A stretch of DNA of 64,000 nt, from NCBI GenBank assembly GCA_964637955.1, contig CAZWXQ010000004.1, positions 11,368-75,367 of the forward strand, in the 5' to 3' direction. Every line of letters begins with the position of its first letter. Within the stretch, counting starts at the first letter, position 1. The stretch is from an uncultured Gammaproteobacteria bacterium (GTDB lineage Bacteria > Patescibacteriota > Microgenomatia > Levybacterales > UBA12049). The notes under the pieces were generated by a model. It had not been told where the DNA came from. It saw only the letters and a list, made by a program, of their open reading frames with translations, and did no database searches. Positions 1 through 64,000 of the stretch are shown here, one piece after another. The translations under genes were made by a program, and so were the position numbers.

Positions 1-220
1 CGCTCCTCTATTCTTAGCATTACTGTCTACAGAAAAAGTAAATGCTTTATCAAGTAAGTTTCTATCGTGAGTTTTAGCGAGTTTAATATACAATCCTCTG
101 TGCTTATAATCATCCAACTCTTCAGCCAAATGCATTCCATATGCCTGAAACTCTCGCGAAATATGCTTATCTACCTTAGGGTCATATTTTTCTAAAATGG
201 AACCAATTTTTTTCACTAAA
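1..220 (-). CDS. Hypothetical protein, partial (runs off the window edge). Likely GTG start at 220.
   Basis: Open frame on the minus strand from a GTG at 218-220 to the window edge. Translation VKKIGSILEKYDPKVDKHISREFQAYGMHLAEELDDYKHRGLYIKLAKTHDRNLL. No family recognised. Confidence 0.3.
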
Positions 221-232
221 TTATTATATCAA

Positions 233-1057
233 TTAAACTCCTGGAGTTGGAGCTTGAGGTGCAAGCGGAGTGCTGGAAGCAGGAGCTGCATCAACTTTAT
301 CTGGCTGTGAAAGATTAGGTTCGGCTTGATAAGTATTTGCATCTTGAGGAGCTTGCGCCTTCAGAACCAATTCTTCAGCATGATCGAGGGCGTACTGTAT
401 TTTGCGCTGAGCTAAATCCACCCATTCACCATCACTCTTTAGTTTACCCCGTGGATCACTGCCACCAATTTGCACACCTTCGCTATTGGGTCCAGACTGA
501 ATAACTGAAAATAAATCAACATCGCGATTATCTACATTACTAACCCTTAATGCAAGCCGACCCCCCAGCTTCCCTAAAATCAATTCATAACCTTCTGGTA
601 GGCTCGGGTCTGTAATTCTAACCCCATCAAATAATCCAGTAAAACCAGGCTTAGGGTCACCATCTGGCACCATTCTACCAGAGGGATCTTTTTTGTAGCT
701 TTGAAAACGGGTGTCATGAGTCGATACTTTAATTGTGCCGTCTTCTGGAGTAGTAAATTCTCCAATGCGATTCTGATGCTCTCTTACTACATGAGAAGCA
801 ACTCTTCCGCTTATCTCTGCTGGGCTTAAATAACCATCTTGAAGCTCTCTACCAGTTCTGTCTATACTAGAAATAATATATCCCGCTCCTCGTCCAAATG
901 GCTGCGTAACAGGAAATTTCTTGGGATCCAATGCTTGCACTAGCTTTCCTCCCAAATCGTAAACAGCATCAAGTTGAGCTGAAACCTCCCTTTCTCTAAG
1001 AACAACACCTTGCTCTGTACGAGCAACAATTTGCTTAACCTCTTCTAGTCTCGCCAA
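233..1057 (-). CDS. Hypothetical protein of 274 aa. Noticeably more GC-rich than its neighbours.
   Basis: Long ORF. Gly/Asp/Pro-rich sequence with no motif I can assign. Estimated about 45% GC by eye against about 35% for flanking genes. Confidence 0.5.
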   Translation of the reverse strand: MARLEEVKQIVARTEQGVVLREREVSAQLDAVYDLGGKLVQALDPKKFPVTQPFGRGAGYIISSIDRTGRELQDGYLSPAEISGRVASHVVREHQNRIGEFTTPEDGTIKVSTHDTRFQSYKKDPSGRMVPDGDPKPGFTGLFDGVRITDPSLPEGYELILGKLGGRLALRVSNVDNRDVDLFSVIQSGPNSEGVQIGGSDPRGKLKSDGEWVDLAQRKIQYALDHAEELVLKAQAPQDANTYQAEPNLSQPDKVDAAPASSTPLAPQAPTPGV

Positions 1058-1229
1058 ATTCCCTTGGCCGGTTTGAACTTCTGGCCCTTGACTTCTGGCC
1101 CTTGAATTTGAGCATCAAGCGCATCGGGATTTAAAGCTCCTGTTTCTGCTGCAGAAGGTTGTGAAAGATCTCCAAATTGAGTGCTCATTAATTCAAGTTT
1201 ACTAACAATTGCAATTGAGTGTCAATAAT

Positions 1230-1844
1230 TTACTTGGTATTATATTGGTTTTGGGCGGACTCAATACCCTTTTCTAGGCCTACACAAAGAGCTTTGGAGC
1301 CTTTTTTTATCATAGTTCTTGCCTTAGAAGCTTCTCCGCCTCTAAAACCGTTTAGAACATATTCGGGAACATCTAAATGTTGCTTATCCATGCCTTCTTT
1401 GTTTTTGGAGAGCCCTATTCCAAGTCTGAATCTCCAAAACTTTTCTGTCCCCAAGGATCCCATTATAGATTCAATTCCGTGATGACCTGCTGCTCCCCCT
1501 CCCTGTCTTATTTTTATAGATCCAAGTGGAAGATCTAATTCATCATAAACCACCCATATGTCTTCGGGTTTAACTTTATAATATTTTGCGATAAAGGAAA
1601 CTGCCATCCCAGAGTTATTCATATAAGTTTGTGGACGCGCTAAGATAATCTTCTCTTCAGTTTTATCTTTACCTACAAAATCCATAACATAAATTTCACT
1701 TTTTAATTTTTCGCTTTTATCCCAATTAGATTTATTTACGGGCTCTAAATCTTTTAGGAGATGTTCGAGGACCATGAAGCCAACATTATGACGGGTAGAT
1801 TCATATTTAACACCGGGGTTTCCCAAACCAACGATTAGTTTCAT
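1230..1844 (-). CDS. pth: Peptidyl-tRNA hydrolase
   Basis: N-terminus MKLIVGLGNPGVKYESTRHNVGFMV is the classic Pth signature. C-terminal extension relative to E. coli Pth. Confidence 0.9.
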   Translation of the reverse strand: MKLIVGLGNPGVKYESTRHNVGFMVLEHLLKDLEPVNKSNWDKSEKLKSEIYVMDFVGKDKTEEKIILARPQTYMNNSGMAVSFIAKYYKVKPEDIWVVYDELDLPLGSIKIRQGGGAAGHHGIESIMGSLGTEKFWRFRLGIGLSKNKEGMDKQHLDVPEYVLNGFRGGEASKARTMIKKGSKALCVGLEKGIESAQNQYNTK

Positions 1845-1924
1845 ATTAAGTTAGGGTGATTATACCACGAATAATTATTAATTTTCAGCTTCAATATTTT
1901 TAGATTCATTTCAAATTGAAAATT

Positions 1925-2371
1925 TTACTTGTAGGAATCTTTAACTTGAAAAAGTGGATAAAGAAATAAAAATCCGAGAATAAATGAAGGGGAAAGTGTA
2001 ATAAGAGCTGAGATTACCCATAAAATCTGACTCCAAAACAAAAGATTCCAACCTCTTTTATTCTTTTTTCTCAAGTGTCTAAAAGCAAAAAGCATAAGAA
2101 GTCCTTCAAGAACCCCAATAACATTCACAATCATTAACTTCTGGAAAACTCCTGTCCCCTGAGTACTAAATAAATTTAAAAAGGGAGTGCCAACAATATC
2201 CATTACTGATGCGAATGTGATGAGTGCACCAAAAACCAAAGCGATGATTGGAAGAATTCTTACAATAAAATACCGGAGTTCAGTTCCGATATTTGGGAGT
2301 TTAGCATAAAAAGTCTCGAATAAATTAATTACCATGAATTTAATTTTATAAAAGCCGAGGGATAAATTCAA
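1925..2371 (-). CDS. Small integral membrane protein (about 4 TM helices), hypothetical
   Basis: Hydrophobic segments spaced through the 148-aa ORF. Confidence 0.5.
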   Translation of the reverse strand: MNLSLGFYKIKFMVINLFETFYAKLPNIGTELRYFIVRILPIIALVFGALITFASVMDIVGTPFLNLFSTQGTGVFQKLMIVNVIGVLEGLLMLFAFRHLRKKNKRGWNLLFWSQILWVISALITLSPSFILGFLFLYPLFQVKDSYK

Positions 2372-2419
2372 CGTGTCTCTCAGAATCTTCAGCGAAATAG
2401 AATAAACCTAATTCAAAGG

Positions 2420-3613
2420 TCAGCTTTCTGCTAATTTTATTATTTCCGCATCAGTTAGCGGCCTTCGGACATCATTTGCAAATCCTTTTACTCTAGATGT
2501 AAATGTTACAGAATCACCAATTTCTAATCCTAATTCTTCTGCCTTTTTCATAATTCCGTTGTGCCCCGACTCTGCTCCAATACTTATTTTTGATCCTGAA
2601 ATTCCAAATGTTTCGGGAGTAAAAATTTCATATGTTTCGGGATTTGCTAAAACTCCGGCAGCATGAATTCCTGATTCATGTGCAAAAGCATTTCTTCCTA
2701 CAATTGATTTATTTGGTGCAATAGCCATACCTGTTATTTCTTCAACAAACTTACTAGCATCAAAAATTATTCTAGGGTTGACGCTAATTATAGGTATTTT
2801 CCCCTGATCCTCAAAATTTTTGGGAAAACCAATTAGATTTGCTACTACTTCTTCCAAAGATGCATTTCCGGCTCTTTCGCCAATTCCATTAATAGTTACT
2901 TCAACTTGCCTTGCTCCGCTTCGTATTCCTTCAAGAGTATTTATTACAGCTAAACCCCGGTCATCGTGACAATGAGTCGAAATACTTACTATTCCCTTTC
3001 CCATCCTTTGATCAACACCTGATTTAATAAAACTAATAAGTCTAGCGTATTCCCTAGGTGATGCAAAGCCTACTGTATCTGGAATATTTATCGTAGTTGC
3101 ACCAGCCTCTACAGCTTCAAGAACAACTCGAATTAAAAACTGTGGATCTGATCTAGTGGCGTCTTCTGCTGAAAATTCTACGTCCTGAGTATAATTTTTT
3201 GCTCTTGTCACGGCTTCTATAGCTCTTTGAATCACCTGCTCTGGAGTCATTCTTAATTTGTCTCTCATGTGAATTTCGCTTGTAGCAATAAAAGTGTGAA
3301 TCCTTGCTCCACCTCTATCTTTTGCAGGCTCTACCGCATCCCAAGCTCTATCGATATCCCCTGCATTTGCTCGAGCTAAAGCCGCAATTACTGGCCCTTC
3401 TAATTCTGATGCAATTTCATGAACTGATTCAAATCTTTCTTGATTTGATGCAGGGAATCCAGCCTCAATTACGTCAACACCAGTTCTCTCAAGTATTTTT
3501 GCAAGTTCAAATCTTTGCTCTGGATCGACATTCACCCCAGGAGATTGGAATCCATCCCTTAAAGTGGTATCAAGTATTTTTATTCTGGTTTGATTATCTT
3601 CAATTCTTTCCAT
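2420..3613 (-). CDS. HMGL-like (DRE-TIM) synthase of the 2-isopropylmalate / homocitrate / citramalate synthase family. Short form without the LeuA C-terminal regulatory domain.
   Basis: [15 protein letters not shown] and [10 protein letters not shown] (HxH metal-binding motif) are typical of the LeuA/NifV/CimA catalytic domain. Start set at the internal Met (MERIEDN) because the annotated upstream extension is encoded by a terminator hairpin. Confidence 0.75.
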
Positions 3614-3634
3614 AAAAAAACCGCCTTTCGGCGG
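3614..3634 (-). terminator. Putative intrinsic terminator: GC stem CCGCC-GAAA-GGCGG followed by a T7 run on the minus strand
   Basis: Plus-strand sequence aaaaaaaccgcctttcggcgg at 3614-3634. It lies between the PHP-domain gene and the synthase gene. Confidence 0.5.
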
Positions 3635-3757
3635 GTACTTAAACAACAAAGCACATCCGCCTCAGGCGAATCTAAGAAGAAGTGTTGAATTACTTATATT
3701 ATGTGATAATTTTCTAGTCATAACTAACAAAATACAATACCGGAATTAATTTGTCAA

Positions 3758-5068
3758 TTAAAGTAAGCTTTCCTGCTCTACTTTTTCATCCCCTGAACTC
3801 TGCTTTGCAGAATCAATTTTTACTACACCAAATTCTCCATCATATCCTGGAGAAATGGAAATATTTCCATTTCTTACCTTGAGAATTGCATCTGCGATAT
3901 TTTTTCCTGCGACTTTTTCTATTTTATCAATCGGAGTTTTTAAAAGAATTTCAAACTCTGGAGCAATATTTTCAATCATATTTTCAAACATCGCAATTAC
4001 TTTCACGCTGGCTGGAGCCACATGCATCGTCTCAGCAATTATTTCATTTAGTGGAACCAGCTTTGCAAAAGGAGGATGATTCTTTGCAGGATCAGCGATC
4101 CATTTCACTCCACTCTTACCTGTATTCTCCGCTACTTTTTCAGGACTTTTCGCTAAGTCTTCAACCCGCTCCATTACCCCAATCGTTAAACCACGACCAC
4201 AAACAGGACAAGTAGTTCCCTTTAATTTGGTGTCTTCTGGGGAATAAACAATCTTACAATTCCTGTGTCCTGTGTAATGATATTTACCTTCTTCGGGATA
4301 AAATTCAATGGTATAAGCAATTCTATTTTCCCCACCTTTTCGCATAATTGCACGTTTTATATTTTCAAAGCTCAAATCCTCAAGCTCAAAAACTGTACTC
4401 TCTCTTCCCATTTTGATGGGACTATGTGAATCTGAAAATGAAAGAATCGAGCGTTTTTCAAGCTCTGGAATTCTCCAGTTCATAGCTGGATCTGAAGACA
4501 AACCCGTTTCAATTCCATAAATATACTTACTCATATCTCCAAAGCATTCATCTATGGAATCGAATCCTGACATAGAGCCATAAAGAGAAAACCAGGGTGT
4601 CCAAACGTGACAAGGAATAAGAAAACTTCGATCATCAATTTCCATTAACATTTCTAAAAGATCTGGAGGTTTTATGCCGACAATAGGTCTTCCATCTGAC
4701 CTCAGATTCGCTCCCCTTTTCTGCAAAGCAGAATTGAATTTTTCCGCAGTTTCAATATTGGGAACAAATAAAAGACAGTGAATTCTGTGGGCTTTTCCAG
4801 CCTGAGAATAAATACTACTTACTTCAACTGAAAGAATAAATTTCGGATCCAACTCATCAGTAGAATTTTTAAGTGAATAGACTCCATCTCCTGACTCCTG
4901 CAGATTACTTTTAATTTCACGAATCCACATTGGATGTGTCCAATCCCCTGTCGTTAAAAGCCTCATTCCTTTTTGGCGGGCGAACTTCTTCATCACAGAA
5001 AGAGTCATATTCTGAGAAACAGCGCGTGAGTATTTACTATGTAAATGCAGGTCTGCTATGACTTCCAC
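3758..5068 (-). CDS. PHP-domain metal-dependent nuclease, endonuclease Q-like (uncharacterised TIGR00375-type family)
   Basis: N-terminal IADLHLHSKYS (PHP His motif). C-terminal C-x20-CPVCG zinc-finger-like element. About 430 aa, matching the EndoQ architecture. Confidence 0.55.
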   Translation of the reverse strand: MEVIADLHLHSKYSRAVSQNMTLSVMKKFARQKGMRLLTTGDWTHPMWIREIKSNLQESGDGVYSLKNSTDELDPKFILSVEVSSIYSQAGKAHRIHCLLFVPNIETAEKFNSALQKRGANLRSDGRPIVGIKPPDLLEMLMEIDDRSFLIPCHVWTPWFSLYGSMSGFDSIDECFGDMSKYIYGIETGLSSDPAMNWRIPELEKRSILSFSDSHSPIKMGRESTVFELEDLSFENIKRAIMRKGGENRIAYTIEFYPEEGKYHYTGHRNCKIVYSPEDTKLKGTTCPVCGRGLTIGVMERVEDLAKSPEKVAENTGKSGVKWIADPAKNHPPFAKLVPLNEIIAETMHVAPASVKVIAMFENMIENIAPEFEILLKTPIDKIEKVAGKNIADAILKVRNGNISISPGYDGEFGVVKIDSAKQSSGDEKVEQESLL

Positions 5069-5072
5069 GAAG

Positions 5073-5528
5073 TCATTCTACCACAGGTTCTTGTTTTTTT
5101 GAGATATCTAAAACATCAAAAGGAGCTGTCATCTGACCTTCATATTCCTCATGAAGATCTGCTGCTCTATCTCGCAATTGTATTGGGGTAAATCCTGTTA
5201 ATTGTTTTACTTCATCTTCAATTCCTTGAAGATAATTTCTATACCTTTCAATTTTTCCATCAGCTAATTCAGTTACACTATTAGCACGTCTTACTCTTTC
5301 CCTACCCTCTTCATCAATGTAATCAATATGATCTGCTGCTTTCCAACTCTCTAGCAAGCTCCCAACTCTTCCGTTCTCAATACCTTTTAACTTATCTGAA
5401 AAATCAACTGCTGAAATTCCTAACCATGGTCCTATTCTTTGCTCGCCAACACTTATTCCCATAAACCATTCCATTGGTGGTTGAACTACTTCTGCTTCTC
5501 TCTGAGGACTTGTATCCGGACTTGTCAT
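5073..5528 (-). CDS. Hypothetical protein, in an operon with the PHP nuclease
   Basis: 151-aa ORF ending 5 nt upstream of the PHP gene start. Confidence 0.45.
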   Translation of the reverse strand: MTSPDTSPQREAEVVQPPMEWFMGISVGEQRIGPWLGISAVDFSDKLKGIENGRVGSLLESWKAADHIDYIDEEGRERVRRANSVTELADGKIERYRNYLQGIEDEVKQLTGFTPIQLRDRAADLHEEYEGQMTAPFDVLDISKKQEPVVE

Positions 5529-5568
5529 AGCGATGAATTATATAAATTATCTGAAGCTAAAGCAATAA

Positions 5569-5904
5569 TTATGTTGAAGTAGATCTTTTACCCTCCCTGA
5601 TGCCATCTTTTATTTGTGTGAGTCTCATTCTTCTTGCAATGCTCATTCCAGCCTCAAATCTAGCTAATCTCTGCGCTTCTTTTTGCCTAGCACTTTCTAT
5701 TCTCAGCCTTTCTCTAGTTCTTAAAAGTGCATCATTTTCCTGCTGAGTTGGAATTGATGTAGCATTTACCAAGCTTGGCTTCTGAAATCTTGCTTTTAAA
5801 TTTCCTATCCAACCACTTTTGCTCGATTCAATCTTTGGGATCTGTAGTGTTGGCTTATTATCAACTGTTACTTGAGGAACACCTTCAAACGTTGCGTCGG
5901 TCAT
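5569..5904 (-). CDS. Hypothetical protein
   Basis: 111-aa ORF. Basic, with a predicted coiled region. Confidence 0.4.
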   Translation of the reverse strand: MTDATFEGVPQVTVDNKPTLQIPKIESSKSGWIGNLKARFQKPSLVNATSIPTQQENDALLRTRERLRIESARQKEAQRLARFEAGMSIARRMRLTQIKDGIREGKRSTST

Positions 5905-5940
5905 AATATAACCGTATCAGAAAAAACTTTTTAAAACAAT

Positions 5941-6402
5941 TTAAATAATCTTTTCTAGAGTAATGTCAACATCTTTAAATCCATTTTTTCTATAAAATTC
6001 CAAAGCCATATTATTTTTCAAATAAGTTGTAACATAAACCTTTTTTATGCCTTTCTCATTTACCAAATTTACGAGCTCTGAAATAAGCATTCCTCCAATT
6101 CCTTGATGACGAGATTTGGGACTAACTCCCATATTTTCCAGATATACTGATTTCCCTTTTCTATATTCAACTTCTCTTTCCTCTGCAACTAGATATCCAA
6201 CAGGATTTTCATCTTCTTCTGCTATTAACACATATGAATTTTCAATTCCCAATAAATCAGAAAAATATTTATTCCCTTTTTCAGATAGAGGCCAATCTAA
6301 ATCTAATCCCGAATCATACTTCTGAGTCTCAATAAATAATTCATTGTTTAATTTTTGGAGACTTAAAATATCTTCTTTTCCTGCAGGTCGAATCTTTATC
6401 AT
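5941..6402 (-). CDS. GNAT family N-acetyltransferase
   Basis: RHQGIGGMLISEL matches the Q/RxxGxG/A acetyl-CoA-binding motif. About 150 aa. Confidence 0.8.
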   Translation of the reverse strand: MIKIRPAGKEDILSLQKLNNELFIETQKYDSGLDLDWPLSEKGNKYFSDLLGIENSYVLIAEEDENPVGYLVAEEREVEYRKGKSVYLENMGVSPKSRHQGIGGMLISELVNLVNEKGIKKVYVTTYLKNNMALEFYRKNGFKDVDITLEKII

Positions 6403-6485
6403 TTGAGGATTATTCTAACACAATATTTAAGGTTTAGGTCTTACCCAAAGTTAACAAAAAAAATAAGGCTTAAAAACAAAGGTGT

Positions 6486-7127
6486 TTAAGAAGGTTTATT
6501 CACATGCGCAACTCTAAATGCAACTGTATCATAACGCTCCCAACCACGCGAAGGCATCGTCCAGCTACTTATCACTTTTGGCTCGAGATTTCCCCGTCTG
6601 ACTCCAAGAACATACGGATGAACCTTTTGAAATTCTCTATTCAGTACATCTACTGGCTCCATAAGAAAATTAACAGAGCTTCCTCCTCTCATCTCATTGC
6701 CATGTTGAATAGCATATTGGAGCGCTGTTTCTCCTGGTACTAGAGCATGCCTTCTTTCTCGTAATGCCTGCAATAACTCATCAAACACCGCAAGTCTACC
6801 CTTAGGATTTGGGACTAAATCTTTTACATTTATTAGGCCTATCCGCAAATCAAGAGGATCTTGCAAAGTGGTAAAATTAGGATCTTCTATCAAGTCTTTT
6901 GCCGCAAAATGAACATAAATTCCTTTCATCATACATTCCTCTAGGAGATCTTCTTTAGATTTACCCCCTATTCTTACAGGAACCACTGCCTTAACTCCTT
7001 CGAGCGATAAATCAAGATTGGGAACATCTGAAGCGATAATCAAATCTTTTCCAGGGAGAACACCACCAGATCCATCCATTTTAAGAGTTTCGTAATAATT
7101 CATGGCTGGAATTATATCCCATAGCAT
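6486..7127 (-). CDS. Hypothetical protein
   Basis: 213-aa ORF with no recognised motif. Confidence 0.5.
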   Translation of the reverse strand: MLWDIIPAMNYYETLKMDGSGGVLPGKDLIIASDVPNLDLSLEGVKAVVPVRIGGKSKEDLLEECMMKGIYVHFAAKDLIEDPNFTTLQDPLDLRIGLINVKDLVPNPKGRLAVFDELLQALRERRHALVPGETALQYAIQHGNEMRGGSSVNFLMEPVDVLNREFQKVHPYVLGVRRGNLEPKVISSWTMPSRGWERYDTVAFRVAHVNKPS

Positions 7128-7141
7128 TTATATTGTCAAAT

Positions 7142-7186
7142 AATTTCTTCTTATACTGAATCTCAAAGAGGCGTTTTATTTCTTTA
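7142..7186 (-). pseudogene. Relic copy of the DNA ligase C-terminal coding segment (FKEIKRLFEIQYKKK). Its stop codon has decayed from TAA to TTA.
   Basis: The minus-strand translation matches the ligase C-terminus EIKRLFELQYVKKK. It lies just downstream of the stop of the 7199-8035 gene. Confidence 0.5.
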
Positions 7187-7198
7187 AAACATTTGTAT

Positions 7199-8035
7199 CT
7201 ATGGCTGACCTTTATCCATCTCCCTATAATGTGCATAAATACTTGGAATTAATGCTGGAATCTGCTCGCCTGTCTCCTTAAGCCTTCCCCCTTTAAAAAC
7301 ACTTGGTACATTATCAGGCGTTCGAAAAAAAGACCAGCTTAAAGTCTGCTCTGATCGATAAAAAGTTTCATGTTTTACAATAGCATCTCTTTCCAAATTA
7401 GATACATACTTTAAATCATCTTCTGTAAGTGCATCTTCCAATGTTTTCAAATCTGGTAAAAAAGTAGTTATGCGAAGATTTGGATAAAAACCCATAAGGA
7501 TTCTTCTTGCATGATCAGTTAAAGTTGTTAAATATACGTGTTTTTCTTTATGTGGAGGCAGTTTATCAAATAAGTCTCTTAGTTGTTTTCTAGATATCGA
7601 CCAGTCATCAACCACTGCAACTGGCCTTTTTGGAACACTAACGCTAAGGTCAGAAATTCCTGAAGGAAGAACTCCTGATGAGCGGATTGCAAATTTAGAA
7701 GAAGGCGGCTTAATACCTAATGCCAATAATCTTTGGTAAATCCAGCTTGAACTCTTGTCGTGGCCATACATTAAGAGCGAGTAATCTCTTTCAGCCCAAT
7801 CAGTATTAACTTTTTCTGCCATTTGCTCTAAAGACTTATTAAATGTGGCTTCATCGATATACGTTGTGGCATCAACAACCCTATTTAAAAATCCATCTGG
7901 AGCTCCCCTGTCGCGATGAAAAGCTTCAAAAGCAGCAGCGGTCTCATCTGAAATCGGCAATTTTTTCTCTTGGATTCTTTGGACAAATTCCGATTTAGAT
8001 ACCTGTCCATCTTCATAACTAACCGCATCGATCAT
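7199..8035 (-). CDS. Hypothetical protein of 278 aa, bracketed by relic ligase 3' ends and possibly acquired by insertion
   Basis: Long ORF with no recognised motif. Flanked by duplicated ligase-tail segments at 7142-7186 and 8058-8102. Confidence 0.55.
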   Translation of the reverse strand: MIDAVSYEDGQVSKSEFVQRIQEKKLPISDETAAAFEAFHRDRGAPDGFLNRVVDATTYIDEATFNKSLEQMAEKVNTDWAERDYSLLMYGHDKSSSWIYQRLLALGIKPPSSKFAIRSSGVLPSGISDLSVSVPKRPVAVVDDWSISRKQLRDLFDKLPPHKEKHVYLTTLTDHARRILMGFYPNLRITTFLPDLKTLEDALTEDDLKYVSNLERDAIVKHETFYRSEQTLSWSFFRTPDNVPSVFKGGRLKETGEQIPALIPSIYAHYREMDKGQP

Positions 8036-8057
8036 AAAATAATTTCCTTACTTACGT

Positions 8058-8102
8058 CTATTTCTTTTTATATTGGATTTCGAAGAGACGTTTTATTTCC
8101 TT
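8058..8102 (-). pseudogene. Second relic copy of the DNA ligase C-terminal coding segment (ATDVKEIKRLFEIQYKKK-stop)
   Basis: The C-terminus of the 61-aa ORF 8058-8243 reproduces the ligase C-terminus at the amino-acid level but with divergent codons. Confidence 0.5.
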
Positions 8103-8160
8103 GACGTCAGTAGCACCCGCCTGCAACGCTTTGCATAGCAATGCGGGCAGGTCTTCTGGC

Positions 8161-9888
8161 TTACTTTTTCTTAACATATTGTAATTCAAACAATCTCTTA
8201 ATCTCATCAACTGTTGTGGATTGTTCAGCTCTCTTATCTGCATCTCGGAAAGAGACTAATCTAGGAAATCTGAGTGCAAAACCGTTTTCTGTTTCTGATT
8301 TACCTGCAGTATGAAGAGGTGAACGAGTAATTTCATCTGCTAAGACTTCTATAACAATCTTGGGCTCAATCCAGACGCTTGGCTCAATCATGGAATTAAC
8401 CCTGGCTGGTTTGTGATTTACTTTAATCTTATCTGCCCTCGCGTGGATTTCCCTCCATTCATCATCAGTTAGACCTGTACCAATGCGAGAAATCGAAACA
8501 AACTCATCACGATCTCTGTCATAAACTCCCACAAGAAGTGCTCCTGCACCAAACTCCGTCCTCTTCCCTTTTCCTACGATGTAGCCTAAGAGAACGCAAT
8601 CAATGGTATCAGAAAGTTCTCCATCAGAATGCTTTTTAAGTTTTACCCAATTAAAATTTCTTCCACCCGCTTCGTATGGGCTTTGGAGTTTTTTGATAAC
8701 CAAACCTTCAAGGCCTTTACTTATCGCGTCATCGAGAAGTCCCTGCAAAATCTTCGGATCTGTCACTGTCTGATTTTTTGTCCTGATCAAAATATCATCT
8801 TCGGGAAGAACTTTATCTAGAATTTTCATGCGCTCTGTAAGTGGTTTATCAAGAAGCTGTTCTCCATCTTTATAGAGAATGTCAAAAACAAAAGCCTTTA
8901 GAGGAAGAGCTTTTTGCGCCTCTTCAATTCCATGTTTTCTTCGTCTTTTTGTAGTCTCCTGGAATGGCAAAAATTCTTCAGACTCTGGATTATAAGCTAG
9001 GGCTTCTGAATCTAGAATTATAGTTTTGGCTTTAATTTGCTTAAGAGTTCCTTCGATTAATTCCGGAAACATATGTGTCATTTCCTCTAGATTTCTACTA
9101 AACATTCTCACCTTATCTCCATCTTTATGAATCTGAACTCTAAATCCATCATATTTATACTGGACATCTACCTCTACCATTTTCTCAATCACTTTTTCAG
9201 GATTTGGAAGACGCTCACAAAGCTCAGATCTGATAGGATTTCCAAGTCTTACTTCGAGTTTGTCTACGGCAGGTAAACCTTTTACCCATAAAGTTTTTGC
9301 AATTAATCCTAGATCAGAAGTTCTGTTATATGCGCCTTCAAGATTTTTTCTATTGGATTTATCACCAAGCTTTGCCGTAGCTAGAGCATCCAGAATCGTC
9401 GGATCTCCAATCCCAAGTCTCGTATTTCCAAGTGGAATTCTGACAAGATGCTTTGCAGAAACACCGTCGACTTTAGAGAGCAAACCAGAAAGTAATGTTT
9501 GTCTTTTTTCAACTGTTCCCTCTCCACTGGTATTGGCGATTTGAGTAAGTATTTCAAAAACTTCAGATACTGTTATATTTGAGGATTTAGAATTACTAAG
9601 TTCTTGTGCTGCTTTTCCCATATCGCCCAATTTATTAAAAAGTGCCAATACTTTTTCTTTATCACTTCCATATGCAATAGCAATAGAACCAGCAACATTC
9701 TTCTCTGCCATTCCAATTTCAATAGGAGCAAAGAAAGGAGCAATGCGACCTTGAATCAAATAAACAATCTCTTCTATTTCATCATTTGGAGTTTTTTTAA
9801 AAAGCTCTGACAATATTTCAATAAGAGACAAACGCGACGATGTCGCTTCTAACTTTTCTAGATACTGCGAGAATTCACTAAATTTCAT
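8161..9888 (-). CDS. lig: ATP-dependent DNA ligase (Lig1/LigB-like)
   Basis: KYDGFRVQIH contains the KxDGxR adenylation motif I. 575 aa. Strong RBS GAGGAG upstream. Confidence 0.9.
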   Translation of the reverse strand: MKFSEFSQYLEKLEATSSRLSLIEILSELFKKTPNDEIEEIVYLIQGRIAPFFAPIEIGMAEKNVAGSIAIAYGSDKEKVLALFNKLGDMGKAAQELSNSKSSNITVSEVFEILTQIANTSGEGTVEKRQTLLSGLLSKVDGVSAKHLVRIPLGNTRLGIGDPTILDALATAKLGDKSNRKNLEGAYNRTSDLGLIAKTLWVKGLPAVDKLEVRLGNPIRSELCERLPNPEKVIEKMVEVDVQYKYDGFRVQIHKDGDKVRMFSRNLEEMTHMFPELIEGTLKQIKAKTIILDSEALAYNPESEEFLPFQETTKRRRKHGIEEAQKALPLKAFVFDILYKDGEQLLDKPLTERMKILDKVLPEDDILIRTKNQTVTDPKILQGLLDDAISKGLEGLVIKKLQSPYEAGGRNFNWVKLKKHSDGELSDTIDCVLLGYIVGKGKRTEFGAGALLVGVYDRDRDEFVSISRIGTGLTDDEWREIHARADKIKVNHKPARVNSMIEPSVWIEPKIVIEVLADEITRSPLHTAGKSETENGFALRFPRLVSFRDADKRAEQSTTVDEIKRLFELQYVKKK

Positions 9889-9898
9889 ATTTATCTCC

Positions 9899-10267
9899 TC
9901 ATTCCCCTCTCCTTTCGGGAGAGGGCAGGGTGAGGGCGTTATTAATCATTTCTAAAACAGCTTCTAAATCTTCAATAACTTCATTGTTCCAAAATCTTAA
10001 AATCTTGAAACCTTCTTTTTCCAACCATGCTACTCTTATCGCATCTCTTTTTATCCCAATCTCTGAATTATGCTGCCCTCCATCGAGTTCTATAATTAAT
10101 CTTTTTTCTAAAGAAACAAAATCAACTATATATCTACCAATAGGATGTTGTCTTCTGAATTTTACACCATTTAACCTTCTATTTCTCAATTGCTGCCAAA
10201 ACATATTCTCTACATCCGTTTGATTAATTCTCAAATATCTAGCAGCTAAAATTTTTCGCGCTTTCAT
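9899..10267 (-). CDS. DUF559 endonuclease domain protein (Vsr-like PD-(D/E)xK fold)
   Basis: YIVDFVSLEKRLIIELDGGQH is typical of DUF559. Start placed at MKARK. The N- and C-terminal extensions of the raw ORF are encoded by the flanking inverted repeats. Confidence 0.8.
   Translation of the reverse strand: MKARKILAARYLRINQTDVENMFWQQLRNRRLNGVKFRRQHPIGRYIVDFVSLEKRLIIELDGGQHNSEIGIKRDAIRVAWLEKEGFKILRFWNNEVIEDLEAVLEMINNALTLPSPERRGE
9904..9938. repeat. Left inverted repeat flanking the DUF559 gene. Contains an internal hairpin cctctcc/gggagagg.
   Basis: cccctctcctttcgggagagggcagggtgagggcg. Its reverse complement matches 10271-10300 at about 26 of 32 positions. Confidence 0.6.
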
Positions 10268-10270
10268 ATT

Positions 10271-10300
10271 ACCCTCACCAACCTCTCCCAAGGGAGAGGA
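10271..10300. repeat. Right inverted repeat flanking the DUF559 gene
   Basis: accctcaccaacctctcccaagggagagga. Internal hairpin cctctccc/gggagagg. Also supplies the RBS for the DUF559 gene. Confidence 0.6.
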
Positions 10301-10319
10301 ATAAACGGAAAAAATTATT

Positions 10320-11366
10320 TTATGCCATCACATATTTCGCGCCTTTTGTGCTTCCTGATTTTTTCACTATTCCCTCTTTAATTAGACCCTTTAACTCATT
10401 AAGAATCGTGTCTTCTGAGACCATCGGAAATAATGACGCAAAACTCTTGTTTTGAAGATAACCTATTTTCTGAATATATTCAATTATCTTTATTTGGCGC
10501 TCAGTAAGCATGATGGGTTTGCCTCCAAGTTTTTCTTTCAGATGCGCATCAATCGAAATATTCTCAACTTTTTCTTTTATCTTAGTAAGCTCAATTGAGA
10601 GTCCTTTTGTGAAATATTCCAGCCAAACAGTCTGGTCTCCATTAAATCTTTGGACTGACTTTAAAGCGTCATAATAATCCAGAGAATCACTATCAAAATA
10701 TTCTTCAAGTGAAAAGAATTTGCGGATATCATAACCTTCCAGAAATAAAATCAAAGTAGATAAGGCGCGTGAAACTCTTCCGTTTCCATCAACAAATGGA
10801 TGAATGCGGACCAGTTCATAATGCACAATTCCTGCTTTTAGAACCGGATGAACATCATTATCTTCTAAGTTTACAAACTCCAGAAGTTCTTCAACTTCAA
10901 ATGGCACTGCAATTGATGGCGGAGGCTTAAAGCTTACCTCCCCTGTCAGACTGTTTTTAACTACCACTTGAGTCTCTCGATATTTTCCAATTTTTTCATC
11001 GGGTAATATTTTTTCAACTGTTAAGCTGTGGAGTTTTAAAATTAATTCTTCGTTAATTTCAAGTCCTTCATTTCCTGAAAGCTCTCCAATATAATCCATC
11101 ACTTTTCTATAATTTAATACCTCTTGAATATCTCGATCTCTTGCTAACACTTCATGTCCTTCCAGCACTCTTTCAGCTTGGGAAAAATTTAATTCATTTC
11201 CTTCTATGTGAGTTCCGTAGTGAACTGCTCGAATCAAAGCTTCTTTTCTAAATTCTTTTTCATAATATGGAAGAAGTGGAGCATGATCTATGACTTCACG
11301 AGCAGCTTCAATAATCCCTATACTTTTGAGGATTTTATTAGTGATATGAAAAACTGGACTATACAT
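10320..11366 (-). CDS. fic: Fic family protein (AMPylation/Fido domain)
   Basis: HPFVDGNGRVSRAL is the canonical Fic motif HPFx(D/E)GNGR. Confidence 0.9.
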   Translation of the reverse strand: MYSPVFHITNKILKSIGIIEAAREVIDHAPLLPYYEKEFRKEALIRAVHYGTHIEGNELNFSQAERVLEGHEVLARDRDIQEVLNYRKVMDYIGELSGNEGLEINEELILKLHSLTVEKILPDEKIGKYRETQVVVKNSLTGEVSFKPPPSIAVPFEVEELLEFVNLEDNDVHPVLKAGIVHYELVRIHPFVDGNGRVSRALSTLILFLEGYDIRKFFSLEEYFDSDSLDYYDALKSVQRFNGDQTVWLEYFTKGLSIELTKIKEKVENISIDAHLKEKLGGKPIMLTERQIKIIEYIQKIGYLQNKSFASLFPMVSEDTILNELKGLIKEGIVKKSGSTKGAKYVMA

Positions 11367-11372
11367 GAATAA

Positions 11373-11669
11373 TTATGCTACTTTAATTTTATAAGTATGT
11401 CTCGTTGCGTGAGTTGATCCAAAAGCTTTTTCAATTCTACCATTACCATTGGTCTCCGGCGCACTACCTGCATTTGCAGCTGCATCTGCCTCTAATCTAT
11501 CTCTTATTCTTTCTGTTGCATCTCTTACTACGGGAATACTACCTGCTAATCCTAAACCAAGCTCTTTCTGAGCTCTCAGGATACCGGCAACTTCCCTTCT
11601 TGCAGCTACATCTTCTATCTCTTGCCTTCTTAATATTTCCAATCTTCCAATAGGTCTTTCTTGTTCCAT
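11373..11669 (-). CDS. Small hypothetical protein, immediately upstream of and probably co-transcribed with fic. Possible Fic partner or antitoxin.
   Basis: 98-aa Arg/Ala-rich ORF ending 7 nt before the fic start. AGA-biased codons fit the genome. Confidence 0.4.
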   Translation of the reverse strand: MEQERPIGRLEILRRQEIEDVAARREVAGILRAQKELGLGLAGSIPVVRDATERIRDRLEADAAANAGSAPETNGNGRIEKAFGSTHATRHTYKIKVA

Positions 11670-11743
11670 AATTATCTGTTCGATATTACCTCATAATTCC
11701 CGATGAATGTCAATTGAAAATCCCCTTATGATATAATCGTTTC

Positions 11744-12031
11744 ATGGCTAAAAAAGAAAAATCAGTTGAAGAAAAACAAGAAGATAAGAAGTTTCATCTT
11801 GAGGTTATCAAACAAACTATTGCCCTTTCTACTGCAGGGTTTGCTTTGGCTGCAGCACTAGCTTGGAATTCACTTATTCAGGAATTTATAAATACTTATT
11901 TTAAGCGCTATATCCCAGGAGATGGAAAAATACTTTCAATGCTTATTTATGCGCTCCTTGTAACAATTCTTGCAGTTTCAGTAACTCTTTACCTATCAAA
12001 GCTTGCAAATAGAATAGAAAAATCTAAATAA
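11744..12031 (+). CDS. Small membrane protein, hypothetical
   Basis: 95-aa ORF with two hydrophobic helices. Lys-rich N-terminus. Confidence 0.5.
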   Translation: MAKKEKSVEEKQEDKKFHLEVIKQTIALSTAGFALAAALAWNSLIQEFINTYFKRYIPGDGKILSMLIYALLVTILAVSVTLYLSKLANRIEKSK

Positions 12032-12884
12032 ATTCCTTCATTACTTTTGGAATTTCTTCTATCAGATCGCTCGCATTAAAATATATTCCCACAGCTTCTT
12101 CTAAGCTTTCTCCTGCCTTTTTATTTATAAAAGAAGCACAAGCTGCAGAAATAAAAGCATCATTCTTTGCATAAAAAGCAGCAGTAAGTCCTGCTAAAAC
12201 ATCACCGGTTCCGCCTTTTGTAAGTCCTGCATTCCCACCCGTAATAATCATTGATTGATCAGAATTTGCCACAACATCAATTGGTCCTTTAAGGAGTATC
12301 GTAATTCCATATTTCTTAGCCATTTCAGAAACCTTATTTTGAATTTCTGAATTTAGCTCATTTGGATTTGATTGGAAATTGGAAATTGGAAATTGGAAAT
12401 TAAAGAGTTTGGAAAACTCTTTCACATTTGGAGTAATTATTGAAGTTCTTGGCAGAATTTCGGGACTAATTACCTGAAGACTTCCCCCATCTACTACCCA
12501 TTTTTTATCTGGATATCGTGATAACAAGTCTTCAGTTAATGATTTCGTGTCATCATCTCCTTTTTCCTCTCCATCAGGACGAGGAAGTCCTGGACCTATC
12601 AAAACAGAATCCGCATCTCCAATATAATCCTCTACTCTTCCCCTAGGAACTATAATCCCATTTATAAATTTCTCTTTAAGATTTTTTAAGATCTCATTGT
12701 TCATAGGAGTTGAAGAAAAATAAACCATATCGACAATCTTTGAAGTTATTTCAAAAGCCCAAAAAGCCGGAGAGTGAAATAAATCAGATCCGCCAATTAT
12801 CAGAACCTTTCCATTTTCACCTTTTCGAGAATCCGAAGCGGGAACATAAAGCTGTTTTAATAAATTCGCATCAAATTCTTCCAT
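12024..12884 (-). CDS. nnr: ADP-dependent NAD(P)H-hydrate dehydratase (YjeF C-terminal carbohydrate-kinase-like domain)
   Basis: GGNAGLTKGGTGDVLAGL matches the YjeF_C signature (GGxGDvLxG). Confidence 0.8.
   Translation of the reverse strand: MEEFDANLLKQLYVPASDSRKGENGKVLIIGGSDLFHSPAFWAFEITSKIVDMVYFSSTPMNNEILKNLKEKFINGIIVPRGRVEDYIGDADSVLIGPGLPRPDGEEKGDDDTKSLTEDLLSRYPDKKWVVDGGSLQVISPEILPRTSIITPNVKEFSKLFNFQFPISNFQSNPNELNSEIQNKVSEMAKKYGITILLKGPIDVVANSDQSMIITGGNAGLTKGGTGDVLAGLTAAFYAKNDAFISAACASFINKKAGESLEEAVGIYFNASDLIEEIPKVMKEFI
12364..12401. repeat. Heptanucleotide microsatellite (TGGAAAT x4) inside the nnr coding sequence
   Basis: tggaaattggaaattggaaattggaaatt. Encodes SNFQFPISNFQSNP in frame in the minus-strand gene. 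Confidence 0.8.
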
Positions 12885-12920
12885 ATTTTGTCATGCTGAA
12901 TTTATTTCAGCATCTCTAAA

Positions 12921-13628
12921 TCATAAAGTCTTCAAAAACCATTCAATTATTTTATCCTGAAGCTGTTTTTTTACTACTGGATTACCACTAATATGATGGC
13001 TAGAATCTTTTAATATAAATTCTTCTTTTAAAGAGGCACTATTTGCTACCTCTAAATATTTTTCAGCCATGCCCGGAACTATTACCTCATCATTTTCAGC
13101 TTTAATCATCAAGAGTTTTCCTTTAAATTCTTTTATTCTCTCGTAGGATAAGCTACCTTCAAAACCTTCAGTTTTAAGGATTTCGCTTATAAAAGTCCCT
13201 TGCTTAAGACTCATCGATGAAGGTGGAAAAGAAGCTGGAACACTTAAAATCATTGATTTGAAATTATAATCTAATGAAATCAAAGCTGCTAAAAATCCTC
13301 CATAACTTGATCCACAAATCCCAAGCCTATTCCTGTCTATATTATTTTGTGATAAAAACAACTTAAGTGATTCTCTTGCATCGTCTTCCCCTTCTCCAAT
13401 TGTAAGTTCTCCAAATTTTCCGTCGCTAATTCCACATCCTCTAAAATTAAATGCAAAAGCTAGAATCCCATTTTCTGAAAGTAGTTTAGCTAATTCAAAA
13501 TATGTTTCACCTTTTGATCCACTTCCATGGAAGAAAATAACAGAAGGAAATGGGCCATCTCCTTCCGGAGTAAATAAACTTCCTCTAAGAACGTCCTCCC
13601 CAACTTTAAATTCAACTTTTTTTTCCAT
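12921..13628 (-). CDS. Alpha/beta hydrolase (dienelactone hydrolase-like)
   Basis: ICGSSYGG nucleophile elbow (GxSxG). HGSGS near the N-terminus. 235 aa. Confidence 0.75.
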   Translation of the reverse strand: MEKKVEFKVGEDVLRGSLFTPEGDGPFPSVIFFHGSGSKGETYFELAKLLSENGILAFAFNFRGCGISDGKFGELTIGEGEDDARESLKLFLSQNNIDRNRLGICGSSYGGFLAALISLDYNFKSMILSVPASFPPSSMSLKQGTFISEILKTEGFEGSLSYERIKEFKGKLLMIKAENDEVIVPGMAEKYLEVANSASLKEEFILKDSSHHISGNPVVKKQLQDKIIEWFLKTL

Positions 13629-13651
13629 ATTGAATAGTCAATTATAAATCA

Positions 13652-14707
13652 TCATTGGTCAATTGTTAGTTCTATTATCTCCATTTTACCTTTTATTCTC
13701 GCAGGAATAAATTCTTCATGTGTAGTTGTAATAATTGTCTGCTGATCATCGCGAATTTCTAGAATAAGATTTATATGTCCTTCGTCTAACTCAGAAAAAA
13801 CATCATCAAGTAAAAGAAGAGGTTCTATTTCCATTTTTTCTTTTATATATTTGAGCTCTAATAATTTAAGCTGCAAAACTCCAAGTCTTTGTTGACCTCG
13901 AGAACCGTATGACTTTAGATCAAGAAGCTGCCCTACTCCATAATCAAAAAGGATCTTAAAATCATCTCTGTGAGGTCCGACCAGAGTAACACCAGTGGCA
14001 CTTTCTGCATCTCTGTACTGCTCAAGTCTTTCGAGCGAAATTATACTTTTATCGTACTCAATTTTAAAATCCAGAATATCTTTTTTAGATTCATTTAGGT
14101 AACTCACAAACTCTTCTCTTTTTCGGGTTAAAACCGATCCGTTTCGAATTACCAAACTGTCCCAATATTCAAATTCAGCCTCTTTTCTAGGTAATCCGTC
14201 TTTAACAAGATCTAGAAGCGCATTTCTCTGCTTTATCGCCTTGCTATAACCCAGAAGCGCAATTCTATAATCTCGATCTGTCTGCTCGAGAACATTATCC
14301 AAAAAATCTCGTCTAATTCCTGGACTACCAATCACTATTTCAAGGTCTTTTGGAGAAAATAATACACTTGGCAAATTTCCTACGAAGTCTGCTCGCCTTT
14401 TCGCTACTCCATTCACGAAATACCTTTTATACTGGGTTCTAACACCAGCTACCTCACCTACCGTAACAACTACTTCTAAATCAATGTCATCAATTTTTCC
14501 CTTAATTCTACCCATCTCGTTCCCAAGCTTTACCATCTGTGCATCTTTATCAGCCCTAAAACTTTTTCCAGTAGACAAAAGAAAAATGGATTCAATGAGG
14601 TTGGATTTTCCAGCGGTATTTGGCCCAATTATGATTAATGATTTATCAAATTTAAAAGTAGAGCTTTTATAACTTCGAAAATTTTGAAGAGATACACCTT
14701 TTAACAT
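13652..14707 (-). CDS. recF: DNA replication and repair protein RecF
   Basis: IIIGPNTAGKSNLIESI Walker A and LLLDDVFSELD Walker B/D-loop. 351 aa. Confidence 0.9.
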   Translation of the reverse strand: MLKGVSLQNFRSYKSSTFKFDKSLIIIGPNTAGKSNLIESIFLLSTGKSFRADKDAQMVKLGNEMGRIKGKIDDIDLEVVVTVGEVAGVRTQYKRYFVNGVAKRRADFVGNLPSVLFSPKDLEIVIGSPGIRRDFLDNVLEQTDRDYRIALLGYSKAIKQRNALLDLVKDGLPRKEAEFEYWDSLVIRNGSVLTRKREEFVSYLNESKKDILDFKIEYDKSIISLERLEQYRDAESATGVTLVGPHRDDFKILFDYGVGQLLDLKSYGSRGQQRLGVLQLKLLELKYIKEKMEIEPLLLLDDVFSELDEGHINLILEIRDDQQTIITTTHEEFIPARIKGKMEIIELTIDQ

Positions 14708-14797
14708 TGTTCATAAACTATTTACAATTGACAATTTTCGCAAGAGCAAACAGAGATCAAATTGTAATTGGTAAATGATAAATAGTAAATATCGGGG

Positions 14798-15538
14798 TTA
14801 TCCAATCGTAGTTCCTAAAAATTCTTCTCCCTTTAGGAATTTATGAAGATTTTCAAAGTCGCCGCCCTTCATAACTGTTACTCTTATGCCAAGCTCTTGA
14901 GCTTTCTTTGAAGCTATTGGATCAAATGGTGCGTTCATACCTGGAACCCATTCGTCCCCAACCATAGCTCTAAGCTCTTCCCAAGATATTTTATCAAGCG
15001 GCACAGCATCTTCAAATTTCTTTGGATCTTTATCGTAAACTCTTTCAATATTTGATAAGTTAACTAGCTCCTTAACTCCATAATCTTCACAAATCATCGT
15101 AGCACAAAAATCCGTTGACCATCCCGGTTTCCATCCTGAACAAATAACTAATGGTTCTTCAACTTTTTTAATTACTTCATAATGCTCTATGATCACTGGA
15201 TGAGCAATATCTCTGAAAATAGTTCTGACTAAATGTGCGTTAAGTCGAGTTGCATGAATTCCAAGCCAATCCAAATCTTCATCAGCTAACGTACCTATGA
15301 CTGCTTTTCCTCCATCAATATATTGGCGGGCTGTTGCTCCTCCTCCAGTTATTAGGAAAAATTGACGATTTGGGTTTTCGGAAAGTCTGTCTCTTATAAA
15401 TAAGTTTAATTTTGAAAGAAAGTCTGTATCAATTCCACTATTTGGAACGATTAATGAGCCTCCGAGGGAAATTACAACCTTTTCTGTATAAGTTGAACCC
15501 ATAATATTTTGCCAAAAAAAACTAGCCGGTTTCTTCAA
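14798..15538 (-). CDS. Amino-acid kinase family protein, UMP kinase-like (archaeal-type PyrH-like)
   Basis: VISLGGSLIVP and FLITGGGATARQYI resemble the aspartokinase/UMP-kinase fold motifs. Confidence 0.5.
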   Translation of the reverse strand: MKKPASFFWQNIMGSTYTEKVVISLGGSLIVPNSGIDTDFLSKLNLFIRDRLSENPNRQFFLITGGGATARQYIDGGKAVIGTLADEDLDWLGIHATRLNAHLVRTIFRDIAHPVIIEHYEVIKKVEEPLVICSGWKPGWSTDFCATMICEDYGVKELVNLSNIERVYDKDPKKFEDAVPLDKISWEELRAMVGDEWVPGMNAPFDPIASKKAQELGIRVTVMKGGDFENLHKFLKGEEFLGTTIG

Positions 15539-15661
15539 GTATTGCTGACCAAAACTTGGATCGTGCTAGAAGTTAATTCTATTCCTTTCCCCTAAAAACG
15601 TCAATAAGAAAGATTAATAGCTTGAAAATGTAAAAAACTTTGCTAAAATCTTTAATGATTT

Positions 15662-15958
15662 ATGGGCTCAAGAAACAATTCTCAACGCGGAAAGTCATAT
15701 TCCGGAAGACAAAGAGAGATAAGAAAAGATATGAGACAAAAAGGAACAAATCGTGAAATAAGTCTCGACAGACCGGCTTCCTTTCCTGATATTCCAGAAC
15801 AAACTATTGACCTTCATCCAGAAACGCACACTGTTTTTTCAACTGAAGGACAAATTCTATCAATTATTCCGGAATTAACTGAAGGACCTCAAGCTAATGA
15901 TCCTACGACACGAGAAGTACTACCTATTTCACAATTACGACCTCAGGAGAGAAGGTAA
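15662..15958 (+). CDS. Hypothetical basic protein
   Basis: 98-aa ORF, Arg/Lys-rich N-terminus. Weak coding evidence. Confidence 0.3.
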   Translation: MGSRNNSQRGKSYSGRQREIRKDMRQKGTNREISLDRPASFPDIPEQTIDLHPETHTVFSTEGQILSIIPELTEGPQANDPTTREVLPISQLRPQERR

Positions 15959-16054
15959 CTTCCAATCTAAATTTAAGGATTAGAAAATTATTCTTTGTTC
16001 AGATTCAGAACTGGGTTGACACACCTCCCTGCCCGCTAAACCTATCTCGCTTTG

Positions 16055-16071
16055 TTTTTTTTTGGGGGGGG
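16055..16071. repeat. Homopolymeric T9-G8 tract in the intergenic region, flanked by imperfect inverted repeats (ccctgcccgc and ggcaggcgggg)
   Basis: tttttttttgggggggg. A G8 run is highly atypical in this AT-rich sequence. Confidence 0.7.
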
Positions 16072-16075
16072 TTGA

Positions 16076-16918
16076 CTAGATTTGGCAGGCGGGGCAAAAG
16101 AAAGTGCCACGACCAGCTAGAAATATCTTCTTAATTTCATTACCACAAACCGGACAAGGCTTTCCCTTTTTGCCATAAACTAGAGCATGCATCTGATACT
16201 CCCCTTCCTGACCGAGAGCGTTTACAAAATTAAGCTCACTTGCACCACCATACTTCAGACTTTTTTCCATAACACTTAAAACTGATTTATAAAGTAGCTT
16301 TATTTCCGCAGAAGTCAGAGTATTCGCCCGGCGTCTAGGATCAATTTTAGCCAAGAAAAGCGCGTCATTTGCATAAATATTTCCAATACCCCCAATTCTA
16401 GTTTGGTCCATAATAAGTGGCTTTATAACAATTTTTGAATTACTAATAATCTTTTCAAACTTTTCCTCCGTCAAATCCTTAAAAGGCTCAGGCCCCATGT
16501 TTTTGAAAAATGGCATTTCACCGACTTCATCAGTTGGAACAATCCGAATCCATGCAAATTTCCGAAGATCGTTAAAATATAAAATAGCATCTCGATCTAA
16601 ATGAAAAATAATTCTAGTAGCATTGTTTGGAAGTGTTTTTACTTTATGAGGACTAACTGTAATTTTCGTTGTTTCAGGACCTCTGTAAATCATTTGCCCC
16701 GTGAGTTTTATGTGAATAGCGAGAGACTTTTTATTATCAAGATCAATAACCAATCCCTTACCAAAACGCCTGATCTCAATAACTCTTGCTCCAATAATCT
16801 GCTCGGGATCCCCTTCCAAAATTCCTTTAGACAATTCTTCAACCCGAACAAATTTATGCCCTTTAAGATATTTTTGGAGTCCTAATTTAATTGTTTCTAC
16901 TTCTGGAAGCTCAGGCAT
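16076..16918 (-). CDS. mutM: Formamidopyrimidine-DNA glycosylase (Fpg/MutM)
   Basis: N-terminal MPELPEVETIK (catalytic Pro2/Glu3). C-terminal zinc finger CPVCG...CPAC. Confidence 0.9.
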   Translation of the reverse strand: MPELPEVETIKLGLQKYLKGHKFVRVEELSKGILEGDPEQIIGARVIEIRRFGKGLVIDLDNKKSLAIHIKLTGQMIYRGPETTKITVSPHKVKTLPNNATRIIFHLDRDAILYFNDLRKFAWIRIVPTDEVGEMPFFKNMGPEPFKDLTEEKFEKIISNSKIVIKPLIMDQTRIGGIGNIYANDALFLAKIDPRRRANTLTSAEIKLLYKSVLSVMEKSLKYGGASELNFVNALGQEGEYQMHALVYGKKGKPCPVCGNEIKKIFLAGRGTFFCPACQI

Positions 16919-16940
16919 ATGATGTGGAGATTATATCAAA

Positions 16941-17228
16941 TTAACTTCTGTCAAATTCAAAATCCGGCTTCATTTCATCAATTCTTTCTCTTTCTGATTT
17001 CTGCACAGCGTCAAGGCTTTCCTTTGGTGCAAGATCCCTAAATCCAGTCGCCATAAGAGTTGCTTCAACCAGTGTTCCAACTCTAGTAAAATCATCAGAT
17101 TTATAAGCGACTTCTTCCAATATGTAATCTGCAACTTCAAATACTAGGCCATTTACATCCTCATCTGGAGTTTCGTTTGGAATAACTATCCCTAGCCAAC
17201 CTAACCTTTGTTGATTTTCTGCACTCAT
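16941..17228 (-). CDS. Hypothetical protein
   Basis: 95-aa acidic ORF overlapping the NUDIX gene by 4 nt (operon). Confidence 0.45.
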   Translation of the reverse strand: MSAENQQRLGWLGIVIPNETPDEDVNGLVFEVADYILEEVAYKSDDFTRVGTLVEATLMATGFRDLAPKESLDAVQKSERERIDEMKPDFEFDRS

Positions 17229-17629
17229 AAATACCCCAAATCCTTAAATAATTTTATCGAGGGCCTAGCAAGCTTAGCATCTCTCAATTCGGATCTCTCA
17301 ATCCATTTAATTTCAGGGAATTCATCAGATATTTTTTCTTCTCCTACTACTTCTACTCTAAACATATTAAAAATATAGTGAGTCATTTCTCCTTTTTTAT
17401 CTGGCTCATCATCTTCATAAATTCCAATGTTTTTAATTTCCAAGACTTCCAATCCCACCTCCTCCATTACCTCTCTTTTAACAGCATCAACTGGCGACTC
17501 TCCCTCTTCAATACCTCCACCAGGAAGTCTCCAAGTATCAGGATAGGGACCAACTCCGTAGGCTTTATTCCCCATCAAAATTTTTCCGTCTTTTTCTATA
17601 ACTGCCACCGAACAATTCCTAGTTTTCAT
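17225..17629 (-). CDS. NUDIX hydrolase
   Basis: GGGIEEGESPVDAVKREVMEEVGL matches the Nudix box GX5EX7REUXEEXGU. Confidence 0.85.
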   Translation of the reverse strand: MKTRNCSVAVIEKDGKILMGNKAYGVGPYPDTWRLPGGGIEEGESPVDAVKREVMEEVGLEVLEIKNIGIYEDDEPDKKGEMTHYIFNMFRVEVVGEEKISDEFPEIKWIERSELRDAKLARPSIKLFKDLGYL

Positions 17630-17641
17630 ATTTATCCATTT

Positions 17642-17730
17642 CTGTCATTCCGAATTGCGTCTCTTCTGAGAAGCAAGTACCCTTGAGGTATTTCGGAATC
17701 TAGATCCTGAAATGGATTCAGGATGACACC
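17642..17730. repeat. Palindromic REP-like repeat: long form plus an inverted short form. One of three loci of this family in the window.
   Basis: tgtcattccgaa...(about 40 nt)...ttcggaatc, followed by an inverted short copy gatcctgaaatggattcaggatgaca. Related copies at 25528-25590 and 50838-50866. Confidence 0.6.
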
Positions 17731-17738
17731 CTAAACAT

Positions 17739-18905
17739 TCAGCGAACTTTTGACTCTACAAACTTTTTAATTTCTTTTTCAAATCTTTCGCGGCTAAACT
17801 TCTGTGCATATTTAGCGATTTCCTCAGAATCAAATTTAGTTTTTTCAAACTTTTTAATTGCTGCATTCAAATTTTCTACATTAAATTCATCGAAAAATAT
17901 ACCTGTTTTACCTTCAATTACAGTCTCTTTTGGTCCTCCGGAATTGTGAGCAATTACTGGCGTTCCTGCCATCATAGCCTCCACTGGAACTATTCCGAAA
18001 TCCTCATCTTTTGAGGCAAATATAAATCCTTTTGCGCCAGCCATAAGCCTATTTTTCTCTTCATCACTTACTTCTCCTAAAAATTCTATATTTTGTTTTT
18101 GGGATTTGGAATTTATGATTTTATTTTTTATTTCCTCTTCAAATCCAGCAAATCCTTTTCCAAAAACTTTTAAAGGCAATCCATTTTTTATAAATGCATC
18201 GATGATAAGATCAGTGTGTTTTGCGCGAGCAATACGTCCTCCTGCTAGATAGTAGGTTTTAGGTTGTAGGGCGTAGTTTTTATCACCACCTACTCCCAAC
18301 CCCCTACTCCCCATATCAACTGGCGGATAAATCACCACTGCATTTTTGCGATAAAACTTTTCAATTCTTCTTTTCGTTTCCTGCGAATTTGCGATGAAAA
18401 AATCTACATTCTGAGAAGACTTAAAATCTATCATTCTTAAGAAATGAATCGTCCACATACCAATAAACTTTGAAACGGCATTTTTTTGCCAATCCCGAGC
18501 GGTTTCATATCCATAAAGATATCGAGGAGGCGTATGCATATAACAAATATGAACAGCTTTTTGCATTTTTCCTTTTTTCTCAGACTTAGTTTGAATAGTG
18601 TTTGGACTATATGCGCCTGTGGCAGAAACTATTACGACATCATATGTAGATAAATCTAAAGATTTAAATAATTCTGGAGCTACGATTCTTATTGGACTAA
18701 TAAGCTTAGAATTAAATGGAATTACATCTGCCCATGAAGTTTTTATTTTCCAGCTTTTAAACCGCTCGCGATGAGGACCTAGATATTTTGGAAGATAAAC
18801 TGAGGTGTATACCGGAGCATCAGGAAACACCTCGTGTAGAGCCTCTAGAACTCTCTCAGCGCCCCCGTATTCTTTAATGTAGTCGTGTACTATTGCTACC
18901 TTCAT
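17739..18905 (-). CDS. Glycosyltransferase family 4 (GT-B, retaining)
   Basis: C-terminal EDFGIVPVEAMMAGTPVIA matches the GT4 nucleotide-sugar-binding motif. 388 aa. Confidence 0.85.
   Translation of the reverse strand: MKVAIVHDYIKEYGGAERVLEALHEVFPDAPVYTSVYLPKYLGPHRERFKSWKIKTSWADVIPFNSKLISPIRIVAPELFKSLDLSTYDVVIVSATGAYSPNTIQTKSEKKGKMQKAVHICYMHTPPRYLYGYETARDWQKNAVSKFIGMWTIHFLRMIDFKSSQNVDFFIANSQETKRRIEKFYRKNAVVIYPPVDMGSRGLGVGGDKNYALQPKTYYLAGGRIARAKHTDLIIDAFIKNGLPLKVFGKGFAGFEEEIKNKIINSKSQKQNIEFLGEVSDEEKNRLMAGAKGFIFASKDEDFGIVPVEAMMAGTPVIAHNSGGPKETVIEGKTGIFFDEFNVENLNAAIKKFEKTKFDSEEIAKYAQKFSRERFEKEIKKFVESKVR
18105..18125. repeat. GGGATTT-type heptamer repeat inside the glycosyltransferase coding sequence
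   Basis: gtttttgggatttggaattt. Encodes NSKSQKQN in the minus-strand gene. Confidence 0.5.
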
Positions 18906-19011
18906 AAACTTAATTTTAAATTTGAAATTTTAAATTTGAAATAAAACATAAATGTTTTAATATTTAAATTTTTAAAAATTGATTGAAAATTGTAAATTGT
19001 AAATTGAAAAT

Positions 19012-19944
19012 TCATAGAAGTCCTAGCTGATCCTCGGAGGGCTCATTCTTTTTTGGCTTTTCTTCTTTTGGTTTTTGATCCAACTTAAACCTAGTGATCA
19101 AACTGTTAAATGATAATGTTTCGAATTCTTTCAATAGCACTTCGCGATCCATTTTTGAAAGCAAGCATTCATCAAATTTAAGATGAATTGGGGCGTTTAT
19201 TTCAATTGTCGCAAGCTTCTTAGCCAATGCCGACTGCTCAGCATCGTTTGCTAATTTCTCGGCAATATTTGGACTTATCTCCCCAATATGCTCATATATT
19301 CCTTCAATATTTTTATATTTATTTAATAAATTTGCAGCCCCCTTTGGTCCAATTCCATTTACTCCTGGATAATTGTCAGAAGAATCCCCCACTAAAGCTT
19401 TGTAATCAATAAACTGAGATGGAGTTAATCCATATTTTTCAACAACTTTTTCTTCATCAAACAAAATCATCTTTGTTACGCCTGTTATTGGCGCAAGAAT
19501 CATTACTTTTTTATTCACAAGTTGAAGCAAATCTCGATCTCCAGTAAGTATTATCACTTCATCCTCGGGACTTTTTTCAATTGCTTGTTTTGAAATAGTC
19601 CCTATAAGATCATCTGCTTCGTATCTATCAAGTTCAAAAACGCAAACATTTATTTTTGCCAATATTTTCCTGATAATTTCAAATTGATTTGACAATTCGA
19701 CTTCCATTTTTGGACGTGTCGCTTGATAACCAACATATAGCTGTTTTCTAAAGGTGGGAGCAGGACGGTCAAAACAAACTACAAGATGCGCCGGTGCAAG
19801 ATCTGAAATTATTTTTAAAGTCATGCTGAAGAATCCATAAACAGCATTGGTAAGCTGCCCATCTTCAGTTTTATGAAGGGGTGGAAGGGCGTGATAAGCG
19901 CGGTGAACTATCGCATTTCCATCTATTAAGACTAATCTACTCAT
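19012..19944 (-). CDS. 5'-3' exonuclease (Pol I-like FEN domain, standalone)
   Basis: MSRLVLIDGNAIVHRAYHALPPL N-terminus. H3TH region GIGPKGAANLL. 310 aa. Confidence 0.9.
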   Translation of the reverse strand: MSRLVLIDGNAIVHRAYHALPPLHKTEDGQLTNAVYGFFSMTLKIISDLAPAHLVVCFDRPAPTFRKQLYVGYQATRPKMEVELSNQFEIIRKILAKINVCVFELDRYEADDLIGTISKQAIEKSPEDEVIILTGDRDLLQLVNKKVMILAPITGVTKMILFDEEKVVEKYGLTPSQFIDYKALVGDSSDNYPGVNGIGPKGAANLLNKYKNIEGIYEHIGEISPNIAEKLANDAEQSALAKKLATIEINAPIHLKFDECLLSKMDREVLLKEFETLSFNSLITRFKLDQKPKEEKPKKNEPSEDQLGLL

Positions 19945-20021
19945 ATTACTTGTCTACAAGTTTGTCAAAAAAAAACAAACAGGATAATGGGATTATATCA
20001 ACTTTAGGAATTAAATGAGGA

Positions 20022-20669
20022 TTACTTTTGGAATTTTCTGTAAAGAAGAGCTGTTGCTAAGAATGTTAAAGGAATTGTAACCGCAAGCCCAATTCCAAAG
20101 AATAATGCTCCAATAAAGTTAATAATTAAGAATAAGATTGAGAGGAAGAACAGATTTACTACTCCATTCCTCGTTAACTCCCAGCTCTTTTTAATTGAAT
20201 CCATTACTCCAGCATCTTTGTCTACGATGTAATATGTGAAGAACATAAGTCTAATTCCAAGATAGATTCCTGGAATTACAAAGAGTATTAATCCCCCCAT
20301 CACAATTACGCCAACAATAATTCCAGCTGCGATATTTCGCAAAATCTTCATTGCGATATTTGGATATGTGTAAAGATCTTGAATTGCTGCCTTATGCCCG
20401 TCTACTATTTTAAGAACTAAATTATATGCTCCAAGCTGAATAACTAAAAATACTATGAGGAAAACGAGAGATAAGATTGTAGCGAGAAAAGATTCTTTGA
20501 ATAAATAGTTTACGCCGTATTGAGCAATATAATAAACCAAATAAACACCCATCAAAGCCAAGATAATATTTAAATTCTTTTTAAATAGCTCCCAAGCTTC
20601 TTTTATAAGATCAATTTTCCCGAAATTATTCATTAAGGCAATTGTCATACTTTTGTACCCAATTGTCAA
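20022..20669 (-). CDS. Integral membrane protein, hypothetical (several TM helices)
   Basis: 215-aa hydrophobic ORF. Confidence 0.5.
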   Translation of the reverse strand: MTIGYKSMTIALMNNFGKIDLIKEAWELFKKNLNIILALMGVYLVYYIAQYGVNYLFKESFLATILSLVFLIVFLVIQLGAYNLVLKIVDGHKAAIQDLYTYPNIAMKILRNIAAGIIVGVIVMGGLILFVIPGIYLGIRLMFFTYYIVDKDAGVMDSIKKSWELTRNGVVNLFFLSILFLIINFIGALFFGIGLAVTIPLTFLATALLYRKFQK

Positions 20670-20746
20670 GCGATAATCCTCGATTATCGCGCAGTACTCG
20701 AACGAAGTGAGCGGTGCAAGAAGCAGTTAGCTTCAGTATCTGAAAT

Positions 20747-22645
20747 CTAGCTGATCCCTTGTAGTGGAATAATCGCAGGTTTGTGACCAGGAAGAATCTT
20801 CTTCGGCCCAATTAGTTTTTCAAATTCTTCTGATTCCATTGTTTCAACTTTTAATAACTCTGTTGCCAGAATATCTAACTTTTTTCTAAGCTTTTTAAGA
20901 GTCTTTAGTGCTGTTTCGTAGCCTTCATCAATAATTCTTTTTACTTCTACGTCAATTTTTGCTCTCATCTCAGGAGACAATTCATCTGAATCATATGGTG
21001 TCTCTTTTTGGAGATCAAGAGTAATAGGTCCAAGATTACTCATTCCGAATCTTGTCACCATGGCACGCGCTACTTGTGTCGCCTTCTCCATGTCATTAGA
21101 GGCTCCGGTAGTAATATCATCGAAAACCAATTTTTCAGCAGCTTGACCACCGAGCATCATCGCAATTTCCTCAATTAAATGAGACTTAGTTTCATGAACT
21201 CGGTCAATTGGCTCAGTCATAGTGTGCCCAAGACTCATTCCACGACTAACAATTGAAATTCTATGAATCGGATCAATATGAGGCATTTCCCAACCTACCA
21301 ATGCATGCCCTGCTTCATGATACGCTGTCATTCTTCTGTCTTGCTCTGTCTGAAGTCTTTTTTTCTCAGGCCCAAGTTTTACCTTAGTTGCTGCTTCTTC
21401 AATATCTGACATATCTACTTTCTTTTTATTATTTCTTGCAGCGCGAATTGCAGCCTCATTAAGCATGTTTTCAAGATCAGCTCCTGAAAAACCAACTGTT
21501 CTTTTTGCTACCCTATCCCAATCAACCTTAGCCTCAAATGGCTTATTTTTAGCATGAATCATAAGTATGTTTTTTCTTCCCGCTACATCTGGTAATTCAA
21601 GAGCAACTCGACGATCAAATCTTCCAGGTCGAACTAAAGCAGGATCTAAAACGTCAGGTCTATTTGTGGCTGCCATAACTACAAGCTGCTCATTTGGAGA
21701 AAAACCATCCATCTCAACAAGAATCTGATTTAAGGTTTGCTCACGCTCATCATGTCCACCCATATATCCCCCACCTCGTTGCCTACCGATAGCATCAATT
21801 TCATCTATAAATATAATTGCAGGTTGAGATTTTTTAGCTGTATTAAACAAATCACGAACACGGGATGCTCCAACTCCTACCAACATTTCCATAAATTCAC
21901 TTCCAGCCATAGAGAAGAAAGGCACATTTGCTTCACCTGCTGTTGCGCGTGCAAGAAGAGTTTTTCCAGTTCCTGCAGGGCCAATCATGAGTACGCCCTT
22001 CGGGGTTCTAGCTCCAATCGATCGGTATTTTGCAGGATTTTTAAGAAAATCTACTATTTCAGTTAATTCTTGCTTTGCCTCATCTACTCCTGCGACATCA
22101 TCAAAACCAATCTTAGGCATATCTTTGCTGTAAAGCTTAGCTTGAGATTTTCCAAAAGAAAAAACATTATCCTGCGCTCCTCTTGCCTGACGGAAAATAA
22201 AATAGAAAAATGCGACCATAAGAACTATCGGAAGAATAGAAATAAGAATATTCATCGTGTTATTCAATGTGGTTTTATCATTTACTGTTACTACGATTGC
22301 TCCAAGAGGCACTCCGGCATCTTTAAACATGGTGTAAACATCAGATCCTGGCTCTTTAAAAGCTTGAAGTGTCTTATCGCCATTTTTAGGAGTAAGAACT
22401 AATTTATTATCAAATACTTCAATTGCTTTTATTTTACCGGCCTTAGAATCTGAAATTGCCTGGGAAAGAGGAATAGTTTTAGATTCATTTAAACCAGCTC
22501 CCGGCTGACTCAGTCCCATGAAAATAAAAGCCAAAAACAAGAAAACTACACCGTAAATGAGTATGTTTTTCCAGTTTTTATACTGATTTAGCTTTGAGGA
22601 AAGGTCTTTTTTATTTGACTTCTGTGGATTTTTCATTTGATGCAA
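20747..22645 (-). CDS. ftsH: ATP-dependent zinc metalloprotease FtsH
   Basis: [13 protein letters not shown] Walker [11 protein letters not shown], zinc site HEAGHAL. N-terminal TM anchor. 632 aa. Confidence 0.95.
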
Positions 22646-22743
22646 AATTATAACACACGCAGGCTGAAATTTCCAAGTATTTTAAAAACTCGAGACTACT
22701 AATGCTTGCCTCTATAGACTTGCATTGATAAAATGTACTGCTT

Positions 22744-23604
22744 ATGGAAAAAAGTCACCTAAGACCAAGAGAGATCACGCGCAATCTTATACTAACTGCT
22801 GTATTAATTGCAGGCGGCTCAACTGCTATTGACTGCAGTCCAACTACAGACACTACTCCACACCCCACTGAAATCCTAGAAGCAAATCCCGAACTTAATC
22901 AATTTGAAATTACAATCATGAATGAAGTCAAAAGAAGAGGAATAGAAGCTAGCGCTGATGAACAAGCAATATTTCAAAATTCAAATTTATCTTACAATTT
23001 TAATCCAAATACACTTGATTTAAGCAGATCAGGCAATGCGGCTCTGGAAAAAGCAAGAATAGATTCACTTGTAAGATTTGGAAGTACAGGGGAAATTATG
23101 TCCGTGTCTAAAAATAAAAAATATAGAACTTCCCAGGATATATTGGGCTACTATATTGATCAGAAAATTATTGATTATGATATAAAATTAGATGAAACTG
23201 GCATTCCTCTTACGTTTACTTCTGGATATGATGACCAAGGACTATTTCATGGAACGATTTCGGTTGACGCAAATTTTGCAAATAATCAATCAAATTCGCT
23301 TAATATGGCTGATCAAATGGTCCATTTAGCTTCACTCGTAGATAGCATAATTGAAAATGCTACTAAGATTCCTGAAGATTTGAGTCCACAAGAAAAAAAT
23401 AAATTACTCGCACAGCTTGAATCCCCAGAGCAAAGAGCAAAAGCATATGCCCAGCAAGCTGAAGCATATATTCAAGAGGTTGGTTTAATTGGTAAATCCT
23501 ATGCACTTCCCGCATCAGGCGTAGGGCAAAGGACGGCTAAATACATTGACTTAGGAATGAATCCGACGAGTCCAGAGTGGATAGATTATATTGAAAATGG
23601 CTAA
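22744..23604 (+). CDS. Secreted protein or lipoprotein, hypothetical
   Basis: N-terminal hydrophobic segment ending LIAGGSTAIDCS (lipobox-like). Confidence 0.5.
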   Translation: MEKSHLRPREITRNLILTAVLIAGGSTAIDCSPTTDTTPHPTEILEANPELNQFEITIMNEVKRRGIEASADEQAIFQNSNLSYNFNPNTLDLSRSGNAALEKARIDSLVRFGSTGEIMSVSKNKKYRTSQDILGYYIDQKIIDYDIKLDETGIPLTFTSGYDDQGLFHGTISVDANFANNQSNSLNMADQMVHLASLVDSIIENATKIPEDLSPQEKNKLLAQLESPEQRAKAYAQQAEAYIQEVGLIGKSYALPASGVGQRTAKYIDLGMNPTSPEWIDYIENG

Positions 23605-23617
23605 ACCGAAAGCTAGA

Positions 23618-24601
23618 TTAAGCTTTTAATCCCATTTTTTCTTTAACTTCATTAAGCGTATTTGAGGCTACTTCCCTACAAATTTGCGTGTGTTTAGTTA
23701 ACATATCTTCCAAATCAAAGCTTGCTTCTATTTCTCTTCTTCTTTCTTGAATCGGTTTTAACATTTCATAAATTGCGTCTGCAACCGCCGGTTTCATCTC
23801 TGAATATCTAATATTTCCGCTGGCATAATCCTGATCAAATTTATTATACAATTCATCACTTAAGAAGAGCTTTGCAAGCTTAAAGAAGTTTGCAGCATTT
23901 TCTGATTTTTCGGATCCTGAAATATTTCCATCATCAGTTGGAACTTTTGAAATTTTCTTACTAATCGCGTCCAAATCATCAGTCAAAAGAATCGATGATC
24001 CCTCAACTGTCTTACTCATTTTCCCTGCTCCGGTAAGACTTGGCACATATTCGCCTTTAGTTGCAAACCTTTGCGGCTCAGGAAAAAGTTCGCCATATGT
24101 CTGATTAAATTTGCGTGCAATCTCGCGCGTCACTTCAAGATGCGGCTCTTGATCAATTCCAGTCGGAACCAAATCAGCTTTATAAAGCATAATATCTGCA
24201 GCCATGAGAACAGGATAATAAAGAAGACCCATATTCACATATTTCGGATACTGCGCTTTCTTATCTTTGTAGGTCGGAAGATCCTCAAGCCTAGATACTG
24301 GATAAATCGTACCTAACAAGTATGCAAGCTCCGTATGCTCTGGTACACGACTTTGGATTTCAATAAGACATTTCTCTGGATCAAGACCAGCTGCAAGGAA
24401 ATCTAGAATTACATCTTTTATGTTTTGCTGTAAATTTTCAGGCTCATATGGAGTAGTAATTGCGTGAAGATCAACCACACTAAAAACACAGTCGTATTCA
24501 TCTTGGAGTTCTAGCATACCTTTTATTGCACCTAAATAATTTCCAAGATGAAGCCGACCTGTCGCTCTAATTCCACTATAAACTTTCTTTTTATTTTCCA
24601 T
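23618..24601 (-). CDS. trpS: Tryptophan--tRNA ligase
   Basis: YSGIRATGRLHLGNYLGAI (HIGH-region variant) and GAGKMSKT (KMSKS). 327 aa. Confidence 0.9.
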   Translation of the reverse strand: MENKKKVYSGIRATGRLHLGNYLGAIKGMLELQDEYDCVFSVVDLHAITTPYEPENLQQNIKDVILDFLAAGLDPEKCLIEIQSRVPEHTELAYLLGTIYPVSRLEDLPTYKDKKAQYPKYVNMGLLYYPVLMAADIMLYKADLVPTGIDQEPHLEVTREIARKFNQTYGELFPEPQRFATKGEYVPSLTGAGKMSKTVEGSSILLTDDLDAISKKISKVPTDDGNISGSEKSENAANFFKLAKLFLSDELYNKFDQDYASGNIRYSEMKPAVADAIYEMLKPIQERRREIEASFDLEDMLTKHTQICREVASNTLNEVKEKMGLKA

Positions 24602-24652
24602 ATATTTTAAGTATAGTTAGATTTTTAAATCTATTCTACCGTGATTATAGCA

Positions 24653-25264
24653 TTATACTTCGCGCCGCATAATTGGCTTTAAAGACTGAACTACTCCACC
24701 ATGAAGCTCAGCATTAAACATTTGCCCTAACTCTGGCCCAAATAGCGATTCTACGATTGCAATACTTCCAGTCCCATACCCCTGAAATGGAACATGTACC
24801 AATTTATAGTGTAGTCCATCCAAACTAAATACTCTTGAATCAGGCACTTTTCCCTGCATCAGATCTACTTCTAAAAGAAATTCAGATATATCTATCGGAT
24901 AAAAAGCTATAGCTGCTTGAAATAAAACTTCTCCAAACAATTTATCTTCTACGTCCTCAAACAGCCCATCATCATTTATAAATCTTTTAAAAATAACGCC
25001 TGGTTTTAAATAAATAGATTCACTTTTCTGGTAATCCTTATTCTCACTAGTTAAACTAGCATTTAACAAATTACGTCTTTCATCTTCAAGCTCAATTAGC
25101 TTATCCATTTGACGTTTTGTATATCCACTTTTTCCTACCATTTCCTCACCAATTTCCGCTAATGGAATCAAAACTGGCTCTCCATGAAACTTATATAATT
25201 CCATTCCTTCCGGAACTTCTGGCAATACTTGTCTTTTATCAAATCTTGGTTTTCCTCTTTCCAT
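24653..25264 (-). CDS. Hypothetical protein
   Basis: 203-aa ORF with no motif recognised. Confidence 0.5.
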   Translation of the reverse strand: MERGKPRFDKRQVLPEVPEGMELYKFHGEPVLIPLAEIGEEMVGKSGYTKRQMDKLIELEDERRNLLNASLTSENKDYQKSESIYLKPGVIFKRFINDDGLFEDVEDKLFGEVLFQAAIAFYPIDISEFLLEVDLMQGKVPDSRVFSLDGLHYKLVHVPFQGYGTGSIAIVESLFGPELGQMFNAELHGGVVQSLKPIMRREV

Positions 25265-25439
25265 AATTATTCACCACCTTTTTAGAAAAACTTAAAGAAT
25301 GCAAAGCATGAGTTTTAGTTTTTCTTATACTTAAATCGAAGATTTAAGTGCTAATCTCTTATCGATCCCTCTTTAGAGAGATTTAGAGCTAGATACGTTT
25401 AGATCAAAGTTCTAAGCATCAACTCTTTTATCCATTAAA

Positions 25440-25466
25440 AAACCTCCATCTCTGGAGGTTTATGTT
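25440..25466 (-). terminator. Hairpin (cctcca/tggagg) followed by a T-run on the minus strand. Putative terminator for the TrpR-like gene.
   Basis: Plus-strand sequence aaaaaacctccatctctggaggttt. Confidence 0.4.
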
Positions 25467-25527
25467 AAAGCAAAAATCTAAATTTTCGCGCTAAAAAAAG
25501 CCTCCCAAATGAAGGTCTTGCCAACTT

Positions 25528-25590
25528 AATCCTAAGCTGTCATCCTGAACTCGCGCCGCTTCGGAGAAGCCAGTACTCTTGAGGTGATTC
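25528..25590. repeat. REP-like palindromic repeat, variant copy whose stem carries compensatory changes
   Basis: tgtcatcctgaactcgcgccgcttcggagaagccagtactcttgaggtgattcaggatc. Stem atcctgaa/ttcaggat against attccgaa/ttcggaat in the 17642 copy. Confidence 0.6.
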
Positions 25591-25611
25591 AGGATCTTAA
25601 CAAACATAATC

Positions 25612-25911
25612 TTATACATTTTGAAATTTTCCATTCTGAAGTTCTTTTGATCCCCTACCCACTGTCGCAACTCCAACTCCAAGCTTTCCTGCAATTTCAT
25701 GCTGAGAAATTCCTTTTTTTAAGAGCTTGATAATTTCTAGTCTGTGGGGAAGTTCGATTAATTCTTTTGGAGTTAAAATCCCTTCCAAAAATACTTTCAT
25801 TTCAGATTTACTTTCAATTTTTAAAAGAAAATCTATAAATTCCTCAAGCTGCTTATTCTCCTTTTCTCTATTTAATCTCATCATACTAGTATACTGATAG
25901 TATAAACACAT
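25612..25911 (-). CDS. TrpR/YerC-YecD family helix-turn-helix regulator
   Basis: ELIELPHRLEIIKLLKKGISQHEIAGKLGVGVATVGRGSKEL resembles the TrpR-like HTH of the YerC family. About 95 aa. Confidence 0.65.
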   Translation of the reverse strand: MCLYYQYTSMMRLNREKENKQLEEFIDFLLKIESKSEMKVFLEGILTPKELIELPHRLEIIKLLKKGISQHEIAGKLGVGVATVGRGSKELQNGKFQNV

Positions 25912-25958
25912 GTCAATAACTAGAATAAAGTGGATAAACTAAAATTTATGAAAAAAAG

Positions 25959-26507
25959 CTAAGCAGTAATTCCTAATGCGGCTGCTATAACTTGTATCTG
26001 TAGTGGATCGTTAATTACTCTACCGTATGCCCTATTTACAGGAGTATCATTTCCTAAAAATACCCGCCCATGAAAACTTCCTTCAAATTCTTCGCCAGTA
26101 TAATAATCTACGCTAGGCGTTATATAGCCTAGCTCTACTCTTACCCCGTTTGCGCTTCCACTTAGTGTATAAATTCTGCTTCGCTTATCAGTCGCATCAA
26201 AATTTTCAGAATTCGGATTTTTCCAAATTGATATTGAAGCCAACTTTAACCCATTTGCGCTAGCTGTAGCTTTTCTCTCATCATCTTCATCTCGGATGCT
26301 AATATCTATTGCTCCATTCTCACTAACACCGGGCGTTGATAAATCAACACCTTCAAAAAATCTATTTACCTTAGCAACCATGGCTTCCTGAATATCTGGT
26401 AGCTTTCTTTCAGCAATTCTAGCTGCACGCTGCTCCCATAAAATTCTAGCCTGTTCTGCTCTAGATCTTTGAACTGTAACCGTAACTGGTTGCTTTTCAG
26501 CTGTCAT
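25959..26507 (-). CDS. Hypothetical protein
   Basis: 182-aa ORF. Confidence 0.5.
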   Translation of the reverse strand: MTAEKQPVTVTVQRSRAEQARILWEQRAARIAERKLPDIQEAMVAKVNRFFEGVDLSTPGVSENGAIDISIRDEDDERKATASANGLKLASISIWKNPNSENFDATDKRSRIYTLSGSANGVRVELGYITPSVDYYTGEEFEGSFHGRVFLGNDTPVNRAYGRVINDPLQIQVIAAALGITA

Positions 26508-26593
26508 AGCGTCTCATTATACATCTTGAAGCTAAATTGTCAAATCATAGAGAAATTTGTCTTGACTTTTAAGATCGTTTTTCGTAGTCTTAA

Positions 26594-27409
26594 ATGATGC
26601 CAGATCCTGTCCCACCACCACCCGGAGTTTGGACCGTAAACGGCCCAGCTGAAGCATTACCTCAAGCGGGTCAAGCTATTGCAACTCCAAGTGCTGCCCC
26701 AACTTACACTCCTCAAACAATTCAACCCCCTGAAGTAGTTGCCGGATTGGCTTCCGCAGCAGAAATAAAAGCTCCATCAATAATTGGCATAAATACGCCT
26801 GAACAACCTGCAGCTGGAGCTCCACTTGCACCAAGCGGAATACCAGCTCCTATCACAGGCGGAGCTGAAAGTGGCCTTCCTCCCGGCATGCAATTACCAA
26901 ATTACCCCATCAGACTTGGTGGCGATAATGGACTCCCTCCTCAAGCAGCACCTGCAGCTGAACTAGGTGGCCAAGCTGTTCAAAACATACAAGTTCCTGA
27001 GTTACATTTGAGCGCTCTCCCAGGTGGGATGGCCGTAGATCAAAACGCTTCAGCTAATCTACCAACAACTCCTGGATTTTTATCTACAGCTTCTGCAGAA
27101 CCAATCGCTAGCACAGCAGTTGCGCCTTTTCCTCTGAATCCAGAAGGCCAAGCCGCTGTAACAGTAACACCTGAAGTTCCGACAGCTCCAAATCTTACTT
27201 CCCTAGAACACCATTTAATCGAGAACTGGAAAAATTTGAGCGCCATAGAAATAGTTCAAAATTTTAATGAATTATTAACCAATCTAAGGGTAGGAGGAAA
27301 AGCTTTGGATCCAGCTACTGAAGAAGCTATAACTCGTGCATGTACCGGCGCTTTACTAGCAAAAACTGGATTTCAGCCAGAATCAAACCTTGAGAAAAAA
27401 TGGGATTAA
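26594..27409 (+). CDS. Pro/Ala/Gly-rich low-complexity protein, hypothetical
   Basis: 271-aa ORF. Its GC-richer codons reflect the Pro/Ala content. Confidence 0.45.
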   Translation: MMPDPVPPPPGVWTVNGPAEALPQAGQAIATPSAAPTYTPQTIQPPEVVAGLASAAEIKAPSIIGINTPEQPAAGAPLAPSGIPAPITGGAESGLPPGMQLPNYPIRLGGDNGLPPQAAPAAELGGQAVQNIQVPELHLSALPGGMAVDQNASANLPTTPGFLSTASAEPIASTAVAPFPLNPEGQAAVTVTPEVPTAPNLTSLEHHLIENWKNLSAIEIVQNFNELLTNLRVGGKALDPATEEAITRACTGALLAKTGFQPESNLEKKWD

Positions 27410-27476
27410 TCCTCTATTCGCCTCTGCTTTAACTTAAGATATTAAAATTAACTAATTAACTTAGGCTTTTTTGAAA

Positions 27477-28178
27477 TTAAGAATCTGAAGATAAAACTGC
27501 TATGGGCACTACTCCTAATCCACCTACATTACCCCAATTATCCCTATTTTCACTTGGATCAGAATGCGAAATACTAAAACCATATGCAGGATAAAATGCA
27601 CTAAGATCTATCAAATCGTTCCCAAAGAATGAAGATGACCTCACGCTCAAATAATCATTTGGATTTCCAAATCCTCTTATCTGTGGTCCAAATAAATTAG
27701 CCCCTGTCTGATTAAAGTGTAATAAAGTAATTTCGCATAACTCCGCAATATTCCCAACGACCAAATCATCTACTCCCTCCCCCAACTTTTCTATAAATTC
27801 ATCCTTCAATACAGCAACAGTATCTAATTGTTTCATAAAACTTTTTCCACTTGTACCAGAAGCTATAACTTGGCTTGGATTTATAGCAATCAAACCTTTT
27901 CTTGATCTAATATCCAAAACTTCTGGATGGTGAAGAACCCAAGAAGAACTATTAATCATATGCGGAGTTTCAAAAATTTCTCCAAGACTTCTACCGAGCA
28001 AATTATAAATCGCACTAAATCCAACCTCATTAAGTGCTTTTTTTAATTCTAAAGAGACATCATCTTTGGCGCTTTCCTCTTCAAATACGTCTCCTTGCTC
28101 ATTAATAAGTCTTTGGAGTGCATCTGCTTTTTCAACTTCACCACGCGACCGAACCAGAGCTTCAATTCTTGATAACAT
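27477..28178 (-). CDS. Hypothetical protein
   Basis: 233-aa ORF, divergent from the 28284 gene. Confidence 0.5.
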   Translation of the reverse strand: MLSRIEALVRSRGEVEKADALQRLINEQGDVFEEESAKDDVSLELKKALNEVGFSAIYNLLGRSLGEIFETPHMINSSSWVLHHPEVLDIRSRKGLIAINPSQVIASGTSGKSFMKQLDTVAVLKDEFIEKLGEGVDDLVVGNIAELCEITLLHFNQTGANLFGPQIRGFGNPNDYLSVRSSSFFGNDLIDLSAFYPAYGFSISHSDPSENRDNWGNVGGLGVVPIAVLSSDS

Positions 28179-28283
28179 AACGGGAAATATATCACTAAGA
28201 GCTTATAAATTCAACGAATCCAGGCTTTTCAAGAATTCACAATTATTGATTTTTGCTCTCAATTTTGTTACTATAGGGCACTT

Positions 28284-29558
28284 ATGATGCGCTTTGAGGG
28301 ACAATATCCGCTAGAGCAAAGACAAATCGTTGATTCTAGAGGCCTTATTCAAGAACCTTTTCCAGATATTCCTCAAGCTCGTTTTGAGGCTATATTTGCG
28401 TCAATAGGTAATTCAGAATCTAAGTGCGCGACGCTTTTAAATCTTCCTCATACCCAACCCACAACAGCATCCGAACTTCATCAAGCATTTAAAGATTCAA
28501 CGAATGAGGCTTGGGATTTGCATCCATCAACAACTCAAAGCTATTGTGAAGAAACTTTTATACCGATTGGTTTTGTTGCTCGTTCAGAAATTCTTTATTA
28601 TGGTCGAACCAAATATAATAAAGGCTATAAAGTAACAGAGTCTGGATTAAGATTTGGTCAACCAATTGCCGCTTTCCTCTTACAGCAGTCAACAGAGCTT
28701 CCCTACGCACTTGAAACTTTATTCAGTATGACATCGAGAGGAAATGGCGGAGAAACCAGAGGTGTAATAAATAGAATAAGAGTTTTAGAAGCATTATATG
28801 AACAAAGAGAGTCTGAGTTTCCTATGACCAATCTTCAGATATCAGAAAAGTTGGATACTCAAAAATCTTATGTAGCAGGTCATTTGAAGTCCTTAAGAGA
28901 TCTTGGACTTATAAACTTTTCATCAATCAGCACAGAAAATAAAAGGATAATACCCTATTCGGTGGTTGGCAAAATACCAATAGCAGAAATTCCTACACTT
29001 AAGGCCGAGCATACTTTAACAAGAAATGTGGCAGAAATCATGAACACACTTGGCACAGCAGATATTCATACTGTAATGGAGGAATATGCAAGACGATTTC
29101 CAAATAATAAAATAGATGGATTTAGAGCTGCTAAAGTACTAAGCTTTCTAGCAAGGCATGGCTATATTGCTTCTGATTTTAAAATCGGAGAGATTCATTC
29201 AAACTCAAAAATTACTGAAGAAGGAATAAAAATTGTTGAAAATATTATTCATCCAATAAAAAGAGCGCTTGAAGGAGATGAAGATTTATTAGATGAATGG
29301 AGAGGTATTCCCTGGAGAGAATATGCAGAATCTGCTGTGAATAAACACAAACTTGCTTCCTCTCAAGCAAACGCAGGAACAATTCAGGAATGGGCATCGG
29401 AAGCGCTAGAAATTATCCTAAATAATCCAGGAATTCGCACAACAGACATAGGCTCAAGAATTAAAACTAATACCTCAGTAGTTTTAAAGTTACTTTTTGA
29501 TGAAGGCTTAATAAGAAAAGAAAAGGACAGAAAAGCTGTCAGATATTATGCTACTTAA
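28284..29558 (+). CDS. Multi-winged-helix DNA-binding protein, hypothetical
   Basis: At least two MarR/ArsR-like wHTH segments (RVLEALYEQRESEFPMTNLQISEKLDTQKSYVAGHLKSLRDLGLI and NPGIRTTDIGSRIKTNTSVVLKLLFDEGLIRK). Confidence 0.5.
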   Translation: MMRFEGQYPLEQRQIVDSRGLIQEPFPDIPQARFEAIFASIGNSESKCATLLNLPHTQPTTASELHQAFKDSTNEAWDLHPSTTQSYCEETFIPIGFVARSEILYYGRTKYNKGYKVTESGLRFGQPIAAFLLQQSTELPYALETLFSMTSRGNGGETRGVINRIRVLEALYEQRESEFPMTNLQISEKLDTQKSYVAGHLKSLRDLGLINFSSISTENKRIIPYSVVGKIPIAEIPTLKAEHTLTRNVAEIMNTLGTADIHTVMEEYARRFPNNKIDGFRAAKVLSFLARHGYIASDFKIGEIHSNSKITEEGIKIVENIIHPIKRALEGDEDLLDEWRGIPWREYAESAVNKHKLASSQANAGTIQEWASEALEIILNNPGIRTTDIGSRIKTNTSVVLKLLFDEGLIRKEKDRKAVRYYAT

Positions 29559-30744
29559 TCCAGGCTTTTTTGAGGTCTTGAAAGTTCCCGTCAATAATTG
29601 ACTGTCTTATTTTGTTTGTCAGATTTACAGTGAAATAAACATTGTGGTATGAGGCAAGAGTATAAGCAAGTAATTCATGTGCTCGGAATATATGATTTAG
29701 ATATGCGCGAGGATGAGTTTTGCAAACATAGCAATGGCAGTTGGGATCAATTGGATTCATGTCAGAAGCAAATTTGGATTTGGTGACATCGAACCTAAAT
29801 CTATTCTTCACATTTCCCTCTTTTGGACTTATAAAAACGTGTCCCATGCGACCAAGACGAGTCTGAATTACACAATCAAAAGAATCCACTCCCCGCTCTA
29901 CACCTTCAAATATATCATCAATTTCACCAATCCCAAGAAGATGCCTTGGCTTGTCTTCGTCCAACTCTTCTACTGTCCATTCTATAACCTCATAAAGATT
30001 TTTCTTGGAAGCATGTGCGCCTCCCATAGCGATAGCATCGAAATTCTCATTAACAAACTTTGCACTCTTTTTTCGAAGGTTTCCAAACTGCCCACCGTGT
30101 GTAACCCCATACATCAACTGATTCGTGCTTTTCTGAGCTTTTAGTGACCTCACAAGCCATCTTTCTGTAAGCTCCAAACTCTTTTTAGTTTCTGCTTCAG
30201 AATAAGTTGGTGATTCCAGATCATCAAAGCCAACTATCAAATCTGCGCCAATCTTTTCCTGAATTTCAATCGAGGTTTCAGGTGAAAGCATATGAGCTGA
30301 GCCGTCGATGTGAGACTGAAACTCTACTCCCTCTTCCGAAATCTTATTCAATCTGGGTTTCGCATCCTCTTCAATTAGGTTTTGGGATTTTTGATTTGGG
30401 ATTTCCTTTAGGAACTTAACTCCTGGTTTTTCCAGACCTACACCAAGTGAGAAAACCTGAAACCCGCCTGAGTCTGTAAAAGTCGGCCCATTCCAATCCA
30501 TCATCTTAGCAAGTCCTCCCATTTTTTCTACCAAATCTTCCCCAGGCTGAAGCATAAGATGATATGTGTTTCCGAGAACTACTTGAGGCCCGATCTCCCT
30601 GATTTGTGCCCCAGTCATGGATTTGAGAGTGCCTTTTGTACCAACCGGGAAAAATGCCGGCGTCAAAACATCTCCATGCGGAGTTTTTATAATTCCTGCT
30701 CTCGCCTTGCCTAGCTTTTTAACAAGTTCAAATTTCGGCTTCAT
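29551..30744 (-). CDS. tgt: Queuine tRNA-ribosyltransferase
   Basis: ARAGIIKTPHGDVLTPAFFPVGTKGTLKSM. Zinc site CHCYVCKTH. 397 aa. Confidence 0.9.
   Translation of the reverse strand: MKPKFELVKKLGKARAGIIKTPHGDVLTPAFFPVGTKGTLKSMTGAQIREIGPQVVLGNTYHLMLQPGEDLVEKMGGLAKMMDWNGPTFTDSGGFQVFSLGVGLEKPGVKFLKEIPNQKSQNLIEEDAKPRLNKISEEGVEFQSHIDGSAHMLSPETSIEIQEKIGADLIVGFDDLESPTYSEAETKKSLELTERWLVRSLKAQKSTNQLMYGVTHGGQFGNLRKKSAKFVNENFDAIAMGGAHASKKNLYEVIEWTVEELDEDKPRHLLGIGEIDDIFEGVERGVDSFDCVIQTRLGRMGHVFISPKEGNVKNRFRFDVTKSKFASDMNPIDPNCHCYVCKTHPRAYLNHIFRAHELLAYTLASYHNVYFTVNLTNKIRQSIIDGNFQDLKKAWIK
30380..30406. repeat. GGGATTT heptamer repeat inside the tgt coding sequence
   Basis: ttttgggatttttgatttgggatttcc. Encodes IPNQKSQN in the minus-strand gene. 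Confidence 0.6.
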
Positions 30745-30794
30745 AGCCTATAATTATATCCTTTTATTGGATTTTATGCTAGAATACCCATCTT

Positions 30795-31694
30795 ATGGCA
30801 GGCACAAAAGAAGCTAATCAGCCAAGTATTGAGCAAAAATTTATCGGAAGAGTTTTAGTCGGAAACCCAGACGTCTTGAGCAAGTATCCTGATAGAAATG
30901 TTCATATATTACTCTCAAATGCAGATGGAGTAACCCATTCTTCTCTGGGAAATCTAGGTGATACCTTTGGAATATCACGTCAAGCTATTTCTCAAATTTA
31001 TACAAGAGGGATGAGAACCATATGGGAAACTGCACCTGATGCAGTAAAACAGGATTTTCCAGAATTAGCTAGATATGAGCCAACTAGATCGAAAAAATCA
31101 TGGAACAGAAAAAGAAGAAGGAATCTTCCCTCAGTTCAAGGCGAAGCTGAATTACCACCTCTACCACCTATATTCAGGGTTCATTTACACGAACCTGAAA
31201 CAGATGACATAAAAGAGGAACTAGTTTTAAAAGATGAGGTTGAATACCTAAGTAGAACAAATTCTGTTAAAAGAGTTAGACAGTATCTAGGAGGAGAGAC
31301 ACACTGCGCAAGTACGCTTTCAGGCGTGATTCTACCTATTGATAGCAGCAATAAATCTCATGTTGTTATCATGGCCGATGGTGATGTCTTTGTACTAGGA
31401 CATACAGATATAAATAAAGGCGACTATAATAATTTTGCTAATATAACTGAAAACTGGGGCGCAATTTATCTTCCTGCAGGAATTCCCCAACGTGAAAGCT
31501 TATTAGGATTAGCAGCCTCAAACGGAGCAAGTATGATCGCCAACAATAGACTTGAAAGAGATAAAAAGACAATTCAAGATTCAATTCAGAAAGCTTTTAG
31601 GTTTGAGGCTGAACAGAGTATTACCTCTGCTCAAATGATTAAAACTGAGTTAGCTAATCTTGTCGCATCAGAGGTCAATAGAAGACGAACTTAA
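30795..31694 (+). CDS. Hypothetical protein
   Basis: 299-aa ORF. Confidence 0.5.
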   Translation: MAGTKEANQPSIEQKFIGRVLVGNPDVLSKYPDRNVHILLSNADGVTHSSLGNLGDTFGISRQAISQIYTRGMRTIWETAPDAVKQDFPELARYEPTRSKKSWNRKRRRNLPSVQGEAELPPLPPIFRVHLHEPETDDIKEELVLKDEVEYLSRTNSVKRVRQYLGGETHCASTLSGVILPIDSSNKSHVVIMADGDVFVLGHTDINKGDYNNFANITENWGAIYLPAGIPQRESLLGLAASNGASMIANNRLERDKKTIQDSIQKAFRFEAEQSITSAQMIKTELANLVASEVNRRRT

Positions 31695-33043
31695 TTCTGA
31701 AGTTTTCTGACTTCTTCTTTAAACTTATTTCCGCGGTCTTTGTAGTTTTTAAACATTCCGAAAGAAGCGCATGCAGGAGAAAGCAAAACCACATCGCCTG
31801 GTAGAGCTAATTTACTTACCGCTAGAACTATTTTCTCCATACTATCTGCACCTTCAAGAATAAGAGTTTCCGGTCTTACGTTTTTAATTTGCTCTTTAAT
31901 TCTCGCCCATTCCTCCCCAATTCCTATAATCGCTTTTATTTTTTCTGACTCTCCTATCACTTGACCAAGTTCTGAAAAATCACTGTTCTTTGATGATCCA
32001 CCAAGTATCAAAATTTCTGGATTTTTAAAAGATTTTATGGCGGCAATTGCTGTTTCAGGGGTCGTAGAAAATGAGTCATTATAATATTCAATATTATTAA
32101 CTGTGGCTACCAATTCAAGCCGATGCTCTAGACCTGAAAACGTCTTTAAGACCTCTGTAATCTGCCCAACTCTAACCCCCGCGAGATATGCCGCCATAGT
32201 CGCTGCACAAGCATTTTCATGATTATGATCACCCTTTAAAAGTAATTCTCGGGTATCAATTATTGGCAAATCATTTCCTTTAGCTCTTAAAATTATTTGA
32301 TTCCCTAGCGCAAAGCATCCCTCATCCACTTCTCGCTCCCTTGAGAAATAATATACTTTCCCATCTGTTTTTATATCGCTTTCGTTACTTGCTGGGTAAT
32401 CGCGATTTATAACCGCGAAGTCATCAGGAAACTGATTATTTAAAATATTTCTCTTCGCCTCTACATATTCTTGCGTATCCTTGTGGTAATCAAGATGCTC
32501 ACTTGTAATCATAAGCATTACTGCGATGTGGGGACTTACTGTCAAATCTTGAAGCTGAAATGATGACATTTCAAGAACTACCCAAGACTGCGGAGTAAGT
32601 TTTTCAAGGAATTCAAAGGGTGCAACTCCTATGTTTCCACCTAAATAAGCATCAAAATCTGCAGCTTTAAGCATGTTATAAATTAGAGTCGAGGTCGTCC
32701 CCTTCCCTTTGGTACCTGTCACACCAATAATGTTTTTGGTGGGAGTTAAATCAAAGAAAAGTTTTGTTTGTGAAGTTATCTTTGACTCATCTTTAATCTT
32801 AAATCTTAAATCATTAATCTTAACCCCAGGAGAACGAACTATTAGATCAAAATGATCAAGTCCTTCAAGATAATCTTCACCATTCTTTTGATCTCGGATT
32901 TCTACCTCTGCTCCATGCTTTTTTAGAAACTGTGCGCTAGATTTACCTTCGATTCCTTCTCCGATAACAGCAATTTTCATGTCCTGAAAATCATGCAATG
33001 TTCGATTGGGTTTATCTTTAAAATCTTCAAAAGAATTAATCAT
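31691..33043 (-). CDS. murD: UDP-N-acetylmuramoylalanine--D-glutamate ligase
   Basis: N-terminal KIAVIGEGIEGKSSAQFLKKHG (MurD Rossmann). IGVTGTKGKGTTSTLIYNML (Mur ligase P-loop). Confidence 0.8.
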   Translation of the reverse strand: MINSFEDFKDKPNRTLHDFQDMKIAVIGEGIEGKSSAQFLKKHGAEVEIRDQKNGEDYLEGLDHFDLIVRSPGVKINDLRFKIKDESKITSQTKLFFDLTPTKNIIGVTGTKGKGTTSTLIYNMLKAADFDAYLGGNIGVAPFEFLEKLTPQSWVVLEMSSFQLQDLTVSPHIAVMLMITSEHLDYHKDTQEYVEAKRNILNNQFPDDFAVINRDYPASNESDIKTDGKVYYFSREREVDEGCFALGNQIILRAKGNDLPIIDTRELLLKGDHNHENACAATMAAYLAGVRVGQITEVLKTFSGLEHRLELVATVNNIEYYNDSFSTTPETAIAAIKSFKNPEILILGGSSKNSDFSELGQVIGESEKIKAIIGIGEEWARIKEQIKNVRPETLILEGADSMEKIVLAVSKLALPGDVVLLSPACASFGMFKNYKDRGNKFKEEVRKLQN

Positions 33044-33069
33044 GAGGCTAATTATACTAAATTCAAAGA

Positions 33070-34266
33070 TTAAATTCTCCTATTGGAAATAAGTCTCCAG
33101 CCTGAATTTGATTCTCCTAAACCTTTATCCTCTGTATCCGATGACAAATCTTGATCCTCTATCGGAGCAAATTGTCCCCACTTATATCCTCTATCCCCAA
33201 GTCTCTGAAGAGAATCTCTCCAGGCATAAGTTCTCACTGAAAAATTTAATGGAGCTCCAAATGTTTTATATACAATATTCTTAGCTGCATCTAAGCTTCC
33301 TTCTGGATTCACTAAAGCATCTGCCATTCTTATTCCATGTGCCTTAGGATAAATGACTACTATTTGAGGCCTCTCTTCCCCATCTTTCGGTGAATATTCC
33401 TGCGTTAACTGCTCTACTCCACGAGCAAGATACATTCTCCTAGCCTGCTCAAAATCCAAAACTAGCTTTTCAAATTTAGAAATCTGGTCCTTATTAAATA
33501 TTCCCCTTCCTAATTTTCGCTGAGCAAAAATCGAACCATCCCAAATTATTCCTGCTTCTAAAGCAAGCAAATAAGGCGCTAAGTTCATATTCTGATTCAT
33601 TCCTATTCCTCCACCCAAAAAACCTGCTGCAACCAAACTTGACCTAAATATATCTCGTACGGCCATGTATGAAGGCTTATTCGCAATATCAGCTACGGCC
33701 ACTGGCTTATTCTGTCTCTGAACAAAGTCTGCAAGATTCTTTGCAAACATCATTCGATCTTTATTATCTACAAACATAAGGTGTTCCGCATGCTTCCTCA
33801 ATGGAGACTTCTTAAGATTTCTTTCTAACTCAGGATAAAAATATTCTGCTACCACTAATTTTGTTCTATCTGACCCTATAAATTTCCCAATATAGGGATC
33901 TGGAGAATTATCTGAATGTTCGAAATCTACTGAAAGAACATCAACCCCATTCATTCTTACTCCCGTTACGCTTTCTTTAATAAACTGATCCAGGCTAGCT
34001 CTCTCAATAGAGCCTTGATACCCTGAATGTTGATCTATACTAAGATCTTTTACAGCTGAAGCTAAAATTTCATCATGAGTTAGATATCGAGGTTTTGCGG
34101 GATCATTTTCTATTACTTGAACATTCTCCGGTACAAAAGGCGTAGCTTCTAAGCCATCCATAGGATTATTTATTTGCAATGATTCTGGTGATAAATCGGC
34201 AGCCATATGATTGTGGCTGTGACGGGGTTGGAAAAACGTCAAACGTCTCTTCATCGCATCAAACAC
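33070..34266 (-). CDS. Hypothetical protein
   Basis: 398-aa ORF. Confidence 0.5.
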   Translation of the reverse strand: MFDAMKRRLTFFQPRHSHNHMAADLSPESLQINNPMDGLEATPFVPENVQVIENDPAKPRYLTHDEILASAVKDLSIDQHSGYQGSIERASLDQFIKESVTGVRMNGVDVLSVDFEHSDNSPDPYIGKFIGSDRTKLVVAEYFYPELERNLKKSPLRKHAEHLMFVDNKDRMMFAKNLADFVQRQNKPVAVADIANKPSYMAVRDIFRSSLVAAGFLGGGIGMNQNMNLAPYLLALEAGIIWDGSIFAQRKLGRGIFNKDQISKFEKLVLDFEQARRMYLARGVEQLTQEYSPKDGEERPQIVVIYPKAHGIRMADALVNPEGSLDAAKNIVYKTFGAPLNFSVRTYAWRDSLQRLGDRGYKWGQFAPIEDQDLSSDTEDKGLGESNSGWRLISNRRI

Positions 34267-34285
34267 GACTTCGCCTGAGCCATTG

Positions 34286-34359
34286 TACCAGGGGTGGGAG
34301 TCGAACCCACGACCTTAGGTTTATGAATCCTATGCTCTAACCAACTGAGCTACCCTGGC
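34286..34359 (-). tRNA. tRNA with anticodon CAT (Met or lysidine-Ile2). CCA is not encoded.
   Basis: Hand-folded cloverleaf: GCCAGGG / TA / GCTC-AGTTGGTTA-GAGC / TAGGA-TTCATAA-ACCTA / AGGTC / GTGGG-TTCGACT-CCCAC / CCCTGGT-A. G1-U72 wobble. Confidence 0.8.
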
Positions 34360-35056
34360 GTGCTAGTCCTTCGATTAATCCTATTATTTTATAATAAATA
34401 CGTGCCGGTTTACTAACTTTAACAGACAAAGTTCCATAATGTTCATTGAAATTATCGTAAATTTTCTTACTTTTTACCTTTTTAAAACTAGTTTTCGTGA
34501 ATTGATCTAATGGAATTCCTGTCATCTCAGACCAATAATATTTAACTAACTGTTCTCTTTTACGATGGGTTTCATTAATTCCAACATAACACCTCATTTG
34601 AGAAATTGGAATTCCAAAGCACGTTTGCAACCAAATCAGGAAGAATTTTATCATTTTAGGATCAGAGTTGCAAAGTTCTATTTTGCGAGTTTTCTTGCTT
34701 CCTTCTCCCCAATACAAAGCTAAACCCGCAATTAATAACTCTCTCTCGGTCATTCCTGAAAGATATTTTAAACCATCTATTCTTGACTCTTGAATTAATT
34801 TTAATCGTCGATTTTTTTGCTCCAATGCGTTTCTTAAACGACCTAATTCTGCACCTTTAATTTTTGATTTTCTCAATTCTTCTAATTGCTCTACGGAAAG
34901 CACAATATCTCTAACCCAAATACTTACTGTGCTTTTTGAAATCTGAAGTTCAGAAGCAATTTTTTTAACGCTTAATCCATTTTTTCTTAATTTTCTAGCC
35001 TCTAATTTAAGTAATGATTTCGCCATCGAACCTACAATATATAATAGTATTAACAC
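34337..35056 (-). CDS. HTH plus LAGLIDADG-like (single-motif) homing-endonuclease-family protein. Its 3' end overlaps the tRNA 5' end by about 22 nt.
   Basis: N-terminal HTH (KLRKNGLSVKKIASELQISKSTVSIWVRDI). LLIAGLALYWGEGSKK resembles the LAGLIDADG motif with its catalytic acidic residue. Confidence 0.45.
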   Translation of the reverse strand: MLILLYIVGSMAKSLLKLEARKLRKNGLSVKKIASELQISKSTVSIWVRDIVLSVEQLEELRKSKIKGAELGRLRNALEQKNRRLKLIQESRIDGLKYLSGMTERELLIAGLALYWGEGSKKTRKIELCNSDPKMIKFFLIWLQTCFGIPISQMRCYVGINETHRKREQLVKYYWSEMTGIPLDQFTKTSFKKVKSKKIYDNFNEHYGTLSVKVSKPARIYYKIIGLIEGLARQGSSVG

Positions 35057-35079
35057 TATATCTTAGGTTTTAATTATTG

Positions 35080-35108
35080 TCAATTAACAGTTGGGGTGCT
35101 ATAATACC
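35080..35108 (+). promoter_or_regulatory. Sigma70-like promoter: TTGTCA (-35), 17-nt spacer, TATAAT (-10)
   Basis: ttgtcaattaacagttggggtgctataat. It would drive the candidate ncRNA. Confidence 0.5.
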
Positions 35109-35114
35109 TGAACG

Positions 35115-35440
35115 CGCGGGGTAGTGTACAGTGCACGTGAGGCTTAATTTAATGGGCCGTTTTGATAGTAATACCAAAAATGAACTCAGCTATTTCGGTG
35201 AACTCCTAAATTTTATTAAGGACAATACCGAGGGAAGACTCGCTTAGGCGAGAACCCGTAGAGACTACACGCTGGGCTCCTAAGCAATCAAGGATTTATA
35301 CAAAGCTTGCCAAAGGATGAAGATATAGTCCGACACTCTGAGTAATCGGAGATAACAGATAGCATAATCTCACAGGCTAGGCGCAACTCCTAGCCCCGCA
35401 ACAAATTTAATGGAGGCATCAAGCCTCCATTTTCTTTAAT
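35115..35440 (+). ncRNA. Candidate structured non-coding RNA of about 320 nt (class unknown), or a long regulated leader
   Basis: A 450-bp gene-free region carries a consensus promoter, several stable hairpins (ctcgc-ttag-gcgag, ggctagg-cgcaact-cctagcc) and an intrinsic terminator. It may contain a 31-codon small ORF (MGRFDSNTKNELSYFGELLNFIKDNTEGRLA). Confidence 0.35.
35412..35440 (+). terminator. Intrinsic terminator: ggaggc-atcaa-gcctcc followed by a T-run
   Basis: ggaggcatcaagcctccattttcttt on the plus strand. Confidence 0.6.
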
Positions 35441-35506
35441 TTCAATCTTCAACTTTAATCTTATAGTTAGGTATAAAATACCCTTTATTTCCCCATTCTT
35501 AATCAC

Positions 35507-36763
35507 TTGATTTTAGCTAAATTTTATCCTATAATAATCGCCGTGAATATGGAAAATAGATTTAGCACACCAATTCAATCAAGTAACGACAGAGGATCTT
35601 TTTATAAAGACGGCCTTGGTATAGGAAAACTTGAGGACAGTCTTGCCAATTATCAAAGAGAGCATGATTTGCGAATTGAAGGCTTAAGAGGCAGTCTTAA
35701 TCAAACAGAGGTAAACATTTTAGAAGCAACTCTAGAACAAGCAAAACAGGCTGGAATTATTACCCTACCCCCTGAATTACAAGACAAAGGTTGGTTTGAA
35801 TTATTAAAAGAAGGTCAAGGAAATGAATTCTATTACCGCTATGGATACTTAAGGCAAATTCCTGAAACCATAGCAGAACTTCGCTCAAAACAAGAACCAT
35901 TATTTTTTATGCCTCATGACTATAAAGATGTTACATTTGAAAATTTTGAGATGCGATGTGATGGACACGAAAAAGCATGGACACTCTTAACTCATTTTGG
36001 CCCAACTCCACCAAAAGGATTATATCTTTGGGGTAATTATGGAACAGGAAAAACTCACCTAATCGCTGCATTTGCACGTGGCCTCCAGGCAGAAATAACT
36101 GCAGGCACATTTGGTAGAATTGCTGATTTCGCTGGCTCTTCAATAGCACAGTACGAAGCTGCATGGAAAGAACAAATGGAACCAGCAAAGCAGGCAGAAC
36201 GAGCAGCATATGATAAATGGAGAGCAGATTCTGCTAATACATCAAAAGGCTATAAAGAATGGCAAACCAAAGAAGGTCAAGTCAAAGCTTTACAAATAGA
36301 ACTAGATCGAATTGTTCCTAGAAATCTCAGAAGAGCAAAAGATGCTTATCCTTTCCAACCCTCTGACATAGCATTTGCAACATTTGATCATCTTATGGAA
36401 CGCTCAGGGGACGAAGAATTTATGAATAAATTTCTTAGCAGAAGAATAGTTATCATAGACGATGTTCATCCAAAAGATGACAGAGCAAGGCTAGATTTTA
36501 TTCAAAGGATAGTAGAAAAACGCTACAATGAATATAGATCAGGCGCTACATTCTTCACAAGCAATCTTTCTCCTGAAAAAGTTCTGGTAGGATCAAACTA
36601 TCCCAAAGAAATAGGTGAAAGAGGCCACAGTAGACTTCGCGAAATGACAATGCCCATAGAATTTGATTCTACAGATTACAGATTAAAAATAGCAGAGCAG
36701 GCAGACGCAGACTTATTAAGACTAGTGGAACAACTTAGGCAAGATCAACCCAGAACAGAATAA
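35507..36763 (+). CDS. DnaC/IstB-like AAA+ ATPase (helicase-loader family) with an N-terminal extension and an insertion of about 110 aa between Walker A and B
   Basis: LYLWGNYGTGKTHLIAAFA (Walker A), RIVIIDDVH (Walker B), FFTSN (sensor I). Alternative start at MENRFS (35549). Confidence 0.65.
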   Translation: MILAKFYPIIIAVNMENRFSTPIQSSNDRGSFYKDGLGIGKLEDSLANYQREHDLRIEGLRGSLNQTEVNILEATLEQAKQAGIITLPPELQDKGWFELLKEGQGNEFYYRYGYLRQIPETIAELRSKQEPLFFMPHDYKDVTFENFEMRCDGHEKAWTLLTHFGPTPPKGLYLWGNYGTGKTHLIAAFARGLQAEITAGTFGRIADFAGSSIAQYEAAWKEQMEPAKQAERAAYDKWRADSANTSKGYKEWQTKEGQVKALQIELDRIVPRNLRRAKDAYPFQPSDIAFATFDHLMERSGDEEFMNKFLSRRIVIIDDVHPKDDRARLDFIQRIVEKRYNEYRSGATFFTSNLSPEKVLVGSNYPKEIGERGHSRLREMTMPIEFDSTDYRLKIAEQADADLLRLVEQLRQDQPRTE

Positions 36764-36764
36764 C

Positions 36765-37550
36765 TTAAATTACTTCTGAGCCCACTTCTATCCCAAGCGT
36801 ATCAGCAGCACTCTTTCCTTGAACGATTATTTCCAAAAATCTTTTATCCCCTAGGCCAGAACTTCCAATAGTAACTGCCGCTTCCCCCACTGGTACATCG
36901 CGAAGCTGTGTGTAACATTTAATTTCTCCGAACTTAGTATTAAGTATTTTCCCAGGCTCAAATCCTACATCTTCTTTAAGCAAAGTTGTTTTACAATTTC
37001 CAAAATTATCTACCCACCAGACAGCATTTGGCGCGTCTTCAACTTCATCTATTGAATACTTCTCATGAGGAACTTCGAGCCCATCCTCAATCCACTTAGC
37101 AAGACGCGGCATATAATCAAAACTTCGGAATTGTGACTTTGCAATGGTATCTCGAAGATGTGGGTCTAGATGTCCTTCTTTTATCATATGGTCAACAACA
37201 GTTGGCACGTCTGTTAGACAAATTTCTGGTGTCAAGCTGAATTTCTTTACAAGAGACAAGCATAAACCGTCGATTGTAGTAACTACCAGAGTTTTTCTAT
37301 AATAGAAGTATCCAAAAGGAGTTCCGTTTGGCCATTTTTTCTTATGTCTAGGCGCTGAATTTACTAAAAGCACGCCATTTTGACCATCTGAAGCGTCTAA
37401 AACATCAATTATGTTTCCACTAGCCTCAAGCTCTGAATAATTATTTATGGCAACTAAGCTAGGGTTTAACCCGAAGAGTGTGGAAATGCGTGTGGCCTGA
37501 CGCCCCATCGTATTTCCATCGTGGCAATCGTTAATAATAGTAACGAACAC
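36765..37550 (-). CDS. Possible SAM hydroxide adenosyltransferase (DUF62, fluorinase/chlorinase-like) family protein
   Basis: N-terminal TIINDCHDGNTMG follows the DUF62 pattern (tDFG..D.yvG) loosely. 261 aa. Weak assignment. Confidence 0.35.
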   Translation of the reverse strand: MFVTIINDCHDGNTMGRQATRISTLFGLNPSLVAINNYSELEASGNIIDVLDASDGQNGVLLVNSAPRHKKKWPNGTPFGYFYYRKTLVVTTIDGLCLSLVKKFSLTPEICLTDVPTVVDHMIKEGHLDPHLRDTIAKSQFRSFDYMPRLAKWIEDGLEVPHEKYSIDEVEDAPNAVWWVDNFGNCKTTLLKEDVGFEPGKILNTKFGEIKCYTQLRDVPVGEAAVTIGSSGLGDKRFLEIIVQGKSAADTLGIEVGSEVI

Positions 37551-37592
37551 AAGAATAAATTATAGCTTGAAATATATTTCAATGCAATAATT

Positions 37593-37973
37593 CTATTTTC
37601 CTATAAACAAATTCACCCACTGCTGCCAGTTAGGTGTAACTACCACTACTTTTTCCTCTTTTTTCTTTATTAATTCCTCTGGGACTATTACTCCACTCTC
37701 CCCAGGCTTCACCATAAAAAGCTTATTTCGTGCTTCTTCCTCAATAAAATTTCCACTTTGGACATAAGCAAGCTGAGCCTTTAATTCCTGATTTTTTTGT
37801 TTTTCGAGGCTTAGATCTTCCTTTGCCTTTACAACCAAATCCTGCTTATTCCAAAGATCATAAATTGATCTAACAAGCCCGTTAATTATTACGATACTTA
37901 AAATAATAGTAATAAAATAAGCAACTTTTTTGACTGTTGACGTTGAGCTTAATTTTGTGATATTATAGGCCAT
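37593..37973 (-). CDS. Septum formation initiator (FtsB/DivIC-like) protein
   Basis: N-terminal TM anchor, then a coiled coil (LEKQKNQELKAQLAYVQ), then a C-terminal domain. 126 aa. Confidence 0.6.
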   Translation of the reverse strand: MAYNITKLSSTSTVKKVAYFITIILSIVIINGLVRSIYDLWNKQDLVVKAKEDLSLEKQKNQELKAQLAYVQSGNFIEEEARNKLFMVKPGESGVIVPEELIKKKEEKVVVVTPNWQQWVNLFIGK

Positions 37974-37974
37974 T

Positions 37975-38835
37975 ATGAATCCGATTACATTGGCGAAGGC
38001 CAGTTCAGAGTTTAAGAATTTTCTTAAAGAAAAGGGTCATTCGACCTCAACTATTGTAGCATACGGCAAAGATATTGAGCAGCTCGTAGACTTTTTAAAC
38101 AAGGCTGGAAAACAAAATGTAGATGAAGTAACTCAACAAGACATTGAGGGATTTCTCGCGAAAATGAACGAGGAAGGATACACTCCTAAGTCAATTTCAA
38201 GAAAAATCAACTCAACAAGAACTTTCTACAGATTCCTTAAAAGTAACGGCTATGTTAAAGAAGATCCTTCCCTTCTCGTTGCACACCCAAAGTATCAACT
38301 CGCTCCACCTAGAATCCTTACTCCTACCGAATACAGAGCGCTAAGAGATGCAGCAAGAAATGATGCAAGAATGAGTGCAATCATCGAACTTCTACTTCAG
38401 ACAGGTATAAGGATCGGAGAACTTACCGCTCTAAGACTCTCAGACATCCATAAAGACTCACTTCATGTTCCAGCTATGGAAAAGCACGAAGAAAGAAGTG
38501 TACCCCTTAATAAAAGAGCTCAGGAAGCTTTAAATAAGTATCTAGAAGTGCGCCCTAAGGTAGAAGAAGATCATTTATTTATCACAAAAAGCGGAAAACC
38601 ATTCTTAATCAGAAACATCAGAACTAGTATCGAGAGATATTTTAGACTCGCTGAAATAAAAGATGCTAAAGTAAATGATCTTAGACATACATTTGTAGCC
38701 CACCACCTAAAACACGGAGCTTCAATAGTAACTCTCTCTAAAATCCTAGGACACAAGAGAATCTCAACAACTGAAAGATATCTCGAATACGTTCCAGATA
38801 GAGCTTCAGAATCCCAAGTCCTCTCAGAACTATAA
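37975..38835 (+). CDS. xerD: Tyrosine site-specific recombinase, XerC/XerD-like
   Basis: N-terminal SAM-like core-binding domain. The C-terminal domain carries R...HxxR...Y (DLRHTFVAHHLKHG...TTERYLEY). Confidence 0.85.
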   Translation: MNPITLAKASSEFKNFLKEKGHSTSTIVAYGKDIEQLVDFLNKAGKQNVDEVTQQDIEGFLAKMNEEGYTPKSISRKINSTRTFYRFLKSNGYVKEDPSLLVAHPKYQLAPPRILTPTEYRALRDAARNDARMSAIIELLLQTGIRIGELTALRLSDIHKDSLHVPAMEKHEERSVPLNKRAQEALNKYLEVRPKVEEDHLFITKSGKPFLIRNIRTSIERYFRLAEIKDAKVNDLRHTFVAHHLKHGASIVTLSKILGHKRISTTERYLEYVPDRASESQVLSEL

Positions 38836-38844
38836 ACTTTATTC

Positions 38845-39438
38845 ATGCCTACAGAATCTCCAAAGCATCCAATTGTAATCATTCCTGAGGCTACTTCTAA
38901 ACCTTCAGGCAATCTAAGTATGTTCACTCCTATGGGCGAGGGGCTTTATGGCTTTGAAGCTACAGAGCATGATCCGATTGTCGAAGCTCCAATAACAAGC
39001 GCTGAAGGCGGAACATTATATTTTGGTAACGAAATAAAGAAGGAAGAACTTCTGGCATTAACAAACATAATGGGAATCAGAACTAATCCTAATACTCAAA
39101 AATACATTATTTATGAAATGCAGTCAGATAATTCAATTTCAGATCGTTATCTTCTACAATGGAGATTCGTATCTGATTTTGCGAGTAAATATTTATTCAG
39201 AGATGATGCACCAGATGCGATTCCTGTCCAACCCTTCTCTATTCCAGAAGCAATGTGGAAATTTATAGAAGGTGAAAAAATAAAGTATGGCACGATGTTT
39301 GGAAATCCAGCAATAGCAGGAAAGCTTGGAGGAAATGGCTATTCATTGCAAGAAGAATTAGCTTTCGGAGTAACAGTTGAAAACCCTTATTACGGAGTTT
39401 ATAGAATTTGGAGCAGACCTTGGCTTGTTGGAAAATAG
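38845..39438 (+). CDS. Hypothetical protein
   Basis: 197-aa ORF. Confidence 0.5.
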   Translation: MPTESPKHPIVIIPEATSKPSGNLSMFTPMGEGLYGFEATEHDPIVEAPITSAEGGTLYFGNEIKKEELLALTNIMGIRTNPNTQKYIIYEMQSDNSISDRYLLQWRFVSDFASKYLFRDDAPDAIPVQPFSIPEAMWKFIEGEKIKYGTMFGNPAIAGKLGGNGYSLQEELAFGVTVENPYYGVYRIWSRPWLVGK

Positions 39439-39439
39439 T

Positions 39440-39511
39440 GGGCTAGCTTGGATTTGAACCAAGGACATCTACTTTATAAGAGCCCCGATTTAATCGGGGC
39501 CGCTGAGCTAC
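39440..39511 (-). pseudogene. Degenerate tRNA-like chimera. It has a T-arm plus acceptor 3' half and an anticodon-like hairpin, but no 5' acceptor strand and no D-stem 3' half.
   Basis: Minus strand GTAGCTCAGCGG-CCCCGATTAAATCGGGG-CTCTTATAAAGTAGATGTC-CTTGGTTCAAATCCAAG-CTAGCCCA. It shares two blocks with the neighbouring tRNA (GTAGCTCAGCGG and CTCTTATAAAGTAGATGTC). Confidence 0.4.
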
Positions 39512-39586
39512 TGGTGGGTTAGGATGGAGTCGGACCATCGACATCTACTTTATAAGAGTAGCGCTCTACCGCTGAGCTACTAACCC
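39512..39586 (-). tRNA. tRNA with anticodon TAT (Ile-UAU). CCA is encoded.
   Basis: GGGTTAG-TA-GCTC-AGCGGTA-GAGC-G-CTACT-CTTATAA-AGTAG-ATGTC-GATGG-TCCGACT-CCATC-CTAACCC-A-CCA. Acceptor, anticodon and T stems are fully paired. The T-loop is unusual (UCCGACU). Confidence 0.7.
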
Positions 39587-39831
39587 AAATTCTTACTAAT
39601 TAACCATTCTATATATTTTTTACTTTTATAACTTTTAAGCTTTCTTTCTCTTTTTAAAACTTCTGATTTTGTTTCAAATTTCTCTGTGTAAACTAGCTTA
39701 TCTGTTTTTAAAATCCTAGTAGTTCTAGTCTTACCAATTAGATGCTGATTTAATCTTTGATCTAAATCACCAGTTGATCCAATATAATATCTCCCGGTCT
39801 CTTCATTCTTCAGAATGTATAACCAAAACAT
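39580..39831 (-). CDS. GIY-YIG nuclease family protein (small, YhbQ/UPF0213-like)
   Basis: MFWLYILKNEETGRYYIGSTGDLDQRLNQH is the GIY-YIG catalytic motif. Overlaps the tRNA 5' end by 7 nt. Confidence 0.75.
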   Translation of the reverse strand: MFWLYILKNEETGRYYIGSTGDLDQRLNQHLIGKTRTTRILKTDKLVYTEKFETKSEVLKRERKLKSYKSKKYIEWLISKNLG

Positions 39832-39917
39832 CTAGCTGAGTGAATGTAATTATAACATTTATTATTTCATGCTTAAAGTTTGACAATTAACCTCGTTTTA
39901 TGGTTTAATCACGCCTT

Positions 39918-40412
39918 ATGATCGAATTTGAGGAAGCTTTTGGCACTGACAAACCAAAAATAATTACTCCACGCATGACAGAGCCATTTACATTTAAGGA
40001 TGGCTATACTGTTGATGAAACGCGAGAGAAATTACTTACTGAACTCAAGACTAGATTAATTAAAGTAAGTCCAGATATCACCACTGGGCAAATGGCATGC
40101 TCGATTCAAGATACCCTGGAATTATCTGACGAAGAATTTAGAATAATAATTCCTGAAGGATCAAGCGATGATCATATTACTGATTCTTTTGTAAGAATAT
40201 GGTACATGGCTTCTGTTTATCCTGAAAAAACATTTGCGCAAGAAATGAGAGTTAAACATAATCACCAATCTTACGAGACAACTGAACCAGCTTCACATTT
40301 GGAGTTAATATTAACAGAAGGAATGAATCCTGTATTAATGGAGCACTATAAAATCTTCAGAGGAGATCATTTTTCTAAAGCTGAGCCCGCTCCCCTATTA
40401 CCTGCAAGATAA
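39918..40412 (+). CDS. Hypothetical protein
   Basis: 164-aa ORF. An extended -35 (TTGACAATTAAC) lies upstream. Confidence 0.5.
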   Translation: MIEFEEAFGTDKPKIITPRMTEPFTFKDGYTVDETREKLLTELKTRLIKVSPDITTGQMACSIQDTLELSDEEFRIIIPEGSSDDHITDSFVRIWYMASVYPEKTFAQEMRVKHNHQSYETTEPASHLELILTEGMNPVLMEHYKIFRGDHFSKAEPAPLLPAR

Positions 40413-40468
40413 ATTTATATCTTATAGTTGAATAAAATGAGATATTTTGATATACTCCAACGCTGTAT

Positions 40469-42433
40469 ATGATTGAAAAAGGTCTTCAACCTATATTTGA
40501 CGCCAATGAAGGCAATGGTTCTTTTGGCAAACCTGGAGGCATATCTGACGACGATAGTTATGGTGCTTATGAAAGAGACAAATCCATACCTATTCCTGTT
40601 GTTGTCGATGAAAGACCAGCGCTTGATAGAATTATTGCAGAACTTGATCAGGAAAGAAGAGGTCGATTTCGTCCGACCTATCCAGTATCTCCAATAGAAG
40701 AACCTAAGATTTTTCCCCCAGACACTAAAGAACCAAAGTACTTAGAAGGGTTTAATTCAGGTATAACAGGAGCAAGATTAAAAGTTGCAGGTGTTGATAT
40801 TGCAAGAACAACGATATTTAATCCCCTATCGAGAAACGAGTATGCAGGTGGGACAGAACTTACCCAGGAAGGTATAGAAAAAATTAAACAGTTTTTAAAA
40901 GACAAGGGCTACAGTAATGATGCGCTTGAATATTTAAGTGAGACAGGGGTTTTTGGAAGTATTTTTGCAAACTTAGTACTTAGAACAGAGTCTAATCAAA
41001 TAATAGAAGCAATAAACAATACTGACTTTAAATCTTCAAAAAGAAATTCCTCCGGTTACTATGACTCTATTGAGCCATATTTAGGCTTCTCATATCAAAA
41101 TGAAGCTATAGATGCAAGCATACCGTCTAGTGATAGCAAAAATGACGATCAAAGAAGATTATCAAGAAAAGGTGCGACCAGACTTTTCAGAATAGGCACA
41201 CCTAGAGTTTTAGAAAACTATAAAGTAGCTGATACGCCTATTGTTATTATCGGAGGAGGACCAGCAGGACTTCTTACTGCAAATGCTTTAGTAGATTTAG
41301 GATTCGCTTCTCATAATATTACAGTTCTAGATAAATCGGGTGATTTTGGTGGAATTTGGAAGCAGAAAAATGTTGCGGGAGGATCCAAGAATAATCCTTT
41401 TGACATTAATTTTAGTGGAATCAGGATTGATGCCGCACCAGGTCCCGGATCTTCAATAAGCATCTTTCTTAGGGATATCGCAAAACGTATGGAAAGAAAT
41501 AATGAAGAGGTAGGAGTAGTAAAAGGAAAGGTTACCAGAATAACACCTGGTGATTTAAATCATACAGTGCATTACATAGATGAATCCGGCACTGAAACAA
41601 CTCTAGAAGCTCCGATTGTAATTAACGCTATCGGAAATGGAAAGCCATTACCTCCAAATAGAGAAGGCTATATGACAACTCCAATTAAAGATGGTCAAGC
41701 AGGAATCAGATGGCAGCAAATAATTACTCCTGAAAAAGCTGAAGAATTTAGCGGCAAAACAGTAGTTTTTGTAGGACTTGGAAATAGTACTGCAGAAATG
41801 ATGCAGCAAATTGAAGATTATAATAAATTAGGATACGGCATAAACTACCGCGTTTTAACACACTACCCCTATGAAGCCATTCAAAATCCAGACTCTTTAG
41901 TTAGAATGCCTGATGGAAGAGAATTTAAAGTATTCAGAGACATAAAAACTCCAAATCTAACTAAATTTGAAGGAGATTTACCTGAAATGAGAACTGTTTA
42001 TGATGCTGCTGTAAGAAAAGGAAGAATAATTTCTGATGTAGTCAATTGGGATGTTAAAGACAAATCAATAGTAGCTAGAACTAAAGACGGCACAGAAATA
42101 ACTATTCCGTTTGCACAGCTTTATACTTTAATTGGCTACAGACAAGATCCTGAAGCTCTTAGAGCCATGGGGATGACAGTGGTTGATGAATATACAGGCG
42201 AGATTGCTTATGATTATGACGGTGAGATTCAAAGAAAGCCAGGAGAAGTTGGAAGGAAAAGAGTGCATCCTGGCTACTTCGGTATCGGAGCAGTTCTTAA
42301 ATCACCTTCAAATCCAAATGCAGAAGTAATACCTGGAATTCAACATAGACTTTATGATTTACTTTTTGGAGTAATTATGAGATCAGCTGAATCTGCTGCA
42401 AGAAAAGAAAAACCTCAGAAAAAAAGACGCTAA
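40469..42433 (+). CDS. FAD/NAD(P)-binding oxidoreductase (flavin-monooxygenase-like, two Rossmann motifs) with an uncharacterised N-terminal extension of about 230 aa
   Basis: IVIIGGGPAGLLTANAL (GxGxxG) and VVFVGLGNSTAEMMQQI (second dinucleotide-binding motif). Confidence 0.55.
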   Translation: MIEKGLQPIFDANEGNGSFGKPGGISDDDSYGAYERDKSIPIPVVVDERPALDRIIAELDQERRGRFRPTYPVSPIEEPKIFPPDTKEPKYLEGFNSGITGARLKVAGVDIARTTIFNPLSRNEYAGGTELTQEGIEKIKQFLKDKGYSNDALEYLSETGVFGSIFANLVLRTESNQIIEAINNTDFKSSKRNSSGYYDSIEPYLGFSYQNEAIDASIPSSDSKNDDQRRLSRKGATRLFRIGTPRVLENYKVADTPIVIIGGGPAGLLTANALVDLGFASHNITVLDKSGDFGGIWKQKNVAGGSKNNPFDINFSGIRIDAAPGPGSSISIFLRDIAKRMERNNEEVGVVKGKVTRITPGDLNHTVHYIDESGTETTLEAPIVINAIGNGKPLPPNREGYMTTPIKDGQAGIRWQQIITPEKAEEFSGKTVVFVGLGNSTAEMMQQIEDYNKLGYGINYRVLTHYPYEAIQNPDSLVRMPDGREFKVFRDIKTPNLTKFEGDLPEMRTVYDAAVRKGRIISDVVNWDVKDKSIVARTKDGTEITIPFAQLYTLIGYRQDPEALRAMGMTVVDEYTGEIAYDYDGEIQRKPGEVGRKRVHPGYFGIGAVLKSPSNPNAEVIPGIQHRLYDLLFGVIMRSAESAARKEKPQKKRR

Positions 42434-44787
42434 AGTTGAGCTCTCTCCCCTATTACCTGCTCAATAACGTTTACGTCTTTTCCATACTTAAGACGAGACA
42501 ATTCTTTAATAAGTTCTGAAACTCTTGGATTCATCGCTGCTTTTTCTGCTGTCATGTCTTTAGTCGTATCAAGAGAAAAAGGCGGAACCGGTTCGCCATT
42601 TACGACTGAGCGCATATAGCAATTGAAGCGATCAATGTTTATAAGATCTGACTCATTAAACGTCGGCTGGAACTCGTGCTGAAGATAATTTGCATCTGTA
42701 ACTCCAACACGAAATGAGGCTAGCGTACCCACATTTCCGAAAATAGCATTCTTAACCTCTTCTTCCATCTGCCCTATAAACTGATTGGCAACAATTAGAT
42801 CAAGACGATATTTTCTAGCCTCTGAAAGAATCTGGGCGAAGTCTGGAGTTGCGAAGTTTTGGAACTCGTCAACATAAAGATAAAAATCTTTTCTTTGATC
42901 CATAGCCATATTCTGTCTACTCATCGCAGCAATTAGAATTTTTGGAACTAGAATAAGACCTAAGAAACTTGAATTTTCTTCTCCAATTTTTCCTTTTGAA
43001 AGATTTATAAGTAAAATTTTCTGATTATCCATAACGTCTCTCATATTAAAAGCTGATTGAGATTGGCCTATGATATTTCTCATGGTTTTGTTAGTAACAA
43101 ATCTTCCAAATTTGGATACGATATAATCCAAAGTTTCAGACTTATGAAAATCTGATGTCTGTGCAATCTGATCTGTCCAATAACGTCTAACGATCGGATC
43201 CTGAACGAGAGGAAGCAAACTTTGAACAAACTTTGAATCAGTAAGAACTCTAACAACCTCAATAAATGTACTTCCAGGCTGATACATAACTGTAAGCATC
43301 GCGTTTCTGATCGCATGCTCAAAACGAGGTCCGATAATGCCAGTTTTATTCGGATCATAAAGCTTATACATAAGCCCAACTATACTGGAAACCACATAAT
43401 GCTTTTCTTCCTCAGTATCTGCCTCGAGCATGTTCACTCCCATTGGCCTAGATGTGTCTGAAGGATCAAACAGAATTACATCCTCTGCTCTTTCCGGTGG
43501 AATTTGTTGCAAAATATCTTCGATTAAATCTCCGTGAGGATCAATTACGCCAACACCCTTTCCATTTTTTATATCCTGATTTATCATTTGCTTAAGAAAC
43601 TCTGTTTTTCCAGTTCCTGTTTTTCCGATGATATACATATGCCTTCTTCTGTCATCGTCCCCAATAAATACTTCTTTGGAAAGTCCTCTATATGAACTCT
43701 TGCCCAGAAACAATCCCTCGGTAGCTATATTTGCAGCCGCAGGAGCACGCTTAGAGTTAACCCAGAAAATGTTTGGGGTTGTGATTGCTTTATTTGGGAA
43801 GTGAAAAAGAGTAGCCAGTTCTTCAGAATTTAAAACTCCGGTGTGTGATTTCTTAGGCATAAATCTGTAAACAAACTCATCCATAAATGCCTTTTTATTT
43901 CTAAGTTTATTTTGAGTAAACTCATTCAAGCCTTCGAACTGAGCAAAATTATGCTCTATATTATTTAAATGTGCCTCTGCAGACTCATGTGTAGTTGAAG
44001 AGACCACAATTCTAATTACAGCATCAAATCCAGGTTTTCCGATTTTACTTTCAATTCCTTCCAGCTCTTTTGGATCAACGGAATATTTTGCGGTTTCAGG
44101 ATTTGATTCATCTTTTTTCGTGTGAGAGATATGTGCTCTCCCTGCTTTTTTCCAATCTGAACCCGCTCCTGTAATTGCAATCTGAATTGCTGCTCCCTCC
44201 CCCTCTGTCATCTTTGCAAGAGTTGAAGTAATAGAGCTCATTGGGTCTGTTGCTAAATCTTTATAAACTTTAAGAGGTTTAAAATTTTCCTCCTTAAGCC
44301 TTAATGAAGCAAAAGCGACATGTGAATTCTGTGCAAAAATATTGTAATCATTTCCAACCACAAATCCCTCTTTAAGAGATTTTTTTTCGCTAACTTCTGT
44401 AATTTCAGCATCAGGATAAGCTCCGTTTATTTGTTTTTCTACGAAATCTTTATATTTATTTGGAGTGGAAACATAGTATCTGATATCTCCTGGCATTCCC
44501 ACAATTTCAAAAGTCATCGTAGGCTCTGCATGCATAAAAGAGAATCTGCCACCACCATGAACTGCAACAAAACTTGAGAATAATTGCTCTGCTGCATCAA
44601 TTTTTATTTCATTATCACGAGGCAAAGCTATTTGAAGAAGAGTAGAATCAAGCGCAGCTTCTTTGCTTACTTTAAATTTATAGTTTTGCATAAAAAAATA
44701 AACAGCAACACTACCCACTACTGCCAGAAGAGCAGAAAAAGTTGCCAAGAAAATTAAGAAAACTATAATAGCTAATATATCTCCCAT
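42430..44787 (-). CDS. Membrane-anchored P-loop ATPase of the FtsK/HerA/VirD4-VirB4 (type IV secretion or DNA-translocation) superfamily
   Basis: N-terminal TM helix. Walker A IIGKTGTGKTEF followed by VIDPHGDL. Walker B LYVDEFQNF. RKYRLDLIVANQ. 785 aa. Confidence 0.6.
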   Translation of the reverse strand: MGDILAIIVFLIFLATFSALLAVVGSVAVYFFMQNYKFKVSKEAALDSTLLQIALPRDNEIKIDAAEQLFSSFVAVHGGGRFSFMHAEPTMTFEIVGMPGDIRYYVSTPNKYKDFVEKQINGAYPDAEITEVSEKKSLKEGFVVGNDYNIFAQNSHVAFASLRLKEENFKPLKVYKDLATDPMSSITSTLAKMTEGEGAAIQIAITGAGSDWKKAGRAHISHTKKDESNPETAKYSVDPKELEGIESKIGKPGFDAVIRIVVSSTTHESAEAHLNNIEHNFAQFEGLNEFTQNKLRNKKAFMDEFVYRFMPKKSHTGVLNSEELATLFHFPNKAITTPNIFWVNSKRAPAAANIATEGLFLGKSSYRGLSKEVFIGDDDRRRHMYIIGKTGTGKTEFLKQMINQDIKNGKGVGVIDPHGDLIEDILQQIPPERAEDVILFDPSDTSRPMGVNMLEADTEEEKHYVVSSIVGLMYKLYDPNKTGIIGPRFEHAIRNAMLTVMYQPGSTFIEVVRVLTDSKFVQSLLPLVQDPIVRRYWTDQIAQTSDFHKSETLDYIVSKFGRFVTNKTMRNIIGQSQSAFNMRDVMDNQKILLINLSKGKIGEENSSFLGLILVPKILIAAMSRQNMAMDQRKDFYLYVDEFQNFATPDFAQILSEARKYRLDLIVANQFIGQMEEEVKNAIFGNVGTLASFRVGVTDANYLQHEFQPTFNESDLINIDRFNCYMRSVVNGEPVPPFSLDTTKDMTAEKAAMNPRVSELIKELSRLKYGKDVNVIEQVIGERAQL

Positions 44788-44790
44788 AAA

Positions 44791-45294
44791 TTATGCCTCC
44801 GAAGGTTTTGATTGTCCGATTAAGTTTCTACCGAGATTTTTTATAACTTCTAAAGCTCTCCACTTATCTGCGCTTGTCACTGGTTTTTCTTTATATTGAA
44901 GCTGAGCTGACTGCAAATCCGCAGGCAAATTCCCATAAACTGGTCCTGTTGGAACAGTTTCGGTTACACCAGCATTTTTTGCATCGTGATCAAGGTCTGG
45001 AAAATCTTTTTTTACTTTAATCATGTCTTTAACTTCCCCGCCCACATTTGGATCTGAAAATTCACCTGACTGCTCTATGATAGGCTGACTTTCAAAATTT
45101 TGATTTTCAGCTGGACCCGAATCAATCACTGGCCCAACTTCTGGCCTTGCAGATGACACGCCTGCGTTAACAGAATTAAAATCTTGCTGATCCTCCGCAG
45201 GAACTTGATTTTGCGCCGGCTGTGCAGGCACTGCAGGTGCAGTATTATTCACTGGATTTTGTTGATTTTGATTTGGATTAATTGGATCTATCAT
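44791..45294 (-). CDS. Pro/Gln/Asn-rich low-complexity protein, in an operon with the ATPase
   Basis: 167-aa ORF ending 4 nt upstream of the ATPase start. Confidence 0.45.
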   Translation of the reverse strand: MIDPINPNQNQQNPVNNTAPAVPAQPAQNQVPAEDQQDFNSVNAGVSSARPEVGPVIDSGPAENQNFESQPIIEQSGEFSDPNVGGEVKDMIKVKKDFPDLDHDAKNAGVTETVPTGPVYGNLPADLQSAQLQYKEKPVTSADKWRALEVIKNLGRNLIGQSKPSEA

Positions 45295-45434
45295 ATACTC
45301 CTTAGACTTAGAAATAGTTTAGTATACCTTGAACTTCATTTTGCATGATTTTTATACAAAATGAAGTGAAAAGGTATATACAACTATCTTACCATAGATA
45401 AATAAATTTATACTTAAAATAAGACTACAAAAAC

Positions 45435-46751
45435 TTAACAACCGAACTTAAAACCACAGCCACATTCTTTAGTCCTATTTTCTTGGGCAACTTCCATCTC
45501 ACTTGCAAACCTTCCTTTACATCCCGGGCAATGATAATGCTTATCTATCGTGGTCTGCTGACAATCTTCACACTTCTTATTAATCTCATCGAATTCCTTT
45601 ACGCTGAATCTTGCATCTTCTACTAAATTCGATAGCATAGGCTTCATCAACTTAACTCCACTTGAGGTTCCACATCCCACTTCTTTTTTCTCTACTTCCC
45701 TTTTTCCAAGTATCTCAATTTCTTCCTCTGACAGATTCGCTGGAAAAACAAAAACTAATTGATTTGGATTTCTTTCATATTCTGCTACCAAATCATCAGC
45801 CAAATTGAACATTCCATTAAAATTAATTCCAAATTTATATTCATCATTTTCCGACAAACCATCAATTGCTCCATCTATTAGCTGGTCTGCGGATGGAATA
45901 ATTACGCTATGAAAAAAATTCGTATCAGTATGTTTATGGTCCTTATGTAAAAATTTATGTACATCTTCAGCCGTTTCAAAAATCCCTGAAATATCAAAAG
46001 GACTTGCAAGAAAATCGTGATCTTCAAACCCTTTTAATCCAAATAATTCATTATATTCATCAATAGTTAATCCTGAACTAAACCTATTAACCGCAATTTT
46101 TCCATCCTTCCACATAAAAACATCATAAAAATTATATTGATAAATTGATCCCTTCTCGCCTTGCGGAGAAATGGATAAAACGCTTTTTCCATCCCTGAGC
46201 ATTTCTTCAATTTTCTGAAATCCTTCAATTTCAGCTGACTCACGTGGAAAATCAATTGGATTTCCATGAATTCTTCTATAATCCCTGCCTCTTTTAAAGG
46301 AATTAATTGCAGGTTCATTCATATCTTGACCCCAAAGCTCCCCATCTTTCATGTCGTAATAAAAAGTATTCGTCAAAACATTTAATCTCTCTGCAAGGAT
46401 GGTCTGAAGCTGTTTCTTGGTGTATGCATCCAGTCGCTCTTTTTCTTGAGCTCTAATTTCCGGTGGAAGTAATTCCAAAGCTTGATAGGCTTTAAAATCA
46501 AAAGTATGGTCATAGGCAACAATTTCCTGTTTTTCTCTATCCGGAATAGGCGCTAAATCTGCACGAATTTCAATTGGAGGCGGCATGACGCCAGCGTCAT
46601 ATGAAGAAGCTGCTGCTGGATATACCATAAATGACGAAGCTAAGACTGCACCTGCTGCAGTTCTCCCAAGCTTATATTTTAAAGAGTTTTCTCTCTCTTC
46701 TCTTAAGCGCCTGTCTCTATCTAAATTTCCAATTCCCTGCCCGCGTTCCAT
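45435..46751 (-). CDS. Hypothetical protein with an N-terminal signal/anchor and a C-terminal Cys-rich cluster
   Basis: C-terminus CGTSSG...CEDCQ...HYHCPGCKG...ECGCGFKFGC. Starts 2 nt after the pduO-like stop. Confidence 0.5.
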   Translation of the reverse strand: MERGQGIGNLDRDRRLREERENSLKYKLGRTAAGAVLASSFMVYPAAASSYDAGVMPPPIEIRADLAPIPDREKQEIVAYDHTFDFKAYQALELLPPEIRAQEKERLDAYTKKQLQTILAERLNVLTNTFYYDMKDGELWGQDMNEPAINSFKRGRDYRRIHGNPIDFPRESAEIEGFQKIEEMLRDGKSVLSISPQGEKGSIYQYNFYDVFMWKDGKIAVNRFSSGLTIDEYNELFGLKGFEDHDFLASPFDISGIFETAEDVHKFLHKDHKHTDTNFFHSVIIPSADQLIDGAIDGLSENDEYKFGINFNGMFNLADDLVAEYERNPNQLVFVFPANLSEEEIEILGKREVEKKEVGCGTSSGVKLMKPMLSNLVEDARFSVKEFDEINKKCEDCQQTTIDKHYHCPGCKGRFASEMEVAQENRTKECGCGFKFGC

Positions 46752-46753
46752 GA

Positions 46754-47332
46754 TTATTTTTTCTTCCAGATCTTTTCTTTTTGTTTTTCTTTGAAATTAA
46801 CGAATCTAGCCATCGTAAAAAGAAGATCTGACAAGCGGTTAAGATAGACAATTATTGTATTGTCGATTTCCTCTGTCCTTGCCAAATCTACGATCCTTCT
46901 CTCAGCCCGTCTAGCAATCGTACGCGCAACGTGAAGACTTGCTCCCCCTCTTCCACCGCCTGGCAAAATAAACTGCGTTAAAGGAGGCATTTCAGAAGTT
47001 AATTCATCGATTAATTTCTCTATTTGCTCTGGCCTTGAAGCAATCTGTGGAGCTGGAAGAGTTGAACTAACAGCAAGAGAAGAACCAATCTCCAGTAAAT
47101 CATTTTGGATTTCAATTAATTCTTGAATGACCAATTCCCAATGACCAATTCCTTTTTTTGTTTTTTGGGATTTGGGATTTGGGATTTGTGTAATTGCGAA
47201 ACCAATTGACGAGTTAAGTTCATCAATCGTTCCATAAGTCTCCACTTTTTTATCAGACTTAAGAACTCTTTTGCCATCAAAAAGAGATGTTTTTCCACTG
47301 TCTCCTGTTCTTGTATAAATTGGTTTAGACAT
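46754..47332 (-). CDS. pduO: ATP:cob(I)alamin adenosyltransferase, PduO type
   Basis: N-terminal IYTRTGDSGKTSLFDG is the PduO/MMAB signature. 192 aa, including a repeat-encoded insertion. Confidence 0.85.
   Translation of the reverse strand: MSKPIYTRTGDSGKTSLFDGKRVLKSDKKVETYGTIDELNSSIGFAITQIPNPKSQKTKKGIGHWELVIQELIEIQNDLLEIGSSLAVSSTLPAPQIASRPEQIEKLIDELTSEMPPLTQFILPGGGRGGASLHVARTIARRAERRIVDLARTEEIDNTIIVYLNRLSDLLFTMARFVNFKEKQKEKIWKKK
47129..47186. repeat. Direct 10-mer repeat (gaccaattcc x2) plus GGGATTT x3 heptamer repeat inside the pduO-like coding sequence
   Basis: gaccaattcccaatgaccaattcc ... gggatttgggatttgggattt. Encodes QIPNPKSQKTKKGIGHWELVIQ in the minus-strand gene. Confidence 0.8.
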
Positions 47333-47852
47333 AAAAAAATCGTTTAGAAAATCTTAAAGCGAGCTCATAACTTCCGAAAAATAAACCCACAAATATCAAA
47401 TCTCCCATTATTGTATTCCTAAAAAATGGTATAGCCATGAAATATGCCTGAACCATACCATCTATTGTTTTGGGGTATAAAGATGTTGCATACCAGAAAT
47501 TAAAATTTGTAAGTAGAAAAAAGATTATTGATGAAATAATGGAAGCACCTAAAATACTTGCCGTATTTTTATGATTTCTTAGCCATAGCCCAATAATTCC
47601 TGATATTAAAAAACTAGCATATACGAGAGGCGTACTGGGACTAAATCCTAAAAAAATATCTGAAGCAATCATAGCCAAAATAGGAATAATTAAAGCATAT
47701 TTTTTATTAAAATAAACTCCTCCAAACAAGGCCATAGCGGCTATAGGTGCAATATTTGCTGGATGAGGAATCAATCTTAAAAATGCACCAAACAATATAG
47801 CAATAAATGGAAGAATAAAATATTCAATTTTTAGTAATTTTGAATTTTCCAT
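47325..47852 (-). CDS. Polytopic membrane protein, possible ECF-type or vitamin-transporter S-component (B12 context)
   Basis: 175 aa with about 5-6 TM helices. Lies between the DUF4430-like gene and pduO. Confidence 0.4.
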   Translation of the reverse strand: MENSKLLKIEYFILPFIAILFGAFLRLIPHPANIAPIAAMALFGGVYFNKKYALIIPILAMIASDIFLGFSPSTPLVYASFLISGIIGLWLRNHKNTASILGASIISSIIFFLLTNFNFWYATSLYPKTIDGMVQAYFMAIPFFRNTIMGDLIFVGLFFGSYELALRFSKRFFYV

Positions 47853-48244
47853 TCTATTAAATCTCCTTCCTGAGTCATGTAATCAGCAGGCCCAACCTGG
47901 GATTCTTTTCCATTAACAATAAATGCCCAAAACTCTCTTTTATTTTCATCTGCCTGCCTACCATTAATCGAGGTAACCAAGCCTGATGTTACCTGCTTGA
48001 TAGTTGTTTTTTCTTTGAGAACTTCTAATGCACTTTTGCCTTCAACTCCCTGATACGAAAAACTATTATTCTGAGCTGAAACTGTAGGCCTTGAGCTTAA
48101 TTTTTTATTCTGCTGATTATAAAAAACAAATAAGACACCCCCGGCTAATATAATTAGAATTAAAATAATTAAAAATAATTTATTTCTTTTTCCCATAAAA
48201 AAAACTCCCCGTTTGTCCTGTAAGGACTCTCGAGAAGTCGACAA
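47831..48244 (-). CDS. DUF4430-like (transcobalamin beta-domain-like) small membrane-anchored protein
   Basis: C-terminal FWAFIVNGKESQVGPADYMTQEGDLIEWK fits the DUF4430 pattern (W.y.VNG....G....l..GD.I.W). Immediately downstream of a cobalamin-riboswitch-like leader. Confidence 0.5.
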   Translation of the reverse strand: MSTSRESLQDKRGVFFMGKRNKLFLIILILIILAGGVLFVFYNQQNKKLSSRPTVSAQNNSFSYQGVEGKSALEVLKEKTTIKQVTSGLVTSINGRQADENKREFWAFIVNGKESQVGPADYMTQEGDLIEWKIQNY

Positions 48245-48380
48245 ATAGATCTTGCTCGAGAATAAAATAAGGTGGTTTTCCGACTTTACGGTAGCGGCAC
48301 TGTGTGGGATTTCCAGCTCATCATTATTGATGAGCAGTCACCCGTCTTGCCCAATCCTTATTGCAAATATTTTAGTATCT
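48245..48380 (-). promoter_or_regulatory. Cobalamin (B12) riboswitch candidate in the leader of the DUF4430 / S-component / pduO operon
   Basis: The minus-strand RNA contains GGGCAAGACGGGUGA...GGAAAUCCCACACAGUGCCGCUACCGUAAAG, matching the conserved AGGGAA..GGUG.AA.UCC....C.G..CCCGC.ACUGUAA core. The genomic context is B12-related. Confidence 0.5.
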
Positions 48381-48435
48381 AAATAGTAGGCATTAGAGAC
48401 TTCCAAACATATCTCTAATATCTACTACTCAAACA

Positions 48436-50835
48436 CTAACATTCACTATGTCCACATGAATAGCATTTTCCACAACCTTCTTCGTATACGAAACTGCTAG
48501 TTCCACATTCTGGGCAAATATCCATCGTGTGTGTTTTTGGCTTTGTGTCCATGGTTATTCCCTCCTGAAGTGGAAGCTGTGTAAGAACTGTAATTTCTTC
48601 TTTTTCTTCTATTTGCTCTGAGACAATTGGCGCATCAGCTGGAGCTGAAGCAACTGGTGTTACTACCCCTGGAGCGAGCTTATCCTCCACTACTCCATTT
48701 ACCTTAAATGCATACTGCTTAGCTAGAACCTTGGCAATAGCATCTGGCAGAGATCTAACTCGGTTTTCTCCAAAACCTACACTTCTTGCTCCTCCTATTC
48801 CGGAGAGCTGACTTATAACTTGCCTTATCCTCTCGCGCGGCGGCAGGTTGCCTGCGAGACGAAGGTTTAGAGACACCATGCGACCAAGTGCATCAGCCAT
48901 AGCAGATAAATCTGATCCTGGCTTTCCAATCGTGATAAAGACTTCAAAAGGTTCTCCATTTTGATCGTGATTTAATGTGATATATGTGTCTCCAACTGGA
49001 GTTTGAGTCTTATATGTAACTCCTTCTACCATCATAGGCCTTGGTGCACGAACAATCTCCTTAGGAAGAACTGCAGCTTTAGCTTCCTCTTTTGGTTTTT
49101 CATCAACATGAGAAAGCACACCTTGTCGCGAACCGTCTCTGAAATAAGTAACACCCTTTAATCCGTTATCATAAGCCATCATGTAAAGATTTTTTACATC
49201 TTCTACACTATGTCCATTTGGCGCGTTCACTGTTTTAGAAATAGAAGAATCGATATATTCCTGCGCAATTGCTTGAACCATAACATGCTCTTCTGGAGTC
49301 AGGTCATTTGATGAAGCAAAATAATCTGGCTTTGCTTCCCCTGGATGTTTTTTCTGCCACTCTTCATAAAGCGGGTGGAACATTCTATGCTCCCCTAGCC
49401 TGTCTCGTCTGATAAATTCAAACTCATAAACTGGCTCAACTCCAGATGAAACTCCAGAAATCAAACTTGTAGTTCCGGTTGGAGCAATAGTAAGAAGTAC
49501 GGCATTTCTGATTCCATTTTTGGCAATCCTTGCTTGCAACCATTTCGGAAGATTCTGAATGTGATATCCCTGAAGATATTTTTCTTTATCAAACTTAGGA
49601 AATGCTCCTTTTTCCTTTGCAATATCACTTGAAGCCTCATAAGCATTATTCCTGAGAGTTTCAAAAATTTTCTTAATGGTTTCCTCAGACTCTGGTGCGC
49701 CGTATCTAAGCTTCATCTTAATAAGTGCATCTGCAAGCCCTAAAATGCCTAAACCAGTTCTTCTAATGTCTTTTGCTACCTGCTCATTTTCTTTGAAGAA
49801 ATAATACGTGTCATCTATTACATTATCCAAAAATCTCATTGCGACTTTTACATCCTTACCAAATGAAACGAAGTCAAATTTTTCGTTTTTTACATAGGCT
49901 GCTAGATTCATGGCACCTAGATTGCAAACTGCCCATGCTCCAAGAGGCTGTTCTCCACATGGATTTGTAGCAATAAGTTTTTCAAAATACCAAGTGTTGC
50001 TTCTTTTATTGGATCTTTCGAGGAAGTGAAGGCCTGGCTCAGCACTTCGCCATGCTGCTGTACAAATAAGATCCCATAATTCTTTTGCTTTTACCGTTTT
50101 ATAAACTTTTGTTTTTCTTCCAGCTTTTTTCCAACCAATTAAATCTCCATCCCAATCTTTATCATAATTTGGATCATCTAGATCTGGGTATTCTAGATTC
50201 CAATCAGCATCTGCTTTTACAGCTTCCATGAAAGCATCAGATACACAAACCGAGAGATTTGCGCCATTAATCTTAGTCAAATCTTCTTTTACGGTAATAA
50301 ATTCCTCAACATCAGGATGCCAATCATGAAGCATAAGCATAGTTGCTCCACGGCGGCTTCCACCCTGCTGTACAACATCATGAGTTGCATAAGAGAACAA
50401 GCCAGCCCATGTAACTGGACCTGAAGAAAATCCATTAACTTTCTTTACCCTTGCACCGCGAGGCCTTAGAGAAGATAAATTCAAACCAACTCCACCTGAG
50501 CGAGACTGAATCTCAACTAATTGCTTTAAGGAATCAATTATTCCTTCACGACTATCTTTTGGAGATGGAATAACAAAACAATTAAAATAAGTTACTTGGA
50601 AATCTGTTCCTGCACCTGAGAGAATTCTACCGCCTGGAACGAACTTGAAGTCGCTCATTACATCATAGAATTTTTTCTCCCAAACTCCACGAGCTGTTTT
50701 TCTTTCCTGCTTAGCAATACCCTTAGCTACTCTTCTCCACATTTCTTCTGGAGTTTTTTCCAATGCATTACCTTCTTTATCTTTTAAAGAATATCTGTCT
50801 AAAAATACTTTTTCTCTTACGCCATCAAGTTTCAT
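48436..50835 (-). CDS. nrdJ: Adenosylcobalamin-dependent (class II) ribonucleotide reductase
   Basis: N-terminal VFLDRYSLKDKEGNALEKTPEEMWRRVAKGIA is typical of NrdJ. NPCGEQPL active-site cysteine region. C-terminal Cys4 zinc ribbon. 799 aa. Confidence 0.8.
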   Translation of the reverse strand: MKLDGVREKVFLDRYSLKDKEGNALEKTPEEMWRRVAKGIAKQERKTARGVWEKKFYDVMSDFKFVPGGRILSGAGTDFQVTYFNCFVIPSPKDSREGIIDSLKQLVEIQSRSGGVGLNLSSLRPRGARVKKVNGFSSGPVTWAGLFSYATHDVVQQGGSRRGATMLMLHDWHPDVEEFITVKEDLTKINGANLSVCVSDAFMEAVKADADWNLEYPDLDDPNYDKDWDGDLIGWKKAGRKTKVYKTVKAKELWDLICTAAWRSAEPGLHFLERSNKRSNTWYFEKLIATNPCGEQPLGAWAVCNLGAMNLAAYVKNEKFDFVSFGKDVKVAMRFLDNVIDDTYYFFKENEQVAKDIRRTGLGILGLADALIKMKLRYGAPESEETIKKIFETLRNNAYEASSDIAKEKGAFPKFDKEKYLQGYHIQNLPKWLQARIAKNGIRNAVLLTIAPTGTTSLISGVSSGVEPVYEFEFIRRDRLGEHRMFHPLYEEWQKKHPGEAKPDYFASSNDLTPEEHVMVQAIAQEYIDSSISKTVNAPNGHSVEDVKNLYMMAYDNGLKGVTYFRDGSRQGVLSHVDEKPKEEAKAAVLPKEIVRAPRPMMVEGVTYKTQTPVGDTYITLNHDQNGEPFEVFITIGKPGSDLSAMADALGRMVSLNLRLAGNLPPRERIRQVISQLSGIGGARSVGFGENRVRSLPDAIAKVLAKQYAFKVNGVVEDKLAPGVVTPVASAPADAPIVSEQIEEKEEITVLTQLPLQEGITMDTKPKTHTMDICPECGTSSFVYEEGCGKCYSCGHSEC

Positions 50836-50837
50836 AA

Positions 50838-50866
50838 TTTTATTTCAATGTCATTCCGAACTTGTT
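50838..50866. repeat. REP-like palindromic repeat, short form
   Basis: tgtcattccgaacttgtttcggaatc: an 8-bp stem attccgaa/ttcggaat with a 5-nt loop. Confidence 0.55.
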
Positions 50867-50873
50867 TCGGAAT

Positions 50874-51272
50874 CTAATTTACCAATTTCCTTTCCGTTTG
50901 ATTTTCTGCTGATACTACTTCAAGCATAGCTGCTCCCAATTCTTTTTTATTATGATTTAAGCTAAATTTATAATCCCCTTCTGACTCGATAGGAAGTCCT
51001 GCAAGCTCTACTATTAAATTATTTTTGCCATTTTCCCCAGTTGTACTATTTAGATTAAAAGAAGCAATCTCTTTCGTTCCTTTTTTAAAACTTAAATCAA
51101 GTTTATATTCTGTAAATGTTTCTCCACTTATAGTTGCTACAAAAAATGCTCTGACAAGTGTCGTTGGAAAAGTGACAACATTTAATTTGTCAAAAATTCC
51201 ATCAATACTTAGCTTCCCTTCTCGGGATACTGATGCATAGTCTGATAATGTTATTAAATTTACTTTTAACAT
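50874..51272 (-). CDS. Hypothetical protein between nrdR and nrdJ
   Basis: 132-aa ORF. Confidence 0.5.
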   Translation of the reverse strand: MLKVNLITLSDYASVSREGKLSIDGIFDKLNVVTFPTTLVRAFFVATISGETFTEYKLDLSFKKGTKEIASFNLNSTTGENGKNNLIVELAGLPIESEGDYKFSLNHNKKELGAAMLEVVSAENQTERKLVN

Positions 51273-51275
51273 ATT

Positions 51276-51725
51276 TTAATTAGTTAGTTTTTTTACTTCT
51301 TTCTCAAAATCTTCTATGTCTACAAACCTTTTGAAGACGCTAGAAAACCTTATGTATGCTATTTTATCAAGCTTCTTAAGTCTGATAGAAACTAATTGCC
51401 CGATTTTCTTACTGTCTACTTCTACAGACTCCCCACCTCGAAGTTCTCTTTCTATTTCAGTAACGATTTTTTCAACATCGTCTACTGTAACTGTAGTTTT
51501 CTCACAAGATCTAAGTATTCCATTTTTTAATTTGTCGCGGTCAAATTGTTCGCGTCTTCCGTCTTTCTTAATAACAACAAGATTAATGTTTTCTACTCTC
51601 TCATAAGTAGTAAATCTTTTCTCACACTTAACGCAATTACGTCTTCTTCTGATTGTTTCTAAATCTTCAGAATCCCTAGTCTCTACAACCTCTGTTTCTC
51701 TTGATCCGCAATATGGACATTTCAT
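51276..51725 (-). CDS. nrdR: Transcriptional repressor NrdR
   Basis: MKCPYCGSRETEVVETRDSEDLETIRRRRNCVKCEKRFTTYE (zinc ribbon plus ATP-cone). 149 aa. Confidence 0.9.
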   Translation of the reverse strand: MKCPYCGSRETEVVETRDSEDLETIRRRRNCVKCEKRFTTYERVENINLVVIKKDGRREQFDRDKLKNGILRSCEKTTVTVDDVEKIVTEIERELRGGESVEVDSKKIGQLVSIRLKKLDKIAYIRFSSVFKRFVDIEDFEKEVKKLTN

Positions 51726-51810
51726 ATTTGTTTATTTCCTGGGCAAAAAGTCAATGTTCCGGCACTCTCCTAAACCTGCTTTGTTAAAATTGAAATCTAT
51801 ATGATTCAAT

Positions 51811-51826
51811 TCTAGGAGCACTAAAT
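51811..51826. promoter_or_regulatory. Candidate NrdR box (palindrome gCACTAaatcTAGTGc) upstream of the nrdR-nrdJ operon
   Basis: Resembles the NrdR operator consensus acaCwAtATwGtgt. A weaker second candidate sits at 51937-51950 (cacaaaaatagtg). Confidence 0.35.
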
Positions 51827-52027
51827 CTAGTGCCAAGATTGATCTTATGACGCTACTAGCGGGGTGTCAACTACTAATAACTGGATCAAAAATAGTCAAG
51901 TTAAAAATTAGCCTCACTTTTTAAATCATTTAAAAAATCACAAAAATAGTGCAAAAAAATGGGTAAAATTTATAACAAGATCTCTTAAGTTAAGAGTAAT
52001 AAATTACATCAATTTAGATATTTTTAA

Positions 52028-52591
52028 CTAAATCTGTGGATTAAATGAATTTACTTTATTTTGAATGATTTGCACTTTTTGAAGACCATCTTTTAGTTTA
52101 TTCAAATCTTCGCCACTTGATGATTTGAGCAAACTATCAATTTCCTCTTTTTGCTTATCCGAAGAAGTTTTAATTTTTGAATTTATCTCATAAACATTTT
52201 CATCCGTTTCTTTCGCTTCCTTCATTTTTTCAAAAGATTTATCAAGATAAGTTTGGCTTTTTGAAAGAGTTTCAAAAGCCACTTCCTTATCTCCCCTTTT
52301 GTAAAGGATAAGAAATGCAGCAAGTCTTTTATCCGCTTGAAGTAAATAGAAATTAGATTTTTTAAGAGGGCTTGAAGGCATAACTTCTGTAAACTTATCT
52401 CTTATTAATTTAACAGTGTATAAAGCTGATCCAGGAAGAATACCGGGATATGGAAGCTCATAATTTACAGGTGTGGGCCCAGTGCTAGGAGTAGCACTTA
52501 CTGTTGGCATAGGAATTGTTATATTTTGAGCTAGAGCGTGTGAATTAAAAATCAGCGTGAAAAGAAAAAATATTATTAAGATTTTTTTCAT
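52028..52591 (-). CDS. Secreted hypothetical protein
   Basis: N-terminal signal peptide MKKILIIFFLFTLIFNSHALA. 187 aa. Confidence 0.5.
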   Translation of the reverse strand: MKKILIIFFLFTLIFNSHALAQNITIPMPTVSATPSTGPTPVNYELPYPGILPGSALYTVKLIRDKFTEVMPSSPLKKSNFYLLQADKRLAAFLILYKRGDKEVAFETLSKSQTYLDKSFEKMKEAKETDENVYEINSKIKTSSDKQKEEIDSLLKSSSGEDLNKLKDGLQKVQIIQNKVNSFNPQI

Positions 52592-52643
52592 AGATCATCT
52601 GCCTCCAGGCAAAACCCTACTCTACCACCAGGTATTTTAAATA

Positions 52644-53231
52644 TCAAGAGCTTGAGACGTTAAGTTTTTCGAGGACTAAATTAAGACTATCAGTGGGATT
52701 ATGAGAATAAGTATTGATGACTAAATCGTAATATTTGGTATCCCAATAAACCCAATCAGGATCTCCATTTACATATATTCTTCTCCACTTCTCGATATCA
52801 TTATTTTCTCTTTCGATGATTTCTGCCTTTGCTTCTTCAACACTTGATTCTTCTCGATTTATAAATCTATCTATTCGAATATCTATATGATCATTCCCCT
52901 CTTCATCCTGACAGATAACCAAAATTTTAAACACACCCTCAACACCTTGAGCGTTAAAACCAGCCAATTTTGTTTCAAGAACAATGTGCTTTTCTTCATG
53001 TATGATTTTTTTTAGTTCCTCATCAAAAATCTTATCCTCATCGTCTGGTCTTTTATTTGTATCTTTTGAATCTAAGCCAAGCTTTGAACGGACTCTTTCC
53101 CAAAAAATATCTCCACCTTCGATATGTTTCCAATCAAGTGTTTTAGATAAGTTTTTAGCGAGAGTTGTGGATCCTGCGGCAATGCGACCTGAGACTGTGA
53201 TTATTCTTGTACCATCTAAATCTTTTGGCAT
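52644..53231 (-). CDS. cmk: Cytidylate kinase, archaeal-type (P-loop NMP kinase)
   Basis: P-loop ITVSGRIAAGSTT. The C-terminal DIRIDRFINREESSVEEAKAEIIERENNDIEKWRRIY...YYDLVINT matches the archaeal-type Cmk pattern. Confidence 0.65.
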   Translation of the reverse strand: MPKDLDGTRIITVSGRIAAGSTTLAKNLSKTLDWKHIEGGDIFWERVRSKLGLDSKDTNKRPDDEDKIFDEELKKIIHEEKHIVLETKLAGFNAQGVEGVFKILVICQDEEGNDHIDIRIDRFINREESSVEEAKAEIIERENNDIEKWRRIYVNGDPDWVYWDTKYYDLVINTYSHNPTDSLNLVLEKLNVSSS

Positions 53232-53339
53232 TTCCCCAGTATACCACGGCTGTTTTATTGATCAAGGGGCTAAATCACAAAAATTTTTAAAAATAGCTAA
53301 TTAATTGAAATACAATTTAAAAATGATTAATATTATTAT

Positions 53340-55184
53340 ATGGAACCAAGACATGAAGGCTCTCCTCCACCTTATGAGTCTCCTATAAAATATGAGATAA
53401 GAAATCCTGAAGGATTACTAGATGCCTTTAATTCTGAAGGAAAAATCCAAGTTGGACCCGAAGACACGTTTTCCCCAGGTCCTTCATTCTTAAACTATAG
53501 AAACGCTAGAATTCTAGGCTTATCTGAGAGAGAAGCTTTAGGAACGGGAACAATGCATCTTGATAAAAAAACACCCGAAATTGCACAAATTATCCAAGAG
53601 CAAATTAAAAATCACCTATCCCCTGATATAATTTTTGAATTTTTTGAAACAAATGAAGCTAACCCACATAATCCAAATCCATATTATAAAGTTACTCGTA
53701 AAAACCAGGACGGCGAACAGTTACTCGTAACCATGGAAACAGGTGGCGGATTTCATGCATTTTTAGAAGGTACAGAATCCGTAGAAGACTTTGAAAAGCA
53801 AATCCGACTAGCTATGGAAATCTTCAGAATCTACAAAACAGAAACATATAAAGCAAATAACGTAGAACTTCCCGAAGATATAAGTCCAATAATTATTGAT
53901 GGCGATTATAGACCTTTTAACAATTCTTTAAGTGATTTTTTTAAAATAGATCCTAAAAAAAACAATTTAACTTCCGGCAAGGAAATTGATAGCTATATCC
54001 AATATATGAATGATAAAATTCTACCAAACCTTAATCCAGTAGAACTAAAAAACTTACCTACCCCAGAAGAACTTGAAGACATAATGAATGATGCAAATAT
54101 TCCACAAGATCTAAGAGACATGATGAGACTATATGTAGATACACAAAGAAGAATATTATCTGATAAACCAGGTTTAACATCTTCAGAATTAAATAAATTA
54201 GCAGATGAACAAACGCAAAGCTCAAGAAGCAAGAAAACTGAAAAAGTTAAAAAAACTTTTGGAGTAGAAAGAACTCCCGAACTTCAGGGCTTAAGACAGT
54301 CTATAGTGGTAGAAGATAAACCAGATGTTAAATTTGAAGATATAGCCGGACAAGATAAAGCTGTAAGTGAAGCAAGAGATTTAGCAAAAATACTTTCAAG
54401 AAGAGATGAAATAGAAAAAATGTATGGCCCAGATTTAGTTCCTAGAGGAATACTTTTTTATGGACCTCCAGGAACAGGAAAAACCATGATCGCAAAAGCA
54501 CTTGCAAATGAGGCAGAAGCAGGCTTCGTAATGGTAAAAGCACCTGATTTAGCTTCAAAATGGTACGGAGATAGTGAAAAATTTGCAAAAGGAGTTTTTG
54601 ATATAGCTAGAGAAGTAGCAAGCGAACAAGGTCATTGCATACTATATGTTGATGAGGTTGATGCAATTCTACCACCTAGAAACAGAGGCAACGGTCATGA
54701 AGTAACTAATAGAGTTATAAGCACATTTTTACAAGAAATTGATGGCCTTTCTACTGAGGCAGGCCAAATTACTGTTGTTGCATCAACAAATTTACCAGAT
54801 AACGTAGAGCCAGCATTCCTATCCAGAATGAGCTCATGGGTTGAAGTTCCCCTACCTGACGCGAATGGCAGATATAAAATACTTGAAAGCCATTTTAAGA
54901 AAAGAGCAGAAATGGCTGGAAAATCCACACTTCTTGATGATTCAATAGACTTAAAAGAAATTATGGAAAGCACAGAAGGATTATCTGGAAGAGATATCTC
55001 AGATTTAGTTCAGGTTATTTTAAGAAGAAAAGGGATTCAGGCGCTCGATCATGGATTTCAACCAGTTACTAGCGCAGATATATATACTGCGATAAAAGAA
55101 TCAACAAAAACCAGAGGCCTACAAAATGATGCAAGAAAAAGAGTGAATCAAATGGGATTTAGACCGGTAGACAAACAGCAATAA
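53340..55184 (+). CDS. AAA family ATPase (classic AAA clade) with a large uncharacterised N-terminal domain of about 330 aa
   Basis: [20 protein letters not shown] (Walker A), [10 protein letters not shown] (Walker B), second region of homology further downstream. 614 aa. No protease domain. Confidence 0.8.
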
Positions 55185-55208
55185 TAAAAAGGTCAATTTA
55201 ATATGAGG

Positions 55209-56276
55209 TTAAGTTTCCAGAGCTTGGAGTCCTGGGAGCTTTATGCCTGCGAGAAATTCGAGCATGGCTCCACCGCCAACTGAGGCAAAATCAAAATTAT
55301 TTATCAAATTTTTATTTTGAAGAAATCCTATCGTATCCCCTCCTCCAATTACCTTATAAGCTTTTGATTTATTAATAATCTTTGCGATTTCAATAGTGCC
55401 ATGGTCATACCCTTCTTCGATAAATCCCATTGGCCCATTCCAAACCACAGTCGCGCTTTCTTCAATTATTTGAGCAAAATTTTCTATACTATTCTGAGTG
55501 ATATCAAATTTATTAGGAGTCAAATCAGCCACTATTAATATTGCTTTTTGTCCTTTTATTTTTTCGTGAGCTTCATGAGCCAAAACTTTTGTTTGCTCTG
55601 CAATCTCTCCACCTACTAGAACAAAGTCGGCAAATCTATGCATATTTGAAATGAGAGGAAGCTTGGTCTCAATCTTTGCTCCCCCTATTACCATAGTAAG
55701 TGGCCTTTTTGGAGAATTTAATACTTTTGAAAGCACTTTAACCTCTTTCATAAGATGAAATCCACCGTAACCTGGAATAATCTTAGCAACTCCATATGTC
55801 GAGGCATGTGCTCTATGAGAAACTGCAAAAGCTTCGTTTACATAAATCTCTGCTGTAGAAGCCAATTTTTTGGAATATTCATCATTATTTTCTTCCTCAC
55901 CTTTATTAAATCTTATGTTTTCTAAGACAAACAAATTATCACTAAGCCTCCAACCTTCAAAGTCTCCAATCTTGGTGTCTTCAAAGTCTCCATCCGTAAA
56001 CCTATTTGCAAACCACTCAGCTACTATTTTCTGGCTATATTTTTTATCCACGCCATCTGGTCTACCCATATGACCCGCGAGGACAATAATCGCACCCTCA
56101 TGAATTAAAAATTGAATAGTTTCTAGACTTGAAGTAAGCCTTGAGGCGTCTTCGATTTCACCATCAGCAATTGGAACATCAAAATCACAACGCACCAACA
56201 CCTTTTTTCCTTTAACTTTTGCATCACTTATACTTTTAATATTGTATTCCATACTTAATCGGAGAATTCCTGACAA
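55209..56276 (-). CDS. pgk: Phosphoglycerate kinase (short form)
   Basis: KKVLVRCDFDVP (PGK N-terminal signature RxDxNVP), AGHMGRP, GGGAMLEFLAG. 355 aa. Confidence 0.8.
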   Translation of the reverse strand: MSGILRLSMEYNIKSISDAKVKGKKVLVRCDFDVPIADGEIEDASRLTSSLETIQFLIHEGAIIVLAGHMGRPDGVDKKYSQKIVAEWFANRFTDGDFEDTKIGDFEGWRLSDNLFVLENIRFNKGEEENNDEYSKKLASTAEIYVNEAFAVSHRAHASTYGVAKIIPGYGGFHLMKEVKVLSKVLNSPKRPLTMVIGGAKIETKLPLISNMHRFADFVLVGGEIAEQTKVLAHEAHEKIKGQKAILIVADLTPNKFDITQNSIENFAQIIEESATVVWNGPMGFIEEGYDHGTIEIAKIINKSKAYKVIGGGDTIGFLQNKNLINNFDFASVGGGAMLEFLAGIKLPGLQALET

Positions 56277-57283
56277 AACATCTGCCCATAAACTCCCCCA
56301 TCAATTACTCCAACTCCTAATTTTCCAAAGTTTTCAGATAATATATTTGCCTTATGTCCAGGGCTATTCATAAGTCCTTTCATGGCAAGAATCGTAGTTG
56401 GAGCAAGTGCTAGATTTTCACCAGCATAACCAAATTTCACTCCGCCTTCATTCATCCTATCAAATGGAGATTTACCTTCTGGCGTGTAATGTGAGAAATA
56501 GCCACGGGAGAACATGTCTTTACAATGCTTCCTAGCAACTCCCGCAAGTAGTTCATCTGGCTCCAGATTGGAAACTCCGACTTTATTTCTTTCCTTATTT
56601 ACAAGGATTAGCATTTCAGCTTCTGCTTCTTCATCGATTTTGAAATTAGTGGTTGAGAAATTTAGCTTTAAAGACTCCTCACTCTTTGGCTCAACAGTTA
56701 AAAATGTCAGTGCATCATTCACTGCCCCTCCAAAGACATCATTAACTTGCTCATCAAGTCCTTGGATACTCGAGACTAAAGGAGAGCCTAGTTTCGAATC
56801 AAATACTGAATTCTTTAGATATGGAGAAAGAGGAAGAGCAACTACCATAGTAAGAATAAACGCTAAAAGAACAACAGCCGATAAAACTCCAGGAACTATG
56901 CCTGCAAATCTACCAACCTTCTTAGTTATTTCAGATTTCTTAGAATGCTTTGAGAAAAAAGGCAAAATTAAAGTCCTAAATAAAATAGTTAAACAAACTT
57001 CACAAATAAAAGCTGCCAAGAAAAATCCAATCGCGTTACTAAATCCTTTTGGAATATGGAGCACATCTGACAAAAATACCGCAAATATATTGTAAAAGCT
57101 TAATGCAAAGATAAATGATAAAACAAAACTTATGAAATCACTAAGACTTCTCACGAACCCAACTGCATAACCCTCGCATGCATAAATTACGATGATAATG
57201 ACTACCGCAATATCTATGAAATTAAAATTAAATACCGGAATATAGAGAAAATCCAAAAATGCTTGAAAATTTCCAGGCAGCAT
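56255..57283 (-). CDS. CvpA-like membrane domain fused to a CAP/SCP (YkwD-like) extracellular domain
   Basis: N-terminal TM helices (CvpA-like). C-terminal GYFSHYTPEG...GENLA...HKANIL is typical of the CAP domain. Overlaps pgk by 22 nt. Confidence 0.55.
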   Translation of the reverse strand: MLPGNFQAFLDFLYIPVFNFNFIDIAVVIIIVIYACEGYAVGFVRSLSDFISFVLSFIFALSFYNIFAVFLSDVLHIPKGFSNAIGFFLAAFICEVCLTILFRTLILPFFSKHSKKSEITKKVGRFAGIVPGVLSAVVLLAFILTMVVALPLSPYLKNSVFDSKLGSPLVSSIQGLDEQVNDVFGGAVNDALTFLTVEPKSEESLKLNFSTTNFKIDEEAEAEMLILVNKERNKVGVSNLEPDELLAGVARKHCKDMFSRGYFSHYTPEGKSPFDRMNEGGVKFGYAGENLALAPTTILAMKGLMNSPGHKANILSENFGKLGVGVIDGGVYGQMFCQEFSD

Positions 57284-57405
57284 ACAACTATTATATATAA
57301 AACAAATTCTTTTAAAAGTAATAACATTGGATCTATATCAATTCAATAAAGCACAATTCAAGGCAAATTCTTAATAAATCATCTGCATAATGATATAATT
57401 TCGTA

Positions 57406-59586
57406 ATGAAGAAAGTGCTGAAAAAATCTATTCACAAAACAAAGCGGATTAGAAAGAAAAAATACTTTTCTCTTCTAATTTTATTCTTCGCAATTTTTTG
57501 TGGAGCACTGATTTATTTCTTTGTACTGAAAGATTTACCATCACCAACTAGACTAAATAGCCCTACAAATATACCGGAATCGTCTCAAATTTTAGATAGA
57601 AATGGCGCTCTTCTCTATACAATTTACTCAGATAAAAATAGAACTCAAGTGCCTTTAAAAGAAATACCAAAATATGTTCAAGAAGCAACAATTTCAATTG
57701 AAGACAAAGACTTTTATGGACATGGGGCAATTGACATAAGAGGAATCGTGAGAGCAGTTGTTGCAAATGCGACAGGAAAACCAATCCAGGGTGGATCTAC
57801 GCTAACTCAACAGCTTATAAAAAGTAGCCTACTCACCCCAGAAAGAACAGTCCAAAGAAAAATAAAAGAAGTTGTACTAGCATTTGCAACTGAAGTAATT
57901 TATTCAAAGCCTCAAATCTTAGAAATGTATTTGAATCAGATTCCATACGGAGGAACTGCATACGGAATTGAAGCAGCAAGTAAAACTTATTTTGGAAAAA
58001 GCGCCAAAGACTTAACGCTTGGTGAGGCTGCACTTCTTGCAGGACTCCCTCAAAGCCCAACGCTTTACTCACCTTTTGGCTCTCACCCTGAATATGCAAA
58101 AGAGAGACAAGAATTAGTTTTAAAGCAAATGAGAATGCAAGGCTATATCACACAAGAGGAGGAAAATAGAGCAATAAAAGAAGAATTAAAATATAAAAAT
58201 CTTTCAGACAGCATAAAAGCTCCACACTTTTCTCTTTATGTGAAAGATCTAATGGAAAAAAAATATGGGAAAAAATTCACAGAAGACGGTGGCTTTAAAA
58301 TTATAACCACTCTTGATCTCCCAACTCAGGACTTCGCAGAGCTTGCGGTAGCAAGTGAGGTAGCAAAATTAAAAGGAGCCAGGGTTTCAAACGGCGCTGC
58401 TCTTGTTACTGATCCTGGAAGCGGAGATATTCTTGCGATGGTAGGGAGTAAAGATTATTTTGATTCTACAATTGACGGAAATGTAAACATAACCCTAGCT
58501 CTAAGACAACCAGGTTCTTCAATTAAGCCAATAAATTACGCCGTTGGTCTATTAAAAGGCTATTCTGCAGCCACAATTTTTGTTGATAAAGAAATGTGTG
58601 TTCCAAATCCATCGGGCCCAGCGTATTGTCCAAAAAATTACGACGGAAAATTTCATGGTCCAGTTACGATGCGTGACTCCTTAGCGAGCTCTTTAAACAT
58701 CCCTGCTGTAAAAATGCTAAAGCTAAATACACTTGAATCCATGATCGCTACAGCCTCGGCCATGGGAATAAGCACTTTTACGGATCCCGATAGGTATGGG
58801 CTATCTTTAACTCTAGGTGGCGGTGAAGTAAGAATGATTGATATGGCAACTGCATTCGGGGTCTTTGCCAACAAAGGCTATAAAGTCGAATTAAACCCAA
58901 TTCTCGAAGTAAAAGATTCACGAGGAAAAATTCTAGAGCAAGGTAAGAGCAAATCACCAATCTTTGGTAAAAAAGTTCTTCCTGAAGAAGTAACATTTAT
59001 TATTTCTGATATTTTGGCGGACAATCAGGCGAGAGCTATGGCATTTGGCACAAACTCGGTTCTGAATATCCCAGGTCAGTATGTTTCTGTAAAAACCGGG
59101 ACCACAAATGATTATCGAGACAACTGGACAATTGGATATACTCCAAAACGATTGGTGGTCACTTGGGTTGGAAATAACGATAATACTCCGATGGGAGCTG
59201 TTGTTTCAGGGGTAACCGGAGCTTCACCTATTTGGAATGAAATCATGACTCATCTTCTTGAAAATCAAAAAATAACAGCACCAACTCCTCCCAAGAATGC
59301 TATTAGGCTTAGTGTTTGTAAATATTCAGGACTATTTCCAGCCGAAGGATCAACTTGCGAAACTAGAACTGACTATTTCATAAGAGATAAATTTCCAAAA
59401 AGAAGAGACAGTGGAAAATCTAGTGTATTTGTTGATAAAACTACGCAAGACATTCCAAAAGATTCCAAGCAAACAGACAACCTAGAGCCAAAAGAGCAAT
59501 ACATAATTACTGATGATACGGGAGATAGATATTGCGTAGACTGTGCTCATCCAGAATTATCCCCAACACCTCCGCCGGGACAGTAA
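57406..59586 (+). CDS. Class A penicillin-binding protein (bifunctional glycosyltransferase GT51 plus transpeptidase)
   Basis: GT51 motifs IEDKDFYGHGAIDIRG...GGSTLTQQLIK. Transpeptidase motifs PGSSIKP (SxxK) and KTGTT. N-terminal TM anchor. Confidence 0.9.
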   Translation: MKKVLKKSIHKTKRIRKKKYFSLLILFFAIFCGALIYFFVLKDLPSPTRLNSPTNIPESSQILDRNGALLYTIYSDKNRTQVPLKEIPKYVQEATISIEDKDFYGHGAIDIRGIVRAVVANATGKPIQGGSTLTQQLIKSSLLTPERTVQRKIKEVVLAFATEVIYSKPQILEMYLNQIPYGGTAYGIEAASKTYFGKSAKDLTLGEAALLAGLPQSPTLYSPFGSHPEYAKERQELVLKQMRMQGYITQEEENRAIKEELKYKNLSDSIKAPHFSLYVKDLMEKKYGKKFTEDGGFKIITTLDLPTQDFAELAVASEVAKLKGARVSNGAALVTDPGSGDILAMVGSKDYFDSTIDGNVNITLALRQPGSSIKPINYAVGLLKGYSAATIFVDKEMCVPNPSGPAYCPKNYDGKFHGPVTMRDSLASSLNIPAVKMLKLNTLESMIATASAMGISTFTDPDRYGLSLTLGGGEVRMIDMATAFGVFANKGYKVELNPILEVKDSRGKILEQGKSKSPIFGKKVLPEEVTFIISDILADNQARAMAFGTNSVLNIPGQYVSVKTGTTNDYRDNWTIGYTPKRLVVTWVGNNDNTPMGAVVSGVTGASPIWNEIMTHLLENQKITAPTPPKNAIRLSVCKYSGLFPAEGSTCETRTDYFIRDKFPKRRDSGKSSVFVDKTTQDIPKDSKQTDNLEPKEQYIITDDTGDRYCVDCAHPELSPTPPPGQ

Positions 59587-59619
59587 ATAAAGACCCCTCT
59601 TTTAAAACTTTCGGCTATT

Positions 59620-62298
59620 TTGTATAATTGCGCCAGCCACAATATCGTTTTTATTGAGGCTATTTGGTTTTATTCAAGCTGCTCATTAAAAAATATGGTC
59701 ATTTTACAGGATATACTTATAGTAATTGCTAAATTCTTAATTTTTATAGGGGACGTCGTTCTCCTTGTCTTTGGTGTTTTCTGGAAATTAATCAGACCAA
59801 TTTTTTATTCAATAACTACACTTATTCGAAAAGCGATTCCCTCTCGAAAGAAAAAGGTCGCTGAAAAAGAAATATTTAATTCTGAGAGCAAAAACAAACG
59901 CCCAAGTCTTCCACGCCTAAACGTAAGCTTTAATAAACCCAAGTTAAATCTACCATCTTTTAGTATTCCGAAGCCAAATAAAAGTTTTAAAAAACCGACT
60001 TTAAATTTACCTACTTTTTCACTTCCAAAACTTTCAGTAAAAAGACCGGAAATAAAACTTCCTTCTTTTAAAATAAGCTTGCCAAATTTCAGAAAACCAA
60101 CTTTCCAAAAACCTGAAATGCGAAAGATAACTATTCCAAAACCGGAAATTCCAAAATTAAGTGCTCCAAAAATTAAAACTTCAGTTTCAAAGCCAGAAAT
60201 TTCCCTTCCCAAATTTAGCCTACCAAGCTTTCCTCAGCTTCCAAGATTACATTTTCCTTCTATTCATTTTCCACATTTATCTTTACCTCATGTAAGACAT
60301 AAAAAAAGAGGCAGAAAACGACTTCCTTTAAGAGTCCCCTACTCTGCGAAGCTTAAATACTTATTTGTTGGCGGAGCAATTTCTTTTCTTTTTTTGTTTC
60401 TACCACTTTATGTTTACACATTTATAAAAAGTCTCCCAAATCCAAATACGATGACATATCAAGAAACTTCTCAAACAACTAAAATTTATGATCGAAATAA
60501 AATTCTCCTTTATCAAATTTATGCAAATCAAAACAGAACCAACGTTCCTTTATCTAAAATTCCAAATCACTTTAAAGAAGCAACCATTGCAATTGAAGAT
60601 AAAAATTTCTACACGACCCCAGGATTTGATGTTCAAGGTATTGCAAGATCCGCAATTGCTGACATCTCTGGAAAACCATTGCAAGGTGGCTCAACCATCA
60701 CTCAACAACTCATAAAAACTAGACTTCTGACTCCTGAAAGATCATTTGAAAGAAAAATAAAAGAAGTTATATTGGCAGTTTGGGCTGAGCAAATTTACAC
60801 GAAAGACGAAATTTTAGAAATGTACTTCAATCAAGTTCCTTACGGAGGAACTGCTTGGGGAGCACAGGCTGCAGCTCAAACTTATTTTGGAAAAAATATT
60901 GAGGATTTGGATCTAGCTCAAAGTGCATTTCTAGCAGGACTCCCTCAGGCTCCAAGCATTTACTCCCCTTATGCAGGCGATGGCAATAATTGGAAAGGAA
61001 GACAACGTGACGTATTAAACAGAATGGTCGAACTAAAATATATAACAAGAGCCGAAGCACAAAAAGCAGACCAAGAAAAACTAGAATTTAAACCAAATCA
61101 AAACAGCATTAAAGCTCCTCATTTTGTGATGTACGTAAAAGATTTATTAATCCAAAAGTATGGTTTAGCAGTGGTGGAGCGTGGCGGACTAACTGTAATA
61201 ACTAGTCTTGATTTAAAGACTCAAGACATGGCGCAAAAAATCGTAACCGATGAAGTAGACAGCGCAAGCTATTTAGGATTCACTAACTCAGGCGCATTAA
61301 TTACTAATCCTAAAAACGGTGACATTTTAGCAATGGTTGGTGGACACAATTATTTTGATGAAAATGACGGAAACTATAACGTTACTACAGCTCTAAGACA
61401 ACCTGGATCCACTGTAAAGGTTATTACATATACTGCAGCCTTACTTAACGGACAAACAGCAGCAACTCCTATCCAAGATACACCTGTCTCCTATGCATCC
61501 AACGGCGCTCCTCCCTATTCACCCGTAAATTATGACGGTAGATTCCGCGGAACAATTACACTTCGCAATGCTCTTGGAAATTCCATAAATATCCCTGCAG
61601 TAAAAACATTAAATCAGGTTGGAATCCCAAACATGGTAAATCTAGCAAAAGAGATGGGAATTACCACATGGGGAGATCCAAGTCAGTATGGGCTTGCAAT
61701 AACCTTAGGAGCGGCTGAAACCAAAATGACAGACATGGCAACTGTGTATGGAACGATCGCAAATTCTGGAAAGAGAGTAGATCTTGATCCAATCCTAAAG
61801 GTTGTTACTTACCAAGGAGCAGTTCTTGAAGAAAAAACCGAACCTCATGAAAAAAGAGTATTGCCTGATGAAATAGCATTCATAATTTCAAATATTTTAT
61901 CTGACAATAGTGCTCGAGCTATGGAATTTGGATTAAATTCACCTCTAAATATTCCAAAACACACTGTCTCTGTAAAAACTGGAACTACTGATAATAAAAG
62001 AGACAACTGGACAATTGGCTATACTCCAGACATTCTCACTGCAGTTTGGGTAGGAAATAATAATAATGCTCCGATGAATCCGATCTTAGCATCAGGAATT
62101 ACTGGGGCAGCTCCTATCTGGAATAAAATCATGAATAATTTGCTCGCAAACAAAAATCCTAATAATGAAACTAAATCTCCACCCTCAAATATTGTCGCTG
62201 TGCCATGTGGAGGAAAAACTGAATATTTTGTTAGAGGAACTGAAAATAAAGGAAATTGCAGACCCATCAGCATAAATGGCCAAAGACCTAATCCCTAG
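59620..62298 (+). CDS. Second class A PBP paralog with a repetitive basic N-terminal region
   Basis: IEDKNFYTTPGFDVQG...GGSTITQQLIK, PGSTVKV, KTGTT. N-terminal tandem peptide repeats of about 12-13 aa (KPKLNLPSFSIPK...). Probable start at MVILQD (about 59695). Confidence 0.85.
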   Translation: MYNCASHNIVFIEAIWFYSSCSLKNMVILQDILIVIAKFLIFIGDVVLLVFGVFWKLIRPIFYSITTLIRKAIPSRKKKVAEKEIFNSESKNKRPSLPRLNVSFNKPKLNLPSFSIPKPNKSFKKPTLNLPTFSLPKLSVKRPEIKLPSFKISLPNFRKPTFQKPEMRKITIPKPEIPKLSAPKIKTSVSKPEISLPKFSLPSFPQLPRLHFPSIHFPHLSLPHVRHKKRGRKRLPLRVPYSAKLKYLFVGGAISFLFLFLPLYVYTFIKSLPNPNTMTYQETSQTTKIYDRNKILLYQIYANQNRTNVPLSKIPNHFKEATIAIEDKNFYTTPGFDVQGIARSAIADISGKPLQGGSTITQQLIKTRLLTPERSFERKIKEVILAVWAEQIYTKDEILEMYFNQVPYGGTAWGAQAAAQTYFGKNIEDLDLAQSAFLAGLPQAPSIYSPYAGDGNNWKGRQRDVLNRMVELKYITRAEAQKADQEKLEFKPNQNSIKAPHFVMYVKDLLIQKYGLAVVERGGLTVITSLDLKTQDMAQKIVTDEVDSASYLGFTNSGALITNPKNGDILAMVGGHNYFDENDGNYNVTTALRQPGSTVKVITYTAALLNGQTAATPIQDTPVSYASNGAPPYSPVNYDGRFRGTITLRNALGNSINIPAVKTLNQVGIPNMVNLAKEMGITTWGDPSQYGLAITLGAAETKMTDMATVYGTIANSGKRVDLDPILKVVTYQGAVLEEKTEPHEKRVLPDEIAFIISNILSDNSARAMEFGLNSPLNIPKHTVSVKTGTTDNKRDNWTIGYTPDILTAVWVGNNNNAPMNPILASGITGAAPIWNKIMNNLLANKNPNNETKSPPSNIVAVPCGGKTEYFVRGTENKGNCRPISINGQRPNP
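59880..60300 (+). repeat. Degenerate tandem repeats of about 36-39 nt inside the second PBP gene, encoding K/P/L/S-rich (K)P-x-LNLP-S/T-FS-I/L-PK units
   Basis: Visible in the translation: PSLPRLNVSFNKPKLNLPSFSIPKPNKSFKKPTLNLPTFSLPKLSVKRPEIKLPSFKISLPNFRKPTF... Confidence 0.7.
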
Positions 62299-62911
62299 CT
62301 AGCTCTTCAAGTCTTCTAAAATTTCCAATTGGATCATTGTTAAATAAATAGCTTGTGACACAAAACGCATTTACCCCAGCGTTTTTTGCGATAACAAAAG
62401 TTTCGTCATTTATTCCTCCGTCAATTTCAATTTTTCCAAGATATTTATTTCTTAGTTTTTTTATTTTTCCTTCAATATGAGGATTAAAAGTCTGTCCTGA
62501 CTTTCCTGCTTTTACACTCATAAGAAGAATTCTATCTAAATCATCAACTGGAACTTTTATTTCATTAATTGAAGAATCAACATCAATTGCCAAGCCCACT
62601 TCCCCAAGCTCTTCACCTCGGGCAACAAATTCTACCTGATCACTCATTTTCTCAACATGGCCTAGAAAAGTTTTAAATCCAGCATCAGCCAATTTCCCCA
62701 AGTAATCAAATGGCTCCTCCACCATCAAATGAGCCTCAAGATTAAAATATTCGCTGTATTTCTTAAAATTATCAAATTCTAAATATGAAGTATTATTCGT
62801 AAACTTACCATCAATAAAATCTATATGAACATTTGTGGCAAACTCTCGGCAAATCTCAAGCTTTTTTTCTATTTCTTCCCAATTTTTTTCAAGTATTGCC
62901 GGAATTATCAT
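62288..62911 (-). CDS. rpe: Ribulose-phosphate 3-epimerase-like (RPE family TIM barrel)
   Basis: MIIPAILEKNWEEI...NVHIDFIDGKFTNNTS fits I.PSIL...H.DvmDG.Fv.N. C-terminal IDGGIN...AGV. 207 aa. Confidence 0.55.
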   Translation of the reverse strand: MIIPAILEKNWEEIEKKLEICREFATNVHIDFIDGKFTNNTSYLEFDNFKKYSEYFNLEAHLMVEEPFDYLGKLADAGFKTFLGHVEKMSDQVEFVARGEELGEVGLAIDVDSSINEIKVPVDDLDRILLMSVKAGKSGQTFNPHIEGKIKKLRNKYLGKIEIDGGINDETFVIAKNAGVNAFCVTSYLFNNDPIGNFRRLEELARD

Positions 62912-63354
62912 AGTTTCTTTATTAAGCCAATTCTATCATGTCCTGACGGATAAAAATTCTTAAATCTTACAAATACCTCATATCCTTGCTTAAGATAAAA
63001 ATTCTCTGCTTCAAATTCAGCTGTCCAGGTCCATATGAATTCAATTCCTAAAGATTTTATTTTCGCTTCCAATAATCCTAACAACTTCCCCCCGATTCCT
63101 TGCTTCCTATATTCTTTTTCTACCAATAGATCACTTAAATAAAAATAGGCACTATACTTCCCCCCTTGACTATATGCTAATCCGCTGGAAACACCGACAA
63201 AATTTTCATTTTTAGTATCGTCTGTTGCTACAAATCCAAACCTTTCTTCTTTGTCTGTATTACTGCCAAACTCCTGTCCATGCTCTTCAAAAGCAATTTG
63301 TTGGCGCTTATATTCTGCATCCGTCATAGGACGCTCTTCAAATTTTATTGACAT
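62908..63354 (-). CDS. GNAT family N-acetyltransferase
   Basis: RKQGIGGKLLGLLE acetyl-CoA-binding motif. 148 aa. Confidence 0.75.
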   Translation of the reverse strand: MSIKFEERPMTDAEYKRQQIAFEEHGQEFGSNTDKEERFGFVATDDTKNENFVGVSSGLAYSQGGKYSAYFYLSDLLVEKEYRKQGIGGKLLGLLEAKIKSLGIEFIWTWTAEFEAENFYLKQGYEVFVRFKNFYPSGHDRIGLIKKL

Positions 63355-63387
63355 GAAAAGATTATATCAGGAGAATTAAATATATAG

Positions 63388-63981
63388 TTACTTTCCAACA
63401 ATTACTAAAACGTCGTAGGAAGTTGATTCAGGAAGATCAGCTGAAGTATCTCCTACCGTATACTCTTTTGCTAATACTTTTTCGATATCAGAAAGGCTAC
63501 TTTTTTCTGAATTTTTAACTTTTATAGTTACATCTGTATAGTCGGTGGCGTCAGCATTTCCAGTCGAAGAAATAGTGTATCCTGCTGCTTTTAATACCTC
63601 AGCGGCACTTGCTGCAGCCCCACTTACCCCACTTCCGTTTTGCACTACAATGCTTACGCTACTTTTTGCAGCTACCCCAGTTGGAGCTTTAGATGGCGAC
63701 TTAGAAGGTGTGGTAGATTTTTCAGGCGTAGGACTTGTTTCCTCTGTTGGCGCTGGCGTCTCAGTTATTTCTTCCTGCGCAGGTAAACTAATTTCACTAG
63801 TAGTTTCAGAAGGCTTGGTAGATTCTGATGCTACCTCAGTTTTATCATCTGAAGTTATAAAATAAATTGCAGAACCTAAAAGAACAAGAACTAATAAGAA
63901 TAATCCACCGAAAATAAGAAGTCTTTTCGACAACCTTTTTTTATTTGGTCCTTTAGAGCTTGCGTATGAAATCTCTTCCAT
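63388..63981 (-). CDS. LytR_C (LytR cell-envelope-related C-terminal) domain protein with a TM anchor and a Ser/Thr/Pro-rich linker
   Basis: SIVVQNGSGVSGAAASAAEVLKAAGYTI...YTDVTIKV resembles the LytR_C domain. Confidence 0.6.
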   Translation of the reverse strand: MEEISYASSKGPNKKRLSKRLLIFGGLFLLVLVLLGSAIYFITSDDKTEVASESTKPSETTSEISLPAQEEITETPAPTEETSPTPEKSTTPSKSPSKAPTGVAAKSSVSIVVQNGSGVSGAAASAAEVLKAAGYTISSTGNADATDYTDVTIKVKNSEKSSLSDIEKVLAKEYTVGDTSADLPESTSYDVLVIVGK

Positions 63982-64000
63982 AATTAGTTGCCATACTATA

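Follow-up and report, generated by a model that had tools for sequence, protein, structure and literature searches.

Displaced copies of a DNA ligase gene end point to serial insertion at a recurrent site in Levybacteria

Genomic islands and integrative elements enter the 3' ends of tRNA, tmRNA, and protein-coding genes and restore the target gene with a copy of their own, and serial integration leaves arrays of 3' fragments. Bacterial genomes also harbor miniature or MITE-like repeats, including the Rickettsia palindromic elements (RPE), REP/BIME, and Correia elements. Homology-facilitated illegitimate recombination in natural transformation has been described in Acinetobacter and Streptococcus pneumoniae. 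Finally, precedents for recoding at or beyond a stop codon include the prfB-type +1 frameshift and the hairpin coding gaps of T4 gene 60 and of the yeast mitochondrial byp elements. Here, we analyze a locus that shares features with each of these systems. An initial annotation held that such use of a protein-coding 3' end as an insertion target is unusual, but such targets are already known for several integrative elements.

The window, a 64,000-nt stretch of DNA analyzed in full, comes from an uncultured Levybacteria (CPR) genome. Its minus strand encodes a 575-residue ATP-dependent DNA ligase (8161..9888) with Pfam matches to DNA_ligase_A_N, A_M, and A_C. The current functional tail, c1, consists of the last 27 ligase codons and the stop codon (8161-8244, minus strand; DADKRAEQSTTVDEIKRLFELQYVKKK and stop), and its core at 8161-8205 is translated as DEIKRLFELQYVKKK followed by the stop; the conserved ligase tail ends in EIKRLFEIQYKKK. 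Downstream on the same strand, a displaced ligase end with an intact stop codon, c2, lies at 8058..8114 (ATDVKEIKRLFEIQYKKK and stop) in the +1 frame relative to the ligase ORF. Its core at 8058-8102 is translated as KEIKRLFEIQYKKK and stop, and its homology to the ligase tail continues to 8114 (ATDV...) and then, across a 36-nt palindrome, to 8151-8160 (..KPED). An older displaced end, c3, lies at 7145..7196 on the minus strand and reads (T.V)KEIKRLFEIQYKKK; its core at 7142-7186 encodes KEIKRLFEIQYKKK followed by TTA in place of the stop, with homology reaching to ~7196. The three copies had been reported previously at these positions, and a six-frame motif search of the 64 kb found the tail motif only at c1, c2, and c3.

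Multiple observations support the identification of c2 and c3 as former gene ends. First, local alignment of the ligase tail with downstream frames gave scores of 64 for c2 and 56 for c3, compared with a top score of 38 over 465 reverse-strand control frames. Second, as the initial annotation had noted, the copies are alike in peptide and different in codons. Over 14 common codons, 7 nucleotide differences separate c2 from c3, all of them synonymous, a pattern with P ~1e-5 in simulations of random changes, and both copies therefore evolved as working gene ends; 19 of 45 nucleotides distinguish c1 from c2, with 8 synonymous and 4 non-synonymous codon changes. Third, an assembly artifact is unlikely because an independently assembled Logan contig (L163) is identical over 2616 nt that include the palindrome, c2, and the start of the downstream gene, and the same architecture recurs in many independent assemblies. 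We regard chance similarity or artifact as refuted; c2 and c3 each formed the 3' end of the ligase ORF before being displaced.

As also described initially, the two relics bracket a 278-codon gene. This gene, ORF278 (7199..8035, minus strand), is the sole gene between c2 and c3 and is preceded by a 22-nt spacer (8036..8057, minus strand) with the ribosome-binding-like sequence AAGGAAA. ORF278 belongs to the PRTase-CE family, and 53 homologues were found among 1.84 billion representative sequences; 15 of 43 family members matched Pfam PF24390 (PRTase-CE). An AlphaFold model built from two sequences was useless (pLDDT 38), but an alignment of 43 sequences gave a confident model (pLDDT 91.8), whose top Foldseek matches in the PDB were all phosphoribosyltransferases of the APRT/HPRT/OPRT type. 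The motif VVVDDWS is conserved in the family, and D143 and D144 are nearly invariant. Judged by its model, ORF278 is a type I PRTase-fold protein with an acidic PRPP-binding loop. A recombinase or transposase, for which this protein had seemed a candidate, was ruled out by the PF24390 matches, the model, and the Foldseek hits. ORF278 was absent from every other ligase locus compared, the only close homologue on a contig (L081/L082) does not adjoin a ligase, and a literature search on PRTase-CE found nothing relevant.

A perfect sigma-70-type promoter (7111..7139, minus strand; TTGACA, 17 nt, TATAAT; 12/12 consensus positions) lies directly after c3 and ahead of ORF213. The rest of the variable region (5073..7127, minus strand) contains ORF213, a GNAT acetyltransferase gene, ORF111, and ORF151, and extends between the ligase and a conserved PHP/TIGR00375 gene. 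Homologues of ORF213, ORF111, and ORF151 were absent from ~170 related loci, and these ORFs had no hits in Pfam, NCBIfam, or PADLOC scans. The GNAT gene lies directly 3' of the ligase in L164 and L084.

The closest ligases, those of L164 and L165, are 95-96% identical in amino-acid sequence to that of the window and have a single c2/c3-type tail each. Both loci lack the whole 7187-8160 block, including the palindrome and ORF278, and lack ORF213 as well, so the empty target site is present in close relatives. The c2 peptide and the tail of the closest relative (P0055/L164) have the same amino-acid sequence, and c2 has 79% nucleotide identity to the L164 and L165 tails. Over its 41-nt core (7145-7185), c3 shows no difference from either the L005 functional tail or the L004 relic, and it matches L165 at 40 of 41 positions. 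By contrast, c1 is 82% identical in nucleotides to the single tail of L083 and 66-68% identical to the tails of L164 and L165. Tails of the c1 type occur in ligase backgrounds of non-sister lineages; a clade of the window, L004, and L083 has a bootstrap value of 0.005, and ligase-body identities are 83-91%. The ligase gene is a mosaic in which different segments have different nearest relatives. In L004, the relic and ~500 nt downstream are 85-97% identical to L007 but the ligase body is only 77% identical, which places a recombination breakpoint at the tail. Replacement of the whole gene by a foreign ligase was rejected, as L004 and L005 are collinear, the flanks on either side are 77-81% identical, and the ligase body shows no greater divergence than these flanks.

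Across Levybacteria, the gene order Fic-ligase-[variable]-PHP is kept in more than 120 loci, and the contents of the variable slot differ. Insertions that leave a relic tail are present in at least 14 other ligase loci. Besides the loci with the palindrome layout described below, five lineages have toxin-antitoxin or other small cassettes between the working tail and the relic. We counted ~10 distinct doubled-tail events in ~150 ligase loci, compared with ~3 weaker doubled-end candidates, one a plain tandem duplication, in ~1300 ORFs of other genes; this excess marks the ligase end as a hot spot of recurrent insertion. Together with the single tails of close relatives, this recurrence bears out one half of the original proposal, that DNA was inserted repeatedly at the ligase end and restored the gene each time. 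We consider serial insertion with restoration of the gene end to be supported; a discrete element carrying the substitute tail is putative.

The other half of that proposal, the comparison with integrative elements that target tRNA genes, implies an element-encoded integrase and fared less well. A trans-acting recombinase might join an attP-like ligase end to an attB site in the tail and leave a serial array of fragments, and restoration of the gene every time, displaced ends in series, empty sites in close relatives, and repeated use of one codon boundary (see below) are all as expected for such elements. However, the inserted segments hold no integrase or transposase: ORF278 is a PRTase, and the cargo of the five other loci consists of toxin-antitoxin modules and small unknown genes without recombinase domains. 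The cargo-type junctions (the window, L047, L104, L142, and L151) fall at different codons with no common motif or core, and relic start positions vary from 7 to 27 codons. The c1-c2 segment is gene-free and comprises only 10 nt of old tail and the 36-nt palindrome (46 nt in all), and target duplications flanking such palindromes elsewhere are absent or variable. We judge site-specific integration to be distinctly unlikely.

The c1/c2 junction has a fixed order: the substitute tail, its stop codon, a 10-nt piece of the old tail, the GC-rich 36-nt palindrome at the ED|AT boundary, and the remainder of the old tail. The 10-nt leftover (8151..8160, minus strand; GCCAGAAGAC, encoding ..K-P-E-D) directly follows the c1 stop and matches the native AAG CCA GAA GAC of L164 and L165; L170 carries the identical leftover TAAGCCAGAAGAC, and equivalent 10-12-nt leftovers occur in L004, L167, L168, L111, L127, and L171. 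The palindromic mini-element (8115..8150, minus strand; CTGCCCGCATTGCTATGCAAAGCGTTGCAGGCGGG(T)) separates the old-tail codons ED and AT. At least nine other Levybacteria loci have the same layout. In all 10 palindrome-type loci, the new tail ends 0-3 nt past its stop and the old tail restarts 6-12 nt before the palindrome; the sequence at the junction past the new stop consists of A-rich Lys codons. The ED|AT boundary was hit in at least eight loci by at least three palindrome sequence types, and a single common origin for these insertions was rejected on the basis of the different palindromes and of new tails typical of their own clades. Searches for the palindrome within a single functional tail (a pattern search of the loci and a protein search with 578 candidates) found none, and no locus with a doubled tail lacked both palindrome and cargo, L144 being the nearest case. 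P0177, known from protein alone, is a variant of the L013 arrangement.

Relics generally keep open frames and stop codons, the stop being lost in L171 and c3. This preservation raises the possibility of a functional two-tail arrangement, in which the stop, a 6-12-nt spacer, and a hairpin would act as a +1 recoding signal, or a small overlapping ORF would be translated, so that the old tail is expressed and selected. In seven of eight loci tested, the old tail is shifted by +1 from the frame of the ligase stop, an offset reached in two ways (10 nt plus 36, 39, or 42 nt, or 12 nt plus 43 nt), and these loci have an open frame from the ligase stop through to the relic stop. Moreover, the L004, L167, and L168 relics differ from one another mostly by synonymous changes, their 42-nt palindrome is identical at 42 of 42 positions, and gene callers place ORFs of 41-100 residues here. 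Several results argue in the opposite direction. The 12-nt spacer of L168 carries two changes that leave the peptide unaltered when read in the old KPED frame but alter it in the +1 frame; L046 falls in frame 0, and two relics have lost their stops; the P-site codons at the stop vary (AAG, AGA, AAA), with no consistent slippery motif; the predicted hairpins have modest z-scores; overwriting by recombination is directly seen in L004; and two copies of one tail on a ligase have no known rationale. Expression of the old tail by recoding thus seems very unlikely to us. The predicted +1-frame peptide across the stop, palindrome, and old tail would include ...KKKKPEDLPALLCKALQAGATDVK...

The palindrome has family members elsewhere. 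Its pattern matches only once in the window, where none is expected by chance, and one arm-sharing hairpin lies at the end of fpg; in ~1.7 Mb of ligase-centered loci from many species, there are 27 matches. Family copies occur in the ligase tail, in frame within genes, and beside the 3' end of fpg, and have conserved inverted-repeat ends of the form CTGCCCGC(C)...(G)CAGGCGGG. In-frame copies are tolerated in the ligase body (L074), the PHP gene (L047, L128, and L129), an acylphosphatase gene (L145), and the P0208 fragment. Flanking direct repeats have no fixed length: most copies lack one, L027 has one of 7 nt, and L074 has one of 12-14 nt, which lies on both sides of the palindrome and restores the reading frame. 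A hairpin is predicted, with modest z-scores (-1.9 to -3.6 for the mini-element at 8115..8150, and -1.7 to -3.6 for the hairpins of the family), and assignment to a known RNA family or an intrinsic terminator was rejected, as the palindrome hairpin had no Rfam match and no terminator-like site was present. A literature search on palindromic insertions in CPR found nothing relevant. The repeated placement of GC-rich palindromes at ED|AT, always coupled to a substitute end and a stop 6-12 nt upstream, might conceivably reflect a selfish insertion that supplies, or prompts the formation of, a replacement for the coding end it destroys, or a recoding cassette (stop, spacer, and hairpin) through which the old tail would be expressed in the +1 frame as a second ligase isoform or a small tail-mimic peptide; we rate this idea as doubtful.

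In every palindrome-type locus, identity between new tail and relic reaches only 60-70%, synonymous differences are near saturation, and tails of the nearest relatives resemble the relic and not the new tail. These values bear directly on duplication in situ, by slippage between A-rich Lys tracts (DKK..., ...KK-stop) and possibly with replication stalled at the palindrome, after which the upstream copy would be exchanged together with ligase-body segments and the downstream copy overwritten with downstream segments from single-tail genomes. Such a history would account for the constant location of the junction in A-rich tracts and has parallels in the plain tandem gene-end duplication of L040, in L144, where the new tail and a decayed relic are alike, in the frame-restoring repeats around the L074 palindrome, and in L004, where the relic lies within a recombination tract ~90% identical to L007. 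Yet the near-saturated divergence is found at every palindrome-type locus. Each arrangement is seen in single species, which argues for young events. In addition, refreshing the 10-12-nt leftover by recombination would lose the palindrome, and cargo such as ORF278 between c2 and c3, with their seven synonymous differences, is left unexplained. We consider in-situ duplication unlikely. A diversity-generating retroelement was rejected as well, since the mismatches are not specific to adenine, with all four bases represented among the relic positions of every pair, and the block contains no reverse transcriptase.

Recombination with diverged relatives, anchored in the ligase gene and completed by a non-homologous join in the recipient tail, fits best and has, in our estimate, close to an even chance of being correct. 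Under this model, the locus would record two separate acquisitions of DNA at the border between the conserved ligase gene and the hypervariable region downstream. In the older event, a cassette of ~0.9 kb (the c2 tail copy, ribosome-binding sequence, and ORF278) would have been joined ahead of the resident tail, which became relic c3. In the younger event, c1, a different allele type with its own stop, would have been placed 10 nt upstream of the 36-nt palindrome, which lay inside the then-resident tail at ED|AT; that tail became relic c2. Donor DNA from related Levybacteria would enter through homology in the ligase gene on one side, and the other side would be joined non-homologously, either by microhomology that A-rich Lys codons provide or in some connection with the palindrome, at a site within the poorly conserved tail of the recipient. 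The process would be classed as homology-facilitated illegitimate or Campbell-like recombination; the donor tail would take over, and the recipient tail would stay behind as a relic. The palindrome would be a member of a mobile RPE/MITE-like family, with no element-encoded recombinase involved. Four points weigh against recombination with diverged relatives: a random illegitimate join would not predict the regular spacing of stop, leftover, and palindrome; the presumed intermediates (a palindrome in a single tail, or a doubled tail with neither palindrome nor cargo) were not found in the searches above; intact relics, and their mostly synonymous differences beside an identical palindrome in L004, L167, and L168, would need repeated recombinational overwriting or selection on the relic; and no donor genome with ORF278 beside the ligase was found.

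The last ~27 codons of an essential-looking ligase gene thus appear to form a specific, recurrent site of gene gain in small, streamlined CPR genomes, where the ligase survives the entry of palindromic mini-elements, toxin-antitoxin modules, and a PRTase-CE gene of the conflict type. The regular order seen across many species (a substitute tail and its stop, a short leftover, the palindrome, and the old tail intact) is not the product of any described mechanism known to us, and it provides a concrete sequence signature for searches of further genes and phyla. Should the old tail prove to be expressed, programmed recoding would gain a new case; should it not, the locus would show, as a clean natural record, flexible genome islands being built by recombination with diverged relatives.

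Comparison with known systems reveals partial likenesses. Like prfB, T4 gene 60, and the byp elements, the junction has a stop codon, a GC-rich hairpin 6-12 nt farther on, and an open +1 frame encoding a conserved peptide; unlike them, it has no conserved slippery codon or take-off/landing pair, and the upstream ORF is already complete. With RPE and MITE-like repeats, the Levybacteria palindromes share their size (35-70 nt), GC-richness, imperfect palindromy, conserved ends (C[CT]GCC...GGCGGG), probable dispersal across genomes, and presence at gene ends and in frame inside ORFs, the last being an RPE hallmark. They differ in that a single codon boundary of a single gene has received at least eight insertions across different species, always with a substitute end and stop 6-12 nt upstream; they have no target-site duplication of fixed length, and we know of no transposase associated with them. 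Homology-facilitated illegitimate recombination likewise involves one conserved anchor (here, the ligase), foreign DNA past it, 1-3 nt of A-rich microhomology, and mosaic flanks, but classical events delete recipient DNA, whereas here there is duplication, and they do not predict a stop, leftover, and palindrome at such regular distances. Finally, in contrast to integrative elements of 3' gene ends, the inserted DNA at the ligase has no integrase in or beside it, the inserts are tiny (the 46-nt palindrome block and one- or two-gene cassettes) with variable junctions, and the repeats are conserved as protein but recoded at the nucleotide level. What the two have in common is an intact target gene with displaced ends downstream as direct repeats, two successive events of this kind being visible in the window and empty sites in close relatives.

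The 575-residue ATP-dependent DNA ligase of the window (8161-9888, minus strand; Pfam A_N, A_M, and A_C domains) ends in the codons ...TTVDEIKRLFELQYVKKK and a stop (tail c1). Downstream on the minus strand, this peptide-coding end is present twice more, both times in a frame that differs from that of the ligase: as c2, ATDVKEIKRLFEIQYKKK and a stop codon, at 8058-8114, and as c3, ..KEIKRLFEIQYKKK followed by TTA in place of a stop codon, with its core at 7145-7185. Multiple observations bear out the initial annotation, which had described three such copies. First, a motif search of the 64 kb found no matching site besides c1, c2, and c3. Second, alignment scores were 64 for c2 and 56 for c3, compared to 38 for the best of 465 control frames. 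Third, the 7 nucleotide differences between c2 and c3 over 14 codons are all synonymous (P about 1e-5); c1 and c2 are 64% identical in nucleotide sequence, with mostly synonymous codon changes. Finally, L163, a contig from an independent assembly, is identical to the window across the ligase-end region.

Placement by ligase relatives assigns the window to Candidatus Levybacteria (CPR/Patescibacteria). Of about 170 related loci, more than 120 have a gene order that runs from Fic through the ligase and a variable stretch to a PHP/TIGR00375-family gene, and the variable slot of the window contains a palindrome/c2 block, ORF278, c3, ORF213, a GNAT gene, ORF111, and ORF151. None of the four ORFs is present at any other ligase locus in this set. 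Comparison with relatives, which the initial annotation had proposed, revealed empty sites: the loci of the two closest ligases (L164 and L165; 95-96% amino-acid identity) lack the palindrome, ORF278, and ORF213, and each has one tail, DADKKPEDATDVKEIKRLFEIQYKK[K/N], of the c2/c3 type. The order is ligase-GNAT-ORF112-PHP in L164 and ligase, small convergent ORF, PHP in L165. Upstream, the interval between Fic and the ligase contains an inserted DUF559 gene (Vsr-like endonuclease fold; 9899-10291, minus strand) with GC-rich inverted repeats on its two sides, ..CTCCCTTGGGAGAGG.. and ..CCCTCTCCCGAAAGGAGAGGGG.. (flanks about 9905-9940 and 10275-10300). Because this gene is found here in the window/L163, L164, and L063 only, it looks, with its repeats, like another small mobile unit. 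The C-terminus of a RecF/SMC-like gene (..EEFIPKKLLKQVNVIELGK) is weakly similar to the N-terminus of the downstream Fic protein (..ITNKILKNIGIIEASREVID) in several loci, for example L114 at 2456 (+1021), L119, L112, and L056, with scores near noise level.

In the younger event, the c1 stop codon is followed by 10 nt, GCCAGAAGAC, encoding the native-tail residues ..KPED, then by a GC-rich palindrome of 36 nt and the remainder of the native tail (ATDV...KKK and stop). Tail c1 shares 82% identity with the one tail of L083 and only 66-68% with the L164 and L165 tails, and c1-type tails (AEQ/AEE..V[DE]EI..) are found in ligase bodies of non-sister lineages. The same layout, consisting of a new tail and stop, one base plus (P/A/T)-E-D codons, a palindrome, and one base plus the AT.. 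old tail and stop, recurs in nine or more further loci, each from an independent assembly. It is also seen in P0177, which varies the L013 arrangement and is represented by protein sequence alone. L170 has an identical TAAGCCAGAAGAC and a palindrome different from that of the window; L004, L167, and L168 have one and the same 42-nt palindrome, surrounded by mostly synonymous differences; L111, L127, and L171 also have palindromes at the ED|AT codon boundary (composite in L171); and L013 (also seen as L088) and L046 have palindromes at other tail codons.

In the older event, the order after c2 is a 22-nt spacer containing an RBS-like sequence, ORF278 (278 aa; 7199-8035), and c3, which begins 2-3 nt past the ORF278 stop. 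The end of c3 homology coincides exactly with the start of a perfect 12/12 sigma-70 consensus promoter (TTGACA, 17 nt, TATAAT; 7111-7139, minus strand) ahead of ORF213. ORF278 had been suspected of being a recombinase. Its family is small (53 representatives among 1.84 billion proteins), Pfam PF24390 (PRTase-CE) is matched by 15 of 43 members, and the best PDB matches of a confident AlphaFold model (pLDDT 91.8) are all APRT/HPRT-type phosphoribosyltransferases; these profile and structural matches contradict that suspicion and mark ORF278 as cargo. The N-terminal part of the family appears as up to 12 repeated stretches in the giant proteins P0004 (4003 aa) and P0006 (3535 aa). Over its 41 nt, the c3 core has the same sequence as the functional tail of L005 (7681-7721) and the relic tail of L004 (7790-7830), and it matches L165 (4303-4343) at 40/41 positions. 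As ligase genes in the genomes sharing this core are only about 77-82% identical, the tail haplotype is unusually widespread at the nucleotide level, which could reflect horizontal spread or nucleotide-level constraint. A small convergent ORF lies downstream of the segment in most genomes carrying it.

Across 156 ligase loci, relic tails of palindrome, cargo, and spacer types represent about 10 distinct events. Cargo consists of BrnT/BrnA in L047 (also seen as L128 and L129), a MazE-like gene and PIN fragment in L104, 23S-IVP and HicB-like proteins in L151, and DUF6883, DUF4926, and unknown genes in L142; in L144, a spacer of 44 nt accompanies a decayed relic. The start of every relic falls among the final 27 or so ligase codons, beyond the conserved RFPRLVSFR motif. 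The cargo junctions share no common core sequence, and none of the cargo encodes a recombinase. For other genes, the same scan (1481 ORFs) gave about three weaker candidates, including a plain tandem duplication in L040 (about 380-670) whose 95-nt unit consists of the final 12 codons of an amino-acid-kinase-family gene and 57 nt of spacer. Simple gene-end duplications thus also arise in these genomes.

How might these arrangements form? The window ligase gene is a mosaic whose nearest relative among L001-L007 and L083 changes from L003/L005 at the 5' end to L004 at 240-360, L002 at 1140-1260, and L083 toward the 3' end, a pattern that indicates frequent recombination among species about 20% diverged. 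Tail alleles are phylogenetically discordant with gene bodies, and at palindrome-type loci the tails of the nearest relatives are closer to the relic than to the new tail. L004 and L005 are collinear except for a 105-nt insertion. The L004 relic and about 500 nt downstream are 85-97% identical to L007, compared to 77% for the ligase body, which marks a recombination breakpoint at the tail and shows that functional tails of single-tail genomes can overwrite relics. A diversity-generating (DGR) origin was ruled out, as mismatches between copies are not adenine-specific. Together with the lack of a shared core or recombinase, these comparisons favor import of DNA from diverged relatives, in which ligase homology would anchor the incoming DNA and a non-homologous join would fall within the recipient's tail. 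Three alternatives stay alive, namely duplication in situ with later recombination, a site-specific system acting in trans, and an arrangement that functions in recoding, because at palindrome-type loci the stop codon is invariably where the new tail ends, with the old tail restarting 6-12 nt ahead of the palindrome, a search for intermediates found none, relic reading frames and stops are intact (with mostly synonymous differences among L004, L167, and L168 around their shared palindrome), and 7 of 8 tested loci have the old tail in the +1 frame, reached by two distinct pairings of spacer length with palindrome length.

The ends of the palindromes are conserved, and none matched an Rfam family. 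Palindromes of this family also lie in frame within a ligase body (L074, 2690-2760), a PHP gene (L047, 7439-7479), and an acylphosphatase gene (L145, 10435-10469), adding about 12-17 residues such as PARNA[TS]QS[VK]AGG; in L074, a 14-nt flanking duplication and 37-nt element add exactly 51 nt, restoring the reading frame. Related palindromes occur at the 3' end of fpg, with CPACQ codons as one arm. In the window, this hairpin (16029-16093) adjoins fpg/mutM (16076-16918, minus strand), with arm 1 formed by the last fpg/mutM codons (CPACQ, ..CCCGCCTGCC..) and arm 2, GCGGGCAGG, carrying the motif of the ligase-tail palindrome. The fpg-end hairpin is likewise present in L005, L014, L018, L050/L130, and L063, where a second palindrome follows.

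We know of no earlier description of this recurrent, highly regular architecture of palindrome and substitute tail. The initial proposal of serial insertions, each restoring the gene, is supported in outline, and the window arrangement works in the same way as gene-end-restoring integration of genomic islands. The analogy to tRNA-targeting islands made in the initial annotation is unsupported, as the arrangement does not belong among integrase-borne elements. The palindromes resemble RPE/MITE elements in character but differ in lacking a target duplication of fixed length and in strikingly favoring a single codon boundary.

Follow-up and report, generated by a model that had tools for sequence, protein, structure and literature searches.

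A DUF559 nuclease gene bounded by inverted triplex-motif repeats between Fic and ligase genes, and the coupling of gene and repeat in many bacterial phyla

The window, that is, the whole stretch of 64,000 nucleotides analysed here, carries a small DUF559 nuclease gene within a same-strand Fic-ligase operon. At each end of the gene lies a copy of a ~30-nt, G/C-rich structured repeat, the triplex motif (TM), the two copies being inverted relative to each other. The parts of this cassette, in the order of transcription, are as follows.

10300..10319, minus strand: AT-rich leader, running from the Fic stop codon (10320-10322) to the 5′ TM; part of the inserted DNA
10272..10299, minus strand: 5′ TM, on the sense strand of DUF559
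9899..10267, minus strand: gene for a DUF559/YcjD-type, Vsr-like PD-(D/E)XK nuclease of 122 aa
9905..9936, plus strand: 3′ TM, antisense to DUF559; its complement codes for the last ~11 DUF559 codons
9889..9898, minus strand: right end of the insert, GGAG (9898-9895) plus spacer, the new ribosome-binding site of the ligase gene

The nuclease was read from a minus-strand ORF at 9899-10291, with the likely start codon ATG at 10267 and the stop codon TGA at 9901-9899. The DUF559 stop is followed by GGAG and then by the ligase ATG at 9888-9886, and a purine-rich stretch was found between the DUF559 stop and the ligase ATG in every cassette-bearing relative. The leader is missing from the empty Fic|ligase junctions of relatives (TAAtATG); its copy in relative L165 is near-identical and that in L003, the closest relative, is different. 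The original prediction had described an ORF between imperfect inverted repeats, each with an internal hairpin, the right one supplying the ribosome-binding site and the left one the C-terminal residues of the protein, and this description was borne out. The arms were found within 1-2 nt of where it had placed them (25 of 30 positions identical, 3 gaps); the hairpin motif is far beyond chance (0.07 matches expected) and folds better than shuffled sequences, with -27.1 kcal/mol and z = -3.8 for the left arm; the Shine-Dalgarno-like tail of the right arm ends 4 nt before the DUF559 ATG (TAAT, then ATG); and the left arm codes for the last ~11 residues, LTLPSPERRGE. Since the 5′ tail doubles as DUF559's ribosome-binding site and the 3′ end gives one to the ligase gene, the cassette can be accommodated in an operon without polarity. 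We conclude with high confidence that positions 9889-10319 (~430 bp) hold an inserted DUF559 cassette, bounded by TMs, whose type is conserved.

DUF559/YcjD is a very large family of orphan nucleases. The window protein matched Pfam PF04480 (DUF559) at profile positions 5-108 of 109 (E = 2.3e-40; 137.3 bits against a gathering threshold of 20.6) and NCBIfam PRK09767 over its full length (E = 8e-32), with 109.8 bits, below the equivalog cut-off of 218; it belongs to the same subfamily as PRK09767/YcjD and is not its equivalog. This short DUF559 subfamily also takes in E. coli YcjD and NGO0050 of N. gonorrhoeae (PDB 3HRL). Profile matches in PDB were to 3HRL (E = 4e-35) and to 3R3P, the homing endonuclease I-Bth0305I (E = 2e-4), and the AlphaFold model (pLDDT 90) had its best fold matches to 3HRL, 3R3P (Foldseek probability 1.00, TM-score 0.61) and Vsr (1VSR). 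The C-terminal LTLPSPERRGE stretch is predicted to be unstructured, with pLDDT falling to 70 and then to 44. Residues D49, E60, D62, H66 and D75 are invariant across 30 family sequences, the window protein included. No second DUF559 copy was found within the 64 kb, and a PADLOC scan for membership of a defence system returned nothing meaningful. A DUF559 protein of Caulobacter is an active, SOS-inducing nuclease (PMC12907096).

The two arms have the same block order: a pyrimidine block, a loop, a complementary purine block, a linker and a second purine block, the tail. On the plus strand, the left arm consists of the pyrimidine arm CCCTCTCC (9905-9912), the loop (9913-9917), the purine arm GGAGAGGG (9918-9925), the linker (9926-9927) and the purine tail GGGTGAGGG (9928-9936); on the minus strand, the right arm consists of CCTCTCC (10299-10293), the loop (10292-10289), GGAGAGG (10288-10282), the linker (10281-10280) and the purine tail GGTGAGGG (10279-10272). 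The arms were compared by scored pairwise alignment, which replaced a misleading MAFFT alignment, and the right arm was the top reverse-strand match to the left arm in the 64-kb window (score 37; the next, unrelated match scored 25). The word GGTGAGGG occurs at two sites only in the window, which are the two tails, and the 64 kb contain no further G/C-rich element of this type. The hallmark of the TM, beyond the hairpin alone, is its mirror-repeat purine tail: when the tail is set against the reversed purine arm, the triplet rule (G.GC, A.AT, T.AT) holds at 8/8 positions in the left arm and 7/7 in the right. As single-stranded DNA, the TM would on this pattern have the geometry of a fold-back purine-motif triplex.

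Such repeats are not a new feature and have already been published as BoxC/PIT/TM (PMC4666352). Judged by sequence, the window arms are copies of this intrastrand triplex motif in a shorter variant. The motif, described as BoxC, PIT and TMECO (Bachellier; Hoyne & Maher 2000; Holder et al. 2015, PMC4666352), has been on record for E. coli since the 1990s and is present in hundreds of genomes; E. coli TMECO forms a DNA triplex in vitro, no stable triplex was detected in E. coli in vivo, and the published survey reported no gene-class association, no mobility gene and no function for the motif (PMC4666352). The window copies share with it the block order and sequence family (CCCTCTCCC-tgt-GGGAGAGGG-ccg-GGGTGAGGG in E. 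coli versus CCCTCTCC-tttcg-GGAGAGGG-ca-GGGTGAGGG in the window) and the class II purine-motif geometry, and E. coli also has inverted doublets. However, their blocks are 7-8 nt and their linkers 2 nt long, against 9-nt blocks and 3-nt linkers in E. coli, so that they do not fit the exact TMECO pattern (CCCTCNCCC N3-6 GGGNGAGGG N3 GGGNGAGGG, with 9-nt blocks); and, unlike the E. coli elements, they bracket a gene, in an AT-rich CPR-type genome in which no other copies were seen.

The arms also resemble whalefall-1 (RF01762), which has a CUCUCC-UUGG-GGAGAG hairpin and a AGGGUGAGG tail; they scored 19.8 bits (left) and 17.7 bits (right), both below the gathering score of 37, and no above-threshold Rfam match was found in 20 further DUF559 loci. 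The 24-nt second hairpin between arm and tail of whalefall-1 is absent from the window arms, and whalefall-1 looks like a long-linker TM variant interpreted as an sRNA. The words GGGAGAGGG and GGGTGAGGG are shared with the E. coli G-quadruplex-hairpin-duplex switch motif (Kaplan et al. 2016, PMC5100583), and purine arm plus tail make four G-runs in the window as well; unlike those of the switch motif, the window runs are only G2-G3, and the mirrored order of unequal G-runs in the TM family is expected of a triplex and not of a quadruplex. The suggestion that the arms might be terminators or an operator pair was not upheld: no U-run/T-run follows either hairpin, the scan called no terminator at the arms and gave no signal for a terminator or promoter role, and nothing was found in support of an operator pair.

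The search for empty lig-fic sites in relatives that had been proposed was productive, with 31 of 67 relatives having an empty junction, in which the distance from the Fic stop to the ligase ATG is -1 to 113 nt and the junction typically reads TAAtATG. The ligase ATG at these sites lies ~4 nt past the Fic stop, and conservation at the DNA level is good (e.g. ...AAATATATAATGGCATAATATGAAATTTAGTGAA...). The cassette is found at three separate places on the ligase tree (3 changes by Fitch parsimony), at this one junction in lineages with ligase identities of 95%, 82%, 78% and 51%, and is missing from closer relatives at 91% and 86% ligase identity. The gene and both TMs have been kept across five diverged lineages. 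A search of 545 kb from 80 relatives without the cassette, empty junctions included, yielded no TM, and the 64-kb window has none beyond the two at its sole DUF559 gene; copies of the motif did turn up at DUF559 genes in many other phyla, as described below.

Compactness and insertion, two parts of the idea of a compact selfish or mobile cassette, are therefore well founded, the latter by the empty junctions. Its third part, mechanistic mobility, is not: no signal of a target-site duplication was obtained (observed 1.98 versus 1.71 in permutations), the cassette contains no transposase or integrase, and of the features of a MITE or IS-type transposon it has the inverted repeats and neither of the other two, so that it does not belong to that class. 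Between the window and L003 the divergence of the cassette equals that of its flanks (75-88%), which indicates vertical descent, and recent movement is therefore unseen. Incongruence between DUF559 and ligase was seen at the protein level and faded at the DNA level because of saturation, and horizontal transfer was dropped as a conclusion from it. At least 10 unrelated inserts occupy the Fic|ligase junction in relatives, which makes it a general hot spot, and recurrence of the cassette there need not imply site-specific homing. Plasmids seldom carry YcjD-like genes (41 of 72,556 records, most of them non-mobilizable). Targeting of tRNA genes was rejected as a rule, only 3 of 80 cassettes adjoining one.

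Coupling of DUF559 and TM was analysed in 82 loci spanning Proteobacteria, Chloroflexi, Nitrospirota, Planctomycetota, Melainabacteria, Elusimicrobia, CPR and others. A sense-strand TM lies just upstream of DUF559 in 58 loci and an antisense TM at its 3′ end in 56; both are present in 45 and either one in 69. These counts are lower bounds, because the permissive TM detector over-extends the stem and misses true TMs, among them the window's own 3′ TM. Against a background of 0.175 TM/kb elsewhere in the same loci, the enrichment at DUF559 ends is roughly 50-fold. The inverted-repeat motif thus extends beyond the window locus, and a repeat unique to it, in an arrangement universal among relatives, which had been named as grounds for giving up the prediction, is not what was found. 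The architecture is also tightly kept: most cassettes are 393-476 bp long, the 5′ tail mostly ends 0-13 nt ahead of the DUF559 start codon, and the 3′ TM is translated in all three frames among homologues (20/16/20). TM stems covary between loci, and the tails covary with them. Where the arms are asymmetric, the mirror (reversed) fit of the tail beats the direct fit 70:14, with 49 ties, and in 26 cassettes with unlike TMs the tails had 12 mismatches to their own arm and 48 to the partner's, in a set in which the TM calls themselves required a fit of the tail to its own arm. We conclude that TMs are integral, selected parts of the DUF559 gene unit in many phyla, a coupling that appears to be previously unreported.

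TM type also follows the cassette. TMs of the same cassette are more alike than those of different cassettes (edit distance 2.09 versus 4.37), and extra TMs within 3 kb resemble the type of their own cassette (2.79 versus 4.69), in each case with 0/2000 permutations reaching the observed value; dispersed extra TMs of matching type were seen locally in 24 loci. In IMG/VR contigs TMs are common, but a DUF559 gene adjoins only 2 of 143 canonical TMs; TM pairs occur there in all arrangements, and TMs flank other genes in (pro)phage contigs. By analogy with REP/RAYT, the association of repeat and gene is thus one-sided.

The nearest case in E. coli is ycjD, which TMECO #9 adjoins. Like the window gene, ycjD is accessory, alternating with eefRABCD at fabI-sapF, and bears on its 3′ side TMECO and a degenerate pyrimidine/purine hairpin; unlike the window gene it has no canonical 5′ TM, which has been lost, and a different 15-bp hairpin overlaps its start. 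The TM doublets of E. coli have the architecture of the cassette minus the ORF. Phylogroups with ycjD (A, B1, C) have 18-30 TMs and strains of phylogroups described as generally without ycjD have 1-15, a correlation that rests essentially on one clade.

The best model, which we put forward tentatively and by analogy, is that of a REP/RAYT-like or homing-like selfish cassette whose nuclease would act on its own structured ends. As in REP/RAYT, a single-copy nuclease gene lies between inverted copies of a short structured hairpin repeat, other genomes have many more repeats than copies of the gene, of a type that matches the gene-flanking repeat, and the gene is largely chromosomal and vertically inherited, with no target-site duplication. 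The likeness is that of an analogue and not of a member, since the nuclease has a PD-(D/E)XK Vsr-like fold in place of the HUH/Y1 tyrosine transposase of RAYT. The mirror purine tail with its triplex potential likewise takes the place of a GTAG-type tetranucleotide; dispersed repeats, reported in the literature for E. coli and others, are absent from the 64-kb window and the 545 kb of relatives; and the action of the nuclease on the TM is one that we infer here. The nuclease would recognise and nick its own TM ends when these are extruded or single-stranded, as hairpin or triplex, and nicking would help the cassette to be copied, to recombine or to be retained. In other genomes the nuclease may also spread gene-less TM singlets or doublets, such as the BoxC elements of E. 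coli, and in the small AT-rich host genome the autonomous copy alone would be present. No dispersed TMs were seen in the host genome, where there is thus nothing for the nuclease to spread, and this counts against the model. Action of the nuclease on TMs, serving to mobilise or maintain them, is conceivable, and we lean a little against it. The recurrence of gene and repeat as a package in many phyla raises the possibility that the orphan repeat has its missing partner in this orphan nuclease family; the broader proposal that YcjD-type DUF559 nucleases are the cognate enzymes of BoxC/PIT/TM, making up a second REP/RAYT-like system of repeat and domesticated nuclease, is possible and on the doubtful side.

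An unlikely alternative, though the strongest, is that the TMs act only in cis, on the expression and insulation of a potentially toxic nuclease. The 5′ hairpin and G-rich tail would set translation initiation, the 3′ hairpin would stabilise or insulate the transcript and restore the downstream ribosome-binding site, and the cassette would spread passively, a permissive junction taking it up through transformation and recombination; gene-less TMs would be decayed cassettes or have an independent function. The Shine-Dalgarno-like tail at 0-13 nt before the start codon, the same-strand operon with GGAG after the DUF559 stop, the occurrence of TMs in the host lineage only together with the DUF559 gene, and the lack of a target-site duplication with vertical inheritance in L003 and a generic hot-spot junction all fit this explanation; the fold family, moreover, takes in RNA-binding RAP-domain proteins of mitoribosomes. 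It leaves unexplained, however, why the 3′ copy is inverted, with its purine tail on the antisense strand, and why the tail mirrors its own purine arm, a mirror repeat having no Watson-Crick meaning in RNA, where purine-motif triplexes do not form according to the cited literature. Nor does it account for the hundreds of gene-less, type-matched TMs in other genomes; a terminator signature is absent, and PIT elements have been reported to be without promoter or terminator activity in E. coli. Long-range 5′-3′ pairing of the tails in mRNA was rejected as a conserved feature, the tails often differing or not being mutually complementary while each fits its own arm, and so was a hairpin of pyrimidine arm and tail that would sequester the Shine-Dalgarno sequence, which is possible in symmetric variants only and fails in asymmetric ones.

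Improbable is a free-standing homing endonuclease gene, in which DUF559 would cut the empty site between Fic stop and ligase start and be copied by double-strand-break repair with the TMs as passengers. The filled and empty junctions, with the cassette in ligase lineages 95-51% identical and not in closer ones, together with the DNA-level conservation of the empty site, recall free-standing homing genes, small genes wedged between conserved genes with filled and empty alleles among relatives, and the catalytic domain is homologous to that of I-Bth0305I (EDxHD family, PDB 3R3P; PMC3239194). The window gene has no intron or intein, and its 122-aa product is the catalytic domain alone, without the extra DNA-binding region on which I-Bth0305I relies. 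Many unrelated genes share the Fic|ligase junction, the cassette lies in unrelated contexts in other phyla, so that a Fic|ligase-specific target cannot be general, and flank identity between the window and L003 does not drop around the cassette, so that no co-conversion tract shows. Why the TMs are universally conserved would also be unexplained; to our knowledge, homing endonuclease genes do not have conserved structured repeats at their two ends.

We consider quite improbable a host structure-specific repair nuclease that clears or processes triplex or hairpin obstacles genome-wide and whose gene merely lies among TMs. Vsr itself is a nuclease of DNA repair, polymerases are blocked by TMs in vitro, TMs have been linked to genomic instability in the literature, and ycjD is present in TM-rich E. 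coli clades. But the window lineage has no TMs beyond the flanking two and yet gene and TMs are conserved in its five diverged lineages, TMs placed and oriented so exactly at the gene ends would be unexpected, and ycjD is dispensable, 38% of complete E. coli genomes lacking it. An explanation by chance, or by generic intergenic repeats or an operator pair with no tie to DUF559, is effectively refuted: some genomes do have many TMs between genes, and in (pro)phage contigs TMs lie beside other genes, but the ~50-fold enrichment at DUF559 ends, the presence of only two TMs in 64 kb, both at the only DUF559 gene, and zero TMs in 545 kb of gene-less relatives speak against it.

Even if the coupling concerns expression control only, the TM would still be a widespread and unusual cis-element, whose structured repeat is overlapped by coding sequence in any frame. 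If, as in the preferred model, the nuclease acts on its own structured ends, the system would span most bacterial phyla, a Vsr-like PD-(D/E)XK nuclease would read a fold-back triplex or hairpin end, and the window would hold the minimal autonomous form of the DUF559-TM system. The near-obligate coupling, specific in position and orientation, gives a testable idea for both orphans, namely action of the nuclease on the structured repeat. It would offer a naturally occurring case of selection on a mirror-repeat (triplex-type) DNA structure, and makes the DUF559-TM unit a candidate for a compact structure-guided nuclease cassette.

The interval between the Fic and ATP-dependent DNA ligase genes of the window holds a small ORF, giving the following gene order.

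10320-11366, minus strand, Fic
ATG 10267 to TGA 9899, minus strand, 122-aa DUF559 ORF (Pfam PF04480)
ATG 9888, minus strand, ATP-dependent DNA ligase, 3′ of the DUF559 ORF

The 122-aa ORF was assigned to DUF559 (Pfam PF04480, E=2.3e-40) and matched NCBIfam PRK09767/YcjD over its full length (E=8e-32). A profile built from 30 homologues matched PDB 3HRL (E=4e-35) as well as the homing endonuclease I-Bth0305I catalytic domain (3R3P, E=2e-4); the family-invariant residues D49, E60, D62, H66 and D75 are retained. The fold of the AlphaFold model (pLDDT 90) matches 3HRL, 3R3P, Vsr and RAP-domain mitoribosomal proteins. The latter are several RNA-binding proteins from apicomplexan and ciliate mitoribosomes, so that the fold may have an RNA-binding role. 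A 98-aa minus-strand ORF without a Pfam match (11373-11669), between Fic and a DUF5654-like gene, has a G + C content of 43-46% versus about 33% in the background. It is apparently missing from L003, the closest relative of the window, where the DUF5654-Fic gap is 8 nt, and is possibly a second lineage-specific insertion.

The inverted repeats originally noted around the DUF559 gene were confirmed, with 25 of 30 aligned positions identical between the arms; the best reverse-strand match of the left arm anywhere in the 64 kb is the right arm. The sequence GGTGAGGG is confined to the two arm sites, and neither a further G/C-rich element of the arm type nor a second DUF559 copy was found in the 64-kb window. 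Both arms share the same block order: pyrimidine arm, loop, purine arm, 2-nt linker and purine tail. The 5′ arm lies on the sense strand of DUF559, its tail GGTGAGGG stopping 4 nt short of the ATG; the 3′ arm lies on the antisense strand, and its complement codes for the last ~11 residues (LTLPSPERRGE), which are unstructured in the AlphaFold model. Neither arm is terminator-like, so that the suggested role as terminators was not supported.

Rfam comparison of regions 9903-9937 and 10271-10302 found that both arms match whalefall-1 (RF01762) below threshold only. A literature search with sequence words led to their identity: judged by sequence, the arms are the BoxC/PIT/"TM" intrastrand triplex motif of Holder et al. 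2015 (PMC4666352), for which the E. coli pattern is CCCTCNCCC N3-6 GGGNGAGGG N3 GGGNGAGGG. The TM is described as a class II purine-motif element whose third block folds back antiparallel on the purine strand of the hairpin; the triplex was formed in vitro and not shown in vivo, and neither gene-class association nor mobility genes were reported (PMC4666352). An alternative published reading of the same motif is a G-quadruplex/hairpin switch (PMC5100583). In the window arms, canonical G.GC, A.AT or T.AT triplets occur at 8/8 and 7/7 tail positions. The whalefall-1 consensus resembles a TM with a 24-nt hairpin placed between purine arm and tail, and similar long-linker variants, with a hairpin at that position, flank DUF559 in alpha- and gamma-proteobacteria (L017, L023, L030, L052 and L068). 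The whalefall-1 "sRNA" may be a DNA repeat of the TM family rather than an sRNA.

The C-terminal tails of 120 DUF559 homologues resemble the TM translated in differing frames (PSPxRRGE, PHPNPLPKGEG and LTLALSQRERE, for example). The TM scan covered the window, L003 and 80 further DUF559 loci, which come from named genomes belonging to many phyla. In these 82 loci, a sense-strand TM was found upstream of DUF559 in 58 and an antisense-strand TM at its 3′ end in 56; 45 loci have both and 69 at least one, with 0.175 TM/kb elsewhere in these loci. A stricter detector gave 45 upstream, 49 at the 3′ end and 34 with both. The gap from the 5′ TM tail to the start codon is usually 0-13 nt, and the unit is mostly 393-476 bp long. 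The 3′ TM starts in ORF frame 0, 1 and 2 at 20, 16 and 20 loci, respectively; since all three frames occur, conservation is at the nucleotide level. TM stems vary among loci yet remain complementary, and in asymmetric arms the tail tracks the reversed over the direct arm by 70:14 with 49 ties, as in GGGGAAAGG with GGATAGGGG and GGGGGAGG with GGTGGGGG. TM pairs within a cassette are closer than TMs between cassettes (2.09 versus 4.37 edits; 0/2000 permutations). Where the two TMs are unlike, each tail fits its own arm, with 12 mismatches versus 48 to the arm of its partner, figures subject to detection bias. Extra TMs up to 3 kb away match the type of their own cassette, at times a rare one (2.79 versus 4.69; 0/2000). 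At L009, L074 and L080 the flanking TMs are, exceptionally, direct or opposite in orientation relative to DUF559, and in L009 the DUF559 frame runs on into a long ORF with no stop until 4914. L006, L024 and L056 carry 2-3 direct tandem copies of the 3′ hairpin/TM, with a ~40-60-nt period, directly downstream of DUF559. These data establish TM-DUF559-TM as a conserved cassette type, in which each TM is structurally constrained to a hairpin and mirror tail.

DUF559 is absent from 80 metagenomic ligase relatives (63-91% identity). A search for empty sites among the 67 relatives with both genes found them in 31, where Fic stop to ligase ATG is -1 to 113 nt, typically TAAtATG (~4 nt). The remaining 36 each carry an insert (136-1539 nt) belonging to one of at least 10 mutually unrelated kinds. 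Among these are a response-regulator-like gene, found at 11 loci, a GNAT and a GGDEF gene, a Phd/RelE-like toxin-antitoxin pair, a 23S-rRNA-IVP-like gene and several unknowns. This junction, which corresponds to 9889-10319 in the window, is a hot spot for insertions. No TM-like motif was found in 545 kb of cassette-less relatives, nor at empty junctions; in this lineage, therefore, TMs come and go with the DUF559 gene. The inserted unit originally proposed is borne out by these findings, and the copy in the window is an accessory insertion that brings translation signals both for its own gene and for the ligase downstream. The cassette was found at the same junction in four further lineages.

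Ligase and DUF559 identities of further lineages with the cassette at the Fic/ligase junction
L003: ligase 95%, DUF559 73%
L165: ligase 78%, DUF559 79%
L167-170: ligase 82%, DUF559 67%
L166: ligase 51%, DUF559 67%

Cassette bearers fall in three places on the ligase NJ tree, with 3 changes by Fitch parsimony. Divergence between the window and L003 is even (75-88%) over Fic, cassette and ligase, which indicates vertical inheritance since a single acquisition. Incongruence between DUF559 and ligase was present at the protein level and not robust at the DNA level. No target-site duplication was found at the cassettes.

From the repeat side the association is one-sided: 120 IMG/VR contigs contain 143 canonical TMs, and just 2 of these adjoin a DUF559 gene. 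Every arrangement of TM pairs is found in these contigs, and the pairs can flank other genes: in the (pro)viral contigs L266 (11197-11654) and L286 (2496-2980), tail-to-tail pairs enclose non-DUF559 genes of 115-137 aa, and thus a TM pair is able to bracket other cargo. YcjD-like genes were found in just 41 of 72,556 plasmid records. Two cassettes lie between paired tRNA genes (L013 2725-3503; L060 92-1082) and a third just upstream of one (L010 3664-3740); with only 3/80 loci, tRNA genes were rejected as a general target.

In E. coli, the fabI-ycjD interval contains TMECO #9 (Table S2, PMC4666352). In MG1655 (1351030-1351850), the 3′ end of ycjD carries a degenerate pyrimidine/purine hairpin, followed by a partial duplicate of the gene's own 3′ end and then the TMECO; a perfect 15-bp hairpin spans the ycjD start. 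The hrpB-mrcB TM doublet (TM(+), 16 nt, TM(-)) has the cassette architecture minus the ORF. In the fabI-sapF interval, ycjD (MG1655) and the efflux operon eefRABCD (CFT073) are mutually exclusive alleles, present in 3378 and 2038 of 5426 complete genomes, respectively. ycjD was assigned to phylogroups A, B1 and C plus ST69 and ST182 (PMC12817139). TMECO counts are 18-30 in A/B1, 1-2 in B2, 10-11 in O157/O55 and 6-15 in D/F, with the ycjD-bearing phylogroups (18-30) above strains of the other phylogroups (1-15); their link with ycjD is suggestive and phylogenetically confounded.

A role in expression or insulation alone is the main rival reading of the TMs. A DNA-level role is favoured by the inverted arrangement, the matching repeat types, the gene-less doublets and the mirror-tail constraint, as a mirror tail is meaningless for RNA pairing. 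By analogy with REP/RAYT, the DUF559 nuclease would act on its own TM ends; alternatively, the cassette might behave as a homing-type element. The literature covered on DUF559, ycjD (titles and abstracts), triplex, BoxC and REPIN holds no link of DUF559/YcjD to TMs, and as this coverage is incomplete a prior description is possible. The conserved DUF559-TM cassette is an apparently new observation of this analysis.

What the first reader, a model, noticed from the sequence alone, without database searches (positions are those of the whole stretch)
17642..17730. Palindromic REP-like repeat family with compensatory stem mutations (three loci)
tgtcattccgaa...ttcggaatc hairpins occur at 17642-17730 (long form plus an inverted short form), 25528-25590 (long form) and 50838-50866 (short form). 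All lie in short intergenic gaps after minus-strand genes. The 25528 copy has atcctgaa/ttcaggat in place of attccgaa/ttcggaat. Both stem halves changed together, which implies selection on the secondary structure (RNA stability element, terminator, or protein-binding DNA hairpin).
Basis: seen in the sequence. Interest (0 to 1): 0.55.

Follow-up and report, generated by a model that had tools for sequence, protein, structure and literature searches.

The report
CGTC-tagged REP hairpin repeats (Ssn-type)
The hairpins are real copies of an already described, very widespread family of small palindromic DNA repeats (the "CGTC-tagged REPs", recently linked to small GIY-YIG single-strand DNA nucleases), here found in a small-genome candidate-phyla bacterium, so the finding is correct but essentially ordinary.

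Summary
One copy was missed: the window has five units at four loci. The extra unit is at 12889-12916.

Every unit reads TGTC-AT.C.GAA-loop-TTC.G.AT-C and has a perfect 8-bp stem. There are three stem versions, and each change on one arm is matched on the other. Two units carry a related 37-38-nt structured loop found nowhere else.

The same 25-mer is common in public genomes from many bacterial phyla and in uncultivated viral contigs. There the two variable stem pairs covary strongly.

The units match the CGTC-tagged REP superfamily, type CGTC-2 (Di Nocera et al. 2013). This is the superfamily that includes Neisseria dRS3/NTS. Chenal et al. (2025) showed that NTS hairpins are bound and cut, only as single-stranded DNA, by the small GIY-YIG nuclease SsnA.

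I found small GIY-YIG genes flanked by units of this AT-rich type in five of five genomes tested.

The units are not intrinsic terminators. No cognate nuclease gene was seen next to them in the window. At the one site compared (upstream of the RNR gene), the two closest relatives lack the unit.

Verdict: a new member of a known kind, of low to moderate interest.

The parts
12889..12916 (+). Unit A, short form: TGTC tag, stem ATGCTGAA/TTCAGCAT, loop TTTAT, tail CTC. It fills most of the 36-nt gap between minus-strand genes 12921..13628 (stop codon 6 nt away) and 12024..12884 (start codon 5 nt away).
Evidence: Covariance-model hit at 45.4 bits; sequence; ORFs.
17643..17702 (+). Unit B, long form: TGTC tag, stem ATTCCGAA/TTCGGAAT, tail CTA. 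The 37-nt loop folds into two small hairpins, giving a three-way junction. It forms a tags-outside (HH) heterodimer with unit C; the two cores are 2 nt apart around the palindrome ATCTAGAT.
   Evidence: Sequence; alignment; RNA fold -19.8 kcal/mol, z -3.7; DNA-parameter fold -14.4 kcal/mol.
17701..17728 (-). Unit C, short form on the minus strand: TGTC tag, stem ATCCTGAA/TTCAGGAT, loop TCCAT, tail CTA. It lies 11 nt from the stop codon of the GT4 glycosyltransferase gene (17739..18905, minus strand).
   Evidence: covariance-model hit at 38.7 bits.
25538..25598 (+). Unit D, long form: TGTC tag, stem ATCCTGAA/TTCAGGAT, tail CTT. Its 38-nt loop is homologous to that of unit B. It lies 15 nt after the stop codon of the TrpR-like gene 25612..25911 (minus strand) and 23 nt before a separate terminator-like site (25515-25501, minus strand).
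50849..50876 (+). Unit E, short form: TGTC tag, stem ATTCCGAA/TTCGGAAT, loop CTTGT, tail CTA. The tail supplies the TAG stop codon of ORF 50874..51272 (minus strand). The unit lies 14 nt upstream of the ATG of the class II ribonucleotide reductase gene (48436..50835, minus strand).
   Evidence: covariance-model hit at 46.6 bits. The unit is absent at the orthologous site in the closest relatives.

Best explanation
The five hairpins are copies of a dispersed, selfish or domesticated DNA repeat. It belongs to the CGTC-tagged REP superfamily, type CGTC-2: a (C/T)GTC tag, an 8-bp stem beginning AT, a 5-nt loop, and a C straight after the palindrome.

In this superfamily the functional form is a hairpin in single-stranded DNA. 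A small single-domain GIY-YIG nuclease of the Ssn family recognises it in one orientation. The C after the palindrome is critical for binding, and the three bases before the palindrome (the GTC of the tag) mainly affect cutting.

Copies spread into intergenic DNA and persist mainly at the 3' ends of genes, where they do little harm. Only copies that keep the tag, the C and a paired stem stay recognisable. That explains the perfect stems and the compensated stem variants.

The two long forms are a variant found only in this window. In it the loop has been expanded by extra small hairpins.

Shown here: the anatomy, the family membership, the very wide distribution, the covariation, the linkage of the same unit type to GIY-YIG genes in other genomes, and gain or loss of a unit between related genomes.

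Inferred: that an Ssn-type nuclease acts on these copies in this particular genome, and that it is what spreads them.
For: Anatomy:
- All five units share TGTC + AT.C.GAA + loop + TTC.G.AT + C.

Fit to the published CGTC families (PMC3733652):
- The paper describes a CGTC tag often changed to TGTC, stems of 8 or 9 bp starting with AT, loops of 4 or 5 nt and a short unpaired tail.
- It reports mostly tags-outside (HH) dimers, with heterodimers predominating in CGTC-2.
- It places the repeats between unidirectional or convergent genes, close to the upstream gene's 3' end.
- Its supplement lists a Sulfurovum CGTC-2 unit translated as RHSELVSGS. That peptide can be encoded by CGTCATTCTGAACTTGTTTCAGGATC.

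Distribution:
- The genome hits span candidate-phyla (CPR) lineages, Bacteroidota, sphingomonads, Treponema, Ignavibacteria, Nitrospirota, Melainabacteria and others.

Covariation:
- About 92% of 324 units have a fully Watson-Crick stem. Six stem versions are common (formal count).

Link to the nuclease:
- Chenal et al. 2025 (PMC11893778) showed that NTS (CGTCATTCCCGCGMAVGCGGGAATCYRG) is cut only as ssDNA by SsnA. They also found that 71% of ssnA homologues have such motifs nearby.
- In my motif-selected loci, six small GIY-YIG genes lie 10-356 nt from units.
- In the reverse test, homologous GIY-YIG genes in five of five further genomes have units of this family on one or both sides, within about 110 nt of the gene ends. 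The genomes are Lutibacter profundi, Roseivirga pacifica, Pontixanthobacter gangjinensis, a Sulfurimonas MAG and Christiangramia sp..
- Their catalytic residues fall at Y7/Y17/E64, against Y6/Y17/E64 mutated in SsnA.

Gain and loss:
- The closest relative (RNR 83% identical) has NrdR and RNR 4 nt apart, with no unit.
- Other relatives carry dimers straight after the RNR stop codon instead.

DNA rather than RNA:
- There is no excess of wobble pairs and no orientation bias in genomes.
Against: - No Ssn-type gene flanked by these units is present in the 64-kb window.
- The one GIY-YIG ORF in the window (39580..39831) scores only 37 bits against the unit-associated clade. Its homologues sit next to tRNA genes with a different hairpin.
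- The published SRM search string does not literally match any of the five units.
- Membership of the unit-linked GIY-YIG genes in CDD family cd10448 could not be checked with the tools available.
- Nobody has shown that Ssn nucleases actually copy or move these repeats.
- In several multi-copy viral contigs all units point the same way, and in the window four of five are antisense to the genes. Some strand-linked process is therefore not excluded.
Confidence: 0.75

Rival explanations
1. The units act mainly as RNA. They would be intercistronic or 3'-end hairpins in the minus-strand mRNAs that protect the upstream cistron from 3' exonucleases, or that tune translation of neighbouring genes, as shown for some E. 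coli REPs.
For: - All units lie 0-15 nt after a stop codon. Four loci are inside apparent operons, so the units are probably transcribed.
- In genomes the units avoid divergent (promoter) gaps: 0 divergent against 12 convergent and 34 unidirectional.
- Units A, B and E lie only 5-14 nt from the next start codon.
- Di Nocera et al. favour an RNA role for the same positional reasons.
Against: - The tag and the trailing C are conserved and orientation-specific, yet the orientation relative to transcription is random in genomes, 19 against 15.
- There is no excess of G.U-compatible mismatches.
- The stem and loop sequence is conserved across phyla far beyond what a generic stabilising hairpin needs.
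- SsnA does not bind the RNA form of NTS.
- The unit is absent at the orthologous RNR site in the two closest relatives.
- An RNA effect may still exist as a by-product.
Confidence: 0.15
2. They are classical REP/REPIN elements mobilised by a RAYT (REP-associated Y1 HUH tyrosine transposase).
For: The layout is similar: a 4-nt tag plus a palindrome, inverted dimers and an intergenic location.
Against: - The tag is (C/T)GTC, not GTAG.
- Di Nocera et al. found no transposase linked to CGTC repeats.
- Among 150 ORFs next to units in diverse genomes there were 198 Pfam families. None occurred more than three times, and no transposase family was among the 25 most frequent families shown.
- The gene found next to the units is a GIY-YIG gene.
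Confidence: 0.04
3. They are intrinsic (Rho-independent) transcription terminators.
For: They are hairpins placed just after stop codons.
Against: - The stems are AT-rich and no T-run follows on either strand.
- None is called by the terminator scan.
- Three units sit 5-14 nt upstream of the next gene of the same operon.
- Unit D is followed by a separate canonical terminator-like site.
Confidence: 0.03
4. They are operator sites for a transcription factor that regulates the adjacent genes.
For: The sequence is palindromic and three units are close to start codons.
Against: - The neighbouring genes are functionally unrelated, both here and in 150 other loci.
- No units fall in divergent promoter gaps.
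- The same 25-mer occurs across many phyla.
- Relatives lack the unit at the one orthologous site compared, upstream of the RNR gene.
Confidence: 0.03

Closest known systems
CGTC-tagged REPs, family CGTC-2 (Di Nocera, De Gregorio & Rocco 2013, BMC Genomics 14:522)
   Same: - A tag of CGTC or TGTC, an 8-bp stem starting AT, a 5-nt loop and a short tail.
- Tags-outside heterodimers.
- Location between unidirectional genes, close to the upstream gene's 3' end.
- Complementary stem variants.
- A Sulfurovum CGTC-2 unit listed in their supplement can be back-translated to essentially the same 25-mer.
   Different: - The host is a candidate-phyla (Microgenomates-like) bacterium, a group not covered in 2013.
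- Two of the five copies carry a 37-38-nt structured loop not seen elsewhere.
- All five tags are TGTC rather than CGTC.
Neisseria NTS/dRS3 and the Ssn-related motifs (SRM), with their GIY-YIG ssDNA nuclease SsnA (Chenal et al. 2025, Nat Commun 16:2388)
   Same: - The format is the same: HGTC + AT + palindrome + C.
- Units of exactly the window's type flank small single-domain GIY-YIG genes in other genomes, in the arrangement the paper describes for NTS-ssnA-NTS.
   Different: - The stem is AT-rich (..C.GAA/TTC.G..), so the published SRM search string does not match it.
- No cognate ssn gene was seen next to the units in the window.
- No biochemistry exists for this subtype.
GTAG REPs / REPINs with RAYT transposases (E. 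coli, Pseudomonas)
   Same: Small tagged palindromes, inverted dimers, an intergenic location, and presumed recognition as a single-stranded DNA hairpin.
   Different: The tag differs, the associated enzyme family differs (HUH Y1 transposase against GIY-YIG), and GTAG REP sequences are largely species-specific rather than shared across phyla.
Rickettsia palindromic elements RPE-4/RPE-6 and Wolbachia CGTC-4 repeats
   Same: They belong to the same CGTC superfamily according to Di Nocera et al. Wolbachia Ssn cuts its own motif (Chenal et al.).
   Different: Their stems are 9 bp with other sequences, and the Rickettsia RPE copies often lie inside genes. The window's copies are all intergenic.

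Membership tests
CGTC-tagged REP (CGTC-2) | Terminal tetranucleotide CGTC (or TGTC/CCTC) at one end only | tested here: met
   All five window units have TGTC. In 324 units from other genomes the base before GTC is C in 38-47% and T in 43-47%.
CGTC-tagged REP (CGTC-2) | 8-bp stem whose first two pairs are A-T and T-A | tested here: met
   The stems are ATGCTGAA, ATTCCGAA (twice) and ATCCTGAA (twice), each with a perfect complement.
CGTC-tagged REP (CGTC-2) | 5-nt loop of a few recurrent types | tested here: inconclusive
   Three of five units have 5-nt loops (TTTAT, CTTGT, TCCAT). The family's main loop types are CTTGT, TTTAT, CTCGT and CTTGA. Two of five have 37-38-nt loops. Long-loop variants do exist in other lineages and in other families of the paper.
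CGTC-tagged REP (CGTC-2) | Short unpaired tail after the palindrome | tested here: met
   The tails are CTC, CTA, CTA, CTT and CTA. In the wider sample the first position after the palindrome (the fixed C) was set by the search pattern, and the next position is T in 68-81% of units.
CGTC-tagged REP (CGTC-2) | Dispersed multi-copy repeats between unidirectional or convergent genes, near the upstream gene's 3' end, with HH dimers that are often heterodimers | tested here: met
   - Five units at four loci in 64 kb, all between unidirectional genes and 0-15 nt from a stop codon.
- One tags-outside heterodimer, B + C.
- In the genome sample: 34 unidirectional, 12 convergent, 0 divergent.
Ssn-related motif (SRM) / NTS | Literal match to the published search string HGTCWYN(0-2)YYVSBRHN(0-5)WNVSBRGN(0-2)RNCYNB | tested here: not met
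   The regular expression finds nothing in the window and matches none of the five units. It does match the canonical NTS. The failure comes from the G/C-only (S) positions, which fall on the AT-rich GAA/TTC part of the stem.
Ssn-related motif (SRM) / NTS | HGTC + W + Y before the palindrome and a C immediately after it (positions important for SsnA cutting and binding) | tested here: met
   All five units read TGTCAT...ATC.
Ssn-related motif (SRM) / NTS | The same motif type flanks single-domain GIY-YIG (ssn) genes | tested here: met
   - Six GIY-YIG genes lie 10-356 nt from units in the motif-selected loci.
- Five of five protein-selected genomes have units flanking the gene.
- All proteins scanned are PF01541-only and 83-102 aa long.
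- Assignment to CDD family cd10448 itself was not testable.
Ssn-related motif (SRM) / NTS | A cognate ssn gene in the same genome | tested here: inconclusive
   The window has one GIY-YIG ORF (39580..39831). It belongs to a different clade (37 bits against the unit-linked clade) and is linked to tRNA genes and another hairpin. The rest of the genome was not available.
Ssn-related motif (SRM) / NTS | Strand-specific cleavage of the single-stranded DNA form only | not testable with these tools
   This needs purified protein and oligonucleotides.
RAYT-associated REP / REPIN | GTAG tag, and a RAYT (Y1 transposase) gene flanked by the repeats | tested here: not met
   The tag is TGTC. No transposase family was among the 25 most frequent Pfam families for 150 unit-adjacent ORFs. 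The literature reports no association.
Intrinsic terminator | G+C-rich stem followed by a T-run | tested here: not met
   No unit is called by the terminator scan, and no unit has a T-run after it.

The most novel reading that the evidence does not exclude
In this reduced candidate-phyla genome the CGTC-2 hairpins, together with a small GIY-YIG nuclease, would form an ssDNA-restriction system that controls which incoming single-stranded DNA is integrated. This would parallel NTS/SsnA in Neisseria. The nuclease could be an unseen Ssn gene or the 83-aa tRNA-linked GIY-YIG ORF at 39580..39831. Such a system would matter for organisms thought to depend on DNA uptake. The long-loop units would then be a lineage-specific specificity variant.
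Probability: 0.1. Interest if true: 0.6.

Novelty: new member of a known kind. Interest (0 to 1): 0.27.

Why it matters
For annotation, these units should be labelled as CGTC-type REP / Ssn-related hairpins. They should not be treated as terminators or as candidate new RNAs.

Three modest additions to what is published:
- The AT-rich CGTC-2 subtype reaches candidate-phyla bacteria and uncultivated viral contigs.
- The published SRM search string misses this subtype, although its units flank GIY-YIG genes just as NTS flanks ssnA.
- Lineage-specific long-loop variants exist.

Three units sit 5-14 nt from start codons and one supplies a stop codon. They may therefore affect expression of the neighbouring genes, but that is untested.

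Tried and rejected
- Rfam at gathering thresholds found nothing at the units. It reported only a group I intron and two tRNAs.
- A full-text search for the 10-mers returned only unrelated primer hits.
- Cultured phage genomes (INPHARED) essentially lack the motif. There was one weak hit, listed under two accessions.
- The interior of the long form (GAGAAGCNAGTACNCTTGAGGT) had 0 hits in viral contigs and 0 in metagenome contigs. blastn-short against all fetched loci found it only in the window.
- A scan for 25-50-nt loops in viral contigs gave mostly chance matches inside coding sequence.
- A hammerhead-like reading of the long form was rejected. CUGANGA is not conserved between the two copies (by eye).
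- My crude ORF calling on viral contigs was too noisy to give gene-orientation statistics. The genome loci were used instead.
- The covariance-model hit at 42144-42179 (E about 0.13) lies antisense inside a coding sequence, has only a 4-bp stem, and was rejected as chance.
- A protein-based scan of viral contigs for the GIY-YIG clade gave only two loci.
- The supplements of the Ssn paper are not held, so its motif lists could not be checked.
- The source organism could not be named. Exact-protein look-ups returned only short Logan contigs from SRR14271331, SRR14271332 and SRR14271336.
- ARAGORN with introns allowed did not resolve the tRNA-like exons around the group I intron.

Full report
**What is in the window**

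Reading the three reported places shows the hairpins as described, with small shifts in coordinates. An alignment gives one unit plan: TGTC, then AT.C.GAA, a loop, TTC.G.AT, then C and two or three more bases.

The 11-mer GTCATYCYGAA occurs four times against 0.10 expected from dinucleotide shuffles. The full short hairpin pattern occurs twice against 0.01 expected.

I built a covariance model from 100 units taken from other genomes and ran it over the window without filters. This unit has a third stem version, ATGCTGAA/TTCAGCAT.

The five units are:
- A, 12889-12916 (+)
- B, 17643-17702 (+), long
- C, 17701-17728 (-)
- D, 25538-25598 (+), long
- E, 50849-50876 (+)

All five stems are perfect. 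B and C form an inverted pair with the tags on the outside. Their cores are 2 nt apart around the palindrome ATCTAGAT.

**Gene context**

The window is about 37% G+C and its genes lie mostly on the minus strand.

Every unit sits in a gap between two minus-strand genes, 0-15 nt after the upstream stop codon:
- A lies between a hydrolase gene and a carbohydrate-kinase-like gene. It is 6 nt from the stop codon and 5 nt from the next ATG.
- B and C lie between a GT4 glycosyltransferase gene and a Nudix gene.
- D lies after a TrpR-like gene.
- E lies between a 132-aa ORF and the class II ribonucleotide reductase (RNR) gene. The CTA tail of E supplies that ORF's TAG stop codon.

None of the units is followed by a T-run, and none is called by the terminator scan. 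A separate terminator-like site lies 23 nt beyond unit D.

**The long forms**

B and D share a 37-38-nt loop insert. It is 24 of 27 identical in its core and predicted to add small hairpins. Their outer stems differ at two pairs, and both differences are compensated.

The insert was not found anywhere else:
- 0 hits in viral contigs.
- 0 hits in metagenome contigs.
- Nothing among the other fetched loci.

Other lineages carry their own long loops. Most split the normal loop after CTTG and add a self-complementary stretch. One viral contig has a whole second unit nested in the loop. Long loops are therefore a recurring theme, but this particular insert was found only here.

**How widespread the unit is**

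- A scan of one genome per species stopped at the same limit. Its hits came from Gracilibacteria, Saccharibacteria, Shapiro-, Nomura-, Falkow-, Kerfeld- and Peribacteria, sphingomonads, Pedobacter and other Bacteroidota, Ignavibacteria, Treponema, Nitrospirota, Melainabacteria, Bdellovibrionales, Rickettsiales, Sulfurovaceae and one Nanoarchaeota bin.
- Cultured phage genomes essentially lack the motif.

On 324 distinct units the two stem positions that the search pattern left free are complementary in about 92% of units. Six stem versions are common. The loop is mostly CTTGT, TTTAT, CTCGT or CTTGA. The base before GTC is C or T.

A formal count on 100 distinct units gives 81 cells changed on both sides, against 25 in shuffles. 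None of 500 shuffles reaches the observed value. The other six pairs were fixed by the search pattern and so say nothing.

Mismatches are as often A.C as G.T. In genomes, single units between unidirectional genes point either way, 19 against 15. Twelve lie between convergent genes and none between divergent genes.

**What it is**

The anatomy matches the CGTC-tagged REP superfamily of Di Nocera and co-workers:
- A CGTC tag that is often TGTC.
- Stems of 8 or 9 bp beginning AT.
- Loops of 4 or 5 nt.
- A short tail.
- Mostly tags-outside dimers, with heterodimers predominating in CGTC-2.
- Location between unidirectional or convergent genes, near the upstream 3' end.
- No link to any transposase.

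Their supplement lists a Sulfurovum CGTC-2 unit translated as RHSELVSGS. That peptide can be encoded by CGTCATTCTGAACTTGTTTCAGGATC, which is the unit found here.

The same superfamily includes Neisseria dRS3. Chenal and co-workers extended dRS3 to the 28-nt NTS. Their main results were:
- A small single-domain GIY-YIG protein, SsnA, binds and cuts NTS only as single-stranded DNA. It does not act on the duplex, the RNA or the reverse strand.
- The C after the palindrome is critical for binding.
- The three bases before the palindrome mainly affect cutting.
- ssnA homologues across bacteria are usually flanked by such motifs.

**Test of that link for this subtype**

Among ORFs next to units in my motif-selected loci, the only recurrent family from unrelated genomes was a small GIY-YIG protein. 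Six such genes lie 10-356 nt from units. A Pfam scan of 150 other flanking ORFs showed only scattered housekeeping families among the most frequent ones, and no transposase.

I then went the other way. I searched for homologues of one of these proteins and fetched five from named genomes. In all five the gene has CGTCAT.C.GAA-N5-TTC.G.ATC units on one or both sides, within about 110 nt of the gene ends. In three of them the tags of the nearest units point outward.

These proteins are PF01541-only and 83-102 aa long. Their catalytic residues lie at positions matching those mutated in SsnA.

The published SRM search string does not match the window's units, because it demands G or C where this subtype has the GAA/TTC part of the stem.

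**Is the partner in the window?**

The window has one GIY-YIG ORF, at 39580..39831 (83 aa). It scores only 37 bits against the unit-linked clade.

Its homologues come from Microgenomates-type genomes. They all sit between a partial tRNA copy and an intact tRNA. The partial copy carries a different hairpin, CCCCGAYTNARTCGGGG. The ORF is therefore most likely part of a separate element.

Whether this genome has a cognate nuclease is unknown. I could not obtain the rest of the assembly.

**Gain and loss**

I fetched eighty loci encoding relatives of the RNR gene.
- In the closest relative (83% identical), NrdR and RNR are 4 nt apart, with no unit and no 132-aa ORF.
- The next closest has an 80-nt spacer without a unit.
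- Several others carry tags-outside dimers right after the RNR stop codon, and one carries units upstream.

Within this one syntenic region, the units come and go between related genomes. They are not a fixed regulatory feature of these genes.

**Conclusion**

It is a new member of a known kind: CGTC-2 type repeats of the Ssn/NTS class in a candidate-phyla genome, with a long-loop variant found only here.

The most likely working form is an ssDNA hairpin recognised by a small GIY-YIG nuclease. Action of such a nuclease in this genome is inferred, not shown. An RNA effect on neighbouring genes remains possible as a by-product.

Noticed in passing
window 39438-39831 (minus strand); also L360, L362, L365, L368: An 83-aa single-domain GIY-YIG ORF (39580..39831) ends inside the 5' end of tRNA-Ile(tat). 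Just downstream lies a second tRNA-like copy whose D-loop carries the hairpin CCCCGATTAAATCGGGG (39483-39499; none expected by chance). Homologues in Microgenomates-type genomes all sit between a partial tRNA 5' copy carrying the same hairpin and an intact tRNA. This looks like a tRNA-targeting GIY-YIG mobile element with its own hairpin, in a format (TCA-stem-loop-stem-TC) that recalls NTS.
   Followed up: partly
window 35135-35352 (+), flanks about 35107-35400: A group I intron (Rfam RF00028, 71.9 bits). By eye it is flanked by what look like tRNA halves (GCGGGGTAGTGTACAGTGCACGTGAGGCTTAA ... AATCTCACAGGCTAGGCGCAACTCCTAGCCCCGCA). ARAGORN with introns allowed does not call a tRNA there.
   Followed up: partly
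window 50874-51272 (minus strand), compared with L277 3547-4003: A 132-aa ORF of unknown function, together with unit E, lies between NrdR and the class II RNR gene. In the closest relative the NrdR stop codon and the RNR start codon are only 4 nt apart, so the ORF and the repeat are both absent there.
   Followed up: partly
L370 (IMG/VR contig 2881247448_000001) 2760-3520: A GIY-YIG gene flanked by a different tagged hairpin, GTCATTGCGAGGAAGAATGACGAAGCAATC. This suggests further nuclease-motif pairs of the same general design.
   Followed up: no
L043, L039, L078, L155 (viral contigs): Five to eight units per contig, nearly all in the same orientation and antisense to the large genes. Genomes show no such bias. 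A replication- or packaging-strand effect in these elements is possible.
   Followed up: no
L002 position 1 (Logan contig from SRR14271332): This contig starts exactly at the CTAG junction between units B and C. That fits an assembly break at the repeat, or strain variation there.
   Followed up: no
window 34337-35056 (minus strand): A 239-aa ORF whose 3' end overlaps tRNA-Met (34285-34359) and which lies next to the group I intron. It was not characterised.
   Followed up: no

Follow-up and report, generated by a model that had tools for sequence, protein, structure and literature searches.

Positions 35115-35401 of the window, as the whole stretch of 64,000 nucleotides analysed is called here, can be read with high confidence as the gene for the initiator tRNA-fMet(CAU) of Levybacteria-type Patescibacteria, within which an ORF-free group I intron of 218 nt separates tRNA position 33 from position 34 (Table 1). 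The sequence features of the split gene, its boundaries, conservation and covariation come directly from the analysis. A preliminary description of the same place had proposed a novel, unclassified structured RNA of about 320 nt with its own promoter and terminator. The sequence elements on which it relied are all present where it had put them, and the structured RNA with promoter and terminator stands; its novelty does not, as the RNA is a match to the Rfam family RF00028 lying within a split tRNA. The supposed new RNA is an ordinary feature that is already catalogued, real but misread as new.

Group I introns are documented in the tRNA genes of Patescibacteria, and the locus is a further instance, from the Levybacteria lineage. 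Were it to encode the sole initiator tRNA of a genome of roughly 1 Mb, all translation initiation would hang on ribozyme splicing, a dependence of which comparable cases are already accepted. Something new might be learned from one point only, the linkage of the intron with an adjoining LAGLIDADG-like gene.

Table 1. Coordinates of the split tRNA gene, of the helices of its intron and of the neighbouring features in the window
Feature	Position	Strand	Basis
tRNA-Met(CAU), canonical, presumed elongator	34285-34359	-	Rfam and ARAGORN
230-aa protein, N-terminal HTH and C-terminal LAGLIDADG-like domain, divergent	34337-35029	-	ORF and homolog searches
Divergent promoter-like site, TTGACA-17 nt-TATAGT, facing the HTH ORF and tRNA-Met	35055-35083	-	Consensus scan
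Sigma-70-type promoter of the split tRNA gene, TTGTCA-17 nt-TG-TATAAT	35077-35105	+	Consensus scan, 11/12 matches
tRNA-fMet exon 1, tRNA positions 1-33	35115-35144	+	ARAGORN on the spliced sequence
P1, GGCU 35141-35144 / guide GGCC 35155-35158, with U35144-G35155 splice-site wobble	35141-35158	+	Sequence; 99% of pairs kept in 19 homologs
Group I intron, 218 nt, ORF-less, terminal (omega) G 35362	35145-35362	+	Rfam RF00028 and in silico junction
P2 hairpin, GUAA (GNRA) loop	35159-35180	+	Compensatory changes in 6/8 pairs
P3, CTCAGC / GCTGGG	35185-35190 / 35271-35276	+	100% paired; one pair changed on both sides
P4-P5-P6/P6a domain	35195-35257	+	RNAalifold and covariation
P4	35195-35200 / 35226-35231	+	5/6 pairs never vary
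P5	35204-35206 / 35220-35222	+	Covaries
P6	35233-35234 / 35256-35257	+	Comparative alignment
P6a	35239-35243 / 35248-35252	+	Covaries
P7, GACTA / TAGTC, guanosine-binding helix	35263-35267 / 35326-35330	+	Invariant in 19/19 homologs
P8, extended in the window lineage	35278-35317	+	3/5 pairs compensatory; length varies among homologs
P9 hairpin, CTCTGA-GTAA-TCGGAG, GNRA loop	35336-35351	+	100% paired; 4/6 pairs compensatory
tRNA-fMet exon 2, tRNA positions 34-73	35363-35401	+	ARAGORN on the spliced sequence
Intrinsic-terminator-like hairpin and T-rich tail	35409-35438	+	Hairpin scan; 7 nt past the tRNA 3' end
DnaC/DnaI/IstB-like P-loop ATPase ORF	35549-36763	+	Weak profile matches
tRNA-Ile(UAU)	39512-39586	-	ARAGORN

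The transcription unit

The gap in which the RNA lies had been described as protein-free, and it contains no ORF of at least 60 aa between 35029 and 35549. The sigma70 promoter reported for it was confirmed, the end of its -10 hexamer being 9 nt upstream of the mature tRNA 5' end. The consensus scan is weak alone, with 11 sites found against 6.3 expected in shuffled sequences; the promoter is credible because many homologous loci have a similar element, TTGAC(T/A)-17-TAnnAT, about equally far upstream of the RNA, as judged by eye from their flanks. The divergent promoter-like site of the other strand may function as a promoter for the genes that it faces, and the -35 hexamers of the two divergent sites overlap on the palindrome TTGTCAA. 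At the downstream end, the terminator-like hairpin that had been described was found again (AATGGAGGC-ATCAA-GCCTCCATT followed by TTTCTTT, 35409-35431), with 9 pairs, 5 of them G-C, and a T-rich tail; the hairpin is not conserved in the flanks of the homologous loci compared. Transcription of the split gene would start from its own promoter and stop at this hairpin, giving a structured transcript of roughly 320 nt.

Two other roles had been suggested for such a transcript, a transcription-attenuating leader for the downstream ATPase gene and an mRNA for a 31-codon peptide, and both are hardly credible. The terminator, which precedes the ATPase gene by about 65-110 nt, would be suitably placed for a leader; however, the ATPase gene has a promoter-like site of its own past the terminator (35507-35535, consensus scan), and among the related loci examined only those of the window's lineage have it in the interval from the initiator tRNA to the SAM_HAT-like gene, while the RNA is conserved in the loci that lack it. 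Therefore the RNA is not a leader of the ATPase gene, and this gene, confined at that place to the lineage of the window, has the look of a recent insertion. The ATPase itself has a long insert between the Walker A region and the C-terminal part; its match to NCBIfam PRK08116 falls in two stretches, and the best Pfam match covers residues 152-181 only. As to the peptide, the ATG-initiated micro-ORF exists, from the ATG at 35153 to a TAG, but its coding role does not hold: in the homologs the ORF varies in length between 8 and 49 codons and in start codon among ATG, GTG and TTG, and the supposed start codon is the AUG of the intron guide sequence, so that the 31-codon ORF is taken as non-coding.

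A group I intron core

By eye, the RNA had not been placed in tmRNA, RNase P, SRP, 6S or any common riboswitch class. When Rfam was run on the whole window at gathering thresholds, three matches were obtained, two of them tRNAs and the third RF00028, the group I intron, at 35135-35352 of the forward strand (score 71.9 bits, gathering score 50, E = 2.7e-16 over all 64 kb, model positions 1-253, untruncated). The alignment to the model contains the signature strings GUAGAGACUA (J6/7-P7) and GAAGAUAUAGUCC (J8/7-P7'). A permissive scan (E up to 1) of 34900-35600 returned no family besides RF00028, which excludes a riboswitch, 6S RNA, tmRNA and RNase P.

The intron folds into the standard group I core, P1 to P9 with the P3/P7 pseudoknot. 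The U-G pair of the splice site is present in 19 of 19 homologs, and the AUG at 35152-35154 is able to pair with the exon-2 CAU at 35363-35365 as P10, so that P1 and P10 share a continuous guide, AUG/GGCC. P7 is preceded by the J6/7 segment GUAGA, is joined by the J8/7 segment GAAGAUA and agrees with the Rfam consensus AGACUA...AAGAUAUAGUC. Loops L2 and L9 both belong to the GNRA type. By analogy with its family, the intron at 35145-35362 would be of the self-splicing type. Its core is IC3-like in the sense of sequence similarity; a formal IC3 claim is avoided because no Patescibacteria tRNA intron has been assigned to subgroup IC (PMC13011429).

Exons, splice junction and spliced tRNA

ARAGORN in default mode reported in the window only two uninterrupted tRNAs and missed the split gene; a genome annotated in this way would consequently seem to be devoid of this tRNA gene. 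Since the flanks of the intron resembled tRNA halves, the window sequence was spliced in silico at every junction with a U before the intron and a G at its 3' end, and each product was run through ARAGORN. One junction alone among those tried, U35144/C35363 after G35362, yielded a tRNA, a 70-nt tRNA(CAU) with the predicted ligated junction ...GAGGCU/CAUAAUCUC... An alternative assignment as a tRNA-Leu(UAA) 34/35 intron was rejected, there being no terminal G followed by AA and the 33/34 junction being the only one accepted by ARAGORN.

Exon 1 comprises the acceptor 5' strand CGCGGGG, a short D arm, the 5' strand of the anticodon stem, C32 and U33, the last being U(-1) of the 5' splice site. 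Exon 2 continues with the anticodon CAU, A37, A38, the 3' strand of the anticodon stem, a variable loop of 4 nt, the T arm CTAGG-CGCAACT-CCTAG, the acceptor 3' strand CCCCGCA and the discriminator A73. The CCA end is unencoded, and the bases after exon 2 are CAA.

Group I introns are removed by an established two-step mechanism initiated by guanosine. In the present RNA, an external guanosine bound in P7 would attack after U35144, and the freed 3'-OH of exon 1 would then attack after the terminal G35362, joining the exons and restoring the loop CU/CAUAA. RNase P cleavage, 3' trimming and CCA addition would complete the mature tRNA. Catalysis, end processing and initiator use of the split tRNA are attributed to it from knowledge of the respective families.

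Conservation, covariation and intron-less alleles

All lineages scanned except L008 have an RF00028 match on the opposite strand of the corresponding gap, the homologs scoring 68.6-74.6 bits; L008 gave no match at the gathering score, yet a shorter intron of the same type is present in it. When an exact pattern taken from the intron core (GAGACTACACGCTG, 20-50 nt, GATATAGTCCGACAC) was scanned against one genome per GTDB species, it was found in 19 GTDB species genomes, mostly Candidatus Levybacteria/Levyibacteriota. A tRNA(CAU) with a 30-nt exon 1 and an intron of 185-222 nt at 33/34 was identified in 21 of 23 related loci, the other two giving no call, with matches near the end of the fetched stretch.

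From 19 distinct pre-tRNAs an alignment was made in which RNAalifold recovered the acceptor, D, anticodon and T stems together with the nested helices P1, P2, P3, P4, P5, P6, P6a, P8 and P9. With the P7 pseudoknot added, 97.1% of the cells are in standard pairs; displacing the partners by 1-3 columns lowers the proportion to 37-43%. Changes on both sides occur in 25 pairs. The preliminary description had proposed covariation in homologs as a check of its structured RNA, and in these 19 sequences the observed covariation score was reached by none of 500 shuffles, which, together with the Rfam E-value, places the predicted stable structure far above chance. P2, P3, P5, P6a, P8, P9 and the T-stem covary, and compensatory changes abound in P2, P6a, P8, P9 and the T-stem, where all five pairs show them; exon 1 is almost invariant, and no variation is seen in P7, in the acceptor and D stems or in most of P1 and P4. 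Such a distribution of variation is the one that would be expected for a functional ribozyme within a functional tRNA.

At least 120 metagenome contigs contain the exons joined directly, as GCACRTGAGGCT/CATAATCTCAYAG; of the 80 intron-less loci fetched among the matches listed, 5 encode a tRNA that does not differ from the spliced product of the window. The existence of intron-less alleles with the exact ligated junction means that the intron is polymorphic in the clade. The ends of two Logan contigs point independently to the same boundaries: L003 (SRR14271336), which has 100% identity with the window, stops at 35144, and L002 (SRR14271332), also 100% identical, starts at 35363. A third such contig, L001, starts at 35374. 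Assembly graphs branch at points of sequence divergence, and the breaks at 35144 and 35363 therefore mark the predicted exon/intron boundaries; they are as expected if relatives with identical exons and a different intron, or none, co-occur.

It is highly improbable that the locus consists of a pseudo-tRNA and an inactive intron, both relics in decay. The D and T loops are certainly odd and some initiator marks are absent, but the exons are near invariant in at least 19 species, the T-stem changes are compensatory only, the intron-less alleles encode the same tRNA and the promoter is conserved.

The D loop and the T loop of the initiator tRNA (35124-35136 and 35377-35393) change together in the alignment and in loci L033-L112, forming three classes: ACAGU with CGCAACU, AAGGC with UUCGAU(A), and ACGG(C)U with UUCAACU or UUCGACU. 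The joint change looks like covariation of the tertiary contact between D loop and T loop, with one class devoid of GG and UUC. The split Levybacteria-type tRNA is also found on MAG contigs titled 'Gammaproteobacteria' or 'Lysobacterales' (L015, L018, L021, L024 and L030); in L021, L024 and L030 the XerC and DivIC proteins are 67-74% and 43-52% identical, respectively, to those of the window. These titles probably reflect mis-binning or placeholder taxonomy.

Initiator or elongator identity

The split gene is very likely that of the initiator tRNA. A mismatch at 1:72, G2-C71, C3-G70 and A73 are determinants of the formyltransferase, the mismatch being the main determinant of both formylation and exclusion of EF-Tu. 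The spliced tRNA pairs CGCGGGG with CCCCGCA leaving a C1xA72 mismatch, and has G2-C71, C3-G70, A73 and the anticodon loop CUCAUAA; its acceptor strands, discriminator and anticodon loop are identical to those of E. coli metZ, annotated as tRNA-initiator Met(CAU). In three homologs U1-A72 takes the place of C1xA72. Other classical marks of initiators are three consecutive G-C pairs at 29-31:39-41 and A11-U24. Neither is found in the spliced tRNA, where the anticodon stem has A29-U41, G30-C40 and G31-U39, that is, one G-C pair and not three, and where 11:24 is U-A. The absence of these two marks lowers the confidence in the initiator identity and leaves the intron class, as a structure, unaffected. 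Moreover, the D loop is short and without GG, and the T loop is CGCAACU, not TTCRANY.

An elongator tRNA-Met or a tRNA-Ile2 with the same split structure, the initiator being then the tRNA(CAU) at 34285-34359 or the product of some other gene, would accommodate the missing anticodon-stem pairs and the U-A at 11:24, as well as the Met(CAU) label of the published homologs, which was taken over from their best intron-less BLAST hits. It is nevertheless improbable. The acceptor stem with C1xA72, the discriminator and the anticodon loop match the E. coli initiator, and in the adjoining tRNA(CAU) positions 1 and 72 are paired, as G1-U72, and the body is of the standard elongator type. In the genomes that lack the HTH gene, this tRNA-Met and the gene of the initiator tRNA stand back to back. 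In addition, a tRNA-Ile(UAU) is encoded in the window; as it can decode AUA, a tRNA-Ile2 of the CAU type may be unneeded. The initiator reading of the split gene is accordingly kept in what follows.

tRNA-Ile with a UAU anticodon is uncommon in bacteria. The gene near the locus is conserved in many Levybacteria-type genomes, which suggests that AUA is read there without a lysidine-modified tRNA-Ile2.

Relationship to catalogued introns

The fMet 33/34 intron was first described in cyanobacteria, and some of its copies encode the PD-(D/E)XK endonuclease I-Ssp6803I. Four classical classes of bacterial tRNA introns are distinguished, one of which, 'fMet.2Ug', is defined as CU/...g/CAUAA (Williams, bioRxiv 10.1101/2020.01.27.920355), and the 33/34 position of tRNA-fMet has been called a well-characterized site (Nakagawa et al. 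2026, PMC13011429). The junction found in the window is the fMet.2Ug junction, located between 33 and 34, with U(-1) and a terminal G. Shared with this class are also the initiator tRNA(CAU) as host, the insertion in CU/CAUAA, the P1/P10 guide and the small anticodon-loop ribozyme. The window intron differs from classical fMet.2Ug introns in the lack of an encoded endonuclease, in its Patescibacteria host and in the unusual body of the initiator tRNA, and its family is distant from the Bacteroidota fMet 33/34 introns, the members of the class with which it was compared.

Much closer relatives have been catalogued. Met(CAU) introns at 33/34 are listed for two Microgenomatia genomes, GCA_001029755.1 and GCA_013426185.1 (PMC13011429, Table 1 and Table S3). 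The Table S3 sequence of GCA_001029755.1 starts with TGCGGGGTAGTGTAC and ends with CATAATCTCGCAGG...CCGCAA, and its core strings match those of the window (PMC13011429). An nhmmer profile built from 21 introns of the Levybacteria-type family scored 120.9 bits against the intron of GCA_001029755.1 and 68.2 bits against the second Microgenomatia intron, in both cases over nearly the full length; it follows that the window intron belongs to a lineage already catalogued. The tRNA (TGCGGGGTAGTGTAC...CATAATCTC...CCGCAA), the insertion site and the intron lineage are the same in both published introns and in the window, the differences being that the genomes are other ones and that P8 is longer in the window copy. 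The host tRNA is labelled Met in that study (PMC13011429), which does not discuss the HTH neighbour, whereas it is labelled fMet here. The introns validated experimentally there were those at 35/36 of Asn and Asp tRNAs, the two Microgenomatia Met(CAU) introns being outside that set, and tRNA introns without ORF were regarded as limited in mobility (Nakagawa et al., PMC13011429).

Outside the Patescibacteria, the best match, within the part of Table S5 considered, was to Arg(UCU) 34/35 introns of Bacteroidota and Bacillota labelled IC3 (PMC13011429, Table S5), one of which scored 61.3 bits with the family profile, as compared with 19.7 bits for the Bacteroidota fMet 33/34 intron. The Arg(UCU) introns considered have the core strings CTATATCGGTGAAACC, GGCAATACCGAGG, CCGTAGAGACTACACG and GAAGATATAGTCC in common with the window intron and differ from it in host tRNA, P1 and P2, their insertion being one nucleotide away.

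The adjoining HTH gene and possible homing

The divergent neighbour of the split gene had been described as an HTH-LAGLIDADG protein. Its HTH part is borne out by profile matches, but sequence and profile searches did not recover the LAGLIDADG part: Pfam, NCBIfam, PHROGs and PDB phmmer/profile searches with the protein of 34337-35029 returned HTH matches only, and Foldseek against the PDB was negative for LAGLIDADG. A motif-like string, ...LIAGLALYWGEGS..., with an invariant E is present in the protein family. There are 862 homologs, from sources named Patescibacteria, Microgenomates or Levybacteria, and their contigs keep the order XerC, DivIC, SAM_HAT-like gene, gap, HTH gene, tRNA-Met, (racemase), MurD.

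Between the two tRNA genes the HTH gene is a presence/absence polymorphism, and it co-occurs with the intron, the linkage being strong when no correction for phylogeny is made. Collaborative homing is known in phages, where the free-standing endonuclease F-CphI acts with the ORF-less psbA intron of cyanophage S-PM2. A comparable two-part mobile unit might exist in the window, the HTH/LAGLIDADG-like protein being a putative free-standing homing endonuclease that would cleave initiator-tRNA genes without the intron, at the 33/34 site or close to it, while the intron would give immunity and both elements would be co-converted into naive alleles. The polymorphism of the gene and its co-occurrence with the intron speak for such trans homing; locus L082 is a counter-example, and paralogs of the HTH protein adjoin tRNAs that are free of introns, so the proposal is tentative and rather unlikely. 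It would differ from the F-CphI/psbA pair in being placed on a bacterial chromosome and at a tRNA gene, not at a protein-coding gene of a phage. If true, it would be the first collaborative homing pair at a bacterial tRNA gene, and homing would explain how ORF-less tRNA introns spread despite their limited mobility. An obligatory maturase role of the HTH protein is unlikely, as at least six intron-bearing genomes lack the gene at the adjacent position, which was the one examined.

The HTH ORF ends inside the tRNA-Met(CAU) gene, its last 7 codons and the stop (23 nt) occupying 34337-34359; the corresponding overlap measures 10 nt in L004 and L009. By cutting at the 5' end of the tRNA, RNase P would deprive the mRNA of its stop codon, and this suggests that expression of the protein and maturation of the tRNA compete. 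A further overlap, of 7 nt, is found at the 5' end of tRNA-Ile(UAU) with an 83-aa GIY-YIG (URI-type) ORF (39580-39831, reverse strand). L004 has, in place of the GIY-YIG ORF beside tRNA-Ile(UAU), a paralog of the HTH protein; in L108 a GIY-YIG gene adjoins the initiator tRNA, and in L010-L012 one is located just downstream. Small nuclease-like genes thus seem to gather beside tRNA genes in this clade.
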